Assembly (NCBI GenBank): GCA_038231275.1
Contig: JBBRLQ010000002.1
Coordinates: 192,001-256,000 of the forward strand
Direction of reading: 5' to 3'
Length of the DNA: 64,000 nucleotides
Source: Polyangiales bacterium
GTDB taxonomy: Bacteria; Myxococcota_A; Polyangia; Polyangiales; Polyangiaceae
This document shows positions 1-64,000 of this stretch, one piece after another (position 1 is the first letter of the stretch; each line of letters begins with the position of its first letter). The translations under genes and the position numbers were made by a program. The notes under the pieces are model-generated. The model ran no database searches, was not told the origin of the DNA, and was given only the letters and a program-made list of their open reading frames with translations.

Positions 1-2
1 CG

Positions 3-2336
3 TCACCCGATGGCGCGAAAAATGAGCGCTTCGTCGACGATCTGGCCGACCAGCTCGATCTCCTGATCGCGTCGAAGGCGCCGCCGGCGAACCTCATCGC
101 GTACGTCGAGCGCGGGACCAAGGACGTGCGCGCCTTTTACGAGGCGAACAAGTGGCTCTACGCCGACCTCGAGGATCTCAGGAGCGCCGACGCCGAGCTC
201 GATCGGCAGATCGCCGTCCGAAGCGGCCTCGTCGAGGACTTGGAGGCCCCCGACGCTCCCGCGCCGACCGCCGCTGCATCACCCACCCAACCTGCACAGC
301 CGACCGCCGATGGCGGGGCGCCGCCGAAGAAGCACGCGCTCGGAATGGACGACTACCGCGCGCGATGGCAGAAGCGCGCCGAGGACCGCGACGCATTCCC
401 GACCGGCTACTTCGCGACGAAGGACGGGAAGCTCGCTGGACTCCGCATCGTCACGAGCACGCAACTCGGCGACGCGCGCGGGGATGCCCTCCTCGCAGCA
501 GTGCAGAGAATCGTCGCGCGCCTCGAGCCGCGCGGCCGTGATCCGTCGATGCATGTCGGCTTCACCGGCGACGTGGCCGGCGCCGCGGACGAGAAGAAGG
601 CGATCATGGACGACGCGGCCCTCGCGACGGGGATCGCCGTGGTCGTCATCCTCGGCGTGATCGCCCTGTATTTCCGGTCGCTCTGGTCGATCCCGATCAT
701 CCTCCTGCCCGCGCTCTTCGGGGTCGCTGCGGCGTATGCGTTCGCCGAGGTCGCGTTCGGGTACATCAACACGGCGGGCGCGTTCCTCGGCGCGATCATC
801 GTCGGCAACGGGATCAACTACCCGATCGTCCTCCTCGCGCGGTACGAGGAGTTTCGCGCGCGCGGGATGGCGCCGGACGTCGCGCGACGCGAAGCCGTCG
901 TGAACGCGTTTCGGGCGGAGCTGGTGGGGGCGTGCGTCGCGGCGATCGCGTATGGGTCGCTGTTCTTCACGCGCTTCCGCGGCTTCAGCCAGTTCGGGGC
1001 GATCGGCTTCGTAGGGATGCTCGTGGTGTGGGCGTCGATCGTGCCGCTGGTGCCGGCGATGATCGTGCTCGTCGACCGCGTCCGATCGTCTCGCTCGCCG
1101 CTCGCCTCCGACGGTACGCGCTGGCTCACGCGGGTGGCCGCGCTCGGCCCGACGCGCTGGCCGCGCTCGATCCTCGCGATCGGCGCGGCGATCACGGTAC
1201 TCGCGGCGAGCCGGATCCCCGCGTACCTCGTCGATCCGTGGGAGTACGACTTCGGCAAGCTCGGCTCGCGCCGCACCGACGTGAGCGGCGCCGGCGAGTG
1301 GTCGAACAAGGCCAACCTCGTCTTCGGCGGCAAGATGAACGTGGCCGGCGCGCTCATGCTCGCCGACACGAAGGAGCAGGTCCCGCTCGTCAAAGCCAAG
1401 ATCCTCGCGAACGACGCGCTTGATCCCGAGGGGCCCATGATCGCCGAGATTACGACGCTCTGGGACATGCTGCCGGGGACGGCCGCCGAACAAGAGGAGA
1501 AGCTGACCGTGCTGTCGAGAATCCGCGATCGGCTCTCACCGCGCGTCCTCTCCGAGCTCGACGACGACGAGCGCAAATCCATCGACGAGATGCGCCCGCC
1601 CGAGGCGCTCCAGGTCCTGGCGGACCGCGATCTGCCGCCGCTCGTCCGGCGTCGCTTCAGCGAGAACGACGGGCGGCTCGGGACGGCGTTCTACGTCAAG
1701 CCGCGCAACGACGTCGTCTTCGCGGACGGACACAACCACCTTCGCTTGTCGGCGACGACCGACGACGTGCGCCTCGACGACGGCACGGTGGTCATGACCG
1801 CCAGCCGCTCGACGATCTTCGCGGAGATGCTCCGCAGCCTGCGGCGCGACGGGCCGCTCGCCTCGCTCATCGCCAGCGTCGGCGTGATCGTCGTCGTCAT
1901 CGTCGCGGCGCGCGATCGACGCTTGGTCCTCGGCGTGCTGGCGGCGCTCGCGGTGGGCGTGGCGTGGCTCCTGGGCGGCGCCGCGTTTGCGCACGTGCGC
2001 CTCAACTACGTCAACTTCATCGCGCTGCCGATCACGCTCGGAATCGGCTGCGAATATCCATTCAACATCGCCGATCGCGTGCGGCTCCTCGGCGGCGACG
2101 TCTCCGCGGCGGTGTCGCGATCGGGCGGCGCGGTGCTCCTGTGCAGCCTCACGACGACGATCGGCTACGGCTCGCTCCTCTTGTCGGACGTGCAGGCCCT
2201 CGAGTCGTTCGGCAAGCTCGCGGTCTGCGGCGAGCTCGCGTGCGTCTTCGCGGCGGTCTTCTTATTGCCGTCGTTGCTCGTCGTGCTCCAACGCGGCAAA
2301 CGCGTCCCGCACGCTCCCATCGCGACCCTCAGATGA
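3..2336 (+). CDS. MMPL/RND-family transporter (5'-truncated by window edge)
   Basis: Frame open from base 3 (SPDGAKNERFVDDL...). Two hydrophobic TM clusters with GNGINYPI / GIGCEYP and LTTTIGYGSL, the pattern typical of MMPL repeats. Confidence 0.85.
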   Translation, partial: SPDGAKNERFVDDLADQLDLLIASKAPPANLIAYVERGTKDVRAFYEANKWLYADLEDLRSADAELDRQIAVRSGLVEDLEAPDAPAPTAAASPTQPAQPTADGGAPPKKHALGMDDYRARWQKRAEDRDAFPTGYFATKDGKLAGLRIVTSTQLGDARGDALLAAVQRIVARLEPRGRDPSMHVGFTGDVAGAADEKKAIMDDAALATGIAVVVILGVIALYFRSLWSIPIILLPALFGVAAAYAFAEVAFGYINTAGAFLGAIIVGNGINYPIVLLARYEEFRARGMAPDVARREAVVNAFRAELVGACVAAIAYGSLFFTRFRGFSQFGAIGFVGMLVVWASIVPLVPAMIVLVDRVRSSRSPLASDGTRWLTRVAALGPTRWPRSILAIGAAITVLAASRIPAYLVDPWEYDFGKLGSRRTDVSGAGEWSNKANLVFGGKMNVAGALMLADTKEQVPLVKAKILANDALDPEGPMIAEITTLWDMLPGTAAEQEEKLTVLSRIRDRLSPRVLSELDDDERKSIDEMRPPEALQVLADRDLPPLVRRRFSENDGRLGTAFYVKPRNDVVFADGHNHLRLSATTDDVRLDDGTVVMTASRSTIFAEMLRSLRRDGPLASLIASVGVIVVVIVAARDRRLVLGVLAALAVGVAWLLGGAAFAHVRLNYVNFIALPITLGIGCEYPFNIADRVRLLGGDVSAAVSRSGGAVLLCSLTTTIGYGSLLLSDVQALESFGKLAVCGELACVFAAVFLLPSLLVVLQRGKRVPHAPIATLR

Positions 2337-3870
2337 AGTGCTTCGTCGTCGGCCAGATTTGCTCGATCGTCACGCGCGGCTTGCGGCACACGAAGATGGG
2401 CACGCCGTTCTCGTAGGGCATGGCGAAGGGCTCGTCGGTCTTGTCGACCTCTACGACCTCCTCGAACCCCTTCTCGAGGTCCTCGCGATCTTCACCCACG
2501 GCGATGAGCACGGGGCCGCGCCCGTCCTTCGGAGGACCCCACATGAAGTACGCGTTGTGGCCGCTCACCGCGGGAGGAAGGCCCAACGCCGGCCCGAAGA
2601 AATCGACGGTCCCTGCTTCGCCGTAGTTGCTGCCGAAGATGGTCGCCTGCGCTCGCTCCTCCGGCGGGAGCGCGTCGTACGCGCGGGCGATCTTGCGCGC
2701 CATGGCTTCCCAGCCGAACTGATCGGCGAAGTGCTGGGGCATCGGGCCCATGCGGTGCTTCTCGTCCGACGACGGCGCGACGCCGAGGGCGCCCGCGTAG
2801 CGCTGGAACGCGAGCGGATCGAGGAGCGGCACCGCGAGGGGCGCGAGCGCGGCTCCGGTCACGGCGAGGACGGCGACGATCGCGGCGCGGCCGATCGGAC
2901 GAGCGACCCACGACTCGATCCCCGCTGCGCCCGCCGCATACGCCAGCGGAAAGCCGCCCGCCATGTAGTACGGCTTGCCGTGGCCCAGGAGGACGATCGC
3001 GAAGAGCGCGACGAAGGTGATGCCCAAGAAGCGATATGGCCGCGCGGCGCGCGCGACGAGCAGCCAGACCACGCCGCCGGCCCAGAGCGGCGCGGTGACG
3101 GGGTTGAAATTCAACGCCAGCGCGCCGAGGAACGCTTGCGGCGACATCGCCACCATCTTCTTGGCCTGCGCGTTGCGCATGAACTCCAGCGTCGGCCAGC
3201 CATTCGCCTGCTCCCACGCGATGTTGGGGAGCAAGAGGAGCGCCGCGATGCCGAGCCCGAGCCAAGGCCCGCGCGTCCGCAGCGCGGCGCGGTGCGGCGT
3301 GAGGAGGATGCCGACGCACAGCGCGGCGCCGAAGAAGAGCGTCGAGTGCTTGGCCTCGAGCGCGAGGCCGCACACCACGCCGAACGGAACCCACGCGCGC
3401 GTCTCGCCGTGCACCAGAGCGCGCGCCGCGAAGAGCGCCGCCGCCGACCACGCCATTGGCAGGACGCAGTTCATCGACAGGAAGTGATGGGTCCCCAGCA
3501 TCTCCGGCGCGAGCGCGCACGAGAGCGCCGCGAGCGACTGGGCGAACGCCCGCCCACCGAACATGCGCGCGAGCTCTGCGGCGAGGACGACCATCCCCGC
3601 CGCGCACGCCGCCGGCAAGACGCGCAACCCCACGAACGACGCGCCGAAGAGGAGCTGCGACGCGCGCGCCATCACCGCGACGAGCGGCGGGTGGTCGACA
3701 TACCCGAACGCGAGGTGCTTCCCGCACGCGACGTAATAGAGCTCGTCGCGGAAGACGCCGTAGCGTCCGGCGCACGAAATGAACAGACCGAACGTGAGTG
3801 CCGCGATCACGAGGACGCTGCGCGCGCGGGGCGGCGACGGGGAAGGAGACGGGTCCGCGGTCACGGTCAC
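2329..3870 (-). CDS. Glycosyltransferase family 39 / ArnT-PMT-like membrane protein
   Basis: FRDELYY...GYVDHPPL motif and multiple TMs. GTG start placed at 3870, just after the pip stop; the longer ORF in the track overlaps pip. Confidence 0.85.
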   Translation of the reverse strand: MTVTADPSPSPSPPRARSVLVIAALTFGLFISCAGRYGVFRDELYYVACGKHLAFGYVDHPPLVAVMARASQLLFGASFVGLRVLPAACAAGMVVLAAELARMFGGRAFAQSLAALSCALAPEMLGTHHFLSMNCVLPMAWSAAALFAARALVHGETRAWVPFGVVCGLALEAKHSTLFFGAALCVGILLTPHRAALRTRGPWLGLGIAALLLLPNIAWEQANGWPTLEFMRNAQAKKMVAMSPQAFLGALALNFNPVTAPLWAGGVVWLLVARAARPYRFLGITFVALFAIVLLGHGKPYYMAGGFPLAYAAGAAGIESWVARPIGRAAIVAVLAVTGAALAPLAVPLLDPLAFQRYAGALGVAPSSDEKHRMGPMPQHFADQFGWEAMARKIARAYDALPPEERAQATIFGSNYGEAGTVDFFGPALGLPPAVSGHNAYFMWGPPKDGRGPVLIAVGEDREDLEKGFEEVVEVDKTDEPFAMPYENGVPIFVCRKPRVTIEQIWPTTKHFI

Positions 3871-3871
3871 C

Positions 3872-4822
3872 TCAGGCTCGGAAGCGGTCCGTCGCTTCGA
3901 CGAGGTGATGAAGGTTCCCCGGCTCGAACGCGGAGTGCCCCGCGTCTTGCACGACATGGAGCGTCGCTTCGGGCCACGCGCGGTGCAGCGCCCACGCCGA
4001 CTCCATTGGGCACACGACGTCGTAGCGACCCTGCACGATGACGCCAGGGATCGCGCGAATTTTGTCGATGTTGGCGAGCAGCTCGCGCCCCTCGAGCCAC
4101 GCGCTGTGGACGAAGTAGTGGCACTCGATGCGCGCGAACGCGAGGCTGAAGTCGTCCTCCCCCATCTTGGCGACGAGCTGCGGCGCCGGGAACAAGTTGC
4201 TCGTGCTCCCCTCCCACACGCTCCAGGCGCGCGCCGCCTCTCCGCGGACCTTCGGATCGGCCGACGTGAGACGCTTGTAATATGCACGGACCAGATCGCC
4301 GCGCTCGGCGGCGGGAATGGGCGCGAGGTAGCCCTCCCACGCGTCGGGGTAGATGGCGCTGGCGCCATATTGGTAAAACCATTCGATCTCCCCCTTTCGG
4401 ATGAGGAAGATGCCGCGGAGGACCAGCTCGGTCACGCGCTCCGGATGCGTCTCGGCGTACGCGAGGCCGAGCGTCGAGCCCCACGAGCCGCCGAACACTT
4501 GCCAGCGGGCGATCGCGAGGTGCTCGCGGATTTTCTCCATGTCGGAGACGAGGTCCCAGGTCGTGTTGTCGTCGAGCGACGCGAACGGCGTGCTCTTGCC
4601 GCAGCCGCGCTGATCGAACAGAACGATGCGGTACGCGTTCGGGTCGAAGAAGCGGCGCTGCTTGCCCTCGGTCCCGAACCCGGGGCCACCGTGGACGAAC
4701 ACGACGGGCTTGCCCTTCGGGTTGCCGGATTGCTCGTAGTAAATCTCGTGACCGCCGCCGACCTTCAGGCGACCGATGTCGTAGGGCTCGATTTCGGGGT
4801 AGAGGGTCCGGCGGTCAGGCAT
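3872..4822 (-). CDS. pip: Proline iminopeptidase
   Basis: HGGPG, FDQRGCGKS, GGSWGSTL nucleophile, GRYDVVCP and AGHS motifs. Confidence 0.96.
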   Translation of the reverse strand: MPDRRTLYPEIEPYDIGRLKVGGGHEIYYEQSGNPKGKPVVFVHGGPGFGTEGKQRRFFDPNAYRIVLFDQRGCGKSTPFASLDDNTTWDLVSDMEKIREHLAIARWQVFGGSWGSTLGLAYAETHPERVTELVLRGIFLIRKGEIEWFYQYGASAIYPDAWEGYLAPIPAAERGDLVRAYYKRLTSADPKVRGEAARAWSVWEGSTSNLFPAPQLVAKMGEDDFSLAFARIECHYFVHSAWLEGRELLANIDKIRAIPGVIVQGRYDVVCPMESAWALHRAWPEATLHVVQDAGHSAFEPGNLHHLVEATDRFRA

Positions 4823-4843
4823 GACCGATGGTCTAGCACGACG

Positions 4844-5446
4844 TCACCTGCACTTGCCGCCCGTGCACTTCTTGGAGCAGCACTCCCAGAACGAACCGCA
4901 GTCCTCGTCATTCGAGAGACAGGTCCGACACTTCGCGCTTCCTGTCGGGGGACAGACGGAGCCGAGGCAGCAGAACGCGCCGCCGAACACGTTGCAGTCG
5001 GCGCCGTTCTGCGCGCAGGTGCCGACGCACGAAAAGAGCTCGCCGCAGTGCTTTCCGTAGCAGCACGCGGCCTCGTCGCCGCAACCGTTCCCGTCGACGC
5101 ACTTCCCGACGCACTTGGCGACGGCGTTGCACACGGCGGGCGCGCAGCAGCGGTTGCCCGCGGTATCGCAGGACTGAATCGGGTTGGTGCAGCCGGCCTC
5201 GGCGGCGTCGGGGACCGCCTCGCCACCGTCGGGGGTGTAGACATCGTCCGGGATCACGACGTCGGGCGCCGACGCCGGGCCGTCGCCTCCCTCGCTACCA
5301 CCATCGGCTTGGGCGACGGTGCCGTCGTGGGCCGCGTCGCCGACGAGGTGCGCCGGGTACCCGAACTGCTCGTCGAGGCCCGCGATCATCCCGCAGCCGC
5401 TCACGCCGGCGACGAACGCGGTCAGGAAGAGGAACGCGCGCCGCAC
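4844..5446 (-). CDS. Cys-rich lipoprotein with four C-C-CC-C-C modules
   Basis: Signal with lipobox (VSGC), Asp/Gly linker, 24 Cys in the C-terminal region. GTG start 6 nt after TACGTT. Confidence 0.75.
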   Translation of the reverse strand: MRRAFLFLTAFVAGVSGCGMIAGLDEQFGYPAHLVGDAAHDGTVAQADGGSEGGDGPASAPDVVIPDDVYTPDGGEAVPDAAEAGCTNPIQSCDTAGNRCCAPAVCNAVAKCVGKCVDGNGCGDEAACCYGKHCGELFSCVGTCAQNGADCNVFGGAFCCLGSVCPPTGSAKCRTCLSNDEDCGSFWECCSKKCTGGKCR

Positions 5447-5519
5447 CCCTTCAACGTAGCGCAGCGCACGGCGGACGGGTAACTCCGCCCCGAAGAACCG
5501 CCCCGAGTGGGACAAACGA

Positions 5520-5957
5520 TCAGCGCGCCGTCATCGCCAGGCTGTCGTATTCCGTGAAGAGGCGATCCGTTGCCACCGGATCGACCCACAGGATCTCGTC
5601 CTGACCGACGTTCTGCTTGTGCCGCAGGATGAACCTCTGCCCCGCGACGACGTCGAGCGTGGCGATGGGGTTGTCACTCGAGCCGGGGGTGATTCGGTGC
5701 TGGCCAGGGGCGGCGTAGTAGCAAAAAAAGCTGGGTCCTCGCGTCATTCCGACGGTCACGCCGTTGTCTCGGAACATCGTCGGCAGGAGCTGGCCGGCGC
5801 CCGGCGGCCGCACGACACACACCTGCGCCATGCCCGGAGGAATCGCCACGAACGGGTCGACCGCGATCTCGCGAGGCTCGCCGTGCTGCGACGCGCACGC
5901 GGCGAGCACGAGCGGCGCGAGCGACGCGAACGGTGCGAATAGAGAAAGGGCGCGCAT
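5520..5957 (-). CDS. Hypothetical lipoprotein (DUF2846-like)
   Basis: MRALSLF...LAAC lipobox, then the pattern VCVVRP...DNGVTVG...YYAAPGQHRI. Confidence 0.6.
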   Translation of the reverse strand: MRALSLFAPFASLAPLVLAACASQHGEPREIAVDPFVAIPPGMAQVCVVRPPGAGQLLPTMFRDNGVTVGMTRGPSFFCYYAAPGQHRITPGSSDNPIATLDVVAGQRFILRHKQNVGQDEILWVDPVATDRLFTEYDSLAMTAR

Positions 5958-5998
5958 GCTGCTCGTCTTGCAAAGCAACCCTCGTACCTGCGGCGGCC

Positions 5999-7558
5999 TC
6001 ACGGCGTCCTCCAGGTGTAGCCATCCTTCGCGAGCAGCACATCCGCCTCGGCGGGGCCCCACGAGCCCGCGGCGTACGACGGGATCTGCTTCTCGCCGGA
6101 GGCGTCCCAGAGATTGAGGAGCGGATCGGTGATGCGCCAGGCCGCTTCGACCTCGTCCGAGCGCGTGAAGAGCGTCGCGTCGCCGATCATGCAATCGAGG
6201 AGCAGTGTCTCGTACGCCGGATGGACCTCGCTGCCGAAGACGTTGGCGTAGGCGAAGTCCATGTGGACGGGCGCGACCTCGATGCCCGGCGTGAGCGCGA
6301 GCGCGGCGCCCGGGATCTTGACGTCGAAGCCGATCGCGATGCCGTCGTCGGGCTGGATCCGGAGGACGAGGACGTTGGGGCGCGGTCCCTCGCCGGGGCA
6401 CGGCTCGTACATCGGCTTCTTCGCCGGACGGAAGTAGAGCGCGATCTCGGAGTGGCGCTTCGCCAGGCGCTTGCCGCTACGCACGAAGAAGGGGACGCCG
6501 CGCCACCGCTCGTTGTCGACTTCGAACCTCATCGCGGCAAAGGTCGGCGTGATGGACGTGGCCGCGACGTCGGGCTCCTGACGGTACCCGGGCACCGCCT
6601 TGCCGGCGCATTGGCCTTCCGTGTATTGTGCACGTATCGCGTCGGTCTTCCCGTTCACGACCAGCGGCTTCACGGAGCGGAGCACCTTCACCTTCTCGTC
6701 GCGCACGGCGTCGGCGGTGGGGACGTCCGGCGGCTCCATCGCGGTGAGCGCCAGCATCTGGAGGAGGTGGTTCTGGAACATGTCGCGGACGACTCCGGCC
6801 GTCTCGTAGTACTTCGACCGCCCTTCGAGGCCGACCGTCTCGGCGGCGGTGATCTGGACGTGCGAGATGTACTCGCGGCTCCACAGCGCCTCGAAAATGG
6901 CGTTCGCAGAGCGGAAGACGAGGATGTTCTGCACCGTCTCCTTCCCGACGTAGTGATCGATTCGGTAAATCTGGGGCTCCGCGAAGACCGAGAGCACGCC
7001 GCGGCTCAGCGCCTGCGCGGTGGCGAGGCTGGTCCCGAACGGTTTCTCGACGATGACCCGCCGCCAAGGCCGCGCCTTGGGATCTTCCACGCGGGGAAGG
7101 ACACCGGCGAGCGACGAGTGCTTGCAGATGGGCTCGAAGAGGAACGGCGGCACCGCGAGGTAGAGGAGGCGGTTCTGCTTCGCGGTGTCGATCTTCGCCT
7201 CGAACGAGTCGAGGCGTGTCTTCAGCTCGGCGTAGACGGTGGGCTCGGCGAGGTTGCCGGTCACCCAGTACACGCGCCCGGCGAGCGCCTGCCAAACGGC
7301 GAGGTCGAAGCTCTTCACGTCGTCGGCCTTCGACAGCGCGTCCTTGATCGCCTCGCGGTAGCTCGCGTCGTCTTGCTTCTCGATGCCGACCGCGATGATG
7401 CGGAAGTCGGGGCTGAGCAGGTCCTTGCTAGCGAGCTGGTAGATCGCGGGGAAGAGCTTCCGCCGGGCGAGATCGCCGAGGCCGCCGAAGATGACGAGCG
7501 TGCACGGCTCGCCCTTGGCGAGCGGCCCGGTGGAGACGGGCGGTACGGTGATGGTCAT
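5999..7558 (-). CDS. zwf: Glucose-6-phosphate 1-dehydrogenase
   Basis: GGLGDLARRK, EKPFG, RIDHYVGKE, RDMFQNHLLQ, WRGVPF motifs. RBS GGAGGG. Confidence 0.97.
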   Translation of the reverse strand: MTITVPPVSTGPLAKGEPCTLVIFGGLGDLARRKLFPAIYQLASKDLLSPDFRIIAVGIEKQDDASYREAIKDALSKADDVKSFDLAVWQALAGRVYWVTGNLAEPTVYAELKTRLDSFEAKIDTAKQNRLLYLAVPPFLFEPICKHSSLAGVLPRVEDPKARPWRRVIVEKPFGTSLATAQALSRGVLSVFAEPQIYRIDHYVGKETVQNILVFRSANAIFEALWSREYISHVQITAAETVGLEGRSKYYETAGVVRDMFQNHLLQMLALTAMEPPDVPTADAVRDEKVKVLRSVKPLVVNGKTDAIRAQYTEGQCAGKAVPGYRQEPDVAATSITPTFAAMRFEVDNERWRGVPFFVRSGKRLAKRHSEIALYFRPAKKPMYEPCPGEGPRPNVLVLRIQPDDGIAIGFDVKIPGAALALTPGIEVAPVHMDFAYANVFGSEVHPAYETLLLDCMIGDATLFTRSDEVEAAWRITDPLLNLWDASGEKQIPSYAAGSWGPAEADVLLAKDGYTWRTP

Positions 7559-7625
7559 CGGTCCCTCCGAGCTTGCGAGCGTACCGCGCCTCCGCCGAGT
7601 GCGGAGTGATAACTTGCCGAGCTGA

Positions 7626-9668
7626 TTACAGGCGCGAAGCGAGGCGCCTGGCGATCACGCTGGAGAGGGCCATGATCGTGGACTGCGGGTTGACCCCGAG
7701 GCCGGTCGGCAACAGAGATCCGTCGCAGACGTAGACGCCGCGCGCACCGAAGCGCTCGCCGTCGGGGTTCACGCCGGCCGTTTTGGGGCTTCCTCCGACG
7801 CGGCACGTGCCGTTCACGTGGGCGGAGAAGAGGGCGCACTGGTTCGGTCCGAGCGCGCGCCCACCGATCTCGCGCAGATCGGCCTCGGTGCGGATGGTGA
7901 CGGCGGGGACGTGCAACGTCTTGACCTCCCGCGCGCCGGCCGCGAGGTGCAGGCGCGCGCTCGCCTCGATCGCGCGCGCGAGGTGCGCGGCGTCCTTGGG
8001 GCCGAGCCGGTAATCGATCTTGGTCTGGCCGTTGCGATCGACGTTGACGGAGCCGTTCGACACGTCGCGATCGGCACCGTCTCGCACGAGGGCGATGAAG
8101 GACCCGGTCTTTCGCATCGTCATCATCGCGCGCCGGTGCGCGTCGCCGAAGCCGCCGGTAACCGCTGCGGCGAGCGCGGGGTGCAGAGGCGGGCACTCGA
8201 TCCAGAAGCCGTAGCCGTGCGCGTCGAGGCGCAGATGCTCGTCGCACAGCGCGGTGAGGGGCATGCCGGCGAACGAGCAGACGTCGTGATCGTACTGGCC
8301 CAGCGTGGCGGTGGTCGGGTGGAGGCGTAGCCAGCGACCGACGCCGCCGCCGCCCATTCCGGACTTTTGGAGGAGCGCCGGTGTGCCGATCGCGCCGGCG
8401 GCGCACACGACCGCCTTCGCGTCGATCGACAGCCGAGCGCGCACCCGGCCGGTCGCGCGCTCGAGGACGCTCGCATGAACGCGCTTGCGAGGGAACGCGC
8501 CGCCCTTCTCGAGCACCTCGATGCGCTCGGCGCGGACGTCGGAGTAGAGGCGCGCGCCGGCCTGCATGGCGCGCGGAAGGAAGGTGGCGAGCGTCCCTTG
8601 CTTGGCGTCGTACCGGCAGCCGTACGTGCAGAACCCCGAGCGGACACAGCCCTTCGCGTTGATCTTGCCTGCGTGCGCGCGCCACCCGAGCGCGCGCGCG
8701 CCGTCGAGGAGCAGGCGATTGTTCGCCGAGTGCGCGTCGTCGGGGACGAGGCGCGCGTGGACCTCCTCCTCGATTCGGTCGTAGACGGGCGCCAAATCGC
8801 GCGGACGCATCCCGTCGGTGCCGAAGTCGTCTGCCCACTCGTCGAGGACGAAGTCGGGCGCGCGCAGCATGATCATCCAGTTGACGGTGGTGCCGCCTCC
8901 GACCGCCCTGCCCTGCAGAATCGAGATCGAGAGATCGGTGGTGGCGCGAAGCCCGCGATCGGCGAGGAGGCGATCGCCCATCGCTCCCTCGAGCTCGTCG
9001 AAGTCGTCGGGCGCGTAGTAGCCGCCCTCCTCGAGAACGATCACGTCGTGACCTGCCTCGGCGAGGCGCGCGGCCGCCACGCCGCCGCCCGCGCCGCTGC
9101 CGATGACGACGGCGTCGCACGACAAGCGCAGCTCGCCGGCCACCGTGTGCCCTTCGACGACGCCGAGGCGCGCGCGAGGCGCAGGCGTGAGCAGCATGCG
9201 ATGCGCTGACGGCGCGCTCCGTGCGATGGGCTCGTGCGCGACCGTCTCTCCCGCCGCCGGCCCCTCCCACGGGACATCGGGCGCGCGAACGTGCAAGGGT
9301 CCCGGATACCCGAGCTCGCGCGCCGCGTCGGGCTCGGCGTAGTACGTCGCGAGGATCGCCGCGCGCATCGCCTGGTACACGGTGCGCTGGAGCGGGAGCC
9401 GCGACGTCGACCACCGCGTGAGCATCCGGTCTTGGAGCGGCGGCGAGAGGCGCGCGAACGGGATCGGGCGAAGCGTCGTCGCGAGGGCGGCGGCGCGGCT
9501 GCCGAAGAGCCCAACGGCGCTTCGAAACTGCGCGTCGGCCGCCTCACCACACGCGGCCACGCGCGCCGCGACGAGGGCGCCGAGATCCTTCGCCACCGCA
9601 GCGCCGTCGTAGGCGTGCGGCGCGATCCGGCGGCAAACCGCGTCGAGCGTCTCGGTGTAGGATGGCAC
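7626..9668 (-). CDS. GMC-family FAD oxidoreductase (long-chain alcohol oxidase-like); start approximate
   Basis: GSGAGGG FAD motif, GRAVGGGTTVN, SAHVNGTC, CDGSLLPTGLGVNPQ. Confidence 0.88.
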   Translation of the reverse strand: MPSYTETLDAVCRRIAPHAYDGAAVAKDLGALVAARVAACGEAADAQFRSAVGLFGSRAAALATTLRPIPFARLSPPLQDRMLTRWSTSRLPLQRTVYQAMRAAILATYYAEPDAARELGYPGPLHVRAPDVPWEGPAAGETVAHEPIARSAPSAHRMLLTPAPRARLGVVEGHTVAGELRLSCDAVVIGSGAGGGVAAARLAEAGHDVIVLEEGGYYAPDDFDELEGAMGDRLLADRGLRATTDLSISILQGRAVGGGTTVNWMIMLRAPDFVLDEWADDFGTDGMRPRDLAPVYDRIEEEVHARLVPDDAHSANNRLLLDGARALGWRAHAGKINAKGCVRSGFCTYGCRYDAKQGTLATFLPRAMQAGARLYSDVRAERIEVLEKGGAFPRKRVHASVLERATGRVRARLSIDAKAVVCAAGAIGTPALLQKSGMGGGGVGRWLRLHPTTATLGQYDHDVCSFAGMPLTALCDEHLRLDAHGYGFWIECPPLHPALAAAVTGGFGDAHRRAMMTMRKTGSFIALVRDGADRDVSNGSVNVDRNGQTKIDYRLGPKDAAHLARAIEASARLHLAAGAREVKTLHVPAVTIRTEADLREIGGRALGPNQCALFSAHVNGTCRVGGSPKTAGVNPDGERFGARGVYVCDGSLLPTGLGVNPQSTIMALSSVIARRLASRL

Positions 9669-9669
9669 G

Positions 9670-9927
9670 ATGACCTTGACCGAGAAGTTCGAGGACGCGC
9701 AGCGCCGCGTCAAGGAGCTAAAGACCGCCCCCGGCACCGACACGCTCCTGGCGCTCTATGCGCTCTTCAAGCAGGGCACTGCGGGCGACGTCTCGGGGTC
9801 GCGCCCCGGGATGATGGACTTCAAGGGTCGGGCGAAGTTCGACGCGTGGGCCGCCAAGAAGGGCACGTCGAAGGACGCGGCGATGGAGGCCTACGTCACC
9901 CTCGTCGACTCCCTTGCCAAATCCTGA
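9670..9927 (+). CDS. Acyl-CoA-binding protein (ACBP)
   Basis: LLALYALFKQGTAGD...RPGMMDFKGRAKFDAW...AMEAYV signature. Confidence 0.93.
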   Translation: MTLTEKFEDAQRRVKELKTAPGTDTLLALYALFKQGTAGDVSGSRPGMMDFKGRAKFDAWAAKKGTSKDAAMEAYVTLVDSLAKS

Positions 9928-9981
9928 GCGGACGGGCTCGGCGTCAACGAGCTGACATGAGACCTGCTACGACGATGTGCG

Positions 9982-10308
9982 GTGGTGAGCACGGCGACCC
10001 GCAGGTTCGTATCGAAGCCGAGCGCGATGGCGGTGGGGTTGCCCGACGCCCTCGCGGAAGCCGCCACCCTGCACCTGGCGCCGCTGCCTGTCATGCGGGT
10101 GGCGCACGTCGCGGCGGCGTGTGAGCGAATGGTGGTGACGAGGCCACAGGTCATCGTCGTGATGGCCAACGCCCTCCAGGTCGAGGTTCTCCGCGAGCGC
10201 GCGCAGGATGTCGGCGCCGAGATCGCCGAGCTCTCGCCCGAGATGAACGATTTGCAGGTGAAGGCGGCGCTCATCAACGCGAAATACCGCGCCGAAAAGC
10301 GCTGGTGA
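9982..10308 (+). CDS. Small hypothetical protein (possibly a degenerate receiver-like fold)
   Basis: Codon usage fits coding. AAACERMVVTRPQVIVV resembles a REC alpha2/beta3 segment without the Asp. Confidence 0.5.
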   Translation: MVSTATRRFVSKPSAMAVGLPDALAEAATLHLAPLPVMRVAHVAAACERMVVTRPQVIVVMANALQVEVLRERAQDVGAEIAELSPEMNDLQVKAALINAKYRAEKRW

Positions 10309-10439
10309 ACGGGGCCGCGGTACGTTGCCCGCGGTGCGGCGTCAACGGCACGACGCCGCTCGTCGCCGCGCCGACGCCCTAGCCCGCGTGCGCGACCGCC
10401 GAACGGTCGAATCGTCGCGATTTTTGGGACCCGCAGAGT

Positions 10440-10455
10440 TGGCAAGAACATTGCT
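10440..10455 (+). promoter_or_regulatory. sigma54 -24/-12 promoter motif
   Basis: TGGCAAGAACATTGCT (GG-N10-GC), 15 nt before ATG 10471. Confidence 0.7.
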
Positions 10456-10470
10456 CAACACACGGTCATC

Positions 10471-10806
10471 ATGGCGACGTACACCGACGACGACTTTCTC
10501 GATCCCCTCCACGACATGGAGTCGACGGTCTCCTCGGCCAACGACTCCGACGACGCCCCCGACGACGACGCCGCCGGCGCGCCGCGCTCCGTCCAAGCGA
10601 TCCCGCCGCCGCCCATCCGGGGCTCGGTCAGCGAGCTGCGCCTTCGACGCAACCCCGCCCCGTTCACCGTCCTCGAGTTTGGCGCCGTGTTCGTCTGGAG
10701 TCAGGGTGACGCGTTCGACATTCCGCGCGACGTTCCGCCCCCGTCGGATCTCAGCGCGCTCCACCCCCAGCTCCGCGACACCGTGAGGCCCGGCCGCGTG
10801 GCCTGA
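10471..10806 (+). CDS. Small acidic hypothetical protein
   Basis: Asp-rich N-terminus, GC3-biased codons, sigma54 motif upstream. Confidence 0.6.
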   Translation: MATYTDDDFLDPLHDMESTVSSANDSDDAPDDDAAGAPRSVQAIPPPPIRGSVSELRLRRNPAPFTVLEFGAVFVWSQGDAFDIPRDVPPPSDLSALHPQLRDTVRPGRVA

Positions 10807-10897
10807 GGCGCTCGGCCAGCGCGCGAGCGTACAAATATCCCACAGAGACCAGAAAGCGACGTGCGTGGCGGTTTAGAGCAATTACTCTACCGCTCGC

Positions 10898-12513
10898 ATG
10901 CGCGCACGGATCGCCCTTCTTGCCGTGATCTCGGCCGCGTGCGCCAACTCTAGCGCGCCCGGCGCGGGCGCGGACACGTCGGGCAGCGGCGTCGACGGCG
11001 GCCCCGGCAGCGCTTCGACCGACGGCGGTGACGGCGGCGCGAACGGCGGCGGCGCCGCGGACGGCGAGGCCCGCGACGGCAGCGCGAGCGACGCCAGCGG
11101 CGACGCGTCGGGCCCCGCGCCCAGCGTCTTGCCCGTCGGCTTCGTCCGGCCCGACGTCGGAACACCGCTGACACCCGCGGAGATCGCTGCGGCCACCGAC
11201 GACGTGATCGCCCTCTTGAAGGGGACGCGCTACTTCGACGTCGTCGACGAGCGCGTGCACGGCTGGCCGGAATCGGAGCCCACTGGCTACTGGTACGGCA
11301 CGTGGTGGAGCGGCGTCAGCGTGACCAAGACGGGCGGCGCCGTCACGTACACGCACAGCGCGGACGGCGCCGACAACAACGGCCTGCGCACCGCGCCGCT
11401 CCTGGAAGGGGCTTGTTACGCGCACCTCATGTGGGGCAGCGCCGAGACCGCGCACCTCGTCCGCAAGCTCGCGCGCGGCTTCTCGTCGTGGGCGCTCGCG
11501 ATGAAGCGTGACGCGACGGACACGGCGGCGCCGATGCTCGCGCGCGCCCATTACGCGCGCAAGGTGACGTCGACGGACGCTGGACGCACGATCGTGATCG
11601 ACGTGTCCGCCGATCTGCCCGGCGTCGACGGCACGTCGCAGTACGTGCACCTTCCCAATAACCCCGCGTTCGGCGACATCTGGATCAAGAACCTCCGCTC
11701 GAAGGACGACATGGGCCACGTCCTCCGCGCGATCGTCCAGGCCGAGGCGTGCGCGACGCGCCTCGACGCCGCCGGACGCGCCGATCTCGCGCAGGCCATG
11801 GCGCTCTATGCGGCGTGGTCGAAGCAAGTGGAGGCCGACGGCTGGGGGATCGCGACGCTCGACAAGAACGCGCAGCCGTTCATGCCGCCGCTCAGCCAGA
11901 CACTCGCGCACTACACGCTGCTCGGCAACATCGAGTGCCCGGGCCCGCTGACGATGGCGCTCCTCGCGGACGGAACGCCGGGCTCGCTCGATTGCGGGAG
12001 CGGCATCAGCGCGGCGGAGCAAGCGCTCGGATCGCAGCTGAAGAACGGCGCGAAGCAGATCCTCCGCACTCACCACGAGTCGGCGGTGAACGCGGCCTGG
12101 TACAAGGGCGCGAACGCACCGGGCTCGCGATGCTGAAGGGCCTCGCCACGCGCATCGAGACCGATCGCGCGCTCCTTCTGGGCCCCAACCCGCCTGCCGA
12201 TCTCGACGCGAAGGACATCGCGTCGATGCTCCTCCACGCGTCGAACGCCGGCGTGCCGCTCACGAGCGATGAGGTGCGCTGGCTGCACGGACGCATCAAG
12301 CTCGCCGCGCAGACGTTCCTCGCGCCGGCCGCCGCGGCCGCCTACCACGTGTTCGACGCGGCGACGCCCGACGGCGCGTATCCTTACGAGCCGGGCGGGG
12401 ACGGACTGACGTTCCTCGACCTCGGCGTCCTCCTCGGTCAGTGCGCCGCGCCGTACCGCAACCCGACGACGCGAACGATGATCGACTGCACGCGCTTGCT
12501 CGCCGCGCCCTGA
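10898..12513 (+). CDS. Hypothetical lipoprotein, apparently frameshifted near 12120 (or two overlapping genes, 10898-12136 and 12130-12513)
   Basis: Lipobox ISAAC and Asp/Gly linker. The coding frame switches at gcaccgggctcgcgatg. Confidence 0.65.
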
Positions 12514-12521
12514 CGCTGCGG

Positions 12522-14165
12522 CTATTTCGCCTCGGCCGCGATCGCCTCGGCTTCGCGGGCGGCATCGGACGCGCGCGTCTTCGCGTCTCCGGTGAGGAGC
12601 GACTCGGCCTTGCGGAAGCGTGCCGCCACGTCCTGCCAATGCGCGCGGCTCGAGGCGCGCGGCGTGCTGACGCGCTTGATCCACGCCGCGTCGAAGGCCG
12701 CGAAGCCCGCGTAGGGCCCCCCGCCGGACGCCACGGCGTCGAGCGCCGCGAGCTGACCGATGCCGAGACCCTCGGGCGGCGGACGGCGCATCATCTGGGC
12801 AGCGTCGTCGGGACCGCCGCGGAGCGCGATGGCGAGCGCGAGGACGAGCTCCGCCTCGCGCGGACCACCTTTGTCTCCTTTGTCCCCGCCGGCGAGGCGC
12901 GCGAGGCTCGCCGCCTCGTCGAAGTCGACCGAGCGCCAGTACGCGCGCCCGAGATCGAGCCGACCGCGGGCGGCGAGGGCCGCGACATCCGCCGACGGTG
13001 GCTCGGCACGCAGGCGGGAGCGGAGCGGCTGCGGCATCCCGTTGGTGAGGAGGCCCGCCACGCCGTCGGCGTCGGACACCGTCTTCACGTCGACGAGCGC
13101 TGCGGCGTAGAAGGACGAGAGACGACGCGCGAGGCGATGCGACGCGTCGGCGGCGGTCGACGCCGGGAGCGGAGGAAGGAGCAGCGCATCGAGCGCGTCG
13201 ATTCGTCGTCCTGCGTACAGCTTGCCGAGGACCTCGCGCGCCGTCGCGACGCGCCGATCGCGCACGACCCCGAGCGACGCGAGATCCTTCAGGCCGACGA
13301 GCACCGCGTCGCGCCCTCTCTCCTTGCGCGGCTCCAGCATCTGATCGAGCTGCGCCTCGTAGATGCCCTTCAGCTCGGCGTCGCCCGCGATGGCGTCCGG
13401 CACCGGCACCGCGCGCACGACCTCGACGAAGCGAAGATCGGCGAGCCCCGCCTCCACCGCCGCCACCGCGCGTCCGTAGCCGCGAAGGTGCGACGCTTGC
13501 ATCGACAGATCCTCGATGAGCTTCGCTTGCGTGGCGATCCAGGTCTTGAGCGGCCCCTTGATGAACGCGAGCACGCGCTCCTTGTCGAACGGGGGCGTCG
13601 CCTTGGGAGGATTCTCGACGGTCCGCGACAGACGCGCGGCGATGGCGAGACCGCTGAGCGCGTGCTGGAGCTCCGCCGACGGCCCCGTCCTTCCTACGAG
13701 GGGCGCCGCGAGCGCGTCACCACACGCCGCCTCGGCGCTCTCGATGCGCAGCGCGCGCACCGCGCCGCCCGGCAGCTGGGTGCACGCCTCGAGATCGACG
13801 AGCAGCGCGTCACGCGCGCCGCGATCCGTCTCCGCCAGCGCGAGGTCGAGCGACGCGAGCGCGTCGTCGCAGCGCAACTTCCCCGCCTTCTTGCGCGCCA
13901 GGTACGCCGCGCAGATCGCCGGCGGAGCCGCGAGCCCTTTGGGCGCGTCGGGCAAGCCGGTCGCGATCGGATCGTACGCGACGGGCGCGAGCGACTCTTG
14001 GCGGAGGGTGCCTTCCAGAGCGAACGGGGTCGCGGTCGAGGTCGGCGTCGGGGTCGGCGTCGGGGTCGCCGTCGAGGTCGATGGCGCGTTCGGAGCGGGT
14101 GTCGCCCCGCCACAGGCGAGAGAGAGCGCGAGACCGGGCAGGAGAAGAAGAGCAGCGAATTTCAT
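12522..14165 (-). CDS. Hypothetical alpha-helical (TPR-like) lipoprotein
   Basis: MKFAALLLL...SLAC lipobox and Pro/Thr linker. ATGA overlap with the uppP stop. Confidence 0.7.
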   Translation of the reverse strand: MKFAALLLLPGLALSLACGGATPAPNAPSTSTATPTPTPTPTSTATPFALEGTLRQESLAPVAYDPIATGLPDAPKGLAAPPAICAAYLARKKAGKLRCDDALASLDLALAETDRGARDALLVDLEACTQLPGGAVRALRIESAEAACGDALAAPLVGRTGPSAELQHALSGLAIAARLSRTVENPPKATPPFDKERVLAFIKGPLKTWIATQAKLIEDLSMQASHLRGYGRAVAAVEAGLADLRFVEVVRAVPVPDAIAGDAELKGIYEAQLDQMLEPRKERGRDAVLVGLKDLASLGVVRDRRVATAREVLGKLYAGRRIDALDALLLPPLPASTAADASHRLARRLSSFYAAALVDVKTVSDADGVAGLLTNGMPQPLRSRLRAEPPSADVAALAARGRLDLGRAYWRSVDFDEAASLARLAGGDKGDKGGPREAELVLALAIALRGGPDDAAQMMRRPPPEGLGIGQLAALDAVASGGGPYAGFAAFDAAWIKRVSTPRASSRAHWQDVAARFRKAESLLTGDAKTRASDAAREAEAIAAEAK

Positions 14166-14980
14166 GCGTGCATTCCCAGTGTGAGGAGGACCACGACCCC
14201 CAGCGCGATCCGGTAGTACCCAAACGGCTCGAGACCGCGCTTCTGCAAGTACTTCACGAAGCCCGCGATCACGACCCACGCGACGAAGAACGACACCACG
14301 AAGCCGATCGCCACGTTGAGAACCCCCGTCTGCGCGAGCTCGTGGCGTCCCTTGTACGTCTCGTAGGCGGTCGCCGCGCCGAGCGTCGGGAGCGCCAGCA
14401 AGAACGAGAACTCGGCTGCCGTCGCGGTCGAGAGGCCGGTCGCTTGCCCCGCGAGGATCGTGCACATCGACCGTGAGGTGCCGGGCCAGAGCGAGAAGCA
14501 CTGCCCGATCCCGATCAGCAGCGCGCGCTTCGGCGTGACGTGCTCGAGGCCGACGAGACCCGTCGTCCCGCGCGATGCGCGGACGCGCTCGACGACGATC
14601 ATGATCACGCCGCCGACCACCAGCGCGGCGGCGACAGGCATGGGGCCGAAGAGGTGGGCCTTGATCGCCTTCCGAAAGAGGAGGCCCGCCACCGCGGTCG
14701 GCGCGAAGCCCGCGGCGAGCGCGAGCAAGAGATCGACCGCCGCGCGATCGCGGACCAGGAGCCCACGCGCGCGACGCCCCAGCAGCTCGCGGTACTGCAC
14801 CACGACAGCGAGCACCGCGCCGAACTGGATCACGATGTCGAACGAGCCCGAGCCTTCGGTCTTCTGCCCGAGGCGCTCGAGCAACGCGCCGAAGAGAATG
14901 AGGTGCCCCGTCGACGAGATCGGCAGGTACTCGGTGAGCCCCTCGACCACGCCGAGGATCATCGCGACGAGCGGTGTCAT
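14162..14980 (-). CDS. uppP: Undecaprenyl-diphosphate phosphatase
   Basis: GVVEGLTEYLPISSTGHL, PGTSRS and AAEFSFLLALP motifs. Confidence 0.95.
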   Translation of the reverse strand: MTPLVAMILGVVEGLTEYLPISSTGHLILFGALLERLGQKTEGSGSFDIVIQFGAVLAVVVQYRELLGRRARGLLVRDRAAVDLLLALAAGFAPTAVAGLLFRKAIKAHLFGPMPVAAALVVGGVIMIVVERVRASRGTTGLVGLEHVTPKRALLIGIGQCFSLWPGTSRSMCTILAGQATGLSTATAAEFSFLLALPTLGAATAYETYKGRHELAQTGVLNVAIGFVVSFFVAWVVIAGFVKYLQKRGLEPFGYYRIALGVVVLLTLGMHA

Positions 14981-15002
14981 CGCCCGTCAGAATGCCACAG
15001 CT

Positions 15003-15857
15003 TCAGTGATGGAGGACGAACCGCCACGCGACGTAGGCCGCGGCGACGAGGACGAGCACGAAGATCGGCACGAGCCATCCCGTGCTGCTCTCCTTCTGCA
15101 TCGGCTGGGGCGCCGCTTTTTTGATCGCCTTCGAGGGCTTGTCTGCCGGGCGCGGCGCGTCGGACGTGGCGGCAGCTTGCGCGGCGGCCTTTGCCTCGGC
15201 GACGGCGCGCGTTTGCTCCTCCGCGCGGCGCGACTCTGCGCCGGTGTCGGCTTCTGCCTGACGGGCGGCGGCGACGCGCCCTTCCTCGGCCCGGCGCTCG
15301 ACGGCCTCGCCCTCGATGCGCTCGGCGGCGCGACGCGCGGCCTCGCGGACCTCTTCGTCGCGGCGGGCCTCCTCGGCGGCGGCCTCGGCGGCGGCCTCGG
15401 CGGCGTGCGCTTCCTCGGCGGCGCGCTTTGCCTCTTCGGCCCTGCGCGACTCCTCGGCCCGCTTCGCTTCATCTGCGCGACGGGTCTCCTCCGCCCTGCG
15501 AGCCTCTTCGGCCGCGCGACGACGGGTCTCCTCCGCCTTGCGCGCCTCTTCGGCCGCGCGACGACGAGCCTCCTCCGCCTTGCGCGCCTCTTCGGCCGCG
15601 CGACGACGAGCCTCCTCCGCCTTGCGCGCCTCGTCCGCCTTGCGAGCCTCCTCACGCCGCGTCTCCTCGGACCGCCTCGCCTGATCGGCGCGCGCGACCT
15701 CCGCAGCTTGCGCGCTGTCGGCGCTGGCGGCCGGCCTGACGGACGACGACGCGCCGCCACCTCCGCCCGTCCCTCGCTGCGCCTGCAGCGTGGCAGCGTT
15801 CGACTTCACTGTGACGAGGAGCTTCTCGAGCTTGGCGATGCGTTCCTGAGTATTCAC
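15003..15857 (-). CDS. Ala/Glu/Arg-rich helical protein with C-terminal TM anchor
   Basis: GAGG RBS before GTG, EEARRR repeats, terminal hydrophobic segment WLVPIFVLVLVAAAYVAW. Confidence 0.75.
   Translation of the reverse strand: MNTQERIAKLEKLLVTVKSNAATLQAQRGTGGGGGASSSVRPAASADSAQAAEVARADQARRSEETRREEARKADEARKAEEARRRAAEEARKAEEARRRAAEEARKAEETRRRAAEEARRAEETRRADEAKRAEESRRAEEAKRAAEEAHAAEAAAEAAAEEARRDEEVREAARRAAERIEGEAVERRAEEGRVAAARQAEADTGAESRRAEEQTRAVAEAKAAAQAAATSDAPRPADKPSKAIKKAAPQPMQKESSTGWLVPIFVLVLVAAAYVAWRFVLHH
15481..15632. repeat. 42-bp coding tandem repeat (~3.6 copies)
   Basis: Units start at 15481, 15523, 15565 and 15607 (cgrgyctcctccgccytgcgmgcctcttcggccgcgcgacga) and encode KAEEARRRAAEEAR. 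Confidence 0.9.
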
Positions 15858-15975
15858 GTGTCCTCACAGGGTCGCCGAAATGGCCGAGCTTTACAAGCCG
15901 GTCCCAGCAGGCGCGCCGACCAGGTGCGCAGGCGGGTAGGCGCGAACCGGCGCGTGTCGCGCTAAGCTCCTGCGC

Positions 15976-16368
15976 ATGAAAAAGACGGAAGAGGAGTGGA
16001 AGGCGATCCTCACCCCCGAAGAGTACGAGGTCACGCGCCGCAAGGGGACCGAGCGGGCGTTTAGTGGCAAATATTGGGACACGAAGGACGCCGGCACCTA
16101 CACGTGCAAGTGCTGCGGCGCGAAGCTGTTCCTGTCGGACACGAAGTTCGACAGCGGCTGCGGCTGGCCCAGCTTTTTCGCGCCTGCCGACGGCGCGCCC
16201 GTCGAGGAGCACCAGGACCGCTCGCATTTCATGGTGCGCACCGAGGTCACGTGCAAAGACTGCGGCGCGCACCTCGGGCATGTGTTCGAGGACGGCCCGC
16301 AGCCGACCGGCCTCCGCTACTGCATCAACTCGGCGTCCATCGACCTCGAGCCCAAAAAACCCGCCTGA
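15976..16368 (+). CDS. msrB: Peptide-methionine (R)-S-oxide reductase
   Basis: [31 protein letters not shown] motifs and two CxxC Zn motifs. Confidence 0.97.
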
Positions 16369-16385
16369 TCGGCTACCCTCATCGT

Positions 16386-17987
16386 GTGAGCCGCGGGGTC
16401 GTCGTCATCGCGTTGGGGGTCGCCGCGTGCGCGACGGCGGGCCACGCCGAGCCTCCGTATGCCCCGCCGCCCGCCTCGACCATCCTCGACGATCCTGGGA
16501 CCGTGAAGATCCGACGCGAAGTCTTCCTCGTCGAGGGGGTCGCGGCGCCGCCCAACCCCGTGCGCAACGTGGCGACGCCCGCCGAACAGAACAAGGTGCG
16601 CGTCGTCCGCTACCGCGTCGACGCGACGCCGCCGAAGCCCGCGCGCGCGGTCGTCGTGATGATGCCGGGGTTCCTCGCCGGCACCGGCAGCTTCGACGGA
16701 CTCGCGCGCGCGCTCGTGCGACGGAGCACCGAGGGCGATGCGATCGAGGCGTGGGCGATCGATCGGCGCGCGAACCTCCTCGAGGACACGCACGGCCTCG
16801 ACGTCGCCGAGGTCCGCCACGATCCATCCATTGCGCAGCGCTACTACCTCGACGGCGAGACGGTCGAAGGCAAGACCTTCGGAGGCTACATCCCCGACGG
16901 CGCGCCGCACGCGAGCGAGTGGGGCCTGGCGACGGCGCTCGGCGATCTGCGTAGGGTGATCAAATCGGCGGGGAGCCCTGCGCACGTGGTCCTCCTCGGG
17001 CATTCGCTCGGCGCCGACATGGCCGAGGAGTACGCGGCGTGGGATTTCGGGCCCGACGGCCGTGGGATGGACGACGCCGCGGCGTTCGTCATGCTCGACG
17101 GCGGCACTGGCGACGAAGGCAAGCCCGGCCCCAGCGTCGACAAGGCAACGTACGAGTCGAGCCAGGCGAGCGCCGCGTTCGGCGTCACCGGGCTCGGCGC
17201 GATCCGCCAGGGCGACACGCTTACGCAGCTCCCCTTCCTCGGCACCAAGGCGCTCGTCGTCGCCGAGTACATCGCGATGCGATCGCGGTGGAGCGGCGCC
17301 GCGATCGTGGCGGACGACGCGCGCGACGCGCTGCTCGGCACGTTCCTCGGCCTCACTGCGGTCCCGAAGATGACCAACCGCGCGGCGTTCGCGCTCGCCT
17401 TCGACGACGCATCGAGCGGCCTCACGATCGCCGCTGTCTCGTGCGGGGCCGCGACCGGCGGCGCGATGACCTCGTACCAGAGCGCGTTCGGGGCGACACT
17501 CTTCCACCCGTCCGATCCGAGCGCGACCTACGATTGGGTCTCCTACGACAAGACCGTGCCCGCCGAGGTGACGTCGGCGGACGACTTCGCGCGCGCCTGG
17601 TACGACGGGCCAGGGCTGAACCTCGCCGAGTGGTACTTCCCCAAACGCCTCTCGCTCGACGTGCCCGCCGCAGGGACGCTGGTCGTCGGCGATCAGGACT
17701 GGCAAATGACGTACGGCCTCGCCGCAAAGCACGGGCACGCGATCGACAAGCCGATCCTCGCGATCGCCTTCGCGCTCGAGAAGAGCGAGTCGGCGTTCGA
17801 CGGCCTCAAGGCGACCGTCGCGCATCCCGACAAGGTCATCACCGCCGCGTACCCGACGCTCACGCACGTCGATGGCCTCATGGGCGTCGACGCCCCGGGC
17901 TCGCTGCCGGCTCAGGTGTACGACAAGGTGGCGTCGTTCGTCCGGTCGAGCACGCCCACGGGCGGCGACGTCCTGCCCATTCGCTGA
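16386..17987 (+). CDS. Secreted/lipoprotein alpha/beta hydrolase
   Basis: VAAC lipobox, PGFLAG oxyanion region, GHSLG nucleophile, C-terminal HVD. Confidence 0.75.
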   Translation: MSRGVVVIALGVAACATAGHAEPPYAPPPASTILDDPGTVKIRREVFLVEGVAAPPNPVRNVATPAEQNKVRVVRYRVDATPPKPARAVVVMMPGFLAGTGSFDGLARALVRRSTEGDAIEAWAIDRRANLLEDTHGLDVAEVRHDPSIAQRYYLDGETVEGKTFGGYIPDGAPHASEWGLATALGDLRRVIKSAGSPAHVVLLGHSLGADMAEEYAAWDFGPDGRGMDDAAAFVMLDGGTGDEGKPGPSVDKATYESSQASAAFGVTGLGAIRQGDTLTQLPFLGTKALVVAEYIAMRSRWSGAAIVADDARDALLGTFLGLTAVPKMTNRAAFALAFDDASSGLTIAAVSCGAATGGAMTSYQSAFGATLFHPSDPSATYDWVSYDKTVPAEVTSADDFARAWYDGPGLNLAEWYFPKRLSLDVPAAGTLVVGDQDWQMTYGLAAKHGHAIDKPILAIAFALEKSESAFDGLKATVAHPDKVITAAYPTLTHVDGLMGVDAPGSLPAQVYDKVASFVRSSTPTGGDVLPIR

Positions 17988-18004
17988 AGAAAAAGAACGA
18001 AGGC

Positions 18005-18031
18005 TGTCGATTCTCGGCCGGCCCGAACGTC
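18005..18031 (+). promoter_or_regulatory. ECF42-type sigma promoter
   Basis: TGTCGA-N17-CGTC directly upstream of the YciI/ECF operon. Confidence 0.7.
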
Positions 18032-18066
18032 GTTACGGTGAGAACGCCGTCATCTCTGGAGGAGCC

Positions 18067-18417
18067 ATGCAATTTCTTCTTCTGATCCACGAGAGCGAGA
18101 ACCAGACCCGAACGCCCGCCGACCGCGAGGCGATGCAAGCCGACTACGTCGTCTACACGAAGGAGCTCATGGCCGCCGGCGTCATGCGCGGCGGTGACCC
18201 GCTGCAGCCGTCGGCGACGGGGGCAAAGGTCTCCGTCCGCGAAGGCAAGCGTCGCGTCGTCGACGGGCCGTTCACCGAAGCGAAGGAAGTCCTCGGCGGC
18301 TACTACATGATCGACGTCCCCGATTTGGCTGCGGCGGTCGGCTGGGCCGAAAAATGCCCGGGCGCCAAGGTTGGGACCATGGAAGTCCGTGAGGTGAGGC
18401 CGTACCCCAAGCCCTGA
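18067..18417 (+). CDS. YciI / DGPF family protein
   Basis: VVDGPFTEAKEVLGGYY motif. RBS GGAGGAG. Confidence 0.92.
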   Translation: MQFLLLIHESENQTRTPADREAMQADYVVYTKELMAAGVMRGGDPLQPSATGAKVSVREGKRRVVDGPFTEAKEVLGGYYMIDVPDLAAAVGWAEKCPGAKVGTMEVREVRPYPKP

Positions 18418-18451
18418 TCCGCCGGCGCCCGAAACCGGATAGAACGAGGGG

Positions 18452-19690
18452 GTGCCGCCGACTGCCCCCCTCGTGGAGTCGCTCGTCCGCAAGGAGACGT
18501 GGCGGCTCGTCGCGCGCCTGACGCGCATGGTCGGGGACGTCGATCTCGCCGAGGAGATCGCGCAAGACGCGCTCGTCGCCGCGCTCGAGACGTGGCCGGG
18601 GACGGGTGCGCCCGAAAACCCCGGGGCATGGCTCATGGCAACCGCGAAGAACCGCGCGCTCGACGCGCTGCGCAAGCGAAAGAACGCGTCGGCGCGCGAA
18701 GGTGACGTGACGTGGCACGAGGAGGCGTTGCGCGGGGCGTCGTTCGACGACACTCCCGACGCGGTCCACGACGACAAGCTGCGCCTGGTCTTCGTGTGCT
18801 GTCACCCTCGCCTTCCGCGCGAGCAGCAGGTCGCGCTCACACTGCGCCTCGTCGCCGGCCTGACGACCGACGAGATCGCGCGCGCGTTCCTGGCGCCTGA
18901 GCCGACGATCGCGCAGCGCATCGTGCGCGCGAAGAAGACGATCAAGGAGCTCGCGCTGCCCTACGAGGTGCCCGGCGCCGCGGAGCTCGAGGAGCGCTTG
19001 CCGAGCGTGCTCGAGGTGGCGTACCTCGTCTTCAACGAGGGCTACGCGGCGGCGAGCGGAGATGCGCTGATCCGCAAGGACATGTGCGCCGAGGCGCTCC
19101 GGCTCGGGCACGCGCTCGCCGAGCTCTTGCCGACCGAGCCAGAGGTGCTCGGCTTGGTCGCTCTGATGGAGATCCAGTCGTCGCGCGCGGCGACGCGCGT
19201 AGGGCACGACGGCGAGCTGGTGCTCCTCGCCGATCAGGATCGCGCGCGCTGGGATCGAGGTGCGATCGCGCGCGGCCTCGAGATGCTGGCGCGCGCGACG
19301 GCGGCGGAGCGGCGCGGCACCTACGTGGTCCAGGCGCAGATCGCGGCGTGCCACGCGCGCGCGGCGTCGGCGGAGACCACCGACTGGCACGCGATCGCCT
19401 GGCTCTACGCGGATCTGGCGCGCATCGAGCCGTCGCCGATCGTCGAGATGAACCGCGCCGTCGCGGTGAGCATGGCGGACGGTCCCGCCGCCGGCCTCGT
19501 GGTGCTGGACACCGTCGCGGGCGATCCGCAGCTCGCACGCTATCACTTGTTTCCGTCGGTGCGCGCGGACATGCTCCGCCGACTTGGCCGAAACGACGCC
19601 GCGCGCGCCGAGTACGCACGCGCCATCGAGCTCTCTACGAACGAGCGCGAGACCGCATTCTTGCAACGACGGCTACGGGAGGTTTCATGA
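18452..19690 (+). CDS. ECF sigma factor with C-terminal TPR extension (ECF42/DUF6596 type)
   Basis: LAEEIAQDA, WLMATAKNRALD, CCHP, AQRIVRAK, YLVFNEGY, LADQDRARWD. Confidence 0.92.
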   Translation: MPPTAPLVESLVRKETWRLVARLTRMVGDVDLAEEIAQDALVAALETWPGTGAPENPGAWLMATAKNRALDALRKRKNASAREGDVTWHEEALRGASFDDTPDAVHDDKLRLVFVCCHPRLPREQQVALTLRLVAGLTTDEIARAFLAPEPTIAQRIVRAKKTIKELALPYEVPGAAELEERLPSVLEVAYLVFNEGYAAASGDALIRKDMCAEALRLGHALAELLPTEPEVLGLVALMEIQSSRAATRVGHDGELVLLADQDRARWDRGAIARGLEMLARATAAERRGTYVVQAQIAACHARAASAETTDWHAIAWLYADLARIEPSPIVEMNRAVAVSMADGPAAGLVVLDTVAGDPQLARYHLFPSVRADMLRRLGRNDAARAEYARAIELSTNERETAFLQRRLREVS

Positions 19691-20058
19691 CCGAGCACCA
19701 GCTGCTGGTGAAGGGGCTCGGCGCGAGCCCGGGACGTGCGCACGGACCGATCGCGTTCTCGGGGGCCGCGACGATCGCGCTCGCCGCGAAGGGCACGCCG
19801 GCGATCTTCGTATGCATCGAGGCCGGCGCAGAAGACGCCGACGGCGTGCGTGCCTGCGCGGCGCTCGTGACGACACGCGGCGGCGTGACGGGCGACGGGG
19901 CCATCATGGCGCGCGCGCTCGGCAAGCCATGCCTCACGAGCTGCGGCGCCGTCATCGTCCGCGTGCGCGACAAGCTGCTCGAAGTCGGCGACGTCACCGT
20001 GCGCGAGGGGGATCTCGTCACGCTCGACGCGTCCAACGGCGCCTTGTACGTCGGCTGA
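19687..20058 (+). CDS. Stand-alone PEP-utilising enzyme mobile (swivel) domain, His replaced by Asp
   Basis: GLGASPG...TTRGGVTGDGAIMARALGKPC...VTLDASNG. ATGA overlap with the sigma gene. Confidence 0.8.
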   Translation: MTEHQLLVKGLGASPGRAHGPIAFSGAATIALAAKGTPAIFVCIEAGAEDADGVRACAALVTTRGGVTGDGAIMARALGKPCLTSCGAVIVRVRDKLLEVGDVTVREGDLVTLDASNGALYVG

Positions 20059-20098
20059 CGATCCGGCCACAAACGCCTCGAATTCTAGAGCCTGCGGT

Positions 20099-20153
20099 TT
20101 GACATACGGGTCCGTATGTGGAACACCACTTGACATACGAGACCGTATGTCAA
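20099..20153. promoter_or_regulatory. Tandem palindromic operators, each overlapping TTGACA
   Basis: ACATACGG-GT-CCGTATGT (20102-20119) and TTGACATACG-AGAC-CGTATGTCAA (20130-20153). Confidence 0.8.
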
Positions 20154-20166
20154 TGGAGGCGACCCG

Positions 20167-20721
20167 ATGACCGCGACCACGACGCACCGAAAGAGCACGA
20201 CCCGCCACGCGCCCGAAGGCGCCAACGAAAGCGCCCACGAAGGCGCCGCGCTCACCCTCGACGGCCTCCTCGACCTTGGATGCGACGCCCTCCAGAAGCT
20301 GTACGAAGGCGCGCGTGTTCCGCGCATCCCGGACGTGCGCGGGGATCTGCGCGGTCGGATGCTCGCGTGGCCCGCGCTGAAGCCGCCGGTGAGCACCGCC
20401 ATCCGCGCGTTCGCCGGCTCGCGCGTCTTTCCGTGGCGCGGCAAGAGCTTCTCGCCGCAAGGTGAGGACCGCGGCGAAGGCATGAACCGCGTCGTCCGCG
20501 ATCGCTTCAAGCTGTACCGCTTCGAGACGTTCGTCGACCGCTCGCGCGCGGGCGACTTCGACTGCGTCCAGCTCGACTACGATCTCCCCGAGAACCCATT
20601 CTTCATCCGCCCGATCAAGGACGAGATCCGCGAGATCGCGCCGAAGCTCTACCTCGGGCAGGCCTACCTCCAGCTGAAGGAGAAGACGCACCTCGTCCTC
20701 TACTTCGCGCTCGCGGGATGA
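20167..20721 (+). CDS. Conserved hypothetical protein
   Basis: RBS GGAGG. PWRGKSF...LDYDLPEN...DEIREIAPKLYLG pattern. ATGA-coupled to the next gene. Confidence 0.7.
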   Translation: MTATTTHRKSTTRHAPEGANESAHEGAALTLDGLLDLGCDALQKLYEGARVPRIPDVRGDLRGRMLAWPALKPPVSTAIRAFAGSRVFPWRGKSFSPQGEDRGEGMNRVVRDRFKLYRFETFVDRSRAGDFDCVQLDYDLPENPFFIRPIKDEIREIAPKLYLGQAYLQLKEKTHLVLYFALAG

Positions 20722-21782
20722 AGGCGCTCGTCACCGGCGCCGCCGGCTTCATCGGCGCGCACGTGGTCAAGGAGCTCCTCGCGGCCGGACACGAGGTCCG
20801 GGCGCTCCATCTGCCGAACGACGACACGCGCAACCTCCGCGGCCTCGAGGTCGAGGCTGTCGCGGGCGACGTGACCGATCGAGAGAGCATGCGGCGCGCG
20901 GTGGCGGGACGAGACTGGGTCTTCCACCTCGCGGCGATCTACGCCTTGTGGACGCGCGATCCCGCGCGCATGCAGCGCGTCAACGTGGAGGGCACGCGCA
21001 TCGTGCTCGAGGAGGCGCGCCGTGCTGGAGTCGCGCGCGTCGTGCATACGAGCTCGATCGCGCGCTTCGGCGGGCAAGGGCCGGACAGGCGGGCGACCGA
21101 AGAGAGTCCCTTCGCGCTCGGCCCGACCGGCGACGCCTACTCGCAGAGCAAGGCGCGCGCGCACGAGGTGGCCGTGCAGGCCGCGGCGGACGGGCAGGAC
21201 GTGGTGATCGTGGCGCCGTGCGGTCCGATCGGGCCGGGCGACGTCGGGCCGACGCCCACCGGTCGCCTGCTCATCGCCGCGGTGACGATGCCGGCGTCAA
21301 TCGTGACGCGGACGTCGAGCAACTTCGCCCATGTCCGCGACATGGCGCGCGCGCACGTCGCCGCCGCCACGCGAGGAGAGCGCGGTGAGACGTACTTGCT
21401 CGGGAGCCGCGACGTGGAGCTGACCGAGCTCGCGCGCGTCGCGCAGCGCATCTGTGGCCTTCGCCGCCCCATCGTGCGGGCACCGTTTCGTATCGCCTCG
21501 GCTGCGGGGATCGCGGCGACGATGTGGGCGAACCGAACGGGCACCCCTCCCCTCCTCACGCGCGCGGCCGTCCGGATCGCGCGGCTGGGCCTCCGCGCAG
21601 ACTGCACCAAAGCAGAGCGGTGCCTCGGAATGGAGCACACGCCCATCGAGACCGCGATCCGCGACGCGCTCGTCTGGTTCGCGCGCGAGGGCTATTTTCA
21701 CGACGAAACGCTGGTCCGGCGCCTCCTTCGCGATGCACCTCACGCGCCGGCGAGCGCGGGACCGATCCCTGCATTAGGTTAA
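20718..21782 (+). CDS. NAD-dependent epimerase/dehydratase (HpnA/dihydroflavonol reductase-like)
   Basis: TGAAGFIG, FHLAA, HTSS, YSQSK, PIGPGDVGPTPTG. Confidence 0.88.
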   Translation: MKALVTGAAGFIGAHVVKELLAAGHEVRALHLPNDDTRNLRGLEVEAVAGDVTDRESMRRAVAGRDWVFHLAAIYALWTRDPARMQRVNVEGTRIVLEEARRAGVARVVHTSSIARFGGQGPDRRATEESPFALGPTGDAYSQSKARAHEVAVQAAADGQDVVIVAPCGPIGPGDVGPTPTGRLLIAAVTMPASIVTRTSSNFAHVRDMARAHVAAATRGERGETYLLGSRDVELTELARVAQRICGLRRPIVRAPFRIASAAGIAATMWANRTGTPPLLTRAAVRIARLGLRADCTKAERCLGMEHTPIETAIRDALVWFAREGYFHDETLVRRLLRDAPHAPASAGPIPALG

Positions 21783-21788
21783 CTCCCT

Positions 21789-22775
21789 GTGAACGACTCG
21801 CACGTGACACCGGTAGGGCTCAATCGCTCCACGTGCCTGCCGCACCAGTTCCGGGAGCTGCCGCTCGACGTCCTCGGCCTACACCACGCGTACGCGCGCG
21901 CCAAAGAGATGCACGCGATCCGGCCAGCCGCGCTCGGCGTCGCGGGCTACCGCATCTTCGTCGTCTTTCGCGAGAACGTCCGCGCGATCGATCTCCCCGC
22001 GTCGCCCGACGCATACATGATCCTCGGGCGTCACACCCACTGCGACGTGGTCCTCGACGTCGATCCGACGATCGCGCTGCGTCACCTCCTCGTGCGCGCC
22101 ATCGTTCAGCCGGACGGCACAGTCGGCGTGCGGATCCTGGATTTGCAGACGACGCTCGCGTTCCACGTCGACGACGGCGGGCCGTGCCGATCGATCTTCG
22201 CGATCGGACCGATCGCCGTGCGCCTCGGCCCCTACGCGATCGTCGCGCTGCCGCTCGACAAGGTGGGCCTCCCTCCCGCGCTGCCGAAGCCGACGCTGTC
22301 GCGCGCGACGTCGATGCAGCTCGCGGTGCAAGGCGGACCGTACCGCGCCGCCGCGGCGAAGGGGACCGGCGCGTTCCGCAGCTCGCACATCACGATCTTG
22401 CCGAGCGCGCCGTCGCTCGAAGATTTGCCGCTCGCGAACGCGCGCGCCGGCTACGGGCGCGTGACGCTCGACGGCACAGGGCGCATGGCGTCGATCGAGG
22501 TGCCGGAGGCGGAGCTCGACGCCGGCATCCTCCTCGGGCGGGCGCTGAAGTGCAAAGACGAGGGGCTGCGCTCGATGCTGGATCTCTCCATCTCGCGCGC
22601 GCACTTGCTCCTCTTGCGCGAAGACGGGCGCACCTGCGCGTTCGATCTCTCGAGCACACGCGGCACCTACGCGTACGGCGCGCGCGTGCGGCGCGTCCTC
22701 TTGCCGGACACTGGGGCGACCCTGTCCCTCGCAGACCCTCACGGGCTCAGGCTGCACTGGCACCGGCGCGTCTGA
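21789..22775 (+). CDS. FHA-domain protein (two FHA-like segments)
   Basis: LGRHTHCD...IALRH and LLGR...SISRAH...DLSSTRGT. Confidence 0.7.
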   Translation: MNDSHVTPVGLNRSTCLPHQFRELPLDVLGLHHAYARAKEMHAIRPAALGVAGYRIFVVFRENVRAIDLPASPDAYMILGRHTHCDVVLDVDPTIALRHLLVRAIVQPDGTVGVRILDLQTTLAFHVDDGGPCRSIFAIGPIAVRLGPYAIVALPLDKVGLPPALPKPTLSRATSMQLAVQGGPYRAAAAKGTGAFRSSHITILPSAPSLEDLPLANARAGYGRVTLDGTGRMASIEVPEAELDAGILLGRALKCKDEGLRSMLDLSISRAHLLLLREDGRTCAFDLSSTRGTYAYGARVRRVLLPDTGATLSLADPHGLRLHWHRRV

Positions 22776-22810
22776 GGCGACCATGTGTCGGCCTGAGGTA
22801 AGCTCGGGCC

Positions 22811-23299
22811 ATGACGAATCGGTTCCTCGCCGTCGCGTCGCTCTTCGCCTTCACCGCGCTCGCCTGCACGCCCGCCAAGAGCGCGCAGGCTCCGCCCGTC
22901 GAAGGCGACGTCGCGCGCGTGCTCGACGACTGGCACGACGCCGCCGCCCGCGCCGACGAAGAGCGCTACTTCGGGCACATGGCCGAAGCCGGCGTATTTC
23001 TCGGCACCGACATGACCGAGCGCTGGGACAAGACCGCCTTTCGCGCGTACGCGCACCCCCACTTCGCGAAGGGCAAGGCCTGGAGCTTTCGCGCCGTCGA
23101 GCGTCACGTGCGGTTCGACGCGGACGGCGGCGTCGCGTGGTTCGACGAGCGGCTCGACACGCCGAACCTCGGCCCCGCGCGCGGCAGCGGCGTCCTCGTG
23201 CGCGCGCCCGGCGGTCCGTGGCGCATCGCGCACTACGATCTCTCGGTACCGATCCCGAACGAGAAATTCGCCGACGTCAAAGCGCTCATCGCCAAGTAA
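22811..23299 (+). CDS. SnoaL/NTF2-like lipoprotein
   Basis: LDDWHDAAA...YF, FLGTD...ERW, AWFDERL, RGSGVL, HYDLS. Confidence 0.85.
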   Translation: MTNRFLAVASLFAFTALACTPAKSAQAPPVEGDVARVLDDWHDAAARADEERYFGHMAEAGVFLGTDMTERWDKTAFRAYAHPHFAKGKAWSFRAVERHVRFDADGGVAWFDERLDTPNLGPARGSGVLVRAPGGPWRIAHYDLSVPIPNEKFADVKALIAK

Positions 23300-23329
23300 C
23301 GATCGTCGCTACCGCTCCTCGGCATCGCC

Positions 23330-24697
23330 TCACTCTTCGAGCCGATAGAGCGCCCCGCCCCGCTGCCCGCCGGCGTAGAGGCGATCGTCCAGCACTGCGA
23401 GCGGCGCGACGCAGAAGATGTCGCCTATCTCGAATGGGCTTTTCTTGTCGTCGATCGTCGCGATGTCACGCGTCCGTCCGTCGTCGCCGAGCCGAAGGAG
23501 GCGGCGCTCGGTGAGGACCACGAGGCCGTCACGGTAGCGTGTGATGTCGGTCGGGCGGCCGGATCCTTCGGGCAGATCGACGACGCTCCACGTGTCGCCG
23601 TCCTCGGAAACGCGAAGGTGCACGCCGTCGCGGGCAGCGGCGATCCAGAACAAGCGTGGCGCGCGTCCGGGCGCAGCGTCCGCGTACCACCTCAGCGTCT
23701 GTGCGGTACCGACGACGCGCGCGGGGTGCGCGTCCTCACGCCGGATCGTCTGCACGTCGGCCGGCGGGGAGAACATGACGTAGTCGTTCGGCTCGCGCGC
23801 GTCGTAGTCCTGGATGCCCGCGTAGAGGCGGTCTTTGAAGCGCACCATGAACCCGAGCCGCCAGACGCCGTTCTGCCACGGGAAGGGATAGTCGGTCTCG
23901 TAGGTCCACCGCGTCAGCTCTTCGTTCGCGACGTGAAGGGCGCCGGGCGACGCGCCGTGCCATGCGCGCTCGGTCGGCGGCACCGATCCGGTCGACGCAT
24001 AGAAGCGCCCCCGAAATCGGATCGTGTCGAGCACGTGGTACGCGCGCGGCAAGACGCCGACGCCCTTCGGCGGGTGGTAGTGCGGCATCGTCGGTGACGT
24101 GAATTTGCCGTCGGTGTCGGAAACGAAGACGTATCCCTCGGTCCCCTTGTCCACGAGGCCGAAGCCTCCGTAGGGTGGATCGGCGTCGGGGACGACCAGA
24201 CGCCCGGCCGACGCGTGCACGCGCACGAAGCCTTGCCCTGCGCCGCCGCCGCCGGTCGGCTCGCCGGGCCGGTTCCAGTCGAACGCGACCGTGAAGGGCC
24301 GCGCCTCGTTCGCCGGATCGTAGCGCGTGATCGTCGCGCCATCGGTGCCGAGCGGCTGGTTCGCGTGCGCCGCGTAGAGCGCGCCCTTGAACGGCGTCAG
24401 ATCGCAAATGCGCGTGAGGGCGAGCGGCGGCCGTCCCACCTTCACGAAGCGCGCGGCCGTGGGGAGCGTGCCTCTTCCGACATCGACCGGATCGTCGTCG
24501 CCGTCGGGCTCGATCTTCACCGACGCCGCGTCTGCCTCGGCCGTCGCGGCGGCGACCGTTGCGGATGCGTCGTCGAACCCGGCGTCGTCGGGCGCGCGCG
24601 CGGCTCGGGGCGGTTCGCCCTGCGTCGCCTCCGCGCGCGGGGGAGCCGGCCCCCGGGCGCACGCCGCCAAAAAACACGAGACGACGCAGAGACGCAT
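23330..24697 (-). CDS. Hypothetical lipoprotein, probable beta-propeller
   Basis: FLAAC lipobox. Repeated F-K/R-G/D-x-LYA strands and an SEDGDTW Asp-box. Confidence 0.65.
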   Translation of the reverse strand: MRLCVVSCFLAACARGPAPPRAEATQGEPPRAARAPDDAGFDDASATVAAATAEADAASVKIEPDGDDDPVDVGRGTLPTAARFVKVGRPPLALTRICDLTPFKGALYAAHANQPLGTDGATITRYDPANEARPFTVAFDWNRPGEPTGGGGAGQGFVRVHASAGRLVVPDADPPYGGFGLVDKGTEGYVFVSDTDGKFTSPTMPHYHPPKGVGVLPRAYHVLDTIRFRGRFYASTGSVPPTERAWHGASPGALHVANEELTRWTYETDYPFPWQNGVWRLGFMVRFKDRLYAGIQDYDAREPNDYVMFSPPADVQTIRREDAHPARVVGTAQTLRWYADAAPGRAPRLFWIAAARDGVHLRVSEDGDTWSVVDLPEGSGRPTDITRYRDGLVVLTERRLLRLGDDGRTRDIATIDDKKSPFEIGDIFCVAPLAVLDDRLYAGGQRGGALYRLEE

Positions 24698-24750
24698 AAT
24701 CGACCTTGGACTTGCATCCGAGCTCGTCCTTGGGACGATAGGATCCTCAC

Positions 24751-25758
24751 ATGGGTGCATCACTTCGCCAGGCGCTCCTCGCCGCTCCGGTCTCCCTCCT
24801 CCTTCTTCTCGCGTGCAGCTCGAATAGTGACACGTTGGGCGGCGGATCTTCCGGCTCGAGCGGCACCACGTCCAGCTCGGGGAGCTCGGGAAGCTCGTCT
24901 GGCACCTCGGGCGCAAGCTCGGGAACGTCGGGTACCTCGGGCACGTCAGGCACCTCGGGAACGTCGGGTACCTCGGGAACGTCAGGCAGCTCCGGCACTT
25001 CGGGCACCTCAGGCGCCTCAGGCACCTCGGGCTCCTCCGGCGGCGGCGACGGCGGAACGATCGGCAAGCTCACCCCCGGCGACTCGACGCTCACGATCAA
25101 CGCTGCCAATACTGCGCGCTCGATCCTCCTGCACGTCCCCACGGCCGTCACGAAAGGCCCATTGCCGCTCGTCATCGCGCTCCATGGCAACGGCGATCAG
25201 AACACGAACTTCGTCGCGACCTCCGGCATCAAGGCGCTCGCGGACGTCGACGGCTTCGTCCTCGCCGCGCCGCAAGGCATCCCTCAAACGATCACGGTCG
25301 GCGGCCAAACGCTCTCGAACATCTCCTGGGACGCGTACCGCACCGTCGCCGGCGGCAACATCGATCTCCCGCTCCTCCAGGCGCTCCAGGCGCAGCTCGC
25401 CGGCACCGGATCGATCGATCTCAAGCACGTCATCGTCTACGGCTACTCGCAAGGGGGCTACATGTCCTTCCGCTACGGGATGGACGCCGCCGCGAGCCTC
25501 TCGTGCTCCGCGGTCCTCGCCGCCGCCGATCCGATGCCGGGCGCGGGCCTCGTCACCGGCGCCGCCCGAAAGATTCCGGTCGCGATCCAGATCGGCGATC
25601 AGGACTTCGGCATCAACGGCGCGAGGCAGACGAAGACCGAGCTCGAAGGAAACGGCAACCCCCTCTCGTACCTCGAGATCGCCGGGGCGGGGCACGTGCC
25701 CATCCCCGGCGATCCCAAGGCGCCGCTCGAGTGGTGCCGCACGCAGGCGCTGCCGTGA
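24751..25758 (+). CDS. Lipoprotein esterase (PHB depolymerase/LpqC-like alpha/beta hydrolase) with Ser-Gly-Thr linker
   Basis: LLLAC lipobox, PLVIALHG, GYSQGG, GDQD, AGH. Confidence 0.8.
   Translation: MGASLRQALLAAPVSLLLLLACSSNSDTLGGGSSGSSGTTSSSGSSGSSSGTSGASSGTSGTSGTSGTSGTSGTSGTSGSSGTSGTSGASGTSGSSGGGDGGTIGKLTPGDSTLTINAANTARSILLHVPTAVTKGPLPLVIALHGNGDQNTNFVATSGIKALADVDGFVLAAPQGIPQTITVGGQTLSNISWDAYRTVAGGNIDLPLLQALQAQLAGTGSIDLKHVIVYGYSQGGYMSFRYGMDAAASLSCSAVLAAADPMPGAGLVTGAARKIPVAIQIGDQDFGINGARQTKTELEGNGNPLSYLEIAGAGHVPIPGDPKAPLEWCRTQALP
24853..25040. repeat. 9-bp-period low-complexity repeat encoding (SGT/SGS)n linker
   Basis: Repeated tcgggcacc/tcgggaacg units. Confidence 0.8.
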
Positions 25759-25771
25759 CGCGCGAGTCGCG

Positions 25772-26698
25772 TCACTTGATCGCGTAGTCGAGCGTCATCG
25801 GCTTTCCATCGCGCGTGACGCGCACGTTGAAGCGATCTCCGTTGCGGATGCGCGCGTAGGCCTCGAGCGCCTTCTCGGGGCTCGAGATGTCGAGGCCGTT
25901 GATCGCTTCGAGTCGATCGTTGTTCGAGAGGCCGATCATCCCGAGGAGCGAGTCCGGCTTGATGCCCATGAGGCGGAGACCCGCGACACGCCCGTCCACC
26001 GTGTCGGGGGCCACGCGCGTCTGCGCCATCAGCTCGTGTTGCGACTCCAGGATCTTGTCGAGGGTCGCGCGATCGATGTCGTAGTCGGTCGGGCCGTTCT
26101 TGCGGATGCCCTTCGCGATCGCAGCGGGGACCGAGCTCTTCGTGGCGACCGTCGGCGTCGCCAGCTCCTTCGCCGACGTAGGCGGCGGCTTCGGCGGAAA
26201 GAGCGACGCCTGGCAGAGCGCCGGGCCGCGCTGCATCCACACGCGATCCCAGCCGACGAACGCGACCTTGCGATCCCCGACCTCCTCGCCGCGGCGGTGG
26301 AGCGCCCCCTTCGGGTCCGCGGTCGTGGTCAGTGCGGCGAACGACCACTCGGGATCCGAGGACGCCGCGATCGCGACGACGCGGAGGCCGTCGCACGGCG
26401 GAGCGTCGCGTAGGTCGGCAGAGCCCGTCGCGACTACGTCGGGTCCGTCACCGGCCGGAACGAGTGACGTATCGTGATCGAAGGGATTCCTCGCGAGGAT
26501 AGCGTCCGCCGACCGCGACGCCGGGGGGACCGGTGGCACGTCGCGGCCGTCGCCCGCACGCGAGGCCACCGCGAGCGCGTGCGCGTCGGGGGCGAGGCGC
26601 ATGCCGACGAGCGTGGTGATGGCGTGCGCGTCGAGCGCGGCGGCAGCGACGACGAGGACGGTCACAGCGACCCAGACGAGCTTCGGGGCGATTCGCAT
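25772..26698 (-). CDS. gspC: Type II secretion system protein C (PDZ-containing)
   Basis: N-terminal TM, ILARNPFD, C-terminal PDZ (GLRLMGIKPDSLLGMIGLSNNDRLEAING...SPEKALEAY). Confidence 0.85.
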   Translation of the reverse strand: MRIAPKLVWVAVTVLVVAAAALDAHAITTLVGMRLAPDAHALAVASRAGDGRDVPPVPPASRSADAILARNPFDHDTSLVPAGDGPDVVATGSADLRDAPPCDGLRVVAIAASSDPEWSFAALTTTADPKGALHRRGEEVGDRKVAFVGWDRVWMQRGPALCQASLFPPKPPPTSAKELATPTVATKSSVPAAIAKGIRKNGPTDYDIDRATLDKILESQHELMAQTRVAPDTVDGRVAGLRLMGIKPDSLLGMIGLSNNDRLEAINGLDISSPEKALEAYARIRNGDRFNVRVTRDGKPMTLDYAIK

Positions 26699-26711
26699 AC
26701 CTCGGAGGGAG

Positions 26712-26727
26712 AGCGAATCATGTGCCA
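26712..26727 (-). promoter_or_regulatory. sigma54 -24/-12 promoter motif for gspC
   Basis: Minus strand TGGCACATGATTCGCT. Confidence 0.65.
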
Positions 26728-26908
26728 CGCGCATTCCCGCAGGAGCACGCTCGCGTTCTTGCAACCCGCGCCAGCTTGTCGCGCTGGAGATGTGCTCCGC
26801 GCGCGTCCTTCGCCACTCTGTCAGCGGCCCCCCGAGCGAACGTCGTTTGCTCGAAAACGGGCAATCGACGGTAGCGACCCACCAGGGGAATTGTCTACGC
26901 TGCGCGGT

Positions 26909-27220
26909 GTGAAGAATGCTCTCGTCGCCTTCGCCGTCCTCGTCGGCGCTTGCCTCGCGGCCGCGTGCGCCGACACCTACTGCCAGTCGGGGCCGCAGCA
27001 CGGCACCTCCTGCTACTCGGGAGCGACGGTTCAGCAGAACGATCCGCTGCGCCCGGTGACGCCGAACCTGAACCCGCCCGGGCACGGCGGCGTGTCGTCG
27101 TGGCTGAAGCGCGATCCCCAAGACGCGGCGCCGCCGCAGATGTTCGGTCACCCGAAGGCGCAGGCAACGTCGTCGGCGTCGTCAGGTGCACCCGACGCGC
27201 TCGACGCCTCCGCAGAGTGA
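26909..27220 (+). CDS. Small hypothetical lipoprotein
   Basis: VKNALVAFAVLVGACLAAAC signal. TACGCT 7 nt upstream. Confidence 0.6.
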   Translation: MKNALVAFAVLVGACLAAACADTYCQSGPQHGTSCYSGATVQQNDPLRPVTPNLNPPGHGGVSSWLKRDPQDAAPPQMFGHPKAQATSSASSGAPDALDASAE

Positions 27221-27231
27221 CGACTCTCGAC

Positions 27232-27251
27232 GAGACACGCGCCCGTGTCTC
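27232..27251. other. Inverted repeat (terminator-like hairpin or activator site)
   Basis: GAGACACG-CGCC-CGTGTCTC between two genes. Confidence 0.45.
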
Positions 27252-27301
27252 ACGGTGGACGTGCCAGCGCGATCTCCCACAAATATCCCCGTATTTCGGG
27301 T

Positions 27302-27317
27302 CGGCATACGGGCTGCA
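27302..27317 (+). promoter_or_regulatory. sigma54 -24/-12 promoter motif
   Basis: CGGCATACGGGCTGCA, upstream of GGAGG and ATG 27348. Confidence 0.6.
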
Positions 27318-27347
27318 ATACCGATCGTCACCACGGAGGTTCCCACC

Positions 27348-27755
27348 ATGTCCCGTCGCTTCTGTCGCTTCTGGTCTCGTGCCGCCACCACCCTCTTCCT
27401 CTCTGCGCTCCCCATCACCGCGTTCGCCGACGATGGCGTGTCCGTCGTGCGAGGACAGTTCACGAACAAAGTGGAGGCGAGCAAGCCCGTCGGCGACGCG
27501 TCCACCATCGCCAGCGGTCAGGTCGCCACCTACTGGGTCGAGGTGAGCAACCCCAACGACGCGACGCAGATCACGCTGGTGTGGAAGCTCGATGGCGTCG
27601 AGTCCGGCAAGCAGACGCTCGACGTCGGGCGCGCGCCGCACTGGCGCACGTGGGGCTCGTGGCCGACCAAGAAGGCGCACGCCATCGAGGTGCAGGTGCT
27701 CGACAAGGACGGGCGCGAGCTCCAGAAGGAGACGCTCGCGCTCGAGAGCAAGTAG
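27348..27755 (+). CDS. Exported protein, DUF2914-like Ig-fold
   Basis: Signal peptide, ITLVWKLDG...LDVG...WRTW...VQVLDKDG. Confidence 0.7.
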   Translation: MSRRFCRFWSRAATTLFLSALPITAFADDGVSVVRGQFTNKVEASKPVGDASTIASGQVATYWVEVSNPNDATQITLVWKLDGVESGKQTLDVGRAPHWRTWGSWPTKKAHAIEVQVLDKDGRELQKETLALESK

Positions 27756-27763
27756 GAGCCGAC

Positions 27764-28756
27764 TCAGCGCGCGCGACGGCGGCGACGCATCACGCTTGCC
27801 ACTGCAATCCCGAGCGCCGCCCACGCGCCGCCGTTCACGGCGATGGAGGCGCTCGATGACACTGCGCAGCCGCCGCTCTTCGTCGGCGTGCCCGCCGTGT
27901 CCGCCACGCACGCCGAGCTGAGGCCGTTACGCGGCGCAGGCTCGCAGGTCCCGGCCGCCGTGAAGCCGTTCGCCGATACCGACGTGTCCACGGGCCTCGG
28001 CCCTGCTGCCGGATAGATCGCGCAGATGGCGGCGGCGTCGTCGGCCCCGAGCGCGCGGTGCTTCGACGAGCCGCCCTCGTCCTGGAAATACATGACCGCG
28101 GTCGCGTCGGGCGAGTGCGCGACGCCGAGGAAGTGGCCCCCCTCGTGCGTGAGGACGCTCTCGAGGTCGAAGACCCCGGTGCCGGGCGTGTCGGTGACGG
28201 TGATCTTGTGATCGGCGGTGTTTAGCTCGATGTCCGCGTCGAGGATCTCCCCGGTGTCGCGGTTGAAGCTGACCGTCGTGAGCGCCACCGTCGGCGACGC
28301 TTGGTTGAGGCGCTGCTGCTCGGCGGTCTTGTGCGGCCACGCGCTGTCGCGGAAGACGATGACGTTCTGGTTGCCCGTGTTCAGGTTGAACGACGCGGCC
28401 CCGCACGCCACCGGGCCGAGATCTTGTCCTTGCACCGACGGGGCGCCGGGGCACGTCGCGCTCGCCCACGCCGAGAACGCGCCGGAGGCCGCGGCCGTCG
28501 CCTGCGCGATCGTCGCGTAGCGGCTGCCGTCCTTCTGGAGGCTGTAGCCGACGCAGGTGCTCTTCCACCAGAGGGGCACGCTCTTGGCGGAGTCCGCTCC
28601 CATCACGCAGCTCGTGAGGTCGACGGGCGCGCACAGCGTCGCGCTCGGCGTGAAGTCGGACGGCGGCGCGCACGTGAACGTGCGGCAGAACGCCTGCGCC
28701 TCGGGCGCGAGGAGCATCACCACAGCGGCGTAAAGGAAGCCCGACGAGAAGCGCAC
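27764..28756 (-). CDS. Matrixin (M10) zinc metalloprotease with MYXO-CTERM-like tail
   Basis: HEGGHFLGVAHS, Met-turn AVMY, C-terminal SGGCAV + TM + RRRRR. Confidence 0.88.
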   Translation of the reverse strand: MRFSSGFLYAAVVMLLAPEAQAFCRTFTCAPPSDFTPSATLCAPVDLTSCVMGADSAKSVPLWWKSTCVGYSLQKDGSRYATIAQATAAASGAFSAWASATCPGAPSVQGQDLGPVACGAASFNLNTGNQNVIVFRDSAWPHKTAEQQRLNQASPTVALTTVSFNRDTGEILDADIELNTADHKITVTDTPGTGVFDLESVLTHEGGHFLGVAHSPDATAVMYFQDEGGSSKHRALGADDAAAICAIYPAAGPRPVDTSVSANGFTAAGTCEPAPRNGLSSACVADTAGTPTKSGGCAVSSSASIAVNGGAWAALGIAVASVMRRRRRAR

Positions 28757-28767
28757 GTCCGCTCAGT

Positions 28768-29631
28768 CTAGCGCTTCGACGTCGTCCCGCCCATGGCCCT
28801 TTCGAGCGAGCTGAAGCGCGCGAGGATCTCGGCGTTCATGTGGTCGAGCGCCTCGTGAAGTTGCGAGATTTCAAGCTCGGCGCGCAGGTTCACCTGGTAC
28901 TCGATGTCGTTCCGGACACGCTCGCGGGCGACTTGGCGGTTCTGGCTCAAGAGGACGAACACGCTGAGGATGATCGCCTCGAGCGACACCACCATCGTGA
29001 GCAGGCCGAACGGGAACGGGTCGAAGCCGCCGAAGGACGCGTGCGCGAGCGGCCCGACGTTGAGGATGATCCACACGAAGAAGATGCCGCAGTGCATGAA
29101 GAGGAACGGCAAGCTCCCCGAGAACTCGCTGATCCAATCGGCGACCTTCATCACCGTCGTGCGTCGATCTTCTTCTTCTTCGTTCACGTTGCGCGACGCG
29201 GTGCCCCGGAGGAGGCGCGCCGTCTCGCGCAGGCGCTTGCCCATGGCGGTCAGGAACATGTGGGCTGACTCGGGGCGCACCTTCAGGAGCTCGTCCAGAT
29301 CGCCGCGATCGACGACGACGGCCTCCACGTCGGTCACGACCTTGGCGGTCGCGGTGCGCGGTCCCATGTCGAGCAGCGAGATCTCCCCGAAAAAATCGCC
29401 GGCCTGCGCGCGCTCGAGCACCATCGTCTCGCCGGTGTCGTTCTTGACGGTGATCTCGACCTCGCCGCTGATGACGACGTACATCGACTCGCCGGGATCG
29501 CCGCGGTTGAAGAGGACCTTGCCGGCCTCGTGCTTCTCCACGTCGACCCGGTCGGCCAGGACCTGACGCGTGGCCGCGTCGAGCGGTTCGAAGAGCGGCA
29601 CGCCGGCGAGCATTTCTTCGATGGATGCCAT
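28768..29631 (-). CDS. Cyclic nucleotide-binding domain + DUF1003 membrane protein
   Basis: FFGEISLLD..PRTATA, FDPFPFGLL...SLEAI...SQNRQ. Confidence 0.9.
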   Translation of the reverse strand: MASIEEMLAGVPLFEPLDAATRQVLADRVDVEKHEAGKVLFNRGDPGESMYVVISGEVEITVKNDTGETMVLERAQAGDFFGEISLLDMGPRTATAKVVTDVEAVVVDRGDLDELLKVRPESAHMFLTAMGKRLRETARLLRGTASRNVNEEEEDRRTTVMKVADWISEFSGSLPFLFMHCGIFFVWIILNVGPLAHASFGGFDPFPFGLLTMVVSLEAIILSVFVLLSQNRQVARERVRNDIEYQVNLRAELEISQLHEALDHMNAEILARFSSLERAMGGTTSKR

Positions 29632-29652
29632 CGCTGCGGTTCTATCACCATT

Positions 29653-31941
29653 TCACCGCTCGACGCGCACTGGCGTCGCGCCGGGCGGGGTGGTCACGGG
29701 GGTCGGGGCGCGAGGAGACGGGCCGCCCCAGGTCTGGACGGGCACCGGCAGCTCCAACGCGTCCTGCGGCGTGTGATCCTTCACCTCGCGCGGCGCGCGG
29801 AGCTCCTCCAGCTTTCGCTCGGCGTCGATCTTGCGCGCCGAACCGCGCATCACGTGCACGAGCCCGCGCGTGCGAGAGAAGTCCGCGGGCGGCGTCCACT
29901 TCCTGCCGCTGAAGACCACCGCGTGGTCGATCATCTCCTGCCGCTCATCCATCTTCTGCTGGAAGATGCGCCGCTTGTCCGCCTCGTCGCGCATGATGTG
30001 CGGCGTGAGCACGAGGATGAGGTTGCTCTTCTCGTTCTGATCGGTGCTGCTCCGGAAGAGGGCGCCGAGGAGCGGGATGTCGCCGAGGAGCGGCACCTTC
30101 GTCTCGGTGCGCGACAGCCGATTTCGCACGAGCCCCGCGATCACCATCGTCTCGCCGTCCTTCACCGTGAGCGTGGTCGTCGCGCTTCGTTCGACCCACG
30201 AGATCGATCCGTAGACGTCTGCCTTGTCGGGGACGCTCTGCACGTCGCTGATCGTCTCCTCGATGTCGATGCGCACCTCGTTCGAGTCGTTCATGTGCGG
30301 CGTCACCTTGATGCGCGGGCCGATCGCCTGGAGGTTGCCCGGTGATGTGCCCGCGGAAGGCAGCGTCAGGCCGCCGGCGATGATGGGGGCGGCGGGCGCA
30401 TGCGGCGTGAGCGGGATGCGCAGCTGCACCTTCAGCTCCGCCGGCGTGTTGTCGCTCGCGACGATCTGTGGCGTCGAGAGGATGTCGCTCCCGCGCGTCT
30501 GCGCCATCGCCGTGATGAACGCGCCCACCGCCGGGATCTTCGAGATCGACGAGCTCGTGCCGGTGGGGATCGCGAACGGCAGCGGAATTTCCGGCCCGCG
30601 GATGCCTAGCGCGAACGCTTGAAGATCGGTGGCGTTGGGCGTGAGGGCGGAGGTGCCCGCGCGGAAGCCGCCATAGAGGAAGCTGTCGTCGCCCTTACCG
30701 GCGGTGCTTCCGCCGTGGAACGCGAAGCCGAGATCGAGGTCGTGCTCCGCCGAGATCTCCATCACGACGGCCTCGATGTAGACCTGCCTCTTGGGCATGT
30801 CGAGGCGATCGATGACCGCCTTGACCGCCGCGAAATCGCGCGGCGACGACGTGACCAGGAGCGAATTGGTGGTCTCGTCGGCGCTGACCTTGACGCTCGA
30901 CTCGAGGATGGCGAGCTGCGCGGGCCTCGCGCCGCCGGAAATCGCTTGCGCTTGCGCCGCCCCTCCCCCGCCGCCGGCCGCGCCGAGCGCCTCGTTCAAT
31001 GGCCCCACGATCTTTTTCGCGTCGGCGTGCTGGAGGTTGACGACGTGCACCTGCCCGTCGCTCGTCACCGGGATGTCGATCTTCCGCAAGACGTCGACGA
31101 CGCGCCGATACGACGCTTCGCTCGCCACGATCGCGAGCGCGTTCGGTCGCTCGAACGCGACGAGGCGTGAGACGCGAAGCTCCCCCATCGTCGGTCCGTC
31201 GAGCTTTTTTTTCAGGTCGAAGAGCTCGGTCAGCTTCTTCTCGATGTCGGCCGACGCCGCGTAGTAGATGGGCTCCACGTAGAGGTGCTCGGCGGGGCCC
31301 GACGTGTCGACCTCTTGGACGATCTGGAGCAGGCGCCGCACGTTCGTGCCGGTGTCGGTCATGATGAGAAGGTTGCCCGGCGCGTACGTGACGATGCTGC
31401 CGTCGCGCGTCTGGAGCTTGCCGAGGATGCCGGCCACTTCGTCGGCGCCCGCGTGGGCGAGGCGATGGAGGCGCGTGACGTACCGCTCCTCGGGCGGCGC
31501 TTCGGCGACGATCGGCGTCGTCTGACGTGCCGCGTCCTGCGACTCGACGATCTTGTAGAGGCCTCCTTCGGGGATGACCGTGAGGCCGTTGCCCTGGAGC
31601 ATCGACAGGAACGCGCGGTACGCCTCTTCGACGGTGACCTTCTGCGTCGCGAAGACCGTGGCCTTCAGCGTGCGAGGCTTCGCGGTGGCGACGACGAAGC
31701 GCTTACCCGTGAGCTCGCCGATCGTCTTCACCAGATCCGGGAGATCGGCATCCTCGACCTGGAACGAGACGAGCTCGCCGGGAGACTTCGGCTTCACGGG
31801 CGCCTTGTCGGCCGGCTTCTCGGGCGGTTTGTCGGCCGGCTTGTCGGGCGTCGTCGCGGCGGTGTCGGCGTGCGCGCTGCGACCGGCGCCGAGCGCGCAT
31901 GCGAGGAGAGAACTAAAAAAGAAGAAGCTCGCGCGTCGCAT
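29653..31941 (-). CDS. gspD: Type II secretion system secretin
   Basis: N-domains, ADETTNSLLV, QVYIEAVVME, ILSTPQI, KVPLLGDIPLLGALFR. Confidence 0.93.
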   Translation of the reverse strand: MRRASFFFFSSLLACALGAGRSAHADTAATTPDKPADKPPEKPADKAPVKPKSPGELVSFQVEDADLPDLVKTIGELTGKRFVVATAKPRTLKATVFATQKVTVEEAYRAFLSMLQGNGLTVIPEGGLYKIVESQDAARQTTPIVAEAPPEERYVTRLHRLAHAGADEVAGILGKLQTRDGSIVTYAPGNLLIMTDTGTNVRRLLQIVQEVDTSGPAEHLYVEPIYYAASADIEKKLTELFDLKKKLDGPTMGELRVSRLVAFERPNALAIVASEASYRRVVDVLRKIDIPVTSDGQVHVVNLQHADAKKIVGPLNEALGAAGGGGGAAQAQAISGGARPAQLAILESSVKVSADETTNSLLVTSSPRDFAAVKAVIDRLDMPKRQVYIEAVVMEISAEHDLDLGFAFHGGSTAGKGDDSFLYGGFRAGTSALTPNATDLQAFALGIRGPEIPLPFAIPTGTSSSISKIPAVGAFITAMAQTRGSDILSTPQIVASDNTPAELKVQLRIPLTPHAPAAPIIAGGLTLPSAGTSPGNLQAIGPRIKVTPHMNDSNEVRIDIEETISDVQSVPDKADVYGSISWVERSATTTLTVKDGETMVIAGLVRNRLSRTETKVPLLGDIPLLGALFRSSTDQNEKSNLILVLTPHIMRDEADKRRIFQQKMDERQEMIDHAVVFSGRKWTPPADFSRTRGLVHVMRGSARKIDAERKLEELRAPREVKDHTPQDALELPVPVQTWGGPSPRAPTPVTTPPGATPVRVER

Positions 31942-31963
31942 TTCATCGCGAAGACGGGCGTGG

Positions 31964-31979
31964 CGCAGTGGCTATTCCA
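31964..31979 (-). promoter_or_regulatory. sigma54 -24/-12 promoter motif for gspD
   Basis: Minus strand TGGAATAGCCACTGCG (GG-N10-GC). Confidence 0.55.
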
Positions 31980-31994
31980 CCGCGGATTTCGTTG

Positions 31995-33071
31995 TCACTT
32001 TGGCATCACGAGATCGCGCGTGACGTCGGCCACGCGTGGCGCGCCGCAGAGCGCCATCGCCTCGTCGATCTCCGCGCGGAGCATCGCGAGGACGCGGCGT
32101 ACTCCGCCCTCGCCGCCGAGCGCGAGGCCCCACAGCACCGGCCGCCCCAAGAGGACCGCGCGCGCGCCGAGCGCGAGCGCTTTCATCACGTCGGTCCCGC
32201 GCCGCACGCCGCCGTCGAGGAGGATCTCGCCGCGCCCGTCGACCGCATCCGCCACGCGCGCGAGGACATCGATGGTGGCGGGCGCGGTGTCGAGCTGCCT
32301 CCCGCCGTGGTTCGAGACGACCACGCCCGCCGCGCCGCTCGCGATCGCGGTCCGCGCGTCGTCGGCGCGCACGATCCCTTTCACGAGGATCGGCAGCTTC
32401 GTGAGCTTCGCGAGCCACGCGAGCGCGTCCCAGGTCAGGCTCGGATCCAGCTTCGTCGCGACGTAGCTCGAGAGACCGGAGCCCTCGAGCGGCACCGCGA
32501 CCTCCCCGTGCCCTTCCGCAACCAGGTTCTCGACGCGCATCCCGGCGGGGAGCCCGAACCGATTCCGCACGTCGCGCTCGCGCCGCCCGAAGACGGGGGC
32601 GTCCACAGTCAGGACCAGCGCGCGGCAGCCTGCCGCCTCGACGCGACGCACGAGCGCCTCGGTCGCGCCGCGATCTTTGTACACGTAGAGCTGGAACCAG
32701 AGCGGGCCGGTCGCCGCGGCCGCGACGTCCTCCACGCGCGTCGTCGACAGCGACGACAAGATCATCGTGGTCCCCTCGGCCCCCGCGGCGCGCACCGTCG
32801 CGAGCTCTCCTTCGGCGTGCGCCAGCTTGTGGAAAGCCGTCGGCGCGACGAGGACCGGCATCGCGATCTTCGTCCCGAGCACCGTCGTGGATGTGTCGCG
32901 CCGACTCACGTCGACCATGACGCGGTAGTGGAGCGCGATCCGCGAGAACGCCGCGCGGTTCTCGCGCAAGGTCACCTCGTCGTGCGCGCCGCTCGCGTAG
33001 TAGTCGAACGCCATCCCGTCGAGGCGCGCGCGGGCGAGCGCCTCGAGCTCGAGCAGGTTCACGAAGTCCAT
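31995..33071 (-). CDS. FMN-dependent alpha-hydroxy acid oxidase (glycolate/lactate oxidase family)
   Basis: DYYASGA.DE, WFQLY, VSNHGGRQLD, DGGVRRGTD, GRPVLW. Confidence 0.95.
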   Translation of the reverse strand: MDFVNLLELEALARARLDGMAFDYYASGAHDEVTLRENRAAFSRIALHYRVMVDVSRRDTSTTVLGTKIAMPVLVAPTAFHKLAHAEGELATVRAAGAEGTTMILSSLSTTRVEDVAAAATGPLWFQLYVYKDRGATEALVRRVEAAGCRALVLTVDAPVFGRRERDVRNRFGLPAGMRVENLVAEGHGEVAVPLEGSGLSSYVATKLDPSLTWDALAWLAKLTKLPILVKGIVRADDARTAIASGAAGVVVSNHGGRQLDTAPATIDVLARVADAVDGRGEILLDGGVRRGTDVMKALALGARAVLLGRPVLWGLALGGEGGVRRVLAMLRAEIDEAMALCGAPRVADVTRDLVMPK

Positions 33072-33199
33072 CGGGAGACTGCAAATGCACCGGCGCAGCC
33101 CCGATGACGAGAAGAAAGGTGGATCAAGCTCCCCCCTTCGCGTGGCCCGCCGACGCCGCGGCCCGCACGCAACGGCCTGTAACGCCTACAATTCACTAC

Positions 33200-33215
33200 G
33201 GGTACACACGTTGCA
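33200..33215 (+). promoter_or_regulatory. sigma54 -24/-12 promoter motif
   Basis: GGGTACACACGTTGCA, 13 nt before ATG 33229. Confidence 0.6.
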
Positions 33216-33228
33216 CTTCCCCGTCTCC

Positions 33229-33666
33229 ATGAGAATTGCCGTCGGTCTCCTCTCTCTCGTCGTCGCGTGCGGAAGTACAGGCTCGGAATCGGTCGGGGGT
33301 GATGGCGAGGACGTCGCCCCACTGCTCGCCGGGCGCGTGGTCCCCGAAGCCGAAATCGCGCGCGATCTCCGCGCGGCGGGTTTCGCCGAGAGCGAGATCC
33401 CACAGATGGTCTGCGCCGCGAAGTACGAGTCGAGCTTCTACGCGCAAGCGCTCCACAAGAATCACAACGGATCGATCGACTACGGCCTCTTCCAGATCAA
33501 CGACGACCTCTGGGCCCACAGCTGCGGCCTCACCGTGCAGGCCCTCTACGATCCGGCGAAGAACGCGAAGTGCGCGCGCAAGGTCTACGATTCCGGGGGT
33601 ATCCGATCCTGGTACGCGTACCGAAAACACCAGACGGAGTGCGACAGGTACACGGTCAACGAATGA
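33229..33666 (+). CDS. Lipoprotein with c-type (GH22-like) lysozyme domain
   Basis: VVAC lipobox. MVCAAKYESSF...NHNGSIDYGLFQIND...CARKV...GIRSWYAY. Confidence 0.85.
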   Translation: MRIAVGLLSLVVACGSTGSESVGGDGEDVAPLLAGRVVPEAEIARDLRAAGFAESEIPQMVCAAKYESSFYAQALHKNHNGSIDYGLFQINDDLWAHSCGLTVQALYDPAKNAKCARKVYDSGGIRSWYAYRKHQTECDRYTVNE

Positions 33667-33669
33667 CAG

Positions 33670-33687
33670 TGGGGGCCGTTTCCCCCA
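33670..33687 (+). terminator. Hairpin after the lysozyme gene (no clear U-tract)
   Basis: TGGGGG-CCGTTT-CCCCCA. Confidence 0.4.
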
Positions 33688-33791
33688 GATGTGAATGGGA
33701 TTTCACACCTTGAGGACCGTTCACATCATTGATACCGACACCCCTCAACCGAATACGCGCGTAACCATTTAGTTTCATTTCGTTTTATCTT

Positions 33792-33807
33792 CGGCATCGG
33801 TCCTGCT
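33792..33807 (+). promoter_or_regulatory. sigma54 -24/-12 promoter motif with upstream AT-rich tract
   Basis: CGGCATCGGTCCTGCT. AT-rich 33766-33791. Palindrome TGTGAA-N6-TTCACA at 33690-33707. Confidence 0.6.
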
Positions 33808-33823
33808 GTAGCTAGCTCTCGTC

Positions 33824-34762
33824 ATGAGCACGCTGAAGCAGAGTCGAGGGGTCACGGGTCGCCTGGTCCAGGTCGCGGTGGGAATCGTGGTCGGCGCCGC
33901 CAGCCTTCTTGTTGGTTCGGAGGCCATCGCGGCTTCGTGCCCGCGCGACATGGCGCTCGTCAACGGCAGCTGCGTCGACAAGTTCGAAGGCTCGCTCGTC
34001 GAGGTGCTCGAGGACGGCACCGAGGTCCCCTTCAGCCCCTACCAGACGCCGGCCGGACACAAGGTTCGCGCGGTCTCGCAGGAGGGCGTCGCCCCGCAGG
34101 CGCACATCTCGATGGTCGACGCGCAGAAGGCCTGCAAGACGAGCGGCAAGCGCCTCTGCCACGCGAAGGAGTGGAAGAGCGCGTGCAAGGGTCCGGACAA
34201 GACGCGCTACCCGTACGGCGACACGCGCGAGGCGAACGCTTGCGTCGACACTGATCGCACGTCGCCCGTCCTCAAGAAGTACATGGGCGAGCACACGGCG
34301 CGCACGATGAACGATCCGACGCTGAACCAGGAGCCGAACACGCTCGAGCCGACCGGCGCGGCGGCGGCGTGCACGAACTCGTACGGCGTCCACGACATGG
34401 TCGGCAACATCCACGAGTGGACCGACGACGCGGCGTTCCGCGGCGGCTACTACCTCGACACCAAGCTGAACGGCGAGGGCTGTGACTACGTCACGACCGC
34501 GCACAGCGCGATCTACTACGACTACTCGACCGGCTTTCGCTGCTGCGCGGACGAGGGCTCGCTGCCCGACGACGCGGAGCCCGCACCCGACGCGACGCCG
34601 CGAGAGGCGCCCAGCGCGCCGATCGACCCGAGCACCACGCGCCCTGCCTTGCCGATGGGTGACGATGGCCCGACGCGCACGTGGGCGGCGCCGGCGGCGG
34701 CGACGATCAACGGCGGCGAGCGTCGTCGTGGTCGTGGCCGCGGTCGCGACGCGACGGCCTGA
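33824..34762 (+). CDS. Exported FGE-sulfatase/SUMF1-like domain protein
   Basis: CPRDMALV, GKRLC..EW..AC, YPYG, YGVHDMVGNIHEW, GFRCC. Confidence 0.85.
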   Translation: MSTLKQSRGVTGRLVQVAVGIVVGAASLLVGSEAIAASCPRDMALVNGSCVDKFEGSLVEVLEDGTEVPFSPYQTPAGHKVRAVSQEGVAPQAHISMVDAQKACKTSGKRLCHAKEWKSACKGPDKTRYPYGDTREANACVDTDRTSPVLKKYMGEHTARTMNDPTLNQEPNTLEPTGAAAACTNSYGVHDMVGNIHEWTDDAAFRGGYYLDTKLNGEGCDYVTTAHSAIYYDYSTGFRCCADEGSLPDDAEPAPDATPREAPSAPIDPSTTRPALPMGDDGPTRTWAAPAAATINGGERRRGRGRGRDATA

Positions 34763-34785
34763 GGCCAAGGCCACAGGCTGGAGGA

Positions 34786-35013
34786 CTAGCGACGACTGCG
34801 CTCACGGGCGCGGCGGAGGCGTGAGATGCCTTGGCCTGTCCGGAGCACCGCGAGGATGCTGATCGCCGCGGCGAGGATGAACGCCGTGCTGCGACCCCCC
34901 GACGCGGCGAGCACGGCCCCGCACGCGAGGGCCGCGACGACCATCGTGAGCGCGCCGCTGCGAATGAGGCGCCGCGCCTCCGCCACGTCGGTCCGCTGGC
35001 CTTCCTCTCCCAC
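34786..35013 (-). CDS. Small 2-TM membrane protein
   Basis: Two hydrophobic segments and a basic tail. TACACT 5 nt upstream of GTG. Confidence 0.55.
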   Translation of the reverse strand: MGEEGQRTDVAEARRLIRSGALTMVVAALACGAVLAASGGRSTAFILAAAISILAVLRTGQGISRLRRARERSRR

Positions 35014-35035
35014 GCCTCAGTGTACGCGCGCCAGC

Positions 35036-35839
35036 TTACGCTCGCCCGTATTCGGCGCGAAGGGCGCGGTCTTCGCGCGCCGGCACCCGCGGGGGCTCGA
35101 ACGCGAGCGCGCGACGAGGGCCACGCCGGGTCTCGGCATCGACGCGATCGAGCCAGCTCGCGAGGCGCGGTCGCGCCGCGACCAGGGTCGCTTGCTGCGG
35201 CGTGAGGGGCGTCCGAAGGCTGTCGAGCTGCGCAGACAGGGCGATGTCCGCGGTGGAGAAGCCGGCGTCGAGCCAGAACCCACGCTCGGGGGCGCGCTCT
35301 TCGAGTGCATCGAGCGTGACGCCGAGCGCCTCCCAGCACGCCTCTTCGCCCGCACGCCAGACGTCACGCGCGTGGAGCCCGCGGACCACCTTGGCGCGCA
35401 GGAGCGGCGCGACGATCGCCTGAACGAACCACGGCGCCGCGCCGAAATACGCGCGCTTCACCGACGGCCAGTTCTCGCCATCGGCCCACCGCGCCGCCAC
35501 GAGGAACCCGTTGAGGTGCGTGTCGGCGAGCTCCTCCCAGAGGTGCGACTCGCCGCGCGCCTCGAGATCACCGGGGAACGCATCGGGCGCGAGCGCGCGG
35601 ATCTTCCGCAGGATGCGCGTCGAGTCGCAGATCGGAACGTCGTCGACGAGGAGGATGGGGAGCTGACCCGTCGGGTTCAGCGCCTTGAAGGCGTGCGGTC
35701 CGGGCGCGCGCCGCGACGCGTAGGGGAGCCCCGCCGCCCGCAGCGCGCGGATCACCTTCGCGCAGAACGGGGAGAAGCTGTCGACGCCGGCGATGCCGGC
35801 CTCGGGGAACTCACAGAGGACGAGGACGGGGATTTTCAT
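35036..35839 (-). CDS. Glutathione S-transferase-like (metaxin/FAX-like) protein
   Basis: SFSPFCAKV, NPTGQLPIL, DSTRI, STADIA. ATG at 35839. Confidence 0.85.
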   Translation of the reverse strand: MKIPVLVLCEFPEAGIAGVDSFSPFCAKVIRALRAAGLPYASRRAPGPHAFKALNPTGQLPILLVDDVPICDSTRILRKIRALAPDAFPGDLEARGESHLWEELADTHLNGFLVAARWADGENWPSVKRAYFGAAPWFVQAIVAPLLRAKVVRGLHARDVWRAGEEACWEALGVTLDALEERAPERGFWLDAGFSTADIALSAQLDSLRTPLTPQQATLVAARPRLASWLDRVDAETRRGPRRALAFEPPRVPAREDRALRAEYGRA

Positions 35840-35846
35840 GACGGTG

Positions 35847-35880
35847 ACCTTAGCTTTCCAATTTGTCAGCCTTATGTCAG
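35847..35880 (-). promoter_or_regulatory. Candidate WYL-regulator direct-repeat site plus -10 box
   Basis: TGTCAG at 35864-35869 and 35875-35880 (11-bp period). Minus-strand TAAGGT 7 nt before the GST ATG. Confidence 0.65.
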
Positions 35881-35890
35881 GTTTGTACGG

Positions 35891-36526
35891 ATGCGTCGTT
35901 CCGCGCGCCTCTTCGCCATCGCCGAGCACCTCCGCAGCCGCCGCACCGGGACGACCGCCGAGGCCCTCGCCGAGCGCTTCGATGTCACCGTTCGCACGAT
36001 CTACCGCGATCTCGACGCCCTCCGCGACGCCGAGCTCCCCCTCCACGCCGAGCGCGGGCGGGGTGGAGGCTACGCCCTCGATCGCGCGTACTCGCTCCCG
36101 CCCGTGAACTTCAACGCGCGCGAGGCGGCGCTCCTCGTCGCGGTCGGACGTTGGGTCACGGAGATGCGCCTCGTGCCGTTCACCGAGACGATCGAGGCGG
36201 CGATGGACAAGGTGCGCGCCGCCCTCGGCCCCGCCGGCCAGCGCGAGCTCGCGCAGCAGATGAGCACTCTGCACTTGGTCGGAATCCCCGCGCGCGCCGG
36301 CTCGAAGGAGGTTCGCCGCGTCCTCGAGCAGGCGTGGTTCGAGCGCCGCGTCATGCGGATCCACTACCGCAACGCCGACGGTGTCCCGACGAATCGCCGC
36401 GTGCGTGTCCGCGCGGTGGTCATGGAGCGCACCGAGACGCTCCTCAACTGCGACGATCTCGACAAGGGACAGGCGCGCCAGTTCAAGCTCGATCGGATCG
36501 AGCACGCCCAGATCGAGGACGCGTGA
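35891..36526 (+). CDS. HTH-WYL transcriptional regulator (YafY/PafB/DriD-like)
   Basis: LAERFDVTVRTIYRDLDAL...GRGGGY, followed by WYL-like CDDLDKGQARQFKLDRI. Confidence 0.88.
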   Translation: MRRSARLFAIAEHLRSRRTGTTAEALAERFDVTVRTIYRDLDALRDAELPLHAERGRGGGYALDRAYSLPPVNFNAREAALLVAVGRWVTEMRLVPFTETIEAAMDKVRAALGPAGQRELAQQMSTLHLVGIPARAGSKEVRRVLEQAWFERRVMRIHYRNADGVPTNRRVRVRAVVMERTETLLNCDDLDKGQARQFKLDRIEHAQIEDA

Positions 36527-36540
36527 GGTAGCCTCGGCCG

Positions 36541-37557
36541 ATGGACCGAGTCGGCGCGTTCTTCCTGGAGCCCACCGTGAAGAAGGTGCTGGCGATCACC
36601 GTGTTCGCGGCGCTGCTCGTGACGTTTCGCGAGCTCCTCCCGCTGCTCGTCTTCTTCGTGGGCTTCGAGCGCGCGCTCGGCGCAGCGTCCACGTTCCTGG
36701 CGAGGAAAGCGGGCGTGTCGCGCAAGGCAGCGCTCCTCGGCGTGGTGCTGGCGGGGCTCGGCGGCGTCGCCGTCGCGATCGCGCTCGGCGTCGGCCGCGC
36801 GGCACGCGGCATCATCGTGATGCGCGACACGTGGCCCGACAAGATCGCAGCGCTGCGCGAGCACCCGCTCTACCTCCGGATCCACGAGCACTTGGGCGAC
36901 ACCGACAAGGTCGTCGACGGAGCCAAGCACTATGGCGGAAGCGCGCTCCACTACGCGTCGGCCCTCGGTCACATCCTCGTCTACGCGACGGTGGGCCTCA
37001 TCCTCGCGGTGGTGTTCTTGCTCGAAGAGGATCACCTGAAGAAGCTCTACGCGTCGCTCGATCCCACGTCGCTCATCGGAGCGGTGACGCGCTGGCTCGG
37101 TCACGTGTGCGACGCCGTCATCGTCACGGTGCAGCTCCAGATGATCGTCGCCGCATGCAACGCGCTATTGACGCTGCCGGTCCTCATCTTGCTCGGCATC
37201 CCGCACATCGGCTTACTGATGGTGCTGATCTTCGTGTCGGGGCTGGTGCCCGTGATCGGCAACCTCGTGTCAGGGGTCGTCTTGTCGCTGCTCGCGTTCC
37301 ACGCGAAGGGGTGGCTCGGCGTCGGCCTCTTCGTCGCGCTGACGGCGATCCTCCACAAGATCGAGGCGTACTATCTGAACCCGCGCCTCACCGCGCGTCA
37401 CGTGAACCTCCCGGGCTTCGTGCTCATCGTGAGCCTGCTCCTCTGGGAGCACTTGCTCGGGTTCGTGGGACTCTTCGTGTCGTTCCCGTTCCTCTTCGTC
37501 GCGGGCCGCATCCGCAGCGAGATGCGCGAAGGGCGCGCGGTGCAGCCCGTACCTTGA
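36541..37557 (+). CDS. AI-2E (PerM) family transporter
   Basis: Multi-TM, LVPVIGNL, IEAYYLNPRL, GFVGLFVSFP. Confidence 0.88.
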   Translation: MDRVGAFFLEPTVKKVLAITVFAALLVTFRELLPLLVFFVGFERALGAASTFLARKAGVSRKAALLGVVLAGLGGVAVAIALGVGRAARGIIVMRDTWPDKIAALREHPLYLRIHEHLGDTDKVVDGAKHYGGSALHYASALGHILVYATVGLILAVVFLLEEDHLKKLYASLDPTSLIGAVTRWLGHVCDAVIVTVQLQMIVAACNALLTLPVLILLGIPHIGLLMVLIFVSGLVPVIGNLVSGVVLSLLAFHAKGWLGVGLFVALTAILHKIEAYYLNPRLTARHVNLPGFVLIVSLLLWEHLLGFVGLFVSFPFLFVAGRIRSEMREGRAVQPVP

Positions 37558-37594
37558 CGCGTCGCCGAGTTTGACGCGTGTGGTTAGGGTCGCG

Positions 37595-37750
37595 TCAGTG
37601 GGACGTGGCCCCCGACGGCGCGGACGTCGGCGAGCCATGCCCCGCCGCCTCGCCTGCGCGCCACGCGAAATACCCGGCAAGCGAAGCGACCACCGCAATG
37701 ATGCCAAACCCTACGATCAGCGTGCGCGCGCGGTCGTTCCGGGCGGTCAT
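37595..37750 (-). CDS. Small single-TM protein (51 aa), absent from the ORF track
   Basis: GAGGAG RBS. MTARNDRARTLIVGFGIIAVVASLAGYFAWRAGEAAGHGSPTSAPSGATSH. Confidence 0.55.
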   Translation of the reverse strand: MTARNDRARTLIVGFGIIAVVASLAGYFAWRAGEAAGHGSPTSAPSGATSH

Positions 37751-37919
37751 GACGCGCTCCTCATCCTGGGGCAGCTTGCCATTGCCATGACGATGCTGTC
37801 GCTGGATCTTTTTGCCAGAGACGGAGAGGCGCAGAGCCCCGTGTAAAAAGCGGTTTCCGGCGCGTCTCCATCCACGTCAAACGCTTGCACGGCGGCGTCG
37901 ATGCGCGCAACTTAACCTG

Positions 37920-39176
37920 ATGAACAAGAGTGTGGTGTCGGTCCTTGCTCTTTCGGTCGCGCTCGCGGGGCTCAGTCCCGTGGCGCAAGGCTGCAGCGGC
38001 TCCAAGGGGAGCAGCGGGTTCGACGGCACGAGCAGCTCCAGTGGCTCGAGCGGCTCGAGTGGATCGAGCGGCGCGAGTGGGAGTTCCAGCGGCGCAAGCG
38101 GCACGAGCGGCAGCTTGCTCGGCGACGGCGGCTCGAGCGGCGGCCTCGGCGACGCGGGCTGCGCGACGGCGACCGCGAGCGCATCGCGCTTGCCCGTCTA
38201 CATGCTCATCGCGCTCGATGGCTCCGGCAGCATGGCGAGGGATCCGTCGACCGGAGGCCCCGTCCAGAAGTGGAACGCGGTCGGCCCCGCGCTCGACGCG
38301 ATCTTCGACGACGTCAAGTCGCAGAATGACCCCTCGTTCGCGATGGGCATGTTCGTATTCTCCGATCAGAACGATCAGACCTGCGGGGGCTTCCCCACCT
38401 CGTGTGACGGTCCGTACCCCCAGGCCAACGACGTCCCGATCGGTAACGTCGATCAAGCGCACCACGACGCGCTGCGCGGGCGCGTCGACAGCACGCAGCC
38501 GCTCGACGGCACGCCGTCGAAGGCGGCCATGAACGGCGCGTACGCGGAGCTCAATGCCTACACGCCCACGGCGCCGGTCCCGCCCAACGGCAAGAAGGTC
38601 TTCGTCTTCATGACGGACGGCGTGCCGAGCGACAACAAATTCAAGGCGACCAACGCCGCCGCGCTCACAGCGACGGCGCTTGGCCAGGGCATCCTGACCT
38701 TCGCGGTCGGCATCGGCGACTTCCCCTCCAACGACACCGCGAGTTACGATCCGGCGTTCATGGGCGCGATCGCCCAGGCGGGCGGCGCCGCGCCGGCTGG
38801 CTGCAACCCGAGCGAGAACACCAACGTCGCGAACGTGTGCCACTTCCAGGTGACGCCCGGCAACAAGACCGCCGCGCAGCTCACGCAGGACTTCATCGCC
38901 GCGATCAACAAGATCCGCGGCCAGGTGGCGAGCTGCGAGTACCTCCTCGACAAGTCGAAGACCGGCACCGTGGATCCCACGCAGGTCAACGTCGTCTACA
39001 CCGACGGCAGCGGCAAGGTGCACGATCTCGTCCAGGATCCGGGCAACGGCTGGACGTACGACAATCCCAGCAACCCCACCAAGGTCATCCTGCACGGGAC
39101 CGACTGCGATACGGTGAAGGCGGATCCGAAGGGGTCGATCTTGATCGTTCTGGGCTGCAAGACGATCACGAAGTGA
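37920..39176 (+). CDS. von Willebrand factor A domain lipoprotein
   Basis: AQGC lipobox, Ser/Gly linker, MIDAS DGSGS, GTP, MTDGVP, C-terminal GWTYDN...C...LGC. Confidence 0.88.
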   Translation: MNKSVVSVLALSVALAGLSPVAQGCSGSKGSSGFDGTSSSSGSSGSSGSSGASGSSSGASGTSGSLLGDGGSSGGLGDAGCATATASASRLPVYMLIALDGSGSMARDPSTGGPVQKWNAVGPALDAIFDDVKSQNDPSFAMGMFVFSDQNDQTCGGFPTSCDGPYPQANDVPIGNVDQAHHDALRGRVDSTQPLDGTPSKAAMNGAYAELNAYTPTAPVPPNGKKVFVFMTDGVPSDNKFKATNAAALTATALGQGILTFAVGIGDFPSNDTASYDPAFMGAIAQAGGAAPAGCNPSENTNVANVCHFQVTPGNKTAAQLTQDFIAAINKIRGQVASCEYLLDKSKTGTVDPTQVNVVYTDGSGKVHDLVQDPGNGWTYDNPSNPTKVILHGTDCDTVKADPKGSILIVLGCKTITK

Positions 39177-39928
39177 GCGGCGCGCGCCTCGTCACGATCG
39201 GCATCAGTCACTTCTGCGAGAAGGCGCGGTGGGCGCTCGATTGGACGGGGACGCCGTTCGTCGAGGAGGCCCACGCGCCCGGGATGCATTTCTTCGCCAT
39301 GCGTCGCGCGGGAGGGCGCTCGACGCCGATCCTCGAGATCGACGGGCGCGTGCTCCGTGACTCCACGGAGATCCTGGACGCGCTCGATGTGCGGGCGACG
39401 GACGAGAAGAAGCTCTTTCCCACCGACGCGGCGCTCCGGAGCGAGGCCGCCTCGCTCGAGGACGACTTCGACGAGAAGCTCGGCCCCGCGGTTCGGCGCG
39501 CGATGTACCACCTCCTTCTTCCGCACCGCGAGGCCGCGCTCGAGGCGATGACCGCGGGCGTGCCGGCCGGCGAACGACGGGCGATGCGTGTCGGCTTCCC
39601 GGTCCTCCGTGCCCTCATGCGACGCTCGCTCAAGATCGACGCGCCAGGGGCCGCGCGATCGCGCGCCGTGGTCGATCGCGTATTTTCGGAGGTGGAGGAG
39701 CGCCTTCGCGACGGCCGCCGCTACCTCGTGGGTGATCGCTTCGGCGCCGCCGATCTCACCTTCGCCGCCCTCGCCGCGCCCGCGCTGCTCGCGCCCGGAT
39801 ACGGCTCACGTATGCCGGACGTCGACGAGGTGCCGCCCGACGTCGCCGCCCTCGTACGGAGGCTGCGCGCCACGAAGGCCGGCGAGTTCGGGCTTCGTCT
39901 GTACCGCGACCACCGCGCCTGCGCGTGA
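39173..39928 (+). CDS. Glutathione S-transferase family protein
   Basis: ISHFCEKARWALD, TPIL, DSTEIL, YLVGDRFGAADLTFA. GTGA overlap with the previous stop. Confidence 0.88.
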   Translation: MSGARLVTIGISHFCEKARWALDWTGTPFVEEAHAPGMHFFAMRRAGGRSTPILEIDGRVLRDSTEILDALDVRATDEKKLFPTDAALRSEAASLEDDFDEKLGPAVRRAMYHLLLPHREAALEAMTAGVPAGERRAMRVGFPVLRALMRRSLKIDAPGAARSRAVVDRVFSEVEERLRDGRRYLVGDRFGAADLTFAALAAPALLAPGYGSRMPDVDEVPPDVAALVRRLRATKAGEFGLRLYRDHRACA

Positions 39929-39948
39929 CCCTCGCGCGCCGCGCGCGG

Positions 39949-40905
39949 CTAAAAAGTCCCCACGCACGCGAGGCCGAGGCCCGCGGGACCGCACGACGCT
40001 GCCGTGCTCGCCGGCACCTTCGCGGACGGGGCCGTCGCGAGCAGGATGACGCCGCCGACGGTGAGCGCGCCACCGCCGATGAAGCCGACGATCGAGACGG
40101 TGCGCCACGAGTTCGCGGTGGAGATGTAGTCCTGACACGCCGCAGGTTGCTGCGCGCTCCCGCGGCCCGGACAGGACGCGTCGTCGTTGTAGCTTCCTAC
40201 CGCGCCCTGACGCGCGACGACCGCGATTACGCCGGTCACGAGCAGCGCGGCGCCGGTGCCGACGCCGACCCACCCGAGGACGCGCTGCGTGGAGCCGGGC
40301 TCGCTCGGCGCGACGATCTTCGGCGGATTGGCGACCGACGGCGAGGAGACCGCAGGATCTTCGCGGACCAGCTCGATGGTCTCGCGCGTCGTTCGGCCGG
40401 CGACGATCTCGGTCGCGCGCGACGCCGAGTGGTAGCCACGCGCGCGGATCTCGAGAGAGCGGCGACCGACCTCAACGCGCCATGGCGCGGACATCGGCAG
40501 GACACCGATCCGCGCGCCGTCGACGACGACCTCGGCTCCGGGCGCGCCGCCGAGGACCTCGAGGCTGCCGACGTGCTGCTTCACGACGTCGAGCGCCGCG
40601 GTGAGCGCGACGCGGTTCTTGTCGATCCACGCGTCGTCCCGAGCGTCGAGCGCCGCGGAGAGGTGCGCCTCGGCGGACACCCAGATCCCCAGCGCCTGCT
40701 CGGCGAGGGCGACCTGCGCGCGCGTCCGCGGCGACGGCGCGATCTCGTCGGCGCGGCGAAATAGGACGAGCGCCTGATCGTCCTTGCCCTGCTTGCGTAG
40801 CTCGAGGCCTCGCGCCACGAGCTGCTCGGCGTCCTCGGCGCGCGCCATCCGCGGGGCGAGCGCGAGCGCCACGGCGATGGCCAGCACGAGCACGCGACGA
40901 TGCAC
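39949..40905 (-). CDS. TPR + PEGA domain exported protein
   Basis: Signal peptide, TPR helices, GAEVVVDG...G.LP...GY PEGA motif, C-terminal hydrophobic hairpin. Confidence 0.8.
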   Translation of the reverse strand: MHRRVLVLAIAVALALAPRMARAEDAEQLVARGLELRKQGKDDQALVLFRRADEIAPSPRTRAQVALAEQALGIWVSAEAHLSAALDARDDAWIDKNRVALTAALDVVKQHVGSLEVLGGAPGAEVVVDGARIGVLPMSAPWRVEVGRRSLEIRARGYHSASRATEIVAGRTTRETIELVREDPAVSSPSVANPPKIVAPSEPGSTQRVLGWVGVGTGAALLVTGVIAVVARQGAVGSYNDDASCPGRGSAQQPAACQDYISTANSWRTVSIVGFIGGGALTVGGVILLATAPSAKVPASTAASCGPAGLGLACVGTF

Positions 40906-40932
40906 GAACGCGAGCCTACCTCACCGCGCGCC

Positions 40933-42381
40933 TTAATTCAGGATGGGCGCGCCGTTCGGGGAGACGGGCGGCGCAACGGTCGGCGTGGTCGGCGGGGGCG
41001 GAGCTTGCGTGGCCGTGCTGGTGGCGGCGACGCTCGACCCCTTTCCGCTCCGAGGCCGCGCGTCCTTCGGCGTTCGCCCGGGCGGAACGGCGGGCGAAGG
41101 CGCGCTCGAGGCCGCGGCGGCCGCAGCGAGGGGCAGCGCGTTCGGATCCATCGCGGGAGGCGGCGGGGGTGAGGGCGGCGGCGGCGGCGACGGAGCTGCG
41201 GCCTTCGACGTGACGGCTGCAACGGGCGCACTCTCTGCGGGCGCGGGAGGTCGGCGCGTCGCCACGGCGTACAGCGCGATCGCGGCCGTGAAGGCGACCG
41301 CGGCGCCCGCGGCGAGGCCACCCGCGAAGGTGCGTCGGCGGCTCGGAGGCGCCTTGTTGCCCGACCCCGTCGCGCCCCACGTCACGCCGGTCCCGGCCTT
41401 GTCCTGGCTCGGCGCACGCACCGACTCTCGAGGCACCTCGAGCTGATCGACCGTGTCCACCAGAGACCGCCACGGCCGATCGAGGGCGCCTCGCTGGGCG
41501 CTCGACGAGAAGGGCTCGATCGCCGCCGCCAGCTGCGCCACCGTCGCGTAGCGCTTCGCGGGATCCTTCTCGAGGCACCGCATGATCATCGCGACGAGCT
41601 CGGGAGGCAGGCCTTCCCGCAGCGCGCCGAGCGGCTCGGGCGGCTCCGATGTCACCTTGAGGCACAGCTCGGTCACGGTCTCCCCGTCGAAGGGGACGCG
41701 CCCCGCGAGGAGCTCGTACAAGATGACGCCGAGCGACCACACGTCGCTTCGCGCGTCGGCGTTCCGCGCCGCGCGCATCTGCTCGGGTGCCATGTACAGC
41801 GGCGAGCCGAGGACGACCGTAGAATCGGTGAGCGAGAGCTGACCGATGGCCGCCGGCCCCGTCGCCTTGAAGATGCCGAAGTCGAGCACCTTCACGAGCG
41901 GGCTCCCGTTCATGCGGCGCGTGACGAAGAGGTTCTGCGGCTTGAGATCGCGGTGGATGATGCCGTTCGCGTGCGCCTCGATGAGCGCCTCGCAGGCTTG
42001 CAGCACGTACTCGGTCGCGTCGCCTACCGTGACCGGCGCCTGGCGACGCGCGAGCTTCGCGAGATCCGACCCCTCGAGCAGCTCCATCACGATGAACGGC
42101 GCGCCCGTCGCGAGCGTGCCGACGTCGTACACACGGGCGATGTGCTCGCCCTTCAGGCGCACGCTCGCCTTCGCCTCGCGGAGGAAGCGCTCGACCGACT
42201 CCGGCCCCTTGAGCGCGCCGGGCAGGATGAACTTCAAGGCGACGCGCTGCTCGATCGCAGTGTGCGTCGCGGCGACGACCACGCCCATTCCGCCGGCGCC
42301 GAGCACCGCGTCCACGCGGTATTTTCCGGCGACGATCTCTCCGATCTCGACAGGGGGTTTTCGATGCTCGTCGTCCCGCAT
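40933..42381 (-). CDS. Ser/Thr protein kinase (Hanks type, membrane-anchored)
   Basis: [37 protein letters not shown]. Confidence 0.95.
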
Positions 42382-42455
42382 TCGGCGGTTCGAAGCCTAG
42401 CATCGAACGGCGTTTGCGCTTCCGCTGGGGCGCCTCCGGAGTACGCTCGGCCTTC

Positions 42456-43769
42456 GTGAAGACCGTCGCCCGTTTCGTGAGCCTTTTCATGCTGGCAGCG
42501 TGCTCCTCGCCGCGCCCGCCGATTCCTTCGAGCCCCGCGGCAAGGGCGGACCTGCCGAGGGCCACCCCTTCGGCCGGCTCCTCCCCTGCCCCCTCCTCCT
42601 CTCCGCCCTCCTCCCCGCGCGCCCCCGAGGCCAAGGCCATGACGACGTTCGACGACGAGGTCGCGTTCCTGAAGAAGCGCGGCGGCGTGATCGTGCTCAG
42701 GTCGAAGGGCGGTGGCGTGGTCGCCGTGTCCCCGAGCTACCAAGGGCGCGTCATGACGAGCGCCGTCGCCCCGAGCGCGCCGAGCCTCGGCTTCGTGCAT
42801 CGCACCTTCATCGAGAAGGGCGCGACGGGAACACCGTTCGACAACTACGGCGGCGAGGATCGGTTCTGGCTCGGTCCCGAGGGCGGCCAGTTCGCGCTCT
42901 ACTTTCCGAAAGGCGCGCCCTTCGCGTTCGACAAATGGCAGACGCCCGCCGCGTTCCAGCTCGGCGAGTGGCCGATCAAGCACGACAGCCCGACCGAGGT
43001 GACGTTCGAGCGCGACATGACGCTGACGAGCTACGCCGGCACGACGTTCACGCTCAAAGTGACGCGCACCGTGCGCCTCCTCTCCGAGGCCGACGTGCGC
43101 GCGCGCGCCGGCGCGGCGATCCCGGCGGGCGTCGCGTGGGTGGCCTTCGAGACGGAGAACCGCATCACGAACACCGGCACGACGCCGTGGACGAAGGACA
43201 AGGGCCTGCTCAGCGTGTGGATCCTCGGCATGTACAACCCGAGCCCCGACACGCACGTCATCGTCCCGTTCGAGCGCGCCGCGAAGGGCGAGATCGTGAA
43301 CGATCGCTACTTCGGCAAAGTCCCCGCCGAGCGCCTCGCCGTCCGTGAGGCCGAAGGCGTGCTCGTCTTCTCGTGCGACGGGACATACCGCAGCAAGATC
43401 GGCCTCGGCCCGGCGCGCGCGAAGCCGCTCCTCGGCAGCTACTCGCCGAGCGCGCGCCTCCTCACGCTCGTCCACTTCGACAAACCGGCGGGCGCGACCG
43501 ATTACGTCAACAGCATGTGGGAGACGCAGAAGCAGCCGTTCGGAGGCGACGTCGTGAACAGCTACAACGACGGGCCGACGGAGCCGGGGAAGCCGTCGCT
43601 CGGCGGCTTCTACGAGCTCGAGACGAGCTCACCCGCCGCCGCGCTCGCGCCCGGCGCCTCGCTCGTGCACACGCACCGCACGATGCACCTGGTGGGCGAC
43701 GAGTCGGCGCTGGAGGTGCTCGCGAAGCCCGCCCTGGGCATCTCGCTCGCGGCGGTCCGAGCGAACTGA
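42456..43769 (+). CDS. Conserved hypothetical lipoprotein (DUF6786-like, mutarotase-like fold)
   Basis: LAAC lipobox, QGRVMTS, GGEDRFWLGPEGGQF, NSYNDGP, FYELETSSP. Confidence 0.7.
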   Translation: MKTVARFVSLFMLAACSSPRPPIPSSPAARADLPRATPSAGSSPAPSSSPPSSPRAPEAKAMTTFDDEVAFLKKRGGVIVLRSKGGGVVAVSPSYQGRVMTSAVAPSAPSLGFVHRTFIEKGATGTPFDNYGGEDRFWLGPEGGQFALYFPKGAPFAFDKWQTPAAFQLGEWPIKHDSPTEVTFERDMTLTSYAGTTFTLKVTRTVRLLSEADVRARAGAAIPAGVAWVAFETENRITNTGTTPWTKDKGLLSVWILGMYNPSPDTHVIVPFERAAKGEIVNDRYFGKVPAERLAVREAEGVLVFSCDGTYRSKIGLGPARAKPLLGSYSPSARLLTLVHFDKPAGATDYVNSMWETQKQPFGGDVVNSYNDGPTEPGKPSLGGFYELETSSPAAALAPGASLVHTHRTMHLVGDESALEVLAKPALGISLAAVRAN

Positions 43770-43778
43770 TTTCGGCGT

Positions 43779-45062
43779 CTATTTGAGCGCGAACGCGGCC
43801 AACGCCAGCGCGAGAACGAGCGCGATCGACACGTATTTCCAGAGCTCACGATCGCGCACCGCTTCGGGCCGAGGCGGCGACGGTGCTCTGGGCGCCGGAC
43901 GCGACGCGGGCTTCTTCTTCTTCTTCTTGGCGGCTGGCGAAGCGGGCGGCGGAGGCGGGGGAGGAGGCGCCTTCACCTCGACCGACGACACGCGATCCTC
44001 GTCGCGCCCCTCGCCCGCACCGCGCTTCACCTCCGGCAACGCGAGCGGCGGCGGCATCGTCTGCGGGCGTACGGGCCTCGTCTTCGCGACCTTGAGCCAC
44101 GCGGTCTGACGCGCGAGATCGCCGACGAACAACTCCGCGAGGTACGCCTCCAGCGTGGCGCCGTTGGGACGCTCGGCCGCCGGCAGCGTCGCGAGGAACG
44201 CGTCGAGATCGGCCGCCATCGTCGCCGCGGTCGGGTAGCGATCCTCGGGTTTGGGCTGGAGGGATCGCTCGACGATCCTCCAGAGCTCCTTGGGATACTC
44301 GGGCATGCTCGTGGTGAGCTTGGGGACCTGCGCCTGCCGGATCGCGTCGATCGTCGCGATGTCGCTGTCGCGCTTGAAGAGGCGCTTGCCCGATCCGAGC
44401 TCCCACAGCGTGGTTCCGAGCGAGTAGAGATCGCTCCGGCCGTCGACGCGATCCTGGAGGATTTGCTCGGGCGAGAGGTACGGCACCTTCCCCTTCACGA
44501 TGCCGTCGCCGGTCTTCGCGCGCTGGTTTCGCATCTTCGCGAGACCGAAGTCGATGAGCTTCACGCGGCCGTCGAACGCGAGGAAGATGTTGCTTGGGTT
44601 CACGTCACGGTGAATGACGTGGAGGGACTGCCCCTCTTCATCCGCGAGAGTATGCGCATGCTCGAGGCCGTCTGCGACGCGCGCGCAGATCCACGCCCCG
44701 AGGGCCAGCGGCACGCGCTCTCCTTTGGCGGCGAGCAGCTCCCACATGTCCATGAGCGAGCGGCCGATGAGAAGCTCCATCGCGATGAAGCGATTCGCCC
44801 CGGTGACGCCGAACTCGAGCGTCTCGATGATGTTCGGGTGGCTGAGGCGCGAGAGGACCTTCGCCTCGTCGAGGAACATGTGGATGAAGGTCTCGTCCTG
44901 CGCGAGCTCGTCGCGAATGACCTTGAGGGCGACGAGCTGCTCCTTCGCGCCATCCATCTTGCGCCCGATGTAGACCGTCGCCATACCTCCCCCCGCGATC
45001 TTCGCGCCGACGTCGTACGGGCCGAGTCGGGTGGGCGGCTGCGGGCTGGCGGTCGCGGTCAA
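43779..45062 (-). CDS. Ser/Thr protein kinase with C-terminal TM; start (TTG) uncertain
   Basis: GGGMATVY, VALK, HRDVNPSN, DFGLAK, KGKVPYLSPEQ. Confidence 0.92.
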   Translation of the reverse strand: MTATASPQPPTRLGPYDVGAKIAGGGMATVYIGRKMDGAKEQLVALKVIRDELAQDETFIHMFLDEAKVLSRLSHPNIIETLEFGVTGANRFIAMELLIGRSLMDMWELLAAKGERVPLALGAWICARVADGLEHAHTLADEEGQSLHVIHRDVNPSNIFLAFDGRVKLIDFGLAKMRNQRAKTGDGIVKGKVPYLSPEQILQDRVDGRSDLYSLGTTLWELGSGKRLFKRDSDIATIDAIRQAQVPKLTTSMPEYPKELWRIVERSLQPKPEDRYPTAATMAADLDAFLATLPAAERPNGATLEAYLAELFVGDLARQTAWLKVAKTRPVRPQTMPPPLALPEVKRGAGEGRDEDRVSSVEVKAPPPPPPPPASPAAKKKKKKPASRPAPRAPSPPRPEAVRDRELWKYVSIALVLALALAAFALK

Positions 45063-45125
45063 GGGTGGTCTCGTGGGGACAGCAGGAGGGTAGCCGGGTT
45101 TCTCTTCGAGTGTACCATTCCAAGG

Positions 45126-45656
45126 GTGGGGCCCGTGCTTTACTCCGCCCGCCTCGAGATGCGCCCGATCACGCTCGCGATCGTGGAGGCGGTGATGACG
45201 GGGCGGCGGGAGGACGTCGAGGTGCTCGCAGGTGCGCGGGTGCCCGAGGCATGGCCGGGGCGGGCGCTGGTCGAGGTCGCGTTCTGCGCCTCGCTCGAGA
45301 ACATCCGCGCCGATCCGGAGACGCGACTGTGGGGCGACCGCCTCATGATCGCGCGCGAAGGCGAGCCGCGCGTCGTGGGGAGCGTGGTCTTTCACGGGCG
45401 GCCAGGCGCCGACGGGCTCTGCGAGATCGGCTACGGCGTGGCCGCGGAATCGCAGCGGCTGGGCTTTGCGACGGAGGCGGTCGCCGCGTCGGTGGGGTGG
45501 GCGCGCGCGCAGCCGGAGGTGAAGACCATCCAAGCCACGACCTTCGGGTGGCATTTTGCCTCGATCCGCGTCCTCGAGAAATGCGGATTTTCCCAGGCGG
45601 GCACGAGGGACCACGAGACGCTGGGAGAGCTCCTCGTCTACGAGCTGCGACGGTAG
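45126..45656 (+). CDS. GNAT (RimJ/RimL-like) acetyltransferase
   Basis: EIGYGV...QRLGFATEAV...ASIRVLEKCGF. TACCAT 7 nt upstream. Confidence 0.88.
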   Translation: MGPVLYSARLEMRPITLAIVEAVMTGRREDVEVLAGARVPEAWPGRALVEVAFCASLENIRADPETRLWGDRLMIAREGEPRVVGSVVFHGRPGADGLCEIGYGVAAESQRLGFATEAVAASVGWARAQPEVKTIQATTFGWHFASIRVLEKCGFSQAGTRDHETLGELLVYELRR

Positions 45657-45665
45657 ACGCGTGCC

Positions 45666-48600
45666 TCACACGCGCAAGAGCACACCTCGCGCGGGGGCTC
45701 CCGTCGCGCGCGCGATGGCATCGACGTACGTGGTGACCTGCGCGGCGTAGCGCTCCCGGCCCGACGCCGCGAGCTCGATGTCCGTTTTGTAGTCGACGAC
45801 GATCCACGTGCCGCCCTCTTCGAACGCGAGATCGACGACGCCCTCGATGAGCTCGCCGTCGGCGCTCGTGAGCGAGACGAAGACCTCGCGACGGCAGTCC
45901 TTGCTCGCGGCCGCGCGTCGCATCACGGGGTGCGCGAGCGCCGCCGAAGCCGCCTCCGCCGCGGCGTTCGCTTCGTCCTCCGGGGCACCGACGAGGCGCG
46001 CTTGGCTCTCGGCGATCTTCGCGACCACCGCGGGAGACGCGCCAAGCGGCGCCTCGGCGAGGACAGCGTGCACGAGCGTTCCGAAGCGCTTGTGGTGCGG
46101 CCGTCCCTCGCGACGATCCACGACCTCGAGGAGCTCGACGTCGGGCGTCGCGACCTTTCCGCCCTCCTTGGCGGCCTCCGTTGCCGTGCGCACGCGAAGC
46201 TCCGGCACGCCACCCCGCGCGAGGCGCCCCTCCCGCGCGTCCTTCCACGCTTGATGCTGCTTCACGCCGTCGGCCGCTGCCTTTCCATCTTTGTCGGCCT
46301 CGAGGAGCTTGCGCTGCCGGAGCCCCGCCTCGTTCTCCTTGCCGAGCTCGAGCGCCGTCGGATCCCACCACACGACGCGGTGAGCGCCGTGCGTGAGATG
46401 AAGACCTGGAGCGACCGAGGTCTCCGCGCTCCTCTGCGCTTTGTCGGGCCACTCGAGCACTGTGTCGCCGCCCGTGAACGTCGGGCAGCCCGGCGCCGGC
46501 TGCGGCAACCTTTGATCGCGCGGCGCGGGGTAGAGCGCGACGTCGAGCATGTCGAGCCAGCCCTCTTGCGCTCCGTCTCCGAAGGCGGGCACGACGAGCA
46601 GATCGCGCGCGCGCGTCGCGGCCACGTAGCCAAGGCGCACGGCCTCGTCGCGATCGCGGCGGAGCACCTCGTCGCGATGGACGTCGAGATCGCGCGGCGT
46701 GCAGCCGCAGAGTGGCATCGCGCAGAGCTTCGCGTCGGTGTCCGTGAAGCGCGACGGCTCGCGCATCGTCTTCGGCGCGAGCGGATCGACGAGGATGACC
46801 ACGGGAAACTCGAGACCCTTCGCCCGGTGCACGGTCATGAGCCGAACGCCGTCGGTCCCCTCCTCGACCACCGGCGCCTCGGGCGCTCCACCGCGCGCGG
46901 CGTCGTCCTGCATGCGCTGCACGAACGCGCGAAAGCTCGTCGCCGCCGACGACGGGCTCGCCTCGAAGCGACGCGCCAGATCCAAGACGCGCAGGATGTT
47001 GGCGAGCGCCTGCTCCCCGGTCGGCCAGATCGCGACTCCGGCGTGCGCGCGCGTCTGGTCGAGCAGGCGAGCCAGCGTGTCCGCGATCGGCCGACGATTT
47101 CGTGCAAAATGCAGCTCCCGCAAGATCGCGATGGCGTCCCACACCTCGCCGAGCTGCGCCTCGAGCCCCTCGCGCGGCAAGGCGCGCAAGAGGTGGAACG
47201 AGCCGGCGCGATCCTTGTACGCGAGGAGCAGATCGTCCCCCAGCGCGAAGAACGGTCCGCGCAGCGTCGCGAACACCGACAGCTCGTCGTCCGGCCACTC
47301 GATCGCCGAGAGCGCGTTGCGGAGCGCCATGACCTCCTCGCGCGCGTGGTACGAGCGGCCGCCCATGAGCACGTGGGCCACGCCGCGCGCCTCCAGCGCA
47401 CGCACGTATGCGCGCGTCTTGTCCTCCCCGAAGCTCGAGAAGCGCTTGAAGAGCAGACACACATCGCGCGCCTCGAGCGGCCGCGTGACCCCCGCGCGAT
47501 CCCGCTCGGTCACGGTCCATCCGCTCCGGCGAACGAGCCAATCGACGAACGCGCCCACCGCGTCGGGGAGCGACTCGTCGACCTTCCACGAAACGATCTT
47601 GCCGTAGTCGCTGTAGGGCCGCGGCACGCCGAGGGCGACGATCGACGGGCGCGCGAGCGAATCGTGCCGACCAGGCGGCGCCTCGAGCGCCACGTACGAC
47701 GCCTGGCTCCCGTCGTCGCCCCCCTTCATCACACGCGCGAAGGCGTCGTTGACGAAGCGCTGGATCTCCGGCGACGCGCGGAAGCTCGTGACGAGGTGCA
47801 CGACCTTGGCGCCTTGCTCGACGAGGCGCCGCTTCGTTCGCTCGTAGAGCGCGACGTCGGCGCGGCGAAAACGGTATATCGACTGCTTCGGATCGCCGAC
47901 GACGAAGAGCTTTCCCGGTCGCACGCGCACCTTGCGGGCGTCGCGCTCCTCGGGGTCGTCGGCGGCGAGGAGCATCAGGATCTCGGCCTGGAGCGGATCG
48001 GTGTCCTGGAACTCGTCGACGAGGAGGTGCGTGAAGCGGCCCTGCATCGAAGCGCGCACGTCACGGTTGGTCGCGAGGAGATCGCGCGCGCGGACGAGGA
48101 GATCGAGGAAGTCGAGCTTCCCCGCGCGTCCCTTGAGCGCCTCGTACCGCTCTACCAGCGGCCTCATCTCCTCGTGGAGCTGCGCGGCGAGGCTCGCGTC
48201 GAGATCGGAGAGCACACGATCGAGCTCGCCTTTCACGCGCGCGCGCCGATCGAGCACGTCGGAGCGGAGGATGCCCTTTCCGTAGTTCTTGCCGTAACCC
48301 TTCCAGCCCCAGCTCCGCTTCTTGCCCAGCTCGCGTAGCTCCGCCTCGAGGCCGTCGTAGTCGCGTGGGCGCACGCGCTCGCGGCGATCCAGCTCCTCCA
48401 TGAAGCGCGCGAGCTCGGCGAGCCCCTTCTGGAGCCAGTCGTCGCTGCCCGAGGCCTGCGCAGCGAACCCGGCGAGCTCCCCGAGCGCGAGGAGGAGCGC
48501 GTCGATCTCCGCGTGGCGATCCATCGGCACCTTCGTCCATGGGGCGCTGAAATCGCGCTGATCGACGAGATCGAGCCCCGCGCGACGGAGCGCCTCGCGC

Positions 48601-49124
48601 GGTCCGGCGGCGTCGCGATCGCGCGATCGTCGCCGCAGCACGCGCCGCACGCCCTCCTCGGGTCCCTGGAGCTGCTTCTGGAACCAGTCGTCGAAGGCCT
48701 CGTCGAAGATTCGCTCGCGATCCTCGTCGGCGGCCATCTCGAACATCGGATCCACCGCGGCTTCGATCGGTCGCTCGCGCAGCAAGTCGGCACAAAAGCC
48801 GTGGATCGTGCCGATGTGCGCTTGCTCGAGCTGACGAAGGGCGCGATCGAGGTGCTGGCGCTCCGTGGGCGTCGTCTCGCTCCGCGCGCGCGCGGCCTCG
48901 ACGCCGGCGCGCAGGCGCAGCTTCATTTCGCCCGCTGCTTTTTCGGTGAACGTGACGGCGACGATGTTGGCGAGCTCCGCCTTGCCGCGCACGACGAGGG
49001 CGAGCATGCGCGCGACGAGCTCGGTCGTCTTGCCGGTACCGGCGGCGGCCTCGACGACGAGCGTGGCGTCGAGATCGTTTCGGATCGCGTCGCGCGCGTC
49101 TTGATCGAGGAGCGGCGCGCTCAT
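45666..49124 (-). CDS. addA: UvrD-like helicase + PD-(D/E)XK nuclease (AddA/RecB-like)
   Basis: AAAGTGKTT, VTFTEKAA, TIHGFC, DEFQDT, GDPKQSIYRFR, MTVHRAKGLEF, YVAATRARD, GVVDL...DYKT. ATG at 49124. Confidence 0.9.
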   Translation of the reverse strand: MSAPLLDQDARDAIRNDLDATLVVEAAAGTGKTTELVARMLALVVRGKAELANIVAVTFTEKAAGEMKLRLRAGVEAARARSETTPTERQHLDRALRQLEQAHIGTIHGFCADLLRERPIEAAVDPMFEMAADEDRERIFDEAFDDWFQKQLQGPEEGVRRVLRRRSRDRDAAGPREALRRAGLDLVDQRDFSAPWTKVPMDRHAEIDALLLALGELAGFAAQASGSDDWLQKGLAELARFMEELDRRERVRPRDYDGLEAELRELGKKRSWGWKGYGKNYGKGILRSDVLDRRARVKGELDRVLSDLDASLAAQLHEEMRPLVERYEALKGRAGKLDFLDLLVRARDLLATNRDVRASMQGRFTHLLVDEFQDTDPLQAEILMLLAADDPEERDARKVRVRPGKLFVVGDPKQSIYRFRRADVALYERTKRRLVEQGAKVVHLVTSFRASPEIQRFVNDAFARVMKGGDDGSQASYVALEAPPGRHDSLARPSIVALGVPRPYSDYGKIVSWKVDESLPDAVGAFVDWLVRRSGWTVTERDRAGVTRPLEARDVCLLFKRFSSFGEDKTRAYVRALEARGVAHVLMGGRSYHAREEVMALRNALSAIEWPDDELSVFATLRGPFFALGDDLLLAYKDRAGSFHLLRALPREGLEAQLGEVWDAIAILRELHFARNRRPIADTLARLLDQTRAHAGVAIWPTGEQALANILRVLDLARRFEASPSSAATSFRAFVQRMQDDAARGGAPEAPVVEEGTDGVRLMTVHRAKGLEFPVVILVDPLAPKTMREPSRFTDTDAKLCAMPLCGCTPRDLDVHRDEVLRRDRDEAVRLGYVAATRARDLLVVPAFGDGAQEGWLDMLDVALYPAPRDQRLPQPAPGCPTFTGGDTVLEWPDKAQRSAETSVAPGLHLTHGAHRVVWWDPTALELGKENEAGLRQRKLLEADKDGKAAADGVKQHQAWKDAREGRLARGGVPELRVRTATEAAKEGGKVATPDVELLEVVDRREGRPHHKRFGTLVHAVLAEAPLGASPAVVAKIAESQARLVGAPEDEANAAAEAASAALAHPVMRRAAASKDCRREVFVSLTSADGELIEGVVDLAFEEGGTWIVVDYKTDIELAASGRERYAAQVTTYVDAIARATGAPARGVLLRV

Positions 49125-52100
49125 CGTCGCTCCCGTAGCAGCTTCAGGGGCTGCAGCGGCCCGGGGTGCTTGCGCCGCGTCCGCTGCTCTTCGTACGGCC
49201 CGCAGACGACCTTGTAGTCGCAGTACTCGCAGCCCCCCTTCACCGGCGCCGCGGGCAAGAACGGAGTCCTCAGCGCCTCGCCGATCGTGTGCGCCACCGC
49301 GCGCGCCCCCTCGCGCGCGTCCTCGTCGAGCGGCACCAGCGTCTCCTTGAAGTCGCCGACCGAGGTCAGATAATAGAGGCGCCCACCCTCGACCTTGGTG
49401 CCTGGCAGGAGCTTCTCCAAGACGAGCGAGTACATGACGGGCTGGAGCACCTCTCCGCCGCCGATGACGACGCCGGGCTTCGTGCGCGCTTTGCCGGTTT
49501 TGTAGTCGGTCGCGCGGATGCGACCGTCGGCGTGGCGCTCGACGAGATCGATCGAGCCGCGCAGGCGGAGGCCCTCGTCGAGGTGGACGTCCTCCTTCTT
49601 GCTCGCAGGATCCTGCGCGTCGCGCCGATCGGGGAGCCCGAACGACAGCTCGAAGTGCGTCGGGACCCACTCCGGATCTTCTGCGGCGCGACGCAGCCAC
49701 TCCACGAGATCCGCTTTGATCGACGCGATGCCGTCCTCCCAGACGCGTGGGATGGCCGGGCAGAGATCGAAGCGATGCTTCTCGGAGACCTCGGCGATCA
49801 CGCTGTCGAGATGAACGCGCGCGGTCTCCCGGTTCGCGGGGGTGACAGGGAGGAGGCCCTCCGCGCGCAGGCGGACGTGGAGCTCGTACAAGATGTCGTG
49901 CACGAGCGAGCCTTTTTGAAGCGGATCCAGCTCCTCGAGCGCCTCCGGCTCCTCGCGCGGTCCGAGCTTGTGGAGCGCGTAGAGGACGAATTTGTACGGG
50001 CACGTCGCAAAATTCTGGAGCGCCGTGGGCGAGAACGAGCGCGCGCCGGGCTGGTGCTTGGCGAGCGCCGCCTTCGCGATGTCTTGCGGCGCGACGAGGC
50101 CGTCGGCCGAATAGAATTTTTTCTCCCATCGCGTGAAGCGGAAGCGCAGCGCGCGCGCAAGGTGGACGTTGGCGCCGAGCAGGTAGCGCGCGGAGCCGGC
50201 GGTCTCGACCTCGGGGCGCTGGAAGACCTGCGCGAGGAGGGCGAGATCGTGCTCGGCGTCGTCGATGGCCTCGAGCGGCGACGCGGGAGCGGGCCAGCCG
50301 AGGCGCGCGAGGCTCTCCTTCTCGGCGCGGCGCGCGAGCTCGTCGAAGCCGGGAAGCACGCCCTCGGCGGCGCGGAGCACCTCGAGGCCGTAGAACGACG
50401 GCGTGCGCGGGCGCGACTGCTCGGTGTCGATGCGCGGGTACGAGAGGCACACCTTGGTGCGCGCTGCGCCGACGGCGAGGTGGAGCGCGAGGCGTTCGGC
50501 CAGCACGCGATCTTCGTTCACGACGAGGCGCGCATCGAGCGCAAGGCGATCGGCGTCGCGCAAGATCGGGTCTTCCGCGACCTTCTGCGGAAAGATCTTC
50601 TCGCTGAGGCCGGGGACGAAGACCACGTCGAACGAGAGCCCACGCGCCCCGTCGGCGCCGCCCACGTACAATTTTCCGTAACGACGTTCACCCGGGAAAA
50701 CGAGCAGATCACATAGGCGCTTGCCGAGCGCGAGGCGCACCTCCCGCAGATCCACGGACGTGACGCCGGCCATCGGCGCGAGCTCGCCGAGCACTGCGAT
50801 GACGCGCTCCGGTCGACGCAGCGCGCGCGTCGCGAGATCGCCGAGCGCGTCGATCCACGTGCGCCAGGTCCCTTCGCGCGGGAGCGCCGCGAGCATGTCG
50901 AGCAAAGGGAGGGCGTACGTCTGGAGCGACGCCAGATCGGCGAGCTCGCGGGCGATTCGCTCGCGGCTCGGAGAGTCGGGATCGTCGATCGCGCGCAGGT
51001 CCAGCTCCCGCTCGCGGGCGAGGCCGGAGAGACGCTTCTCCCACCGATCACGCCCGCCGATGACCGCCGCCTCGACGAGCAAGCGCTCCCACCGGCGCGG
51101 CGCGCGGAGCGTTCCTCCCACGACCGGAGCGTCGTCGGCGATGGGCTCGTGCGCCGTCGCCTCTTCCCCCGCCGCCTCCTCGAGGCGCGTCCGTGACACT
51201 ACGGAAGGCAGCGCGTCCTCGTCGGGCGCGACGAAACGCTCTCCCGCGAGCTTCGCGGCGGGCGGTCGTCCGAGCTCGTCCGCCGCGGGGACCTCGCCGA
51301 GCGAGAGGTACTCCGCGAAGCGCCGCGCCGAGAGCCCCTCGGCCGCGCAGGCCAAGAGCGCCAGGAGCGCGCGCCCCGACGGGTCCGGGACGAGCGTGCC
51401 TTGCGCGAAATGAACCGGGATCGACGCGCGACGCAGCGCCTCCACGAGGTGCGCGCGGTACGGCGCGACGGAGCGCAGGAGGACCGCCATTCGATCGAAC
51501 GGCACTCCGCGCGACGCCTCGGCGAGGACGCGCCGCGCGATCTCCACGCACTCGCGGCTCTCCCCAGGCGCGGAGAGGATCGTGACTTCTGCGCTGCCCT
51601 CGCCACCGGACGCGAGCTCGCGAAAGAGACCCTCTTGCAGGCGCGCGAGAGCGCCGCTCCCAGGGACCGGCGCCTCCACACCGACGACGCCGAGCGCACT
51701 TTCCAAGAGCGCGCGCGATCGCTCGTCGCCGCGCGGGCACGTCGCGAGCACGTCGCCGCTCCGCGCGGCGAGCGCCGCGATGAGGCTCGCTTCGAGCGCA
51801 CCGCCGACCGCGACGTCGAGCAAGAGAGTAGGGACACCGAGGACCGCGTCGGCCGCTGCTCCGCTCGGCGCCCCTCGGCCCGCGGCGCGAAGGGTGGCGA
51901 GGCGCAACACCTCCGCGCGATCGGCGAGGCGCGCCGCCGCGAGCTCGGCTTCATACGCCTCTTGGACGCGCGCGAGATCGGCGTCGGCGAGGCGCGCCGG
52001 TGCGACCTCGGCCATGCGAAGCTCGAGGATGGATCGCGCCAGCGCGCGCGGCAGACCCGGGCGATCGGCGACGACGGCGAAACGCCCGAGCGCCCCCTTC

Positions 52101-52405
52101 TCCTCTAGTTTGTGCACGACGCGCGCGCAGAGCGCCTCGAGCGCAAGGCTACCCGCCGCGACGAGCCCGCGCTCCGCGAGTCCCTCGGCCGCGAGCAGCG
52201 CCGCGAGCCGACCGAGCCCCAACCGCGTCGCCCCGAACGACGCGCCTCCTCGCTGCGCCACTGGCCGCGCGAGGCTCTGGATCGCCTCCGCCGACGCGCC
52301 AAGGAGGAGCACCCTCTCCGACCGGCTCCGAAGCTCCAGCCACTCACGCGCGCGCGCGAGTCGCGCGTGCGCGGACGCCGAAACACAGAGCGCGCGGGTC
52401 CCCAT
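49121..52405 (-). CDS. addB: AddB-like inactive-helicase + Fe-S PD-(D/E)XK nuclease subunit
   Basis: SPTALQNFATCPYKF, FELSFG, RGSIDLVE...DYKTG, CEYCDYKVVC. ATGA coupling to addA. Confidence 0.85.
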   Translation of the reverse strand: MGTRALCVSASAHARLARAREWLELRSRSERVLLLGASAEAIQSLARPVAQRGGASFGATRLGLGRLAALLAAEGLAERGLVAAGSLALEALCARVVHKLEEKGALGRFAVVADRPGLPRALARSILELRMAEVAPARLADADLARVQEAYEAELAAARLADRAEVLRLATLRAAGRGAPSGAAADAVLGVPTLLLDVAVGGALEASLIAALAARSGDVLATCPRGDERSRALLESALGVVGVEAPVPGSGALARLQEGLFRELASGGEGSAEVTILSAPGESRECVEIARRVLAEASRGVPFDRMAVLLRSVAPYRAHLVEALRRASIPVHFAQGTLVPDPSGRALLALLACAAEGLSARRFAEYLSLGEVPAADELGRPPAAKLAGERFVAPDEDALPSVVSRTRLEEAAGEEATAHEPIADDAPVVGGTLRAPRRWERLLVEAAVIGGRDRWEKRLSGLARERELDLRAIDDPDSPSRERIARELADLASLQTYALPLLDMLAALPREGTWRTWIDALGDLATRALRRPERVIAVLGELAPMAGVTSVDLREVRLALGKRLCDLLVFPGERRYGKLYVGGADGARGLSFDVVFVPGLSEKIFPQKVAEDPILRDADRLALDARLVVNEDRVLAERLALHLAVGAARTKVCLSYPRIDTEQSRPRTPSFYGLEVLRAAEGVLPGFDELARRAEKESLARLGWPAPASPLEAIDDAEHDLALLAQVFQRPEVETAGSARYLLGANVHLARALRFRFTRWEKKFYSADGLVAPQDIAKAALAKHQPGARSFSPTALQNFATCPYKFVLYALHKLGPREEPEALEELDPLQKGSLVHDILYELHVRLRAEGLLPVTPANRETARVHLDSVIAEVSEKHRFDLCPAIPRVWEDGIASIKADLVEWLRRAAEDPEWVPTHFELSFGLPDRRDAQDPASKKEDVHLDEGLRLRGSIDLVERHADGRIRATDYKTGKARTKPGVVIGGGEVLQPVMYSLVLEKLLPGTKVEGGRLYYLTSVGDFKETLVPLDEDAREGARAVAHTIGEALRTPFLPAAPVKGGCEYCDYKVVCGPYEEQRTRRKHPGPLQPLKLLRERR

Positions 52406-52464
52406 CGAGCCGGGGACTATTCCATGACGCGGCGGCCGGCGCTACGGGCGACGGCGGCGGCTCG

Positions 52465-54333
52465 TCATTGCCCGAGCGCGCCGCCCGGAGGCCCGCTGAT
52501 CGTGTCGAGACCGAACGCCTGCTGGAACGCGAGATAAAATCCCAAGGGCGAGACGCCGGCGTCGCGCGGCGGTAGCGGAAACCCAAGATCCCCGCGTAAA
52601 ACGAACCGATCGAGCTGCGGAAACAGGAACCGAAATCCCACGCCCACCGACTGCTTCGGCCGCATCGTGTCGAAGCCGTTGAACGCGTCGGCCGCGTCGT
52701 AGAACACCGCCGCCGCGAGCTGCGACCCGAGCACCTCGATGGGGCGCGTTCGGTACTCCGCGTTCGCCGCCGCCCAGTCCTTGCCGACGTAGAAATTGCT
52801 CGGGTAGCCGCGCAGGCGCGAGTTGCCGCCGAGGAACGTGAGGCGGTTCAGGTAGTTTCGGTACCGGTTCTGGCCGACGACGTCGACGATGAAGCGGCCG
52901 AACGAGAAGCGCGGCGACACCCACCGGCCGTGCGCGGCGAGCGACGCGTCGGACAGGTGCGTCCCGTCGGTTCCGCTCGAGAGCTCGGCCTCCGTCGTCG
53001 ACTCGACCCCGAGCCGCAAGAGCCCCGAGCTGATCGCCCACGTGTATTGCAAGCCGAGGTACCCGCCCACGAGGTTGCGCGACGATCCGAGCGCCGTGAA
53101 GACCGGATAGACGCGCGCGAGGACGTCGTGCCCGAGCCGGTAGTCCTCCTGAAGCGCCAGCGTCTCGACGTCCAGTGCCTCGAGGAACTTGCTCTCGTAG
53201 CTCCTCCACTGCACGAAGGGCCCGACGCGCGTATCGCTCACCGGTACGTTGCGCGTCACGAACTCCGTGGCCGCCCTCGGATCGAACCGCGAGAGATCCG
53301 GCGCGCGAAAATCGCGAATGTTGATCTCGCCCCCTGCCGTGAAGTCGTTCTTCTGCGCGTACCCGAACGAGCGCGTCGCTGCCGCCGACTCGGTGAGCCT
53401 TCGCGCGTGGTACTCGAACGGGATCCCGTCTTTGACGTCGGGCGTCGCCTTGGCGTCGTAGGCGCTGAGGTGCGCGTTCACGTACCGGCGCAGCATCTCG
53501 TCGCGCCACGACGTCGTGACCGCCCACGCCCACTCTTGCTTCAGCGAATACAGCGGCAAGCCTACGTTGGCCGAGCCCGCCGATCCCTCCGTCTGTCCCG
53601 ACAACCGATTGGTGATGACGTTCGCGTCGGCCGAGAACACGACGTGCGTGCCGCCGAGGCGACGGAGCGTGTAGCCGGCGCCGATTTGCGTCGAGTTCGG
53701 CTGCATGAAGAGGCGCGTGTAGACCGTCATGTGCCGGCCCGCGAGGTTCGACTCGGTCGGCTCGAGGAGGAGCGACTCGAGACCGCCGGAGCCGATCTGC
53801 ACGTCGGAGTTGAGGCGCAGGCTCCACACGTCCTTCGTGATGACGAGGAGCCGCACGCGATCGGGCGTGCTGCCTCGCACGGGCACGACGATGACGAGCG
53901 AGAGTTGGCTCAGCCCGCGGAGATTTCGCGCGCTCTGGTCGACGAGCGGCTGCTCGTAAGGCTTCCCCTCCTCGAGCAGCACCTCGCGCGAGATGACGTG
54001 CTTCTTCGACGTCGTGTGCAGCGTGTTCAGGATCTCGTTCGCGCTGAGCTTCGTCCCGTCTGCCCGATCGATCCCCCACCCTTGCAGCGGATCGCGCTCC
54101 TCGAGCACCTCTAGAGTGACGACGTGCGCCCCCTCGTAGATCTTGCCGTCCGGATTCGGATCGATCGACAGATGAAGGTCCGCGAGCGCGGCGTCGAGCG
54201 ACTCCTTCTCGTACGGCGAATACGGCGTCACCCGCACTGTGGAGGGCCCCGCCGGATCCGCCGCCGCGGCCGGTCCTGCCCACGCCATGAAAACGAAAAA
54301 GCAAGCGAACCGCGCGACTCTGGTCATGCGCAC
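52465..54333 (-). CDS. Omp85 (BamA/TamA-like) outer-membrane protein
   Basis: POTRA-like SKKHVISREVL...SARNLR, TKDVWS, LGGNSRLRGY, C-terminal FQQAF. Confidence 0.8.
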   Translation of the reverse strand: MRMTRVARFACFFVFMAWAGPAAAADPAGPSTVRVTPYSPYEKESLDAALADLHLSIDPNPDGKIYEGAHVVTLEVLEERDPLQGWGIDRADGTKLSANEILNTLHTTSKKHVISREVLLEEGKPYEQPLVDQSARNLRGLSQLSLVIVVPVRGSTPDRVRLLVITKDVWSLRLNSDVQIGSGGLESLLLEPTESNLAGRHMTVYTRLFMQPNSTQIGAGYTLRRLGGTHVVFSADANVITNRLSGQTEGSAGSANVGLPLYSLKQEWAWAVTTSWRDEMLRRYVNAHLSAYDAKATPDVKDGIPFEYHARRLTESAAATRSFGYAQKNDFTAGGEINIRDFRAPDLSRFDPRAATEFVTRNVPVSDTRVGPFVQWRSYESKFLEALDVETLALQEDYRLGHDVLARVYPVFTALGSSRNLVGGYLGLQYTWAISSGLLRLGVESTTEAELSSGTDGTHLSDASLAAHGRWVSPRFSFGRFIVDVVGQNRYRNYLNRLTFLGGNSRLRGYPSNFYVGKDWAAANAEYRTRPIEVLGSQLAAAVFYDAADAFNGFDTMRPKQSVGVGFRFLFPQLDRFVLRGDLGFPLPPRDAGVSPLGFYLAFQQAFGLDTISGPPGGALGQ

Positions 54334-54386
54334 CGCAGCATCCTACACGAGACAAGCGCCGCCACGGCACGGTACCCTGGCCCCCC

Positions 54387-55244
54387 ATGCAAGGAGCCGA
54401 CGCGGGGGTGCTGGCCAGCTTGACGCGCTCGATCCAGGAGCGCGTCGACCGCGTCGAGATCCCGTGGAACCGCTACGGCGTCGACCCGTACGGCGTCTCG
54501 AAGAAGCACCTCGTCATCGGGATGACGGCGCTCTCGCTCCTCTACAAGCACTACTTCTCTGTGAAGGTGCACGGCATCGAGAACGTGCCCCGTCGCGGCC
54601 GCGCGATGCTCGTCGGCAACCACTCGGGCGGCGTCGCGATCGACGGGGCGATGGTCCTCGCGTCGATGCTGCTCGAGATGGATCCGCCGCGCCTCGCGCA
54701 GGGGATGGTCGAGAAGTTCATCAACAAGATCCCGCTCGCGTCGCTCATGGCGAACCGCACCGGGCAGTTCACCGGCCTCCCCGAGCACGCGATCCGCCTC
54801 CTCGAGGACGACCGCCTCTTGATGGTCTTCCCCGAAGGCGCGCGCGGCACCGCCAAGCTCTACAAGGACCGCCATTCGCTCGTCGACTTCGGCACCGGCT
54901 TCATGCGCCTCGCGCTCAAGACACACAGTCCCATCGTTCCGTTCGCGTTCCTCGGCGGCGGCGACGCGGTGCCGACGATCGCCAACGCGTACACGCTGGG
55001 GAAGCTGTTCGGCGTGCCGTACATCCCCATCACGCCGTACCTCTTCGCGCTGCCGTTGCCCGTCGATCTCGAGATCATCTACGGCGAGCCGATTTACCTC
55101 TCGGGCACCGGATCGGAGGACGACGAGGTCGTCGCCGAGTACGTGTACGAGGTCAAATCGCAGATCGCCGAGATGATGGATCGCGGGAGAAAGAAGCGCG
55201 AAGGCCTGCTCCCGCCCGGGGCATCGTCCGGAGGAAAATCGTGA
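54387..55244 (+). CDS. Lysophospholipid acyltransferase (PlsC family)
   Basis: NHSGGVAID (HX4-5D), FPEGARG, GFMRLAL. Confidence 0.9.
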   Translation: MQGADAGVLASLTRSIQERVDRVEIPWNRYGVDPYGVSKKHLVIGMTALSLLYKHYFSVKVHGIENVPRRGRAMLVGNHSGGVAIDGAMVLASMLLEMDPPRLAQGMVEKFINKIPLASLMANRTGQFTGLPEHAIRLLEDDRLLMVFPEGARGTAKLYKDRHSLVDFGTGFMRLALKTHSPIVPFAFLGGGDAVPTIANAYTLGKLFGVPYIPITPYLFALPLPVDLEIIYGEPIYLSGTGSEDDEVVAEYVYEVKSQIAEMMDRGRKKREGLLPPGASSGGKS

Positions 55245-56167
55245 GGGTCCTCATCCTCGGCATCGCGGGCGTCATCGGTCGCAAGCTGACCGCGCGCCTC
55301 ATGGGCGAAGGGCACGAGGTCATCGGCATCGACGCCAGGCCCTGGGGCGACGCGCCTCGCGGCGTCGAGCTGTACGAGATCGATTTCCGCAAGCGCGCCG
55401 CCGAGGACGTGTTCAGGAAGCGCAAGCCCGAGGCCGTCGTCCACATGGCGACCGTCACGAGCCTGCAAATCCGCGGCGAAGAGCGCTACCGCATCAACCT
55501 CGGCGGCACACGCGCCGTCTTCGATCACGCGCGCACGTATGGCGTCGGCCACTGCATCTTCGTCGGGCGTCACACCTTCTACGGCGCCGGCCCCGACAGC
55601 CCGCTCTACCACCAGGAGGACGAGGCGCCGATGGCCCTCGCGTCGTTCCCGGAGCTGAGCGATCTCGTCGCCGCCGATCTCTTCGCGTCGACCGCGCTGT
55701 GGCGCGTCCCCGAGCTGTCCACCACGGTTCTGCGAATCTGTTACTCGCTCGGCGCGAGCGGCCACGGCACGCTCGCCACGTTCCTCCGCGGCCCGCGCGT
55801 GCCGACCGTGCTCGGCTTCGACCCGCTCTTCCAGTTCATGCACGAGGACGACATCGTCACGTCGATCGTGCTCTCGCTCGCCAAGCGCCCGCGCGGCGTC
55901 TTCAACGTCGCTGGCCCCGATCCGGTCCCGCTCTCGGTCATCATCCGCGAGACCGGCCGGAAGACGTTCCCGCTGCCCGAGTTCATCATCAACATGTCGC
56001 TCGGGCGAATGGGGCTCCCCCGCTTGCCACGCGGCGCCCTCGGTCACATAAAGTATCCGGTCGTAGTGGACGCCGCAGCGTTCCGGGAGGCCACCACCTT
56101 CCGCCACCAGTACGACGAGGTCGACACGATGCGCGCCTTCCGCGAAGCCTTTCCCCCGAGACTGTAG
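55241..56167 (+). CDS. Atypical NAD-dependent epimerase/SDR
   Basis: GIAGVIG, VHMA, NLGGT, FDPLFQFMHEDD. YxxxK absent. GTGA overlap. Confidence 0.85.
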   Translation: MRVLILGIAGVIGRKLTARLMGEGHEVIGIDARPWGDAPRGVELYEIDFRKRAAEDVFRKRKPEAVVHMATVTSLQIRGEERYRINLGGTRAVFDHARTYGVGHCIFVGRHTFYGAGPDSPLYHQEDEAPMALASFPELSDLVAADLFASTALWRVPELSTTVLRICYSLGASGHGTLATFLRGPRVPTVLGFDPLFQFMHEDDIVTSIVLSLAKRPRGVFNVAGPDPVPLSVIIRETGRKTFPLPEFIINMSLGRMGLPRLPRGALGHIKYPVVVDAAAFREATTFRHQYDEVDTMRAFREAFPPRL

Positions 56168-56179
56168 AGCGCCCCAGAA

Positions 56180-57652
56180 ATGCCCAAGACACGCCGCCCG
56201 CTCGCGGTGGCCGCCATTCTGCTCGCGATGTTCATGGCCGCGCTCGAGGCCACGGTCGTCGCGACCGCCATGCCCACGGTCGTAGGCGATCTCGGCGGCA
56301 TCGAGCTCTACGGTTGGGTCGGCTCGATCTACATGGCGGCGAGCACCGTCACGATCCCCATCTACGGCAAGCTCGCCGACCTCTACGGCCGCAAGCCGAC
56401 GATGTACCTCGGCATCGCGCTCTTTCTCGCCGGCTCGATGGCGAGCGGCCTCGCGACGTCGATGACGCAGCTCATCGCGTTTCGTGCGCTCCAGGGCGTC
56501 GGCGCCGGTGGCGTGCAGCCTCTCGCGATCACGATCGTCGGCGATCTGTTCACCGTCGAAGAGCGCGGCCGAATCCAGGGAATCTTCGGCGCGGTGTGGG
56601 GCGTCGCGGGGATGGCCGGGCCTCTCGTCGGCGGCCTCATCGTCGGCGCGCTGTCGTGGCGGTGGGTCTTCTACATCAACGTCCCCTTCGGTCTCCTCTC
56701 GGCCGGGCTCCTCGCCGCGTTCTTCCACGAGGACATCGCCAAGAAGAAGCGCGCGATCGATTTCGCGGGGGCGGGCCTCTTGTCGACGGCGATCCTCGGG
56801 CTACTCCTCGGCGTGACCGGCGTGCAGCCGCTCGTCACGCTGCCCGTGACGGCAGTCGCCGTCGCCCTCTTCGTGTGGGTCGAGGGGCGCGCGAAAGAGC
56901 CTATTTTGCCGCTCGCAATCCTCGGTCGACGCGTCATCGCCACCGCCAACATCGCCGGCGGGCTCCTCGGCGCGCTGATGATGGCGACGGTCATCTACGT
57001 GCCGCTCTTCGTCCAGGCGGTCCTCGAAGGCACGCCGACCGTGGCCGGCAGCGCCGTCGCCCCGATGCTCGTGGGATGGCCGATCGCCAGCGCGATCAGC
57101 GGGCGGCTCCTCAGGCGCGTCGGCATGCGTAACCTCGTCCGCATCGGCGCCCTCGTCGCGTGCGTGGCCGCGTGGATCATGGTCCTCGCGCTACGGCCGT
57201 TCGCGCCGCTCTTCGCGGTGCGCGGGGCGATGTTCGCGCTCGGCCTCGGAATGGGAACGGCGAACACGTCGCTCATCATCGCCGTGCAGCAGGCGGTGAG
57301 CTGGGAGCACCGCGGCGTCGCGACTGCGAGCACGATGTTCTTCCGGACGATCGGCGGCGCGCTCGCGGTCGGCGTCCTCGGCGGCGTCCTCGCGCACGCC
57401 CTCGGCCCCAACGTTCCGACGGCGCTGGTGAATCAGCTCCTCGGTCCGACGCACGGCCGCGGAATGGACACGGCCGCCCTCGCCCCGCTCGCCTCTTCGA
57501 TGGCGGCGGGGCTCATGACGGTCTTTCAGCTCATCGCATGGATCGGGACCGCGGGTCTGGCTGCGGCGCTCTTCTTCCCGGAGGTCGCGATCGCGCCCCC
57601 TACGCCTGCCGCGCCTGCGCCTGCGATCACCAGCCCGCGATCGTCTGCTTGA
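56180..57652 (+). CDS. MFS drug:H+ antiporter (DHA2/EmrB-like)
   Basis: LEATVVATAMP, GKLADLYGRK, RALQGVG, WRWVFYINVP. Confidence 0.93.
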   Translation: MPKTRRPLAVAAILLAMFMAALEATVVATAMPTVVGDLGGIELYGWVGSIYMAASTVTIPIYGKLADLYGRKPTMYLGIALFLAGSMASGLATSMTQLIAFRALQGVGAGGVQPLAITIVGDLFTVEERGRIQGIFGAVWGVAGMAGPLVGGLIVGALSWRWVFYINVPFGLLSAGLLAAFFHEDIAKKKRAIDFAGAGLLSTAILGLLLGVTGVQPLVTLPVTAVAVALFVWVEGRAKEPILPLAILGRRVIATANIAGGLLGALMMATVIYVPLFVQAVLEGTPTVAGSAVAPMLVGWPIASAISGRLLRRVGMRNLVRIGALVACVAAWIMVLALRPFAPLFAVRGAMFALGLGMGTANTSLIIAVQQAVSWEHRGVATASTMFFRTIGGALAVGVLGGVLAHALGPNVPTALVNQLLGPTHGRGMDTAALAPLASSMAAGLMTVFQLIAWIGTAGLAAALFFPEVAIAPPTPAAPAPAITSPRSSA

Positions 57653-58379
57653 TCCAGGCCGCGCCCGCGTCGATGCGCGCGTAGTACTCGACCTGGTGCT
57701 GCGGGTAGTTCCCGTCGGTGTGGCATGACGTGGCGCCGGAGACGACGCCGCCGCAGAGGAGCGGGCCGCCCGAGTCGCCGTGATCGGCGATCGCGGTGCC
57801 GAACTTCACCTGGATGGACGTCGCGGCGGTCGCCTGGACGATCTCGGTGCCGTGGCGCTTGCGCTCGTAGGTGTCGACGCCGTTGGCCGTGTGCGTCCCG
57901 AAGCCGACGGCCTCGCACGACGCGCCGTTCGCCGGAGCGGCGGTGGCGATCGACGTGGGCTTGATGGTGGTGATCGGCGTCGTCAGGTGGATGAGGCCGA
58001 TGTCGAACGTCGAGTTCGGACAGCCGCCGCCCGAGCTGTACGACGGGTGCGCGATCATCTTGTCGACCGGGTGCTTGACCATCGACGTGACCGGCTCGGA
58101 GCCGAGGTTCGCCGTCGCTTTGCCGCTGCCCGTGAAGAAGCCCTCGATCGGATCCTGAACGCAGTGGCCGGCGGTCAAGACGACGCTCGGCGCGATGAGC
58201 GTGCCCGAGCAAAAGCCGCCGCCCTGGAACCAGACCAGGCCGACGCCCGGGTGCTTCGAGTCCGTCGTGCCGCCCTGGATGGCGTCGTCCGTGGCCGCGG
58301 GATCCTCGGAGGTCCCCTGCGAGCCGCTGCACCCCACCACCGCCCCCACCACGACGAACAGCAACGAACGAAGACCCAT
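57627..58379 (-). CDS. Trypsin-like (S1) serine protease lipoprotein
   Basis: VVGC lipobox, IQGG mature start, LTAGHC, DIGL, GDSGGP. RBS GGGAGG. Confidence 0.92.
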   Translation of the reverse strand: MGLRSLLFVVVGAVVGCSGSQGTSEDPAATDDAIQGGTTDSKHPGVGLVWFQGGGFCSGTLIAPSVVLTAGHCVQDPIEGFFTGSGKATANLGSEPVTSMVKHPVDKMIAHPSYSSGGGCPNSTFDIGLIHLTTPITTIKPTSIATAAPANGASCEAVGFGTHTANGVDTYERKRHGTEIVQATAATSIQVKFGTAIADHGDSGGPLLCGGVVSGATSCHTDGNYPQHQVEYYARIDAGAAWIKQTIAGW

Positions 58380-58572
58380 CTCTCGACCTCCCTAAACCAT
58401 GTACGTGCGCAAGTGCGACCGTCCGACTTACGGCGACCGCATCCGTACACCCTCACACCGCAGGGGCAAGGTTGACCTGCGGGATTTGCTGCACTTTTGG
58501 AGGAGGTGTGCGCAGCATGTGCGCGTGCAACTACCTCATCCCACGCAGGCCGCGAAGTCGCGTGAGGAGCGG

Positions 58573-59634
58573 CTACGGTTCGTGGCGGGCGAGGTCTCGC
58601 AGGGCGCTCACGATGCCCGCGCGCTGCGGAACCGAGTGGGCTTCAAGCACGTCGGCGAGGCCGATGCCGGGGACGTTCGCGCCCGCGAGCAGCTTCGGCG
58701 GCGCGTGGAGCTCGTAGAAAAGCTCCTCCACCGTTCGGCGGATCAGGTGCTCGCCGAAGTTCGTCACCTCCGTGTCCTCGTTCACGACGAGCAGGCGGTG
58801 CGTGCGCGCGACGCTCTCCTTGATGCGCGCCCAGTCGTACGGATAGAGCGAGCGCAGATCGAAGACCTCCGCCTCCACGCCTTCCGACGCGACGTCGTCC
58901 GCCGCCTTGACGCACTGCTGCACCATACGCCCGTAGGTGATGACCGTGACGTCGCGCCCTGCACGCGCGAGCCGCGCCTCGCCGATCGGGATGAAGAGGT
59001 CCGGCGTGTCGGGCCACTCGGGCGTCCACTTGGTGCGATCGCCGAGCGGCGCGTCGATCATCTTGTTGAGGAGACGCTCGTCCGTCGGGACGCCGGGGAT
59101 CTCTTCGCCGGGACCGCCCTTCGCGCGGAGCAGCGCCTTCGGCATGAGGAACATGACGGGGTTCGGATCGACGATCGCGCTGAGCAGCAAGCCGTACGCG
59201 TCGCGCGGGTTGGACGGCATCACGATCTTCCAGCCGGGGATGCGCGTCGCCTGGCCGTCGAACGAGTGCGAGTGGTAGATGCTGCCGTGGATGCCGCTGC
59301 CCACTGGCGTCATGAGCACCATCGGGCAGTTGAAGTTGCCGTTCGACGACCAGTAGAGGCCGCCCGCGAGCTTCAGGAGATCGATCGTGTTGAACGCGTA
59401 GTCGCAGAACTGGATCTCGGCGACCGGGCGCTGCCCTGCCATCGCGAGGCCCATCGCGGTGCCGACGATGCCGCGTTCGTCGAGCGGCGTATTCCACGCG
59501 GTCTTGAGGCCCTGCGTCTGTGTGAAGACGCCGCCAAGCGGGGGGCCCACATCCTCTCCGAAGATGTCGGTGACGCCGAGGCGCTCTTCGCCGACGTGCA
59601 GCGCCATGCGCACGGCCTGGACGAGGGTGGCCAT
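58573..59634 (-). CDS. 2-oxoacid dehydrogenase E1 beta subunit
   Basis: GEDV..GGVF, NTPLDE, AEIQFCDY, YHS, DLRSLYP. Confidence 0.93.
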   Translation of the reverse strand: MATLVQAVRMALHVGEERLGVTDIFGEDVGPPLGGVFTQTQGLKTAWNTPLDERGIVGTAMGLAMAGQRPVAEIQFCDYAFNTIDLLKLAGGLYWSSNGNFNCPMVLMTPVGSGIHGSIYHSHSFDGQATRIPGWKIVMPSNPRDAYGLLLSAIVDPNPVMFLMPKALLRAKGGPGEEIPGVPTDERLLNKMIDAPLGDRTKWTPEWPDTPDLFIPIGEARLARAGRDVTVITYGRMVQQCVKAADDVASEGVEAEVFDLRSLYPYDWARIKESVARTHRLLVVNEDTEVTNFGEHLIRRTVEELFYELHAPPKLLAGANVPGIGLADVLEAHSVPQRAGIVSALRDLARHEP

Positions 59635-60680
59635 CAGCGCTCCCCCTTCTTCTTGGCGGCGGGCTTCACCACATCGTGATCGGCGAAGACGAGCTCGTAG
59701 ACCGCCTTCGCGTCAGGTACCGGCTCTTCGCGCACGCGCTTCAGCGCGTCGAGGAGCTCCTGCGTGTACCGCTCGCGGAGCGCGTCCATGTGCGGGCGCG
59801 TGAGGATGCCGCGGCCTTCGAGCGTGGACTCGAACTTGGCGAGGCAGTCCGGCTCCTCCGTGATGAAGTTCGCGCCCGACGACGACGAGTGGCCGTAAAG
59901 CCTCGAGACCATCACCTCGAGGAGGTACGGCCTTCGCTCCGTGCGCACGTACTCCATCGCTTGCTTGATGGCGCGGTACGACATCTCGGGATCGTTCCCC
60001 TCGATCGTCGCCGTCTCGAAGCCGAACGCCTTGCCGCGATCGGCGATGCGCTTCTCCCCGTGCTGCTCGTTCGACGGCGTGGAGATACCGTACTGGTTAT
60101 TCGTCACGATCATCAGCACCGGCAACGGATTGGCCGGGCGACTGGACCAGACCAGGCAGCTCGCGAACTCCCCCTCGGCGGTGCCCGCGTCGCCGCCGGT
60201 GACGATCGTGATGCCGCGGCCGCCCGCGCGCTTGTTGGCGATCGCGGTGCCAGGAGCCATCGCGTACTGCACTTCGATCGGCGACGAGACCGGGACCACG
60301 TTCCAGCGGCGCACAGCGTAGTGGTTGCAGAAGTTACGGCCGCCCGAGTACGGGTCGGTCGCGACGCTCTTCATCTGACGAATCGTGTCGACCGGATCGG
60401 CGCCCATCGCGAGGAGCGTCGCGCTCTGGCGGTAGTGGAAATGGCAGTAGTCGAACTCAGGCCCTTCGCCTTTGTGGACGAGGAGGCCGAGCGGGACGTT
60501 GAACGCCTCTTCGCCCGGTCCGCCGATCCAGAAGTAGCCATCGCCTTGCTTCTGCATCTTGATTAGGCGCTCCTCGAGGAGGCGCGCCTTGAGCATGAGG
60601 TCGTGCATCTGCACGAGCAGATCGGGGGCGAGGCGCACGTGGTGTGCGCCGTTTTCTTTGAGCGGGAGGCCTGCGGTCAC
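59634..60680 (-). CDS. 2-oxoacid dehydrogenase E1 alpha subunit (branched-chain-like)
   Basis: GEEA, HYR, ThDP motif GDAG...NNQYGIS, RLYGHS. Confidence 0.92.
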   Translation of the reverse strand: MTAGLPLKENGAHHVRLAPDLLVQMHDLMLKARLLEERLIKMQKQGDGYFWIGGPGEEAFNVPLGLLVHKGEGPEFDYCHFHYRQSATLLAMGADPVDTIRQMKSVATDPYSGGRNFCNHYAVRRWNVVPVSSPIEVQYAMAPGTAIANKRAGGRGITIVTGGDAGTAEGEFASCLVWSSRPANPLPVLMIVTNNQYGISTPSNEQHGEKRIADRGKAFGFETATIEGNDPEMSYRAIKQAMEYVRTERRPYLLEVMVSRLYGHSSSSGANFITEEPDCLAKFESTLEGRGILTRPHMDALRERYTQELLDALKRVREEPVPDAKAVYELVFADHDVVKPAAKKKGER

Positions 60681-61627
60681 GGGGTCTTTTTAGACGCCCA
60701 CGGCCCCCACCGCAAAGGCCAAAGGTGCGAAAGGGGTGCTTTTCCGCCGCTCGAGGGGGTCGGGGCCTCTTCTCCCATCGCGATGTCCGGTGACGCATCG
60801 TCGGTCGGTGCAAGAACGCAGCGCGTCACGTCGACTTCGGCGGAGGGCGGATCGTCGAGCCGCTCGCCCGTTACGCGCACGACGACGCACGTGACGTTGT
60901 CCGGCCCTCCGTAGGCGAGCGCGCGATCGACGAGCGCTTCGCACGCGGCGGCGGGATCGGCGGCCTCCCCGAGCAGCTGCGCGAGGAGCGCGTCGCCGAC
61001 CGGCCCATGCAGACCGTCGGAGCAGACGAGGATGACGTCACCCTTGAAGAGGCGGATCGCGCGCAGATCGACGTCGACGTGTTCGGCGGTGCCCACCGCC
61101 TGAAGGATCACGTTCGCGTGAGGGAACGTCGCGACGTCCTGGGGGGCGAGCTGCCCTTTCTCGACCATCATCTGCGCGAGCGTCTGATCGCGCGTGAGCT
61201 GCGTGAGCTTCCCGAGGCGATGCAGGTACGCCCGGCTGTCGCCGATCTGCGCGACGACGAGGCGATCACCGGCCACCGTCGCGATCGTCGCGGTCGTGCC
61301 CATTCCGCGAAGCGTCACGTCACGCCGCGCGATCGCGAAGAGGCGCTGGGTCGCGTCCTCGATCGCATCGAAGAGCGCACGCGCCGCCGAATCCTCCGTC
61401 TCCGGCGCCCGCGCCCGCAGGACCTCCTCGATGACGCTGACCGCGCGCGAGCTCGCGATCTGCCCTCCTGCGACGCCGCCCATGCCGTCGCACACCCCAA
61501 ACGCCAGCGCGGCCGGCAAGAGGGCGACGAGCGCGGTATCCTGGTTCTCCTCCCGCTCGAGGCCGCAATCGGTGTGGGAGGCGACCTCCAGGGAAATCCC
61601 CGGGGAAATGGCGTGCACCTGACTCAT
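60677..61627 (-). CDS. PP2C/PPM-family Ser/Thr phosphatase
   Basis: REENQD, CDGMGG, GTT, GDSRAY, CSDGL, GGPDNVT. Confidence 0.93.
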   Translation of the reverse strand: MSQVHAISPGISLEVASHTDCGLEREENQDTALVALLPAALAFGVCDGMGGVAGGQIASSRAVSVIEEVLRARAPETEDSAARALFDAIEDATQRLFAIARRDVTLRGMGTTATIATVAGDRLVVAQIGDSRAYLHRLGKLTQLTRDQTLAQMMVEKGQLAPQDVATFPHANVILQAVGTAEHVDVDLRAIRLFKGDVILVCSDGLHGPVGDALLAQLLGEAADPAAACEALVDRALAYGGPDNVTCVVVRVTGERLDDPPSAEVDVTRCVLAPTDDASPDIAMGEEAPTPSSGGKAPLSHLWPLRWGPWASKKTP

Positions 61628-61634
61628 GAGCCTC

Positions 61635-61703
61635 AATGTGCAACAGAAACTATAGTTGTCAACTGTTTCAGGTGCGACAGCGGTTGGCCAATCCAGGTAC
61701 AGT
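61635..61703. promoter_or_regulatory. Divergent promoter region with palindromic operator
   Basis: Minus strand TTGACA-N16-CACATT-N7-ATG. Plus strand TACAGT-N6-GTG. Palindrome AACTATAGTT at 61648-61657. Confidence 0.65.
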
Positions 61704-61709
61704 AGAGCG

Positions 61710-62225
61710 GTGAGCGACTGGCAGGAGCGCCTGGTCGAGGCGATGGAGGCGCGGGGGCTCTCGGGCGGCGAGCTGGCCCGACGCACGGGCTTCTCCGCGC
61801 AGTACATCAACTCGCTGAAGAGCAAAGAGCGGGGCGCGCGCCTACCGCTCGACACCGCGCGGCGGATCGCGCACGCGCTCGGAGTGTCGGTGGAGTGGCT
61901 GACGCGCGGCGCGGGTCCTCGCGAGCGGCTCAGCGACGTGTACGCGATCGTGCCGTCGTCAGGAGACGGCGATGGACCGATCACGCTGGAGCGGTACCCG
62001 AGCCGCGCTGAAGCCGTGGCGCTCCTCGCGACAACGGTCGAGCCCGAGGTCATCGCCGCGCTTCGCGCCGTCGTCCCCGACGACGCGGGCAGCGATCCCG
62101 GCCGCGAGTTCTGGATCGCCTACGCGCGCGATCTGGCGCGCGATCTGCGCAAAATCAAGACCGATCCGGCGTTGTCGGGCGCGGCCGAGACGCTGGGTCG
62201 CGGGGGAAGCAAGAAGGCGAGGTAG
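61710..62225 (+). CDS. XRE-family HTH transcriptional regulator
   Basis: RL..AM..RGLS..ELARRTG.S..YI...IAHALGVSVEWL..G. Confidence 0.85.
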   Translation: MSDWQERLVEAMEARGLSGGELARRTGFSAQYINSLKSKERGARLPLDTARRIAHALGVSVEWLTRGAGPRERLSDVYAIVPSSGDGDGPITLERYPSRAEAVALLATTVEPEVIAALRAVVPDDAGSDPGREFWIAYARDLARDLRKIKTDPALSGAAETLGRGGSKKAR

Positions 62226-62230
62226 CGCGC

Positions 62231-63163
62231 GTGGTCGCCGAGCGATCCCGGTCGCGCGCCTCCGTGCTCGCCGCCCTCGCGTGCGTCGCGAGCGCGTGCG
62301 CAGGCTCGTCGCGCCCCGCCGCCGATCCCGCCGCGATCGCGCGCGTCGCCGGGGAGCTCGGCGCGAGGACCGGCGCCGCCTCGTGCGCGCGGAGCCGCAG
62401 CGACCTCGTCACCCTCACGTTGGAAGAATGGCGCGCGCGGCCCGGCAGCCACGCGCTCGATCCCGACTGGGCGTGCGTCGCGATCGTCGACGACGTGGCG
62501 CGCGACTCGATGGGCAAATGTACGCCCGCCGTCGACGACGTCCTCACGCGCCCCGTCACCTTCGCGCGGCGCGTCACCGGCGAGCTCTTTTACGTGGGCC
62601 TCGATCCGCGCGAGTACGCCTACGATCTCGTCCCCGATGCCGCCGGAATCGGCGTCGAGGTGCGCGTCCAGCTCACCGGCCCTCTCGCGGCCGATCGCGC
62701 ACGGGTCGCCGCGATGCAGGCGAAGATGGACCAGGCCGCTGACTTCTGGTCCGCCCACAGCCCCGGCGGCGCCGTTCACTTTCGCTTCCGCGCAGAGACG
62801 ACCGACGTGGCGTCGCCTCATTTCCAGGTGCGCCTCTATGAGGGCGAGGGGCGCACGCCGTTCGACGTCTCGTGGGCCGAGGCGTGGCCGTGGCACCTCC
62901 TCGCCCACGAGATCGGCCACATGATGGGGCTCGACGACGAGTACGGGCAGCTCGAAAAAACCTGGGGCCACGCGATCGGTGAGGACGCGATCTGGGACCA
63001 CGACGTGATCGACAAGGTCCGCTGGTTCGGCTGCAACCCGGCGAGCCTCATGTGCGACAGCCGCGGGCTCGCGAGCACTCCGCTGCGCTACCACTACTAC
63101 GTGCTGCTTCGCCGGCGCGCCTGCCGCGTCACCCCGCCGGAGCGCGATCTCGTCGCGCCGTGA
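62231..63163 (+). CDS. Putative zinc metallopeptidase lipoprotein
   Basis: ASAC lipobox, AHEIGHMMGLDDEY, SLM Met-turn. Confidence 0.7.
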   Translation: MVAERSRSRASVLAALACVASACAGSSRPAADPAAIARVAGELGARTGAASCARSRSDLVTLTLEEWRARPGSHALDPDWACVAIVDDVARDSMGKCTPAVDDVLTRPVTFARRVTGELFYVGLDPREYAYDLVPDAAGIGVEVRVQLTGPLAADRARVAAMQAKMDQAADFWSAHSPGGAVHFRFRAETTDVASPHFQVRLYEGEGRTPFDVSWAEAWPWHLLAHEIGHMMGLDDEYGQLEKTWGHAIGEDAIWDHDVIDKVRWFGCNPASLMCDSRGLASTPLRYHYYVLLRRRACRVTPPERDLVAP

Positions 63164-63518
63164 CGTCTCTCGCGACTCGCGCCGCGAGGACGGCGGCGAC
63201 GGTCACGCCGAGAACGTCTGCGACGAAATCGGACCACGACGAGCTCCGGTTCGCCGAGAACCTCTGGAGCACCTCGTCGGTCGCGGCGGCGGCGAGCACC
63301 AGCACCGGCCCCAGCGGGAGCGCGCGCGCCATCGCACGGTGCGCGAAGAGCCCGTCGGCGAAGAACGCCAAGAGTCCCATGAAGACGAGGTGCGCGAAGA
63401 AGTCGAGGTGCGGAATGCCGAGCGCCGAGAGGCGGAGGGCGCCAGAGTACGCCAGGCACGACGCGAGGACGCACACCGAGAGGACCGCTGCGAAGCCGAT
63501 GATCCAGAATCGTCTCAT
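63129..63518 (-). CDS. VanZ-like membrane protein
   Basis: D..AH, DEVLQ...R.SSWSDFVADVLG. Confidence 0.8.
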   Translation of the reverse strand: MRRFWIIGFAAVLSVCVLASCLAYSGALRLSALGIPHLDFFAHLVFMGLLAFFADGLFAHRAMARALPLGPVLVLAAAATDEVLQRFSANRSSSWSDFVADVLGVTVAAVLAARVARDVTARRDRAPAG

Positions 63519-63527
63519 ACGACGTTG

Positions 63528-63553
63528 GACGACGGGCGCCTGCGAATCGTTCC
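63528..63553 (-). promoter_or_regulatory. Possible ECF-sigma promoter for the vanZ-like gene
   Basis: Minus strand GGAAC-N17-CGTC, 9 nt before ATG. Confidence 0.45.
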
Positions 63554-63649
63554 GCCGTCGACGTCGGGCGGCGACCGTTCGCGTGCGGTCGGCGACCGTT
63601 CGCCGCCAGCCAGCGGTCAGCCCAGCGTGCGGTCAGTCGAGCGAGCGCA

Positions 63650-64000
63650 TCAGCCCAGCGAGTGGATCGATACGCCGGCAACCAGGGCGGCCAGGACGAA
63701 GCCGGCCACGACCTCGAGCGGCTTGTGTCGCTCGTCTCGCACGCGTGCCCAGACCAGCATGAGCGCGACGAGCGCGAAGACCAAGGCCCCGCGAGGCGCG
63801 CCGGGGAGGAGCGCGAACGCCGCGCCTGCCGCGACGCCGACGTGCCCGCTCAGCTTGAGGCCGAGGCGCGTGATGAACGTCGCCGCGAGCGCGCCGATCA
63901 TCGCGCCGATGGATGCAGACACGACGATCCGCGGAGCGTCGAGGGCGAGTGTGCCGCCGAGGAGGCCGAGCGCGCAGAGCGCCGCGAACGCGAGGAGCGG
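63650..64000 (-). CDS. Membrane protein, PAP2-like C-terminus (5' part outside the window)
   Basis: KLSGH and WARV..RH...EV..G motifs, hydrophobic. Frame stays open to the window edge. Confidence 0.6.
   Translation of the reverse strand, partial: PLLAFAALCALGLLGGTLALDAPRIVVSASIGAMIGALAATFITRLGLKLSGHVGVAAGAAFALLPGAPRGALVFALVALMLVWARVRDERHKPLEVVAGFVLAALVAGVSIHSLG

Follow-up and report, generated by a model that had tools for sequence, protein, structure and literature searches.

Few enzymes have been studied as closely as hen-type lysozyme, which is regarded as an animal enzyme and whose evolutionary origin, to our knowledge, is still open. The window, a stretch of 64,000 nucleotides from the genome of a soil or sediment myxobacterium of the order Polyangiales (assembly GCA_038231275.1, contig JBBRLQ010000002.1), contains a short gene that a preliminary description had read as encoding a bacterial lipoprotein resembling c-type (GH22) lysozyme. 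The locus raises the question of whether such a protein belongs to the GH22 family, what it may do in a bacterium, and where it came from. The open reading frame put forward in that description translates into 145 residues, and both peptide strings quoted from it are present exactly. The public gene call for the same locus (P0002) is longer, with 193 amino acids and a start at 33085. The start at 33229 is preferable to that of the public call. In alignment A1, the N termini of the homologs coincide with the signal peptide of the window protein; at the syntenic locus L003, the frame is open for just 11 codons upstream of the matching Met; and only 14 bases separate position 33085 from where a divergent FMN-dehydrogenase gene starts. 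The features of the gene are collected in Table 1.

Table 1. Predicted features of the lysozyme gene and its product, in window coordinates
Feature	Position	Strand	Basis and remarks
Whole coding sequence	33229..33666	+	145 codons plus TGA; predicted lipoprotein precursor with GH22 lysozyme domain
Predicted signal peptide, residues 1-13 (MRIAVGLLSLVVA)	33229..33267	+	A single basic residue precedes a hydrophobic core of 10 residues; read from the sequence
Lipobox V11-V12-A13-C14	33259..33270	+	Cys14 codon 33268-33270, predicted lipid-attachment site; Gly at +2
Tether, residues 15-31, acidic, Gly/Ser-rich	33271..33321	+	pI 4.05; pLDDT <50 at residues 15-27
GH22 (c-type lysozyme) catalytic domain, residues 32-141	33322..33651	+	PF00062 spans 41-136; block-mean pLDDT 92-99 from residue 31
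Cys62, equivalent to hen Cys30	33412..33414	+	Alignment to 1bb6; 154/154 family domains; probable partner Cys138
Glu67 (GAG), equivalent to hen Glu35, putative general acid of the ES motif	33427..33429	+	HMMER alignment to trout 1bb6; Glu in 154/154 family domains
Asp84 (GAC), equivalent to hen Asp52	33478..33480	+	Alignment to 1bb6; Asp in 149/154 family domains
Cys99, equivalent to hen Cys76	33523..33525	+	Alignment to 1bb6; 151/154 family domains; probable partner Cys115
Cys115, equivalent to hen Cys94	33571..33573	+	Alignment to 1bb6; 154/154 family domains; probable partner Cys99
Cys138, three residues beyond the hen Cys115 position	33640..33642	+	Alignment to 1bb6; 149/154 family domains; probable partner Cys62

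Profile searches and the predicted model confirm the window protein as a GH22 (c-type lysozyme) homolog, and chance is excluded by a wide margin as the source of the likeness. The best Pfam profile is PF00062 (E value, 3e-17; 63.4 bits; cut-off, 27), which is also matched by 27 of 28 homologs. The SLT_3 profile (PF18896) comes second with 42.7 bits, above its cut-off of 27, and the SLT profile (PF01464) is marginal; at 22.5 bits, it barely exceeds its cut-off of 21.3 and is 41 bits under PF00062. Because many genuine insect lysozymes also carry an SLT_3 match, the match to this profile is uninformative. The best PDB sequence matches found by phmmer are trout, silkworm, and bird lysozymes, with E values down to 1.8e-15. 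The AlphaFold model of the window protein has a pLDDT of 87, and all of its 50 best Foldseek matches are c-type lysozymes, with target-normalised TM-scores of up to 0.79. In the VIA comparison, residues 36 to 145 of the model superpose on residues 1 to 118 of silkworm lysozyme (1gd6), with a Z score of 15.9, an rmsd of 1.9 Å over 109 residues, and 33% identity; the Z scores are lower for alpha-lactalbumin (12.1), DslA (10.6), MltE (9.4), MltC (9.2), and Slt70 (8.7), with none of the lytic transglycosylases compared exceeding 9.4. Nine other bacterial proteins having a DYGLFQIN-type motif match SLT_3 or SLT best and reach at most 28.7 bits with PF00062, and the HMM of the family of the window protein gives a median of 77.9 bits for insect lysozymes versus 48.3 bits for SLT_3-type loci. 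Profile scores and predicted fold, two comparisons proposed in the preliminary description, fall on the c-type side.

The catalytic pair that had been located in the KYES and IDYG motifs takes the places of hen Glu35 and Asp52 in the alignment to trout lysozyme, where Trp128, present in all 154 family domains, aligns with Trp108 of c-type lysozyme. Glu67, Ser68, Asp84, Gln89, Asn91, and Trp128 are each kept in 149 to 154 of the 154 family domains. The animal c-type lysozymes compared (hen, 132l; trout, 1bb6; and silkworm, 1gd6) share with the window protein the Pfam family, the fold, the Glu/Asp pair, and, presumably, two disulfides, and the motifs KYES and DYGLFQIN of the window protein read KWES and DYGIFQIN in the trout enzyme. 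In hen numbering, the disulfides of animal lysozyme C are 6-127, 30-115, 64-80, and 76-94. From this canonical set of eight cysteines, the window protein has equivalents of Cys30, Cys76, Cys94, and Cys115 only; the Cys6-Cys127 and Cys64-Cys80 bridges of the animal enzymes are missing. The four mature cysteines had been described as falling near these hen positions; residues 62, 99, and 115 align with them, and "near" is apt for Cys138 because it lies three residues past the Cys115 position. Exactly four cysteines occur within the domain in 114 of the 131 family representatives, and the pairings Cys62-Cys138 and Cys99-Cys115 are presumed from the animal pattern. Animal lysozymes are cationic, whereas the GH22 domain of the window protein is near-neutral (pI 6.5), and its loop after the QIN motif is 9 residues shorter than that in trout 1bb6. 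At the column where the trout enzyme has Tyr, which we take to be that of hen Trp62, the window protein has Leu94. An Asp beside the Glu is by itself insufficient as proof of hydrolysis; EtgA, a transglycosylase-like enzyme, possesses such an Asp, and the EtgA entry in the VIA comparison is a D60N mutant.

Animal c-type lysozymes are freely secreted, whereas the window protein is predicted from its N terminus to be a lipid-anchored bacterial lipoprotein. The lipobox consensus is [LVI][ASTVI][GAS]C, and the lipobox VVA-C of the preliminary description is read in the sequence as MRIAVGLLSLVVA followed by Cys14; in alignment A1, conservation of the Cys14 column is 90% or more. By a crude rule, a lipobox-like pattern is found in 77 of 122 family representatives, and the second copy in the same genome, a paralog, also has a lipobox. 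After export, the signal peptide would be cleaved before Cys14 and Cys14 would be lipidated, leaving a mature protein of 131 residues that would consist of the 17-residue acidic tether and a compact GH22 domain, the latter probably held by the two disulfides.

The family is sparsely and unevenly distributed, being more frequent in Bdellovibrionota. The window's genome has two copies, on separate contigs, and the family is present in 8 of the 90 other genomes of the window's own taxonomic family and in 10 of 301 genomes of Polyangiales; PF00062 was found in 3 of the 401 genomes of the phylum sample. In Bdellovibrionota, the phylum of a Pseudobdellovibrionaceae relative, 24 of 131 genomes carry the family. 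The complete chromosome of Labilithrix luteola DSM 27648 encodes two copies with 48 to 50% identity to the window protein. Among 1.84 billion representative proteins, there were 165 matches with E values of ≤1e-30, and of the best 150 of those, roughly 38 are insect multi-domain proteins and roughly 10 are giant-virus-like. In one relative (P0177), the lysozyme domain is fused to Peptidase_M23, and some relatives have an extra C-terminal cysteine-rich domain. Six ordinary SLT-domain genes are also encoded in the window's genome.

The preliminary description took c-type lysozymes to be mainly known from animals. A 2019 review describes them as "almost uniquely found" in eukaryotes, but it already tabulated PF00062 homologs of Labilithrix, noting that the study of their function "still awaits" (Vermassen et al. 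2019, PMC6403190). A bacterial c-type homolog is thus less unheard-of than had been assumed. The accessible text of the review devotes to these proteins a table entry and two sentences, which do not touch on anatomy, lipoprotein signal, distribution, or phylogeny. In a literature search of article texts, no characterised bacterial GH22 enzyme was found, and PMC6403190 was the sole mention retrieved.

The nearest non-bacterial relatives of the window protein lie on giant-virus contigs, and another bacterial assembly (L044) does contain a true insect lysozyme fragment, which would suit an assembly or binning artefact, in which a eukaryotic or giant-virus gene has been misplaced in a bacterial MAG. 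However, the gene is inside a contig of 661,646 bases, its GC3 (0.82) is near the values of the neighboring genes (0.88 to 0.93), and its product has a bacterial lipobox. In addition, the locus shows full synteny with a same-genus MAG (L003), the only place where the window's neighbor genes recur. Together with synteny and GC3, the second copy on another contig and the two copies on the complete L. luteola chromosome effectively refute contamination, and we consider such an artefact extremely improbable.

Little around the gene is shared by its relatives. When the ORFs around 26 loci were compared all against all, none was common beyond the lysozyme gene, and no immunity gene was found; apparent clusters of neighbors were rejected as shadow ORFs of high-GC DNA or as synteny among close Labilithrix relatives. 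Neither MliC (PF09864) nor Ivy (PF08816), both known inhibitors of c-type lysozyme, was matched in the 94%-complete genome that contains the window. Among 14 genomes examined as controls, the MliC profile was positive in 3 and the Ivy profile in 1. Because neither inhibitor was found, the sparing of the cell's own wall is left without an explanation. A GspD-type secretin gene (29653-31941) is located 1.3 kb from the lysozyme gene.

The chemistry of the window protein is most likely the hydrolysis of the MurNAc-beta-1,4-GlcNAc bond in peptidoglycan, because Glu67 and Asp84 occupy the places of hen Glu35 and Asp52. Its targets would mainly be other bacteria, in predation or competition, and it may act at the cell surface or on vesicles. 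With a little more than even confidence, we favor an accessory, membrane-tethered, wall-degrading GH22 lipoprotein aimed mainly at other bacteria over a core housekeeping enzyme, its lipidation, location, products, and target being those predicted. This reading is suggested by a family that is rare and patchy, duplicated in this genome, commoner in Bdellovibrionota, and in places extended by M23 or cysteine-rich additions, in a genome that has standard SLT enzymes. Housekeeping lytic transglycosylases, such as MltE of Escherichia coli, are also outer-membrane lipoproteins with a lysozyme-type domain, which counts against an accessory role. The Leu at the presumed Trp62 column, the shorter loop, the near-neutral domain, and the lack of a conserved neighbor, immunity gene, or inhibitor in the searches described also weigh against the favored reading. 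The same protein with the same chemistry could then be self-directed, trimming the cell's own peptidoglycan from the outer membrane during growth, division, or the insertion of envelope machines, in the manner of Mlt lipoproteins or of enzymes associated with secretion systems. A lipoprotein with a single catalytic domain resembles MltE and MltC of E. coli (Z scores of 9.4 and 9.2), the secretin gene is close by, and the absence of an immunity gene from the neighbor comparison and of MliC and Ivy from the genome would be in keeping with a self-directed enzyme. Nevertheless, we judge this unlikely: presence in just 8/90 and 10/301 genomes is at odds with a core function, the genome has six standard SLT genes, and the secretin gene is on the opposite strand, past an unrelated dehydrogenase gene, with no neighbor conserved across the 26 loci.

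Two further alternatives concern the chemistry itself. A protein with a GH22-like fold could work as a lytic transglycosylase, cleaving the same peptidoglycan bond non-hydrolytically and leaving 1,6-anhydroMurNAc ends; the window protein passes the Pfam cut-offs for SLT_3 and, narrowly, for SLT, the family members P0130 (27.2 versus 21.9) and P0177 (50.0 versus 38.0) favor SLT_3 over PF00062, and phage SLT clusters are among the ESM Atlas neighbors. We regard this as quite improbable, as PF00062 is the top profile, an SLT_3 match is common in genuine insect lysozymes, and the fold is far closer to c-type lysozymes (Z score of 15.9) than to transglycosylases (≤9.4). Moreover, Asp84 is kept in 149 of 154 domains, and a second acid is absent from transglycosylases according to the accessible text of PMC7511926. 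It is also conceivable that the protein only binds or regulates, as the non-catalytic lysozyme-like proteins alpha-lactalbumin and SPACA3 do. Alpha-lactalbumin is the second-best fold match, PF00062 includes such members, and insect multi-domain proteins have QH.S in place of the ES motif in their first domains; the near-complete retention of the six residues from Glu67 to Trp128 in the family (149 to 154 of 154) makes this very improbable.

MltE (EmtA) and MltC of E. coli, which belong to GH23, are outer-membrane lipoproteins having a lysozyme-superfamily domain with a Glu-Ser motif, as in the window protein, but they share only 13 to 16% identity with it, and their fold match is far weaker than that of c-type lysozymes. 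Enzymes of this type have a single Glu and generate anhydro products, as is generally held and as the available text of PMC7511926 states. DslA (Bd0314, PDB 6ta9) of Bdellovibrio bacteriovorus, the third-best fold match of the window protein (20% identity), is a lysozyme-superfamily lipoprotein of a predator and acts on the prey wall (PMC7511926). In the text available, DslA is described as nearest to GH23, with its second acid, Glu154, on strand beta-1 and Ser166 at the site of human lysozyme Asp53 (Harding et al. 2020, PMC7511926); the window protein retains the beta-2 Asp of c-type lysozymes at the position where DslA has Ser. According to the same text, DslA requires deacetylated peptidoglycan and has a specificity Tyr. 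The list of DslA homologs (Supplementary Fig. 13 of PMC7511926) might overlap the family of the window protein. Another Bdellovibrio lysozyme homolog, Bd1411, is expressed early, and its deletion lengthens the time of prey entry, as reported in that text (PMC7511926). A published bd1411 RT-PCR primer matched none of 5 genomes with ≤2 mismatches and none of 131 genomes with ≤1 mismatch. The g-type (GH23) lysozymes, which are common to animals and Myxococcaceae and for which horizontal transfer has been proposed (PMC11576321 and PMC12855814), present a parallel case of an "animal" lysozyme class in predatory myxobacteria. However, they belong to a different glycoside hydrolase family and to other myxobacterial lineages (Myxococcus, Corallococcus, and others), and a bacterial c-type homolog is reported in the accessible text of neither study.

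The giant-virus relatives, found on GVMAG contigs of IMG/VR, share 38 to 49% identity with the window protein, and the ESM Atlas contains a giant-virus lysozyme-like cluster with 117 members assigned to Nucleocytoviricota. These proteins match PF00062 at 78 to 84 bits and have in common with the window protein the motifs AGFPES...MVC.AKYESS...DYG.FQIN. They differ from it in having ten cysteines, with what look like the four canonical pairs among them, whereas the domain of the window protein has four, and in having a plain signal peptide or added N-terminal cysteine-rich or lipocalin domains without a lipobox. In phylogenetic analyses, the animal sequences formed one clade with no bacterial row inside (support of 100/99 with 43 rows and 100/96 with 30 rows), in trees whose sole vertebrate sequence is SPACA3 and which do not include vertebrate lysozyme C. 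The animal proteins retrieved for comparison were arthropod sequences and two mammalian SPACA3 sequences. The family of the window protein is outside this animal lysozyme clade. The giant-virus group joins the animals with a support of 67/90, and a 98/98 branch splits the bacterial family, the giant-virus group, and the animals from seven SLT_3-type bacterial proteins, so that the tree, too, a further comparison raised at the outset, places the family of the window protein with GH22.

With the root placed on the SLT_3-type proteins, the animals plus the giant-virus group fall within the bacterial sequences. Monophyly of the bacterial family was seen in none of 200 bootstrap trees, and a simple sister relationship of animals and the bacterial family is not rejected by the AU test (P = 0.518). 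In the rows inspected, the cysteine count is 0 in SLT_3-type proteins (e.g., L038 and L032), 4 in the bacterial family, and 10 in the giant-virus proteins; animal c-type lysozymes have 8. A transfer from a eukaryote to a bacterium is possible. In a tentative and, on balance, doubtful scenario, animal c-type lysozyme would derive from a wider GH22 lineage that is deepest in predatory bacteria, as two-disulfide lipoproteins of Polyangiales/Labilithrix and Bdellovibrionota, with fully disulfide-bonded proteins of giant viruses of protists as intermediates, and the window gene would lie on the bacterial stem. If that bacterial origin is true, it would be a second independent case, besides the g-type, in which the antibacterial immunity of animals took over a weapon from bacterial predators.

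GH22 thus exists in a stripped-down form as a conserved family, with a pair of presumed disulfides, a single shortened loop, and a predicted lipid anchor. The family is carried by bacterial lineages living by the lysis of other bacteria, and its nearest relatives elsewhere belong to giant viruses. If the activity is true, the family would offer a minimal GH22 scaffold that is naturally made in the bacterial periplasm, which would be of use in enzyme engineering, and a candidate predatory weapon parallel to DslA of Bdellovibrio. It would also provide a data set on whether animal c-type lysozymes, like the g-type, were exchanged with predatory bacteria. More speculatively, such enzymes might be a non-animal reason for environmental bacteria to keep inhibitors of c-type lysozyme.

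As to regulation, a GC-rich hairpin right after the stop codon was dropped because its folding (z score of −0.51) is no better than that of shuffled sequence. Among the sequencing runs listed as containing the gene, none was of RNA, and the only one with the full sequence is a DNA run that may have been the source of the assembly. A scan of positions 32900 to 34000 found no promoter-like site upstream of the lysozyme gene and no terminator; a promoter-like site is located downstream of the gene, at 33702-33729.

The gene was described in the preliminary description as encoding a lipoprotein that resembles animal GH22 lysozymes, and this identification is real and correctly read: PF00062 (C-type lysozyme/alpha-lactalbumin, GH22) is the best Pfam match, the modeled fold is c-type, and the Glu/Asp pair is present. 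The reading frame and both peptide strings quoted there are exact in the translation, in which the short signal peptide, MRIAVGLLSLVVA, closes with the claimed lipobox at C14. It is followed by a 17-residue acidic Gly/Ser linker (pI 4.05) and a domain of ~110 residues. PF00062 matches residues 41 to 136 (profile positions 6 to 114 of 123) with 63.4 bits (E, 3e-17; cut-off, 27), ahead of the lytic transglycosylase/lysozyme-like families SLT_3 (42.7 bits) and SLT (22.5 bits), and an NCBIfam scan of the protein gave nothing useful. A PDB sequence search returned 283 distinct sequences at E ≤1, the best 60 of which were all c-type lysozymes; matches include the lysozymes of rainbow trout (E, 1.8e-15), silkworm (6.8e-14), guinea fowl (4.1e-13), housefly (2.4e-12), and hen (2.5e-11).

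Coordinates of the predicted lysozyme-like lipoprotein gene, its neighbors, and related genes and modules
Feature	Position	Strand	Remarks
GspD-type secretin	29653-31941	-	762 residues
FMN-dependent dehydrogenase	31995-33071	-	
Upstream extension in public gene model P0002	33085-33228		48 codons before the signal peptide; conservation absent
Lysozyme-like lipoprotein	33229-33666	+	145-codon open frame, then TGA
FGE-sulfatase-domain protein	33824-34762	+	
Second family copy, same genome (G000)	contig 16, 99522-99968 (L002, 1468-1911)	-	147-residue predicted lipoprotein, MKRIALALLLPLFAC...
Second family member, Labilithrix MAG (L008)	6809-7321	+	in tandem with the first
Second family member, Polyangiaceae MAG (L023)	5175-5876	-	divergent from the adjoining first
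Cys-rich module, P0017	residues 177-230		
Cys-rich module, L017 ORF	residues 197-250		

The public gene model has 193 amino acids, and its start is probably mis-called. The start at 33229 is preferred because every homolog begins at the signal peptide, because the frame at L003, the syntenic locus in a same-genus MAG, opens just 11 codons ahead of the matching Met, and because the upstream start lies only 14 bases from that of the divergent FMN-dehydrogenase gene. Further neighbors are a GST, an HTH/WYL regulator, and an AI-2E transporter. This gene order recurs solely at L003, where the secretin is matched only over residues 53 to 117 and 593 to 740, which could reflect divergence, deletion, or a gap in the MAG assembly. 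A conserved neighbor gene was sought across 26 loci, and none was found. The GC3 of the lysozyme gene (0.82, versus 0.88 to 0.93 in its neighbors) is slightly low, yet the gene is clearly host-adapted.

An AlphaFold2 model of the protein, built with 28 homologs, has a mean pLDDT of 87, with block means of 92 to 99 from residue 31. The best 50 Foldseek matches in the PDB are all c-type lysozymes (25 to 33% identity), with target-normalized TM-scores of up to 0.79. In a comparison with 48,161 chain representatives by a Foldseek-independent aligner, the model matched silkworm lysozyme 1gd6 (Z, 15.9; rmsd, 1.9 Å; 109 residues; 33% identity), alpha-lactalbumin (Z, 12.1), Bdellovibrio DslA (10.6), Escherichia coli MltE (9.4) and MltC (9.2), EtgA (9.1), and Slt70 (8.7). 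From this ranking, the predicted fold is assigned to the c-type, with the lytic transglycosylases clearly behind (9.4 and below), and the model is nearest to c-type lysozyme, as the proposed resemblance implied. The residues were equated by alignment to rainbow trout lysozyme, the numbering of which we take to coincide with that of hen lysozyme. Both catalytic acids align with the hen pair as claimed (Glu67 with Glu35 and Asp84 with Asp52), and Trp128 corresponds to Trp108. The four mature cysteines also lie near the named hen positions, with Cys62, -99, and -115 aligned to Cys30, -76, and -94 and Cys138 located three residues past Cys115. Animal c-type lysozymes carry a Cys64-bearing loop, where the window protein instead has a 9-residue gap.

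These residues are conserved across the family. A word-index search yielded 28 family proteins out of 82 candidates, PF00062 being found in 27 of the 28; in their alignment Glu67 is invariant, and Asp84, the lipobox Cys14, the four mature cysteines, and Trp128 are each at least 90% conserved. Among 154 full-length domains of the bacterial-type family, Glu67, Ser68, Cys62, Cys115, and Trp128 are kept in all 154, Cys99 is kept in 151, and Asp84 and Cys138 are each kept in 149. Exactly four domain cysteines occur in 114 of 131 family representatives, and a lipobox-like N terminus, by a crude in-house rule, occurs in 77 of 122; among the rest are proteins truncated at the start, proteins of the giant-virus type, and proteins with a transmembrane segment and a basic linker at the N terminus. 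When 1.84 billion representatives were searched with a profile, 5,522 proteins reached E ≤0.001, 855 reached ≤1e-10, and 165 reached ≤1e-30, the highest ranks being insect multi-domain lysozymes with scores summed across 4 to 10 domains. In ~35 members, the lysozyme domain is followed by a C-terminal Cys-rich module of ~54 residues (GGCWSGTL...CV.S...W.QC..G.WYRG...GP.G.C; four cysteines), which is present twice in P0044 and absent from the window protein. A Pfam scan of this module in the scanned members matched no family, and it may be wall-binding. In addition, a Peptidase_M23 domain is joined to the lysozyme domain in P0177, and P0151 (548 aa) combines the lysozyme domain, the Cys-rich module, and ~280 residues without a Pfam match.

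The SLT_3 co-match was considered as an argument against GH22 and rejected, because many genuine insect lysozymes also match SLT_3. The domain HMM of the bacterial family gives a median of 77.9 bits (maximum, 92.3) with classic insect lysozymes and 48.3 bits (maximum, 59.8) with SLT_3-type loci. Nine other bacterial proteins with a DYGLFQIN-type motif (Nitrospirae FlgJ-like, candidate-phyla, and actinobacterial) match SLT_3 or SLT best, with PF00062 at ≤28.7 bits. P0130 and P0177 score higher with SLT_3 than with PF00062, though they are family members, and from this varying balance the bacterial family is placed at the GH22 edge of a continuum.

Species-representative genomes returned 60 homologous loci, including 24 close ones (39 to 78% identity). 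Of the latter, 19 are from Myxococcota (Labilithrix, 7, including two copies in L. luteola DSM 27648; Myxococcales, 6; Polyangiales or Polyangiaceae, 6), 2 are from Bdellovibrionota (one Silvanigrellales and one Pseudobdellovibrionaceae), and 3 are labeled just Proteobacteria or Pseudomonadota. The carrier lineages of Myxococcota and Bdellovibrionota live by lysing other bacteria. PF00062 was found in 3 of 401 genomes sampled from the window's phylum, all of the window's own family, and in none of 14 control genomes. The family profile matched 10 of 301 genomes of the order at E ≤1e-10 (8 of 90 other genomes of the window's own family) and 24 of 131 genomes of the phylum of the Pseudobdellovibrionaceae genome. 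By these counts, few genomes of its own lineage carry the gene, in a scattered pattern, and carriage is more frequent in Bdellovibrionota. Two family copies occur in the window's genome (9.28 Mb, 164 contigs, 94% complete), the second being 57% identical to the window protein across the domain and lying in an unrelated neighborhood; both are also present in the same-genus genome G572. Six ordinary SLT-domain genes occur elsewhere in this genome, and a search of it for genes of the inhibitors MliC and Ivy gave no match.

Phylogenetic analyses with animal homologs, for which arthropod c-type lysozymes and two mammalian SPACA3 were used and vertebrate lysozyme C was left out, bear on the suggested ancestral or horizontally transferred origin. 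In the first tree (87 rows, 129 columns, LG+C20), the 43 animal rows formed one clade (100/99) with no bacterial rows inside. The second tree (81 rows, 124 columns; support as ultrafast bootstrap/SH-aLRT) recovered the animals (100/96), the giant-virus group (99/88), the SLT_3-type outgroup (98/98), the animals plus the giant-virus group (67/90), and the two copies of the window's genome as sisters (99/96). Rooted on the outgroup, animals and giant viruses arise among the bacterial rows, with bacterial-backbone bootstraps of just 15 to 22. The bacterial family formed a single group in 0 of 200 bootstrap trees, whereas forcing it together costs only 0.15 log-likelihood units (AU p, 0.518). The trees argue firmly against a recent import of the window protein from an animal and firmly for GH22 overall (bacteria, giant viruses, and animals) being distinct from SLT_3-type proteins.

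Ten family representatives (P0114, -0120, -0121, -0139, -0153, -0157, -0162, -0163, -0168, and -0171) carry ten cysteines, which appear to include four canonical animal pairs, and have no lipobox. They are assigned to giant viruses because one falls in an ESM Atlas cluster whose 117 members are all viral, Nucleocytoviricota being the commonest phylum, and because IMG/VR GVMAG contigs (L063 to L084 and L090), presumably giant-virus MAGs, encode close copies. The GVMAG lysozymes (PF00062, 66 to 84 bits), some fused to N-terminal Cys-rich repeats or a lipocalin domain, rank first among the viral relatives of the window protein (38 to 49% identity) and are its nearest relatives outside bacteria. 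A literature search on giant viruses and c-type lysozyme found no relevant paper.

In a 2019 review, "GHF-22, PF00062" is listed for Labilithrix, Frankia, and Enterococcus (PMC6403190). g-type (GH23) lysozymes are common to animals and Myxococcaceae, for which horizontal transfer has been proposed (PMC11576321, PMC12855814), and the accessible parts of these two papers report no bacterial c-type lysozyme. A search of the main texts in a literature collection found no characterized bacterial GH22 enzyme. The window protein adds a member to a known family, the bacterial branch of which has been noticed but never studied; by itself it is of moderate interest, which would be higher if the family were the bacterial root or an offshoot of animal c-type lysozymes. 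A precedent is Bdellovibrio DslA, a predator's lipoprotein lysozyme that differs, by the paper's account, in being GH23-like with another second acid (PMC7511926). The same source describes Bd1411, an early-expressed "more distal" lysozyme homolog, the deletion of which lengthens prey-entry time (PMC7511926). Bd1411 might belong to the bacterial GH22 family; a bd1411 RT-PCR primer sought in 131 genomes had no match.

The precursor would be exported, cleaved before Cys14, and lipidated, and two disulfides would form in the periplasm. Under lipoprotein sorting rules, Gly, Ser, or Ala at +2 after the lipobox Cys would mean no retention signal; this residue is Gly in the window protein and one of the three in 63 of 77 relatives, and the mature lipoprotein would therefore be placed at the outer membrane or surface. 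With hen lysozyme as the model, Glu67 (acid) and Asp84 would hydrolyze the MurNAc-GlcNAc bond. Transglycosylase chemistry is a less likely possibility. An accessory bacteriolytic role directed at others is somewhat favored, because the patchy distribution, the duplication, and the prevalence in Bdellovibrionota all fit it, as do the joining of additional wall-degrading or -binding modules in relatives and the fact that standard housekeeping enzymes are also present. The main rival, self-directed wall remodeling as with the Mlt lipoproteins, is a tentative alternative that would share the lipoprotein form, and it appears considerably less probable than the bacteriolytic role.

Two further groups of sequences were encountered. 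L044 is a contig of 334 bases from an assembly with the title Phocaeicola faecalis; its encoded fragment shares 97% identity with Spodoptera exigua lysozyme. It was rejected as bacterial GH22, being almost certainly a contamination of the bacterial assembly by insect DNA. In the proteins of loci L028 to L031 and L033 of Nitrospirae MAGs, a flagellar Rod-binding domain (PF10135; scanned in L029 and L033) lies at the N terminus, and the C-terminal lysozyme-like domain has the same STDYGLFQIND motif but scores best with SLT or SLT_3; this architecture resembles that of FlgJ, with a glycosidase module of an unusual kind.
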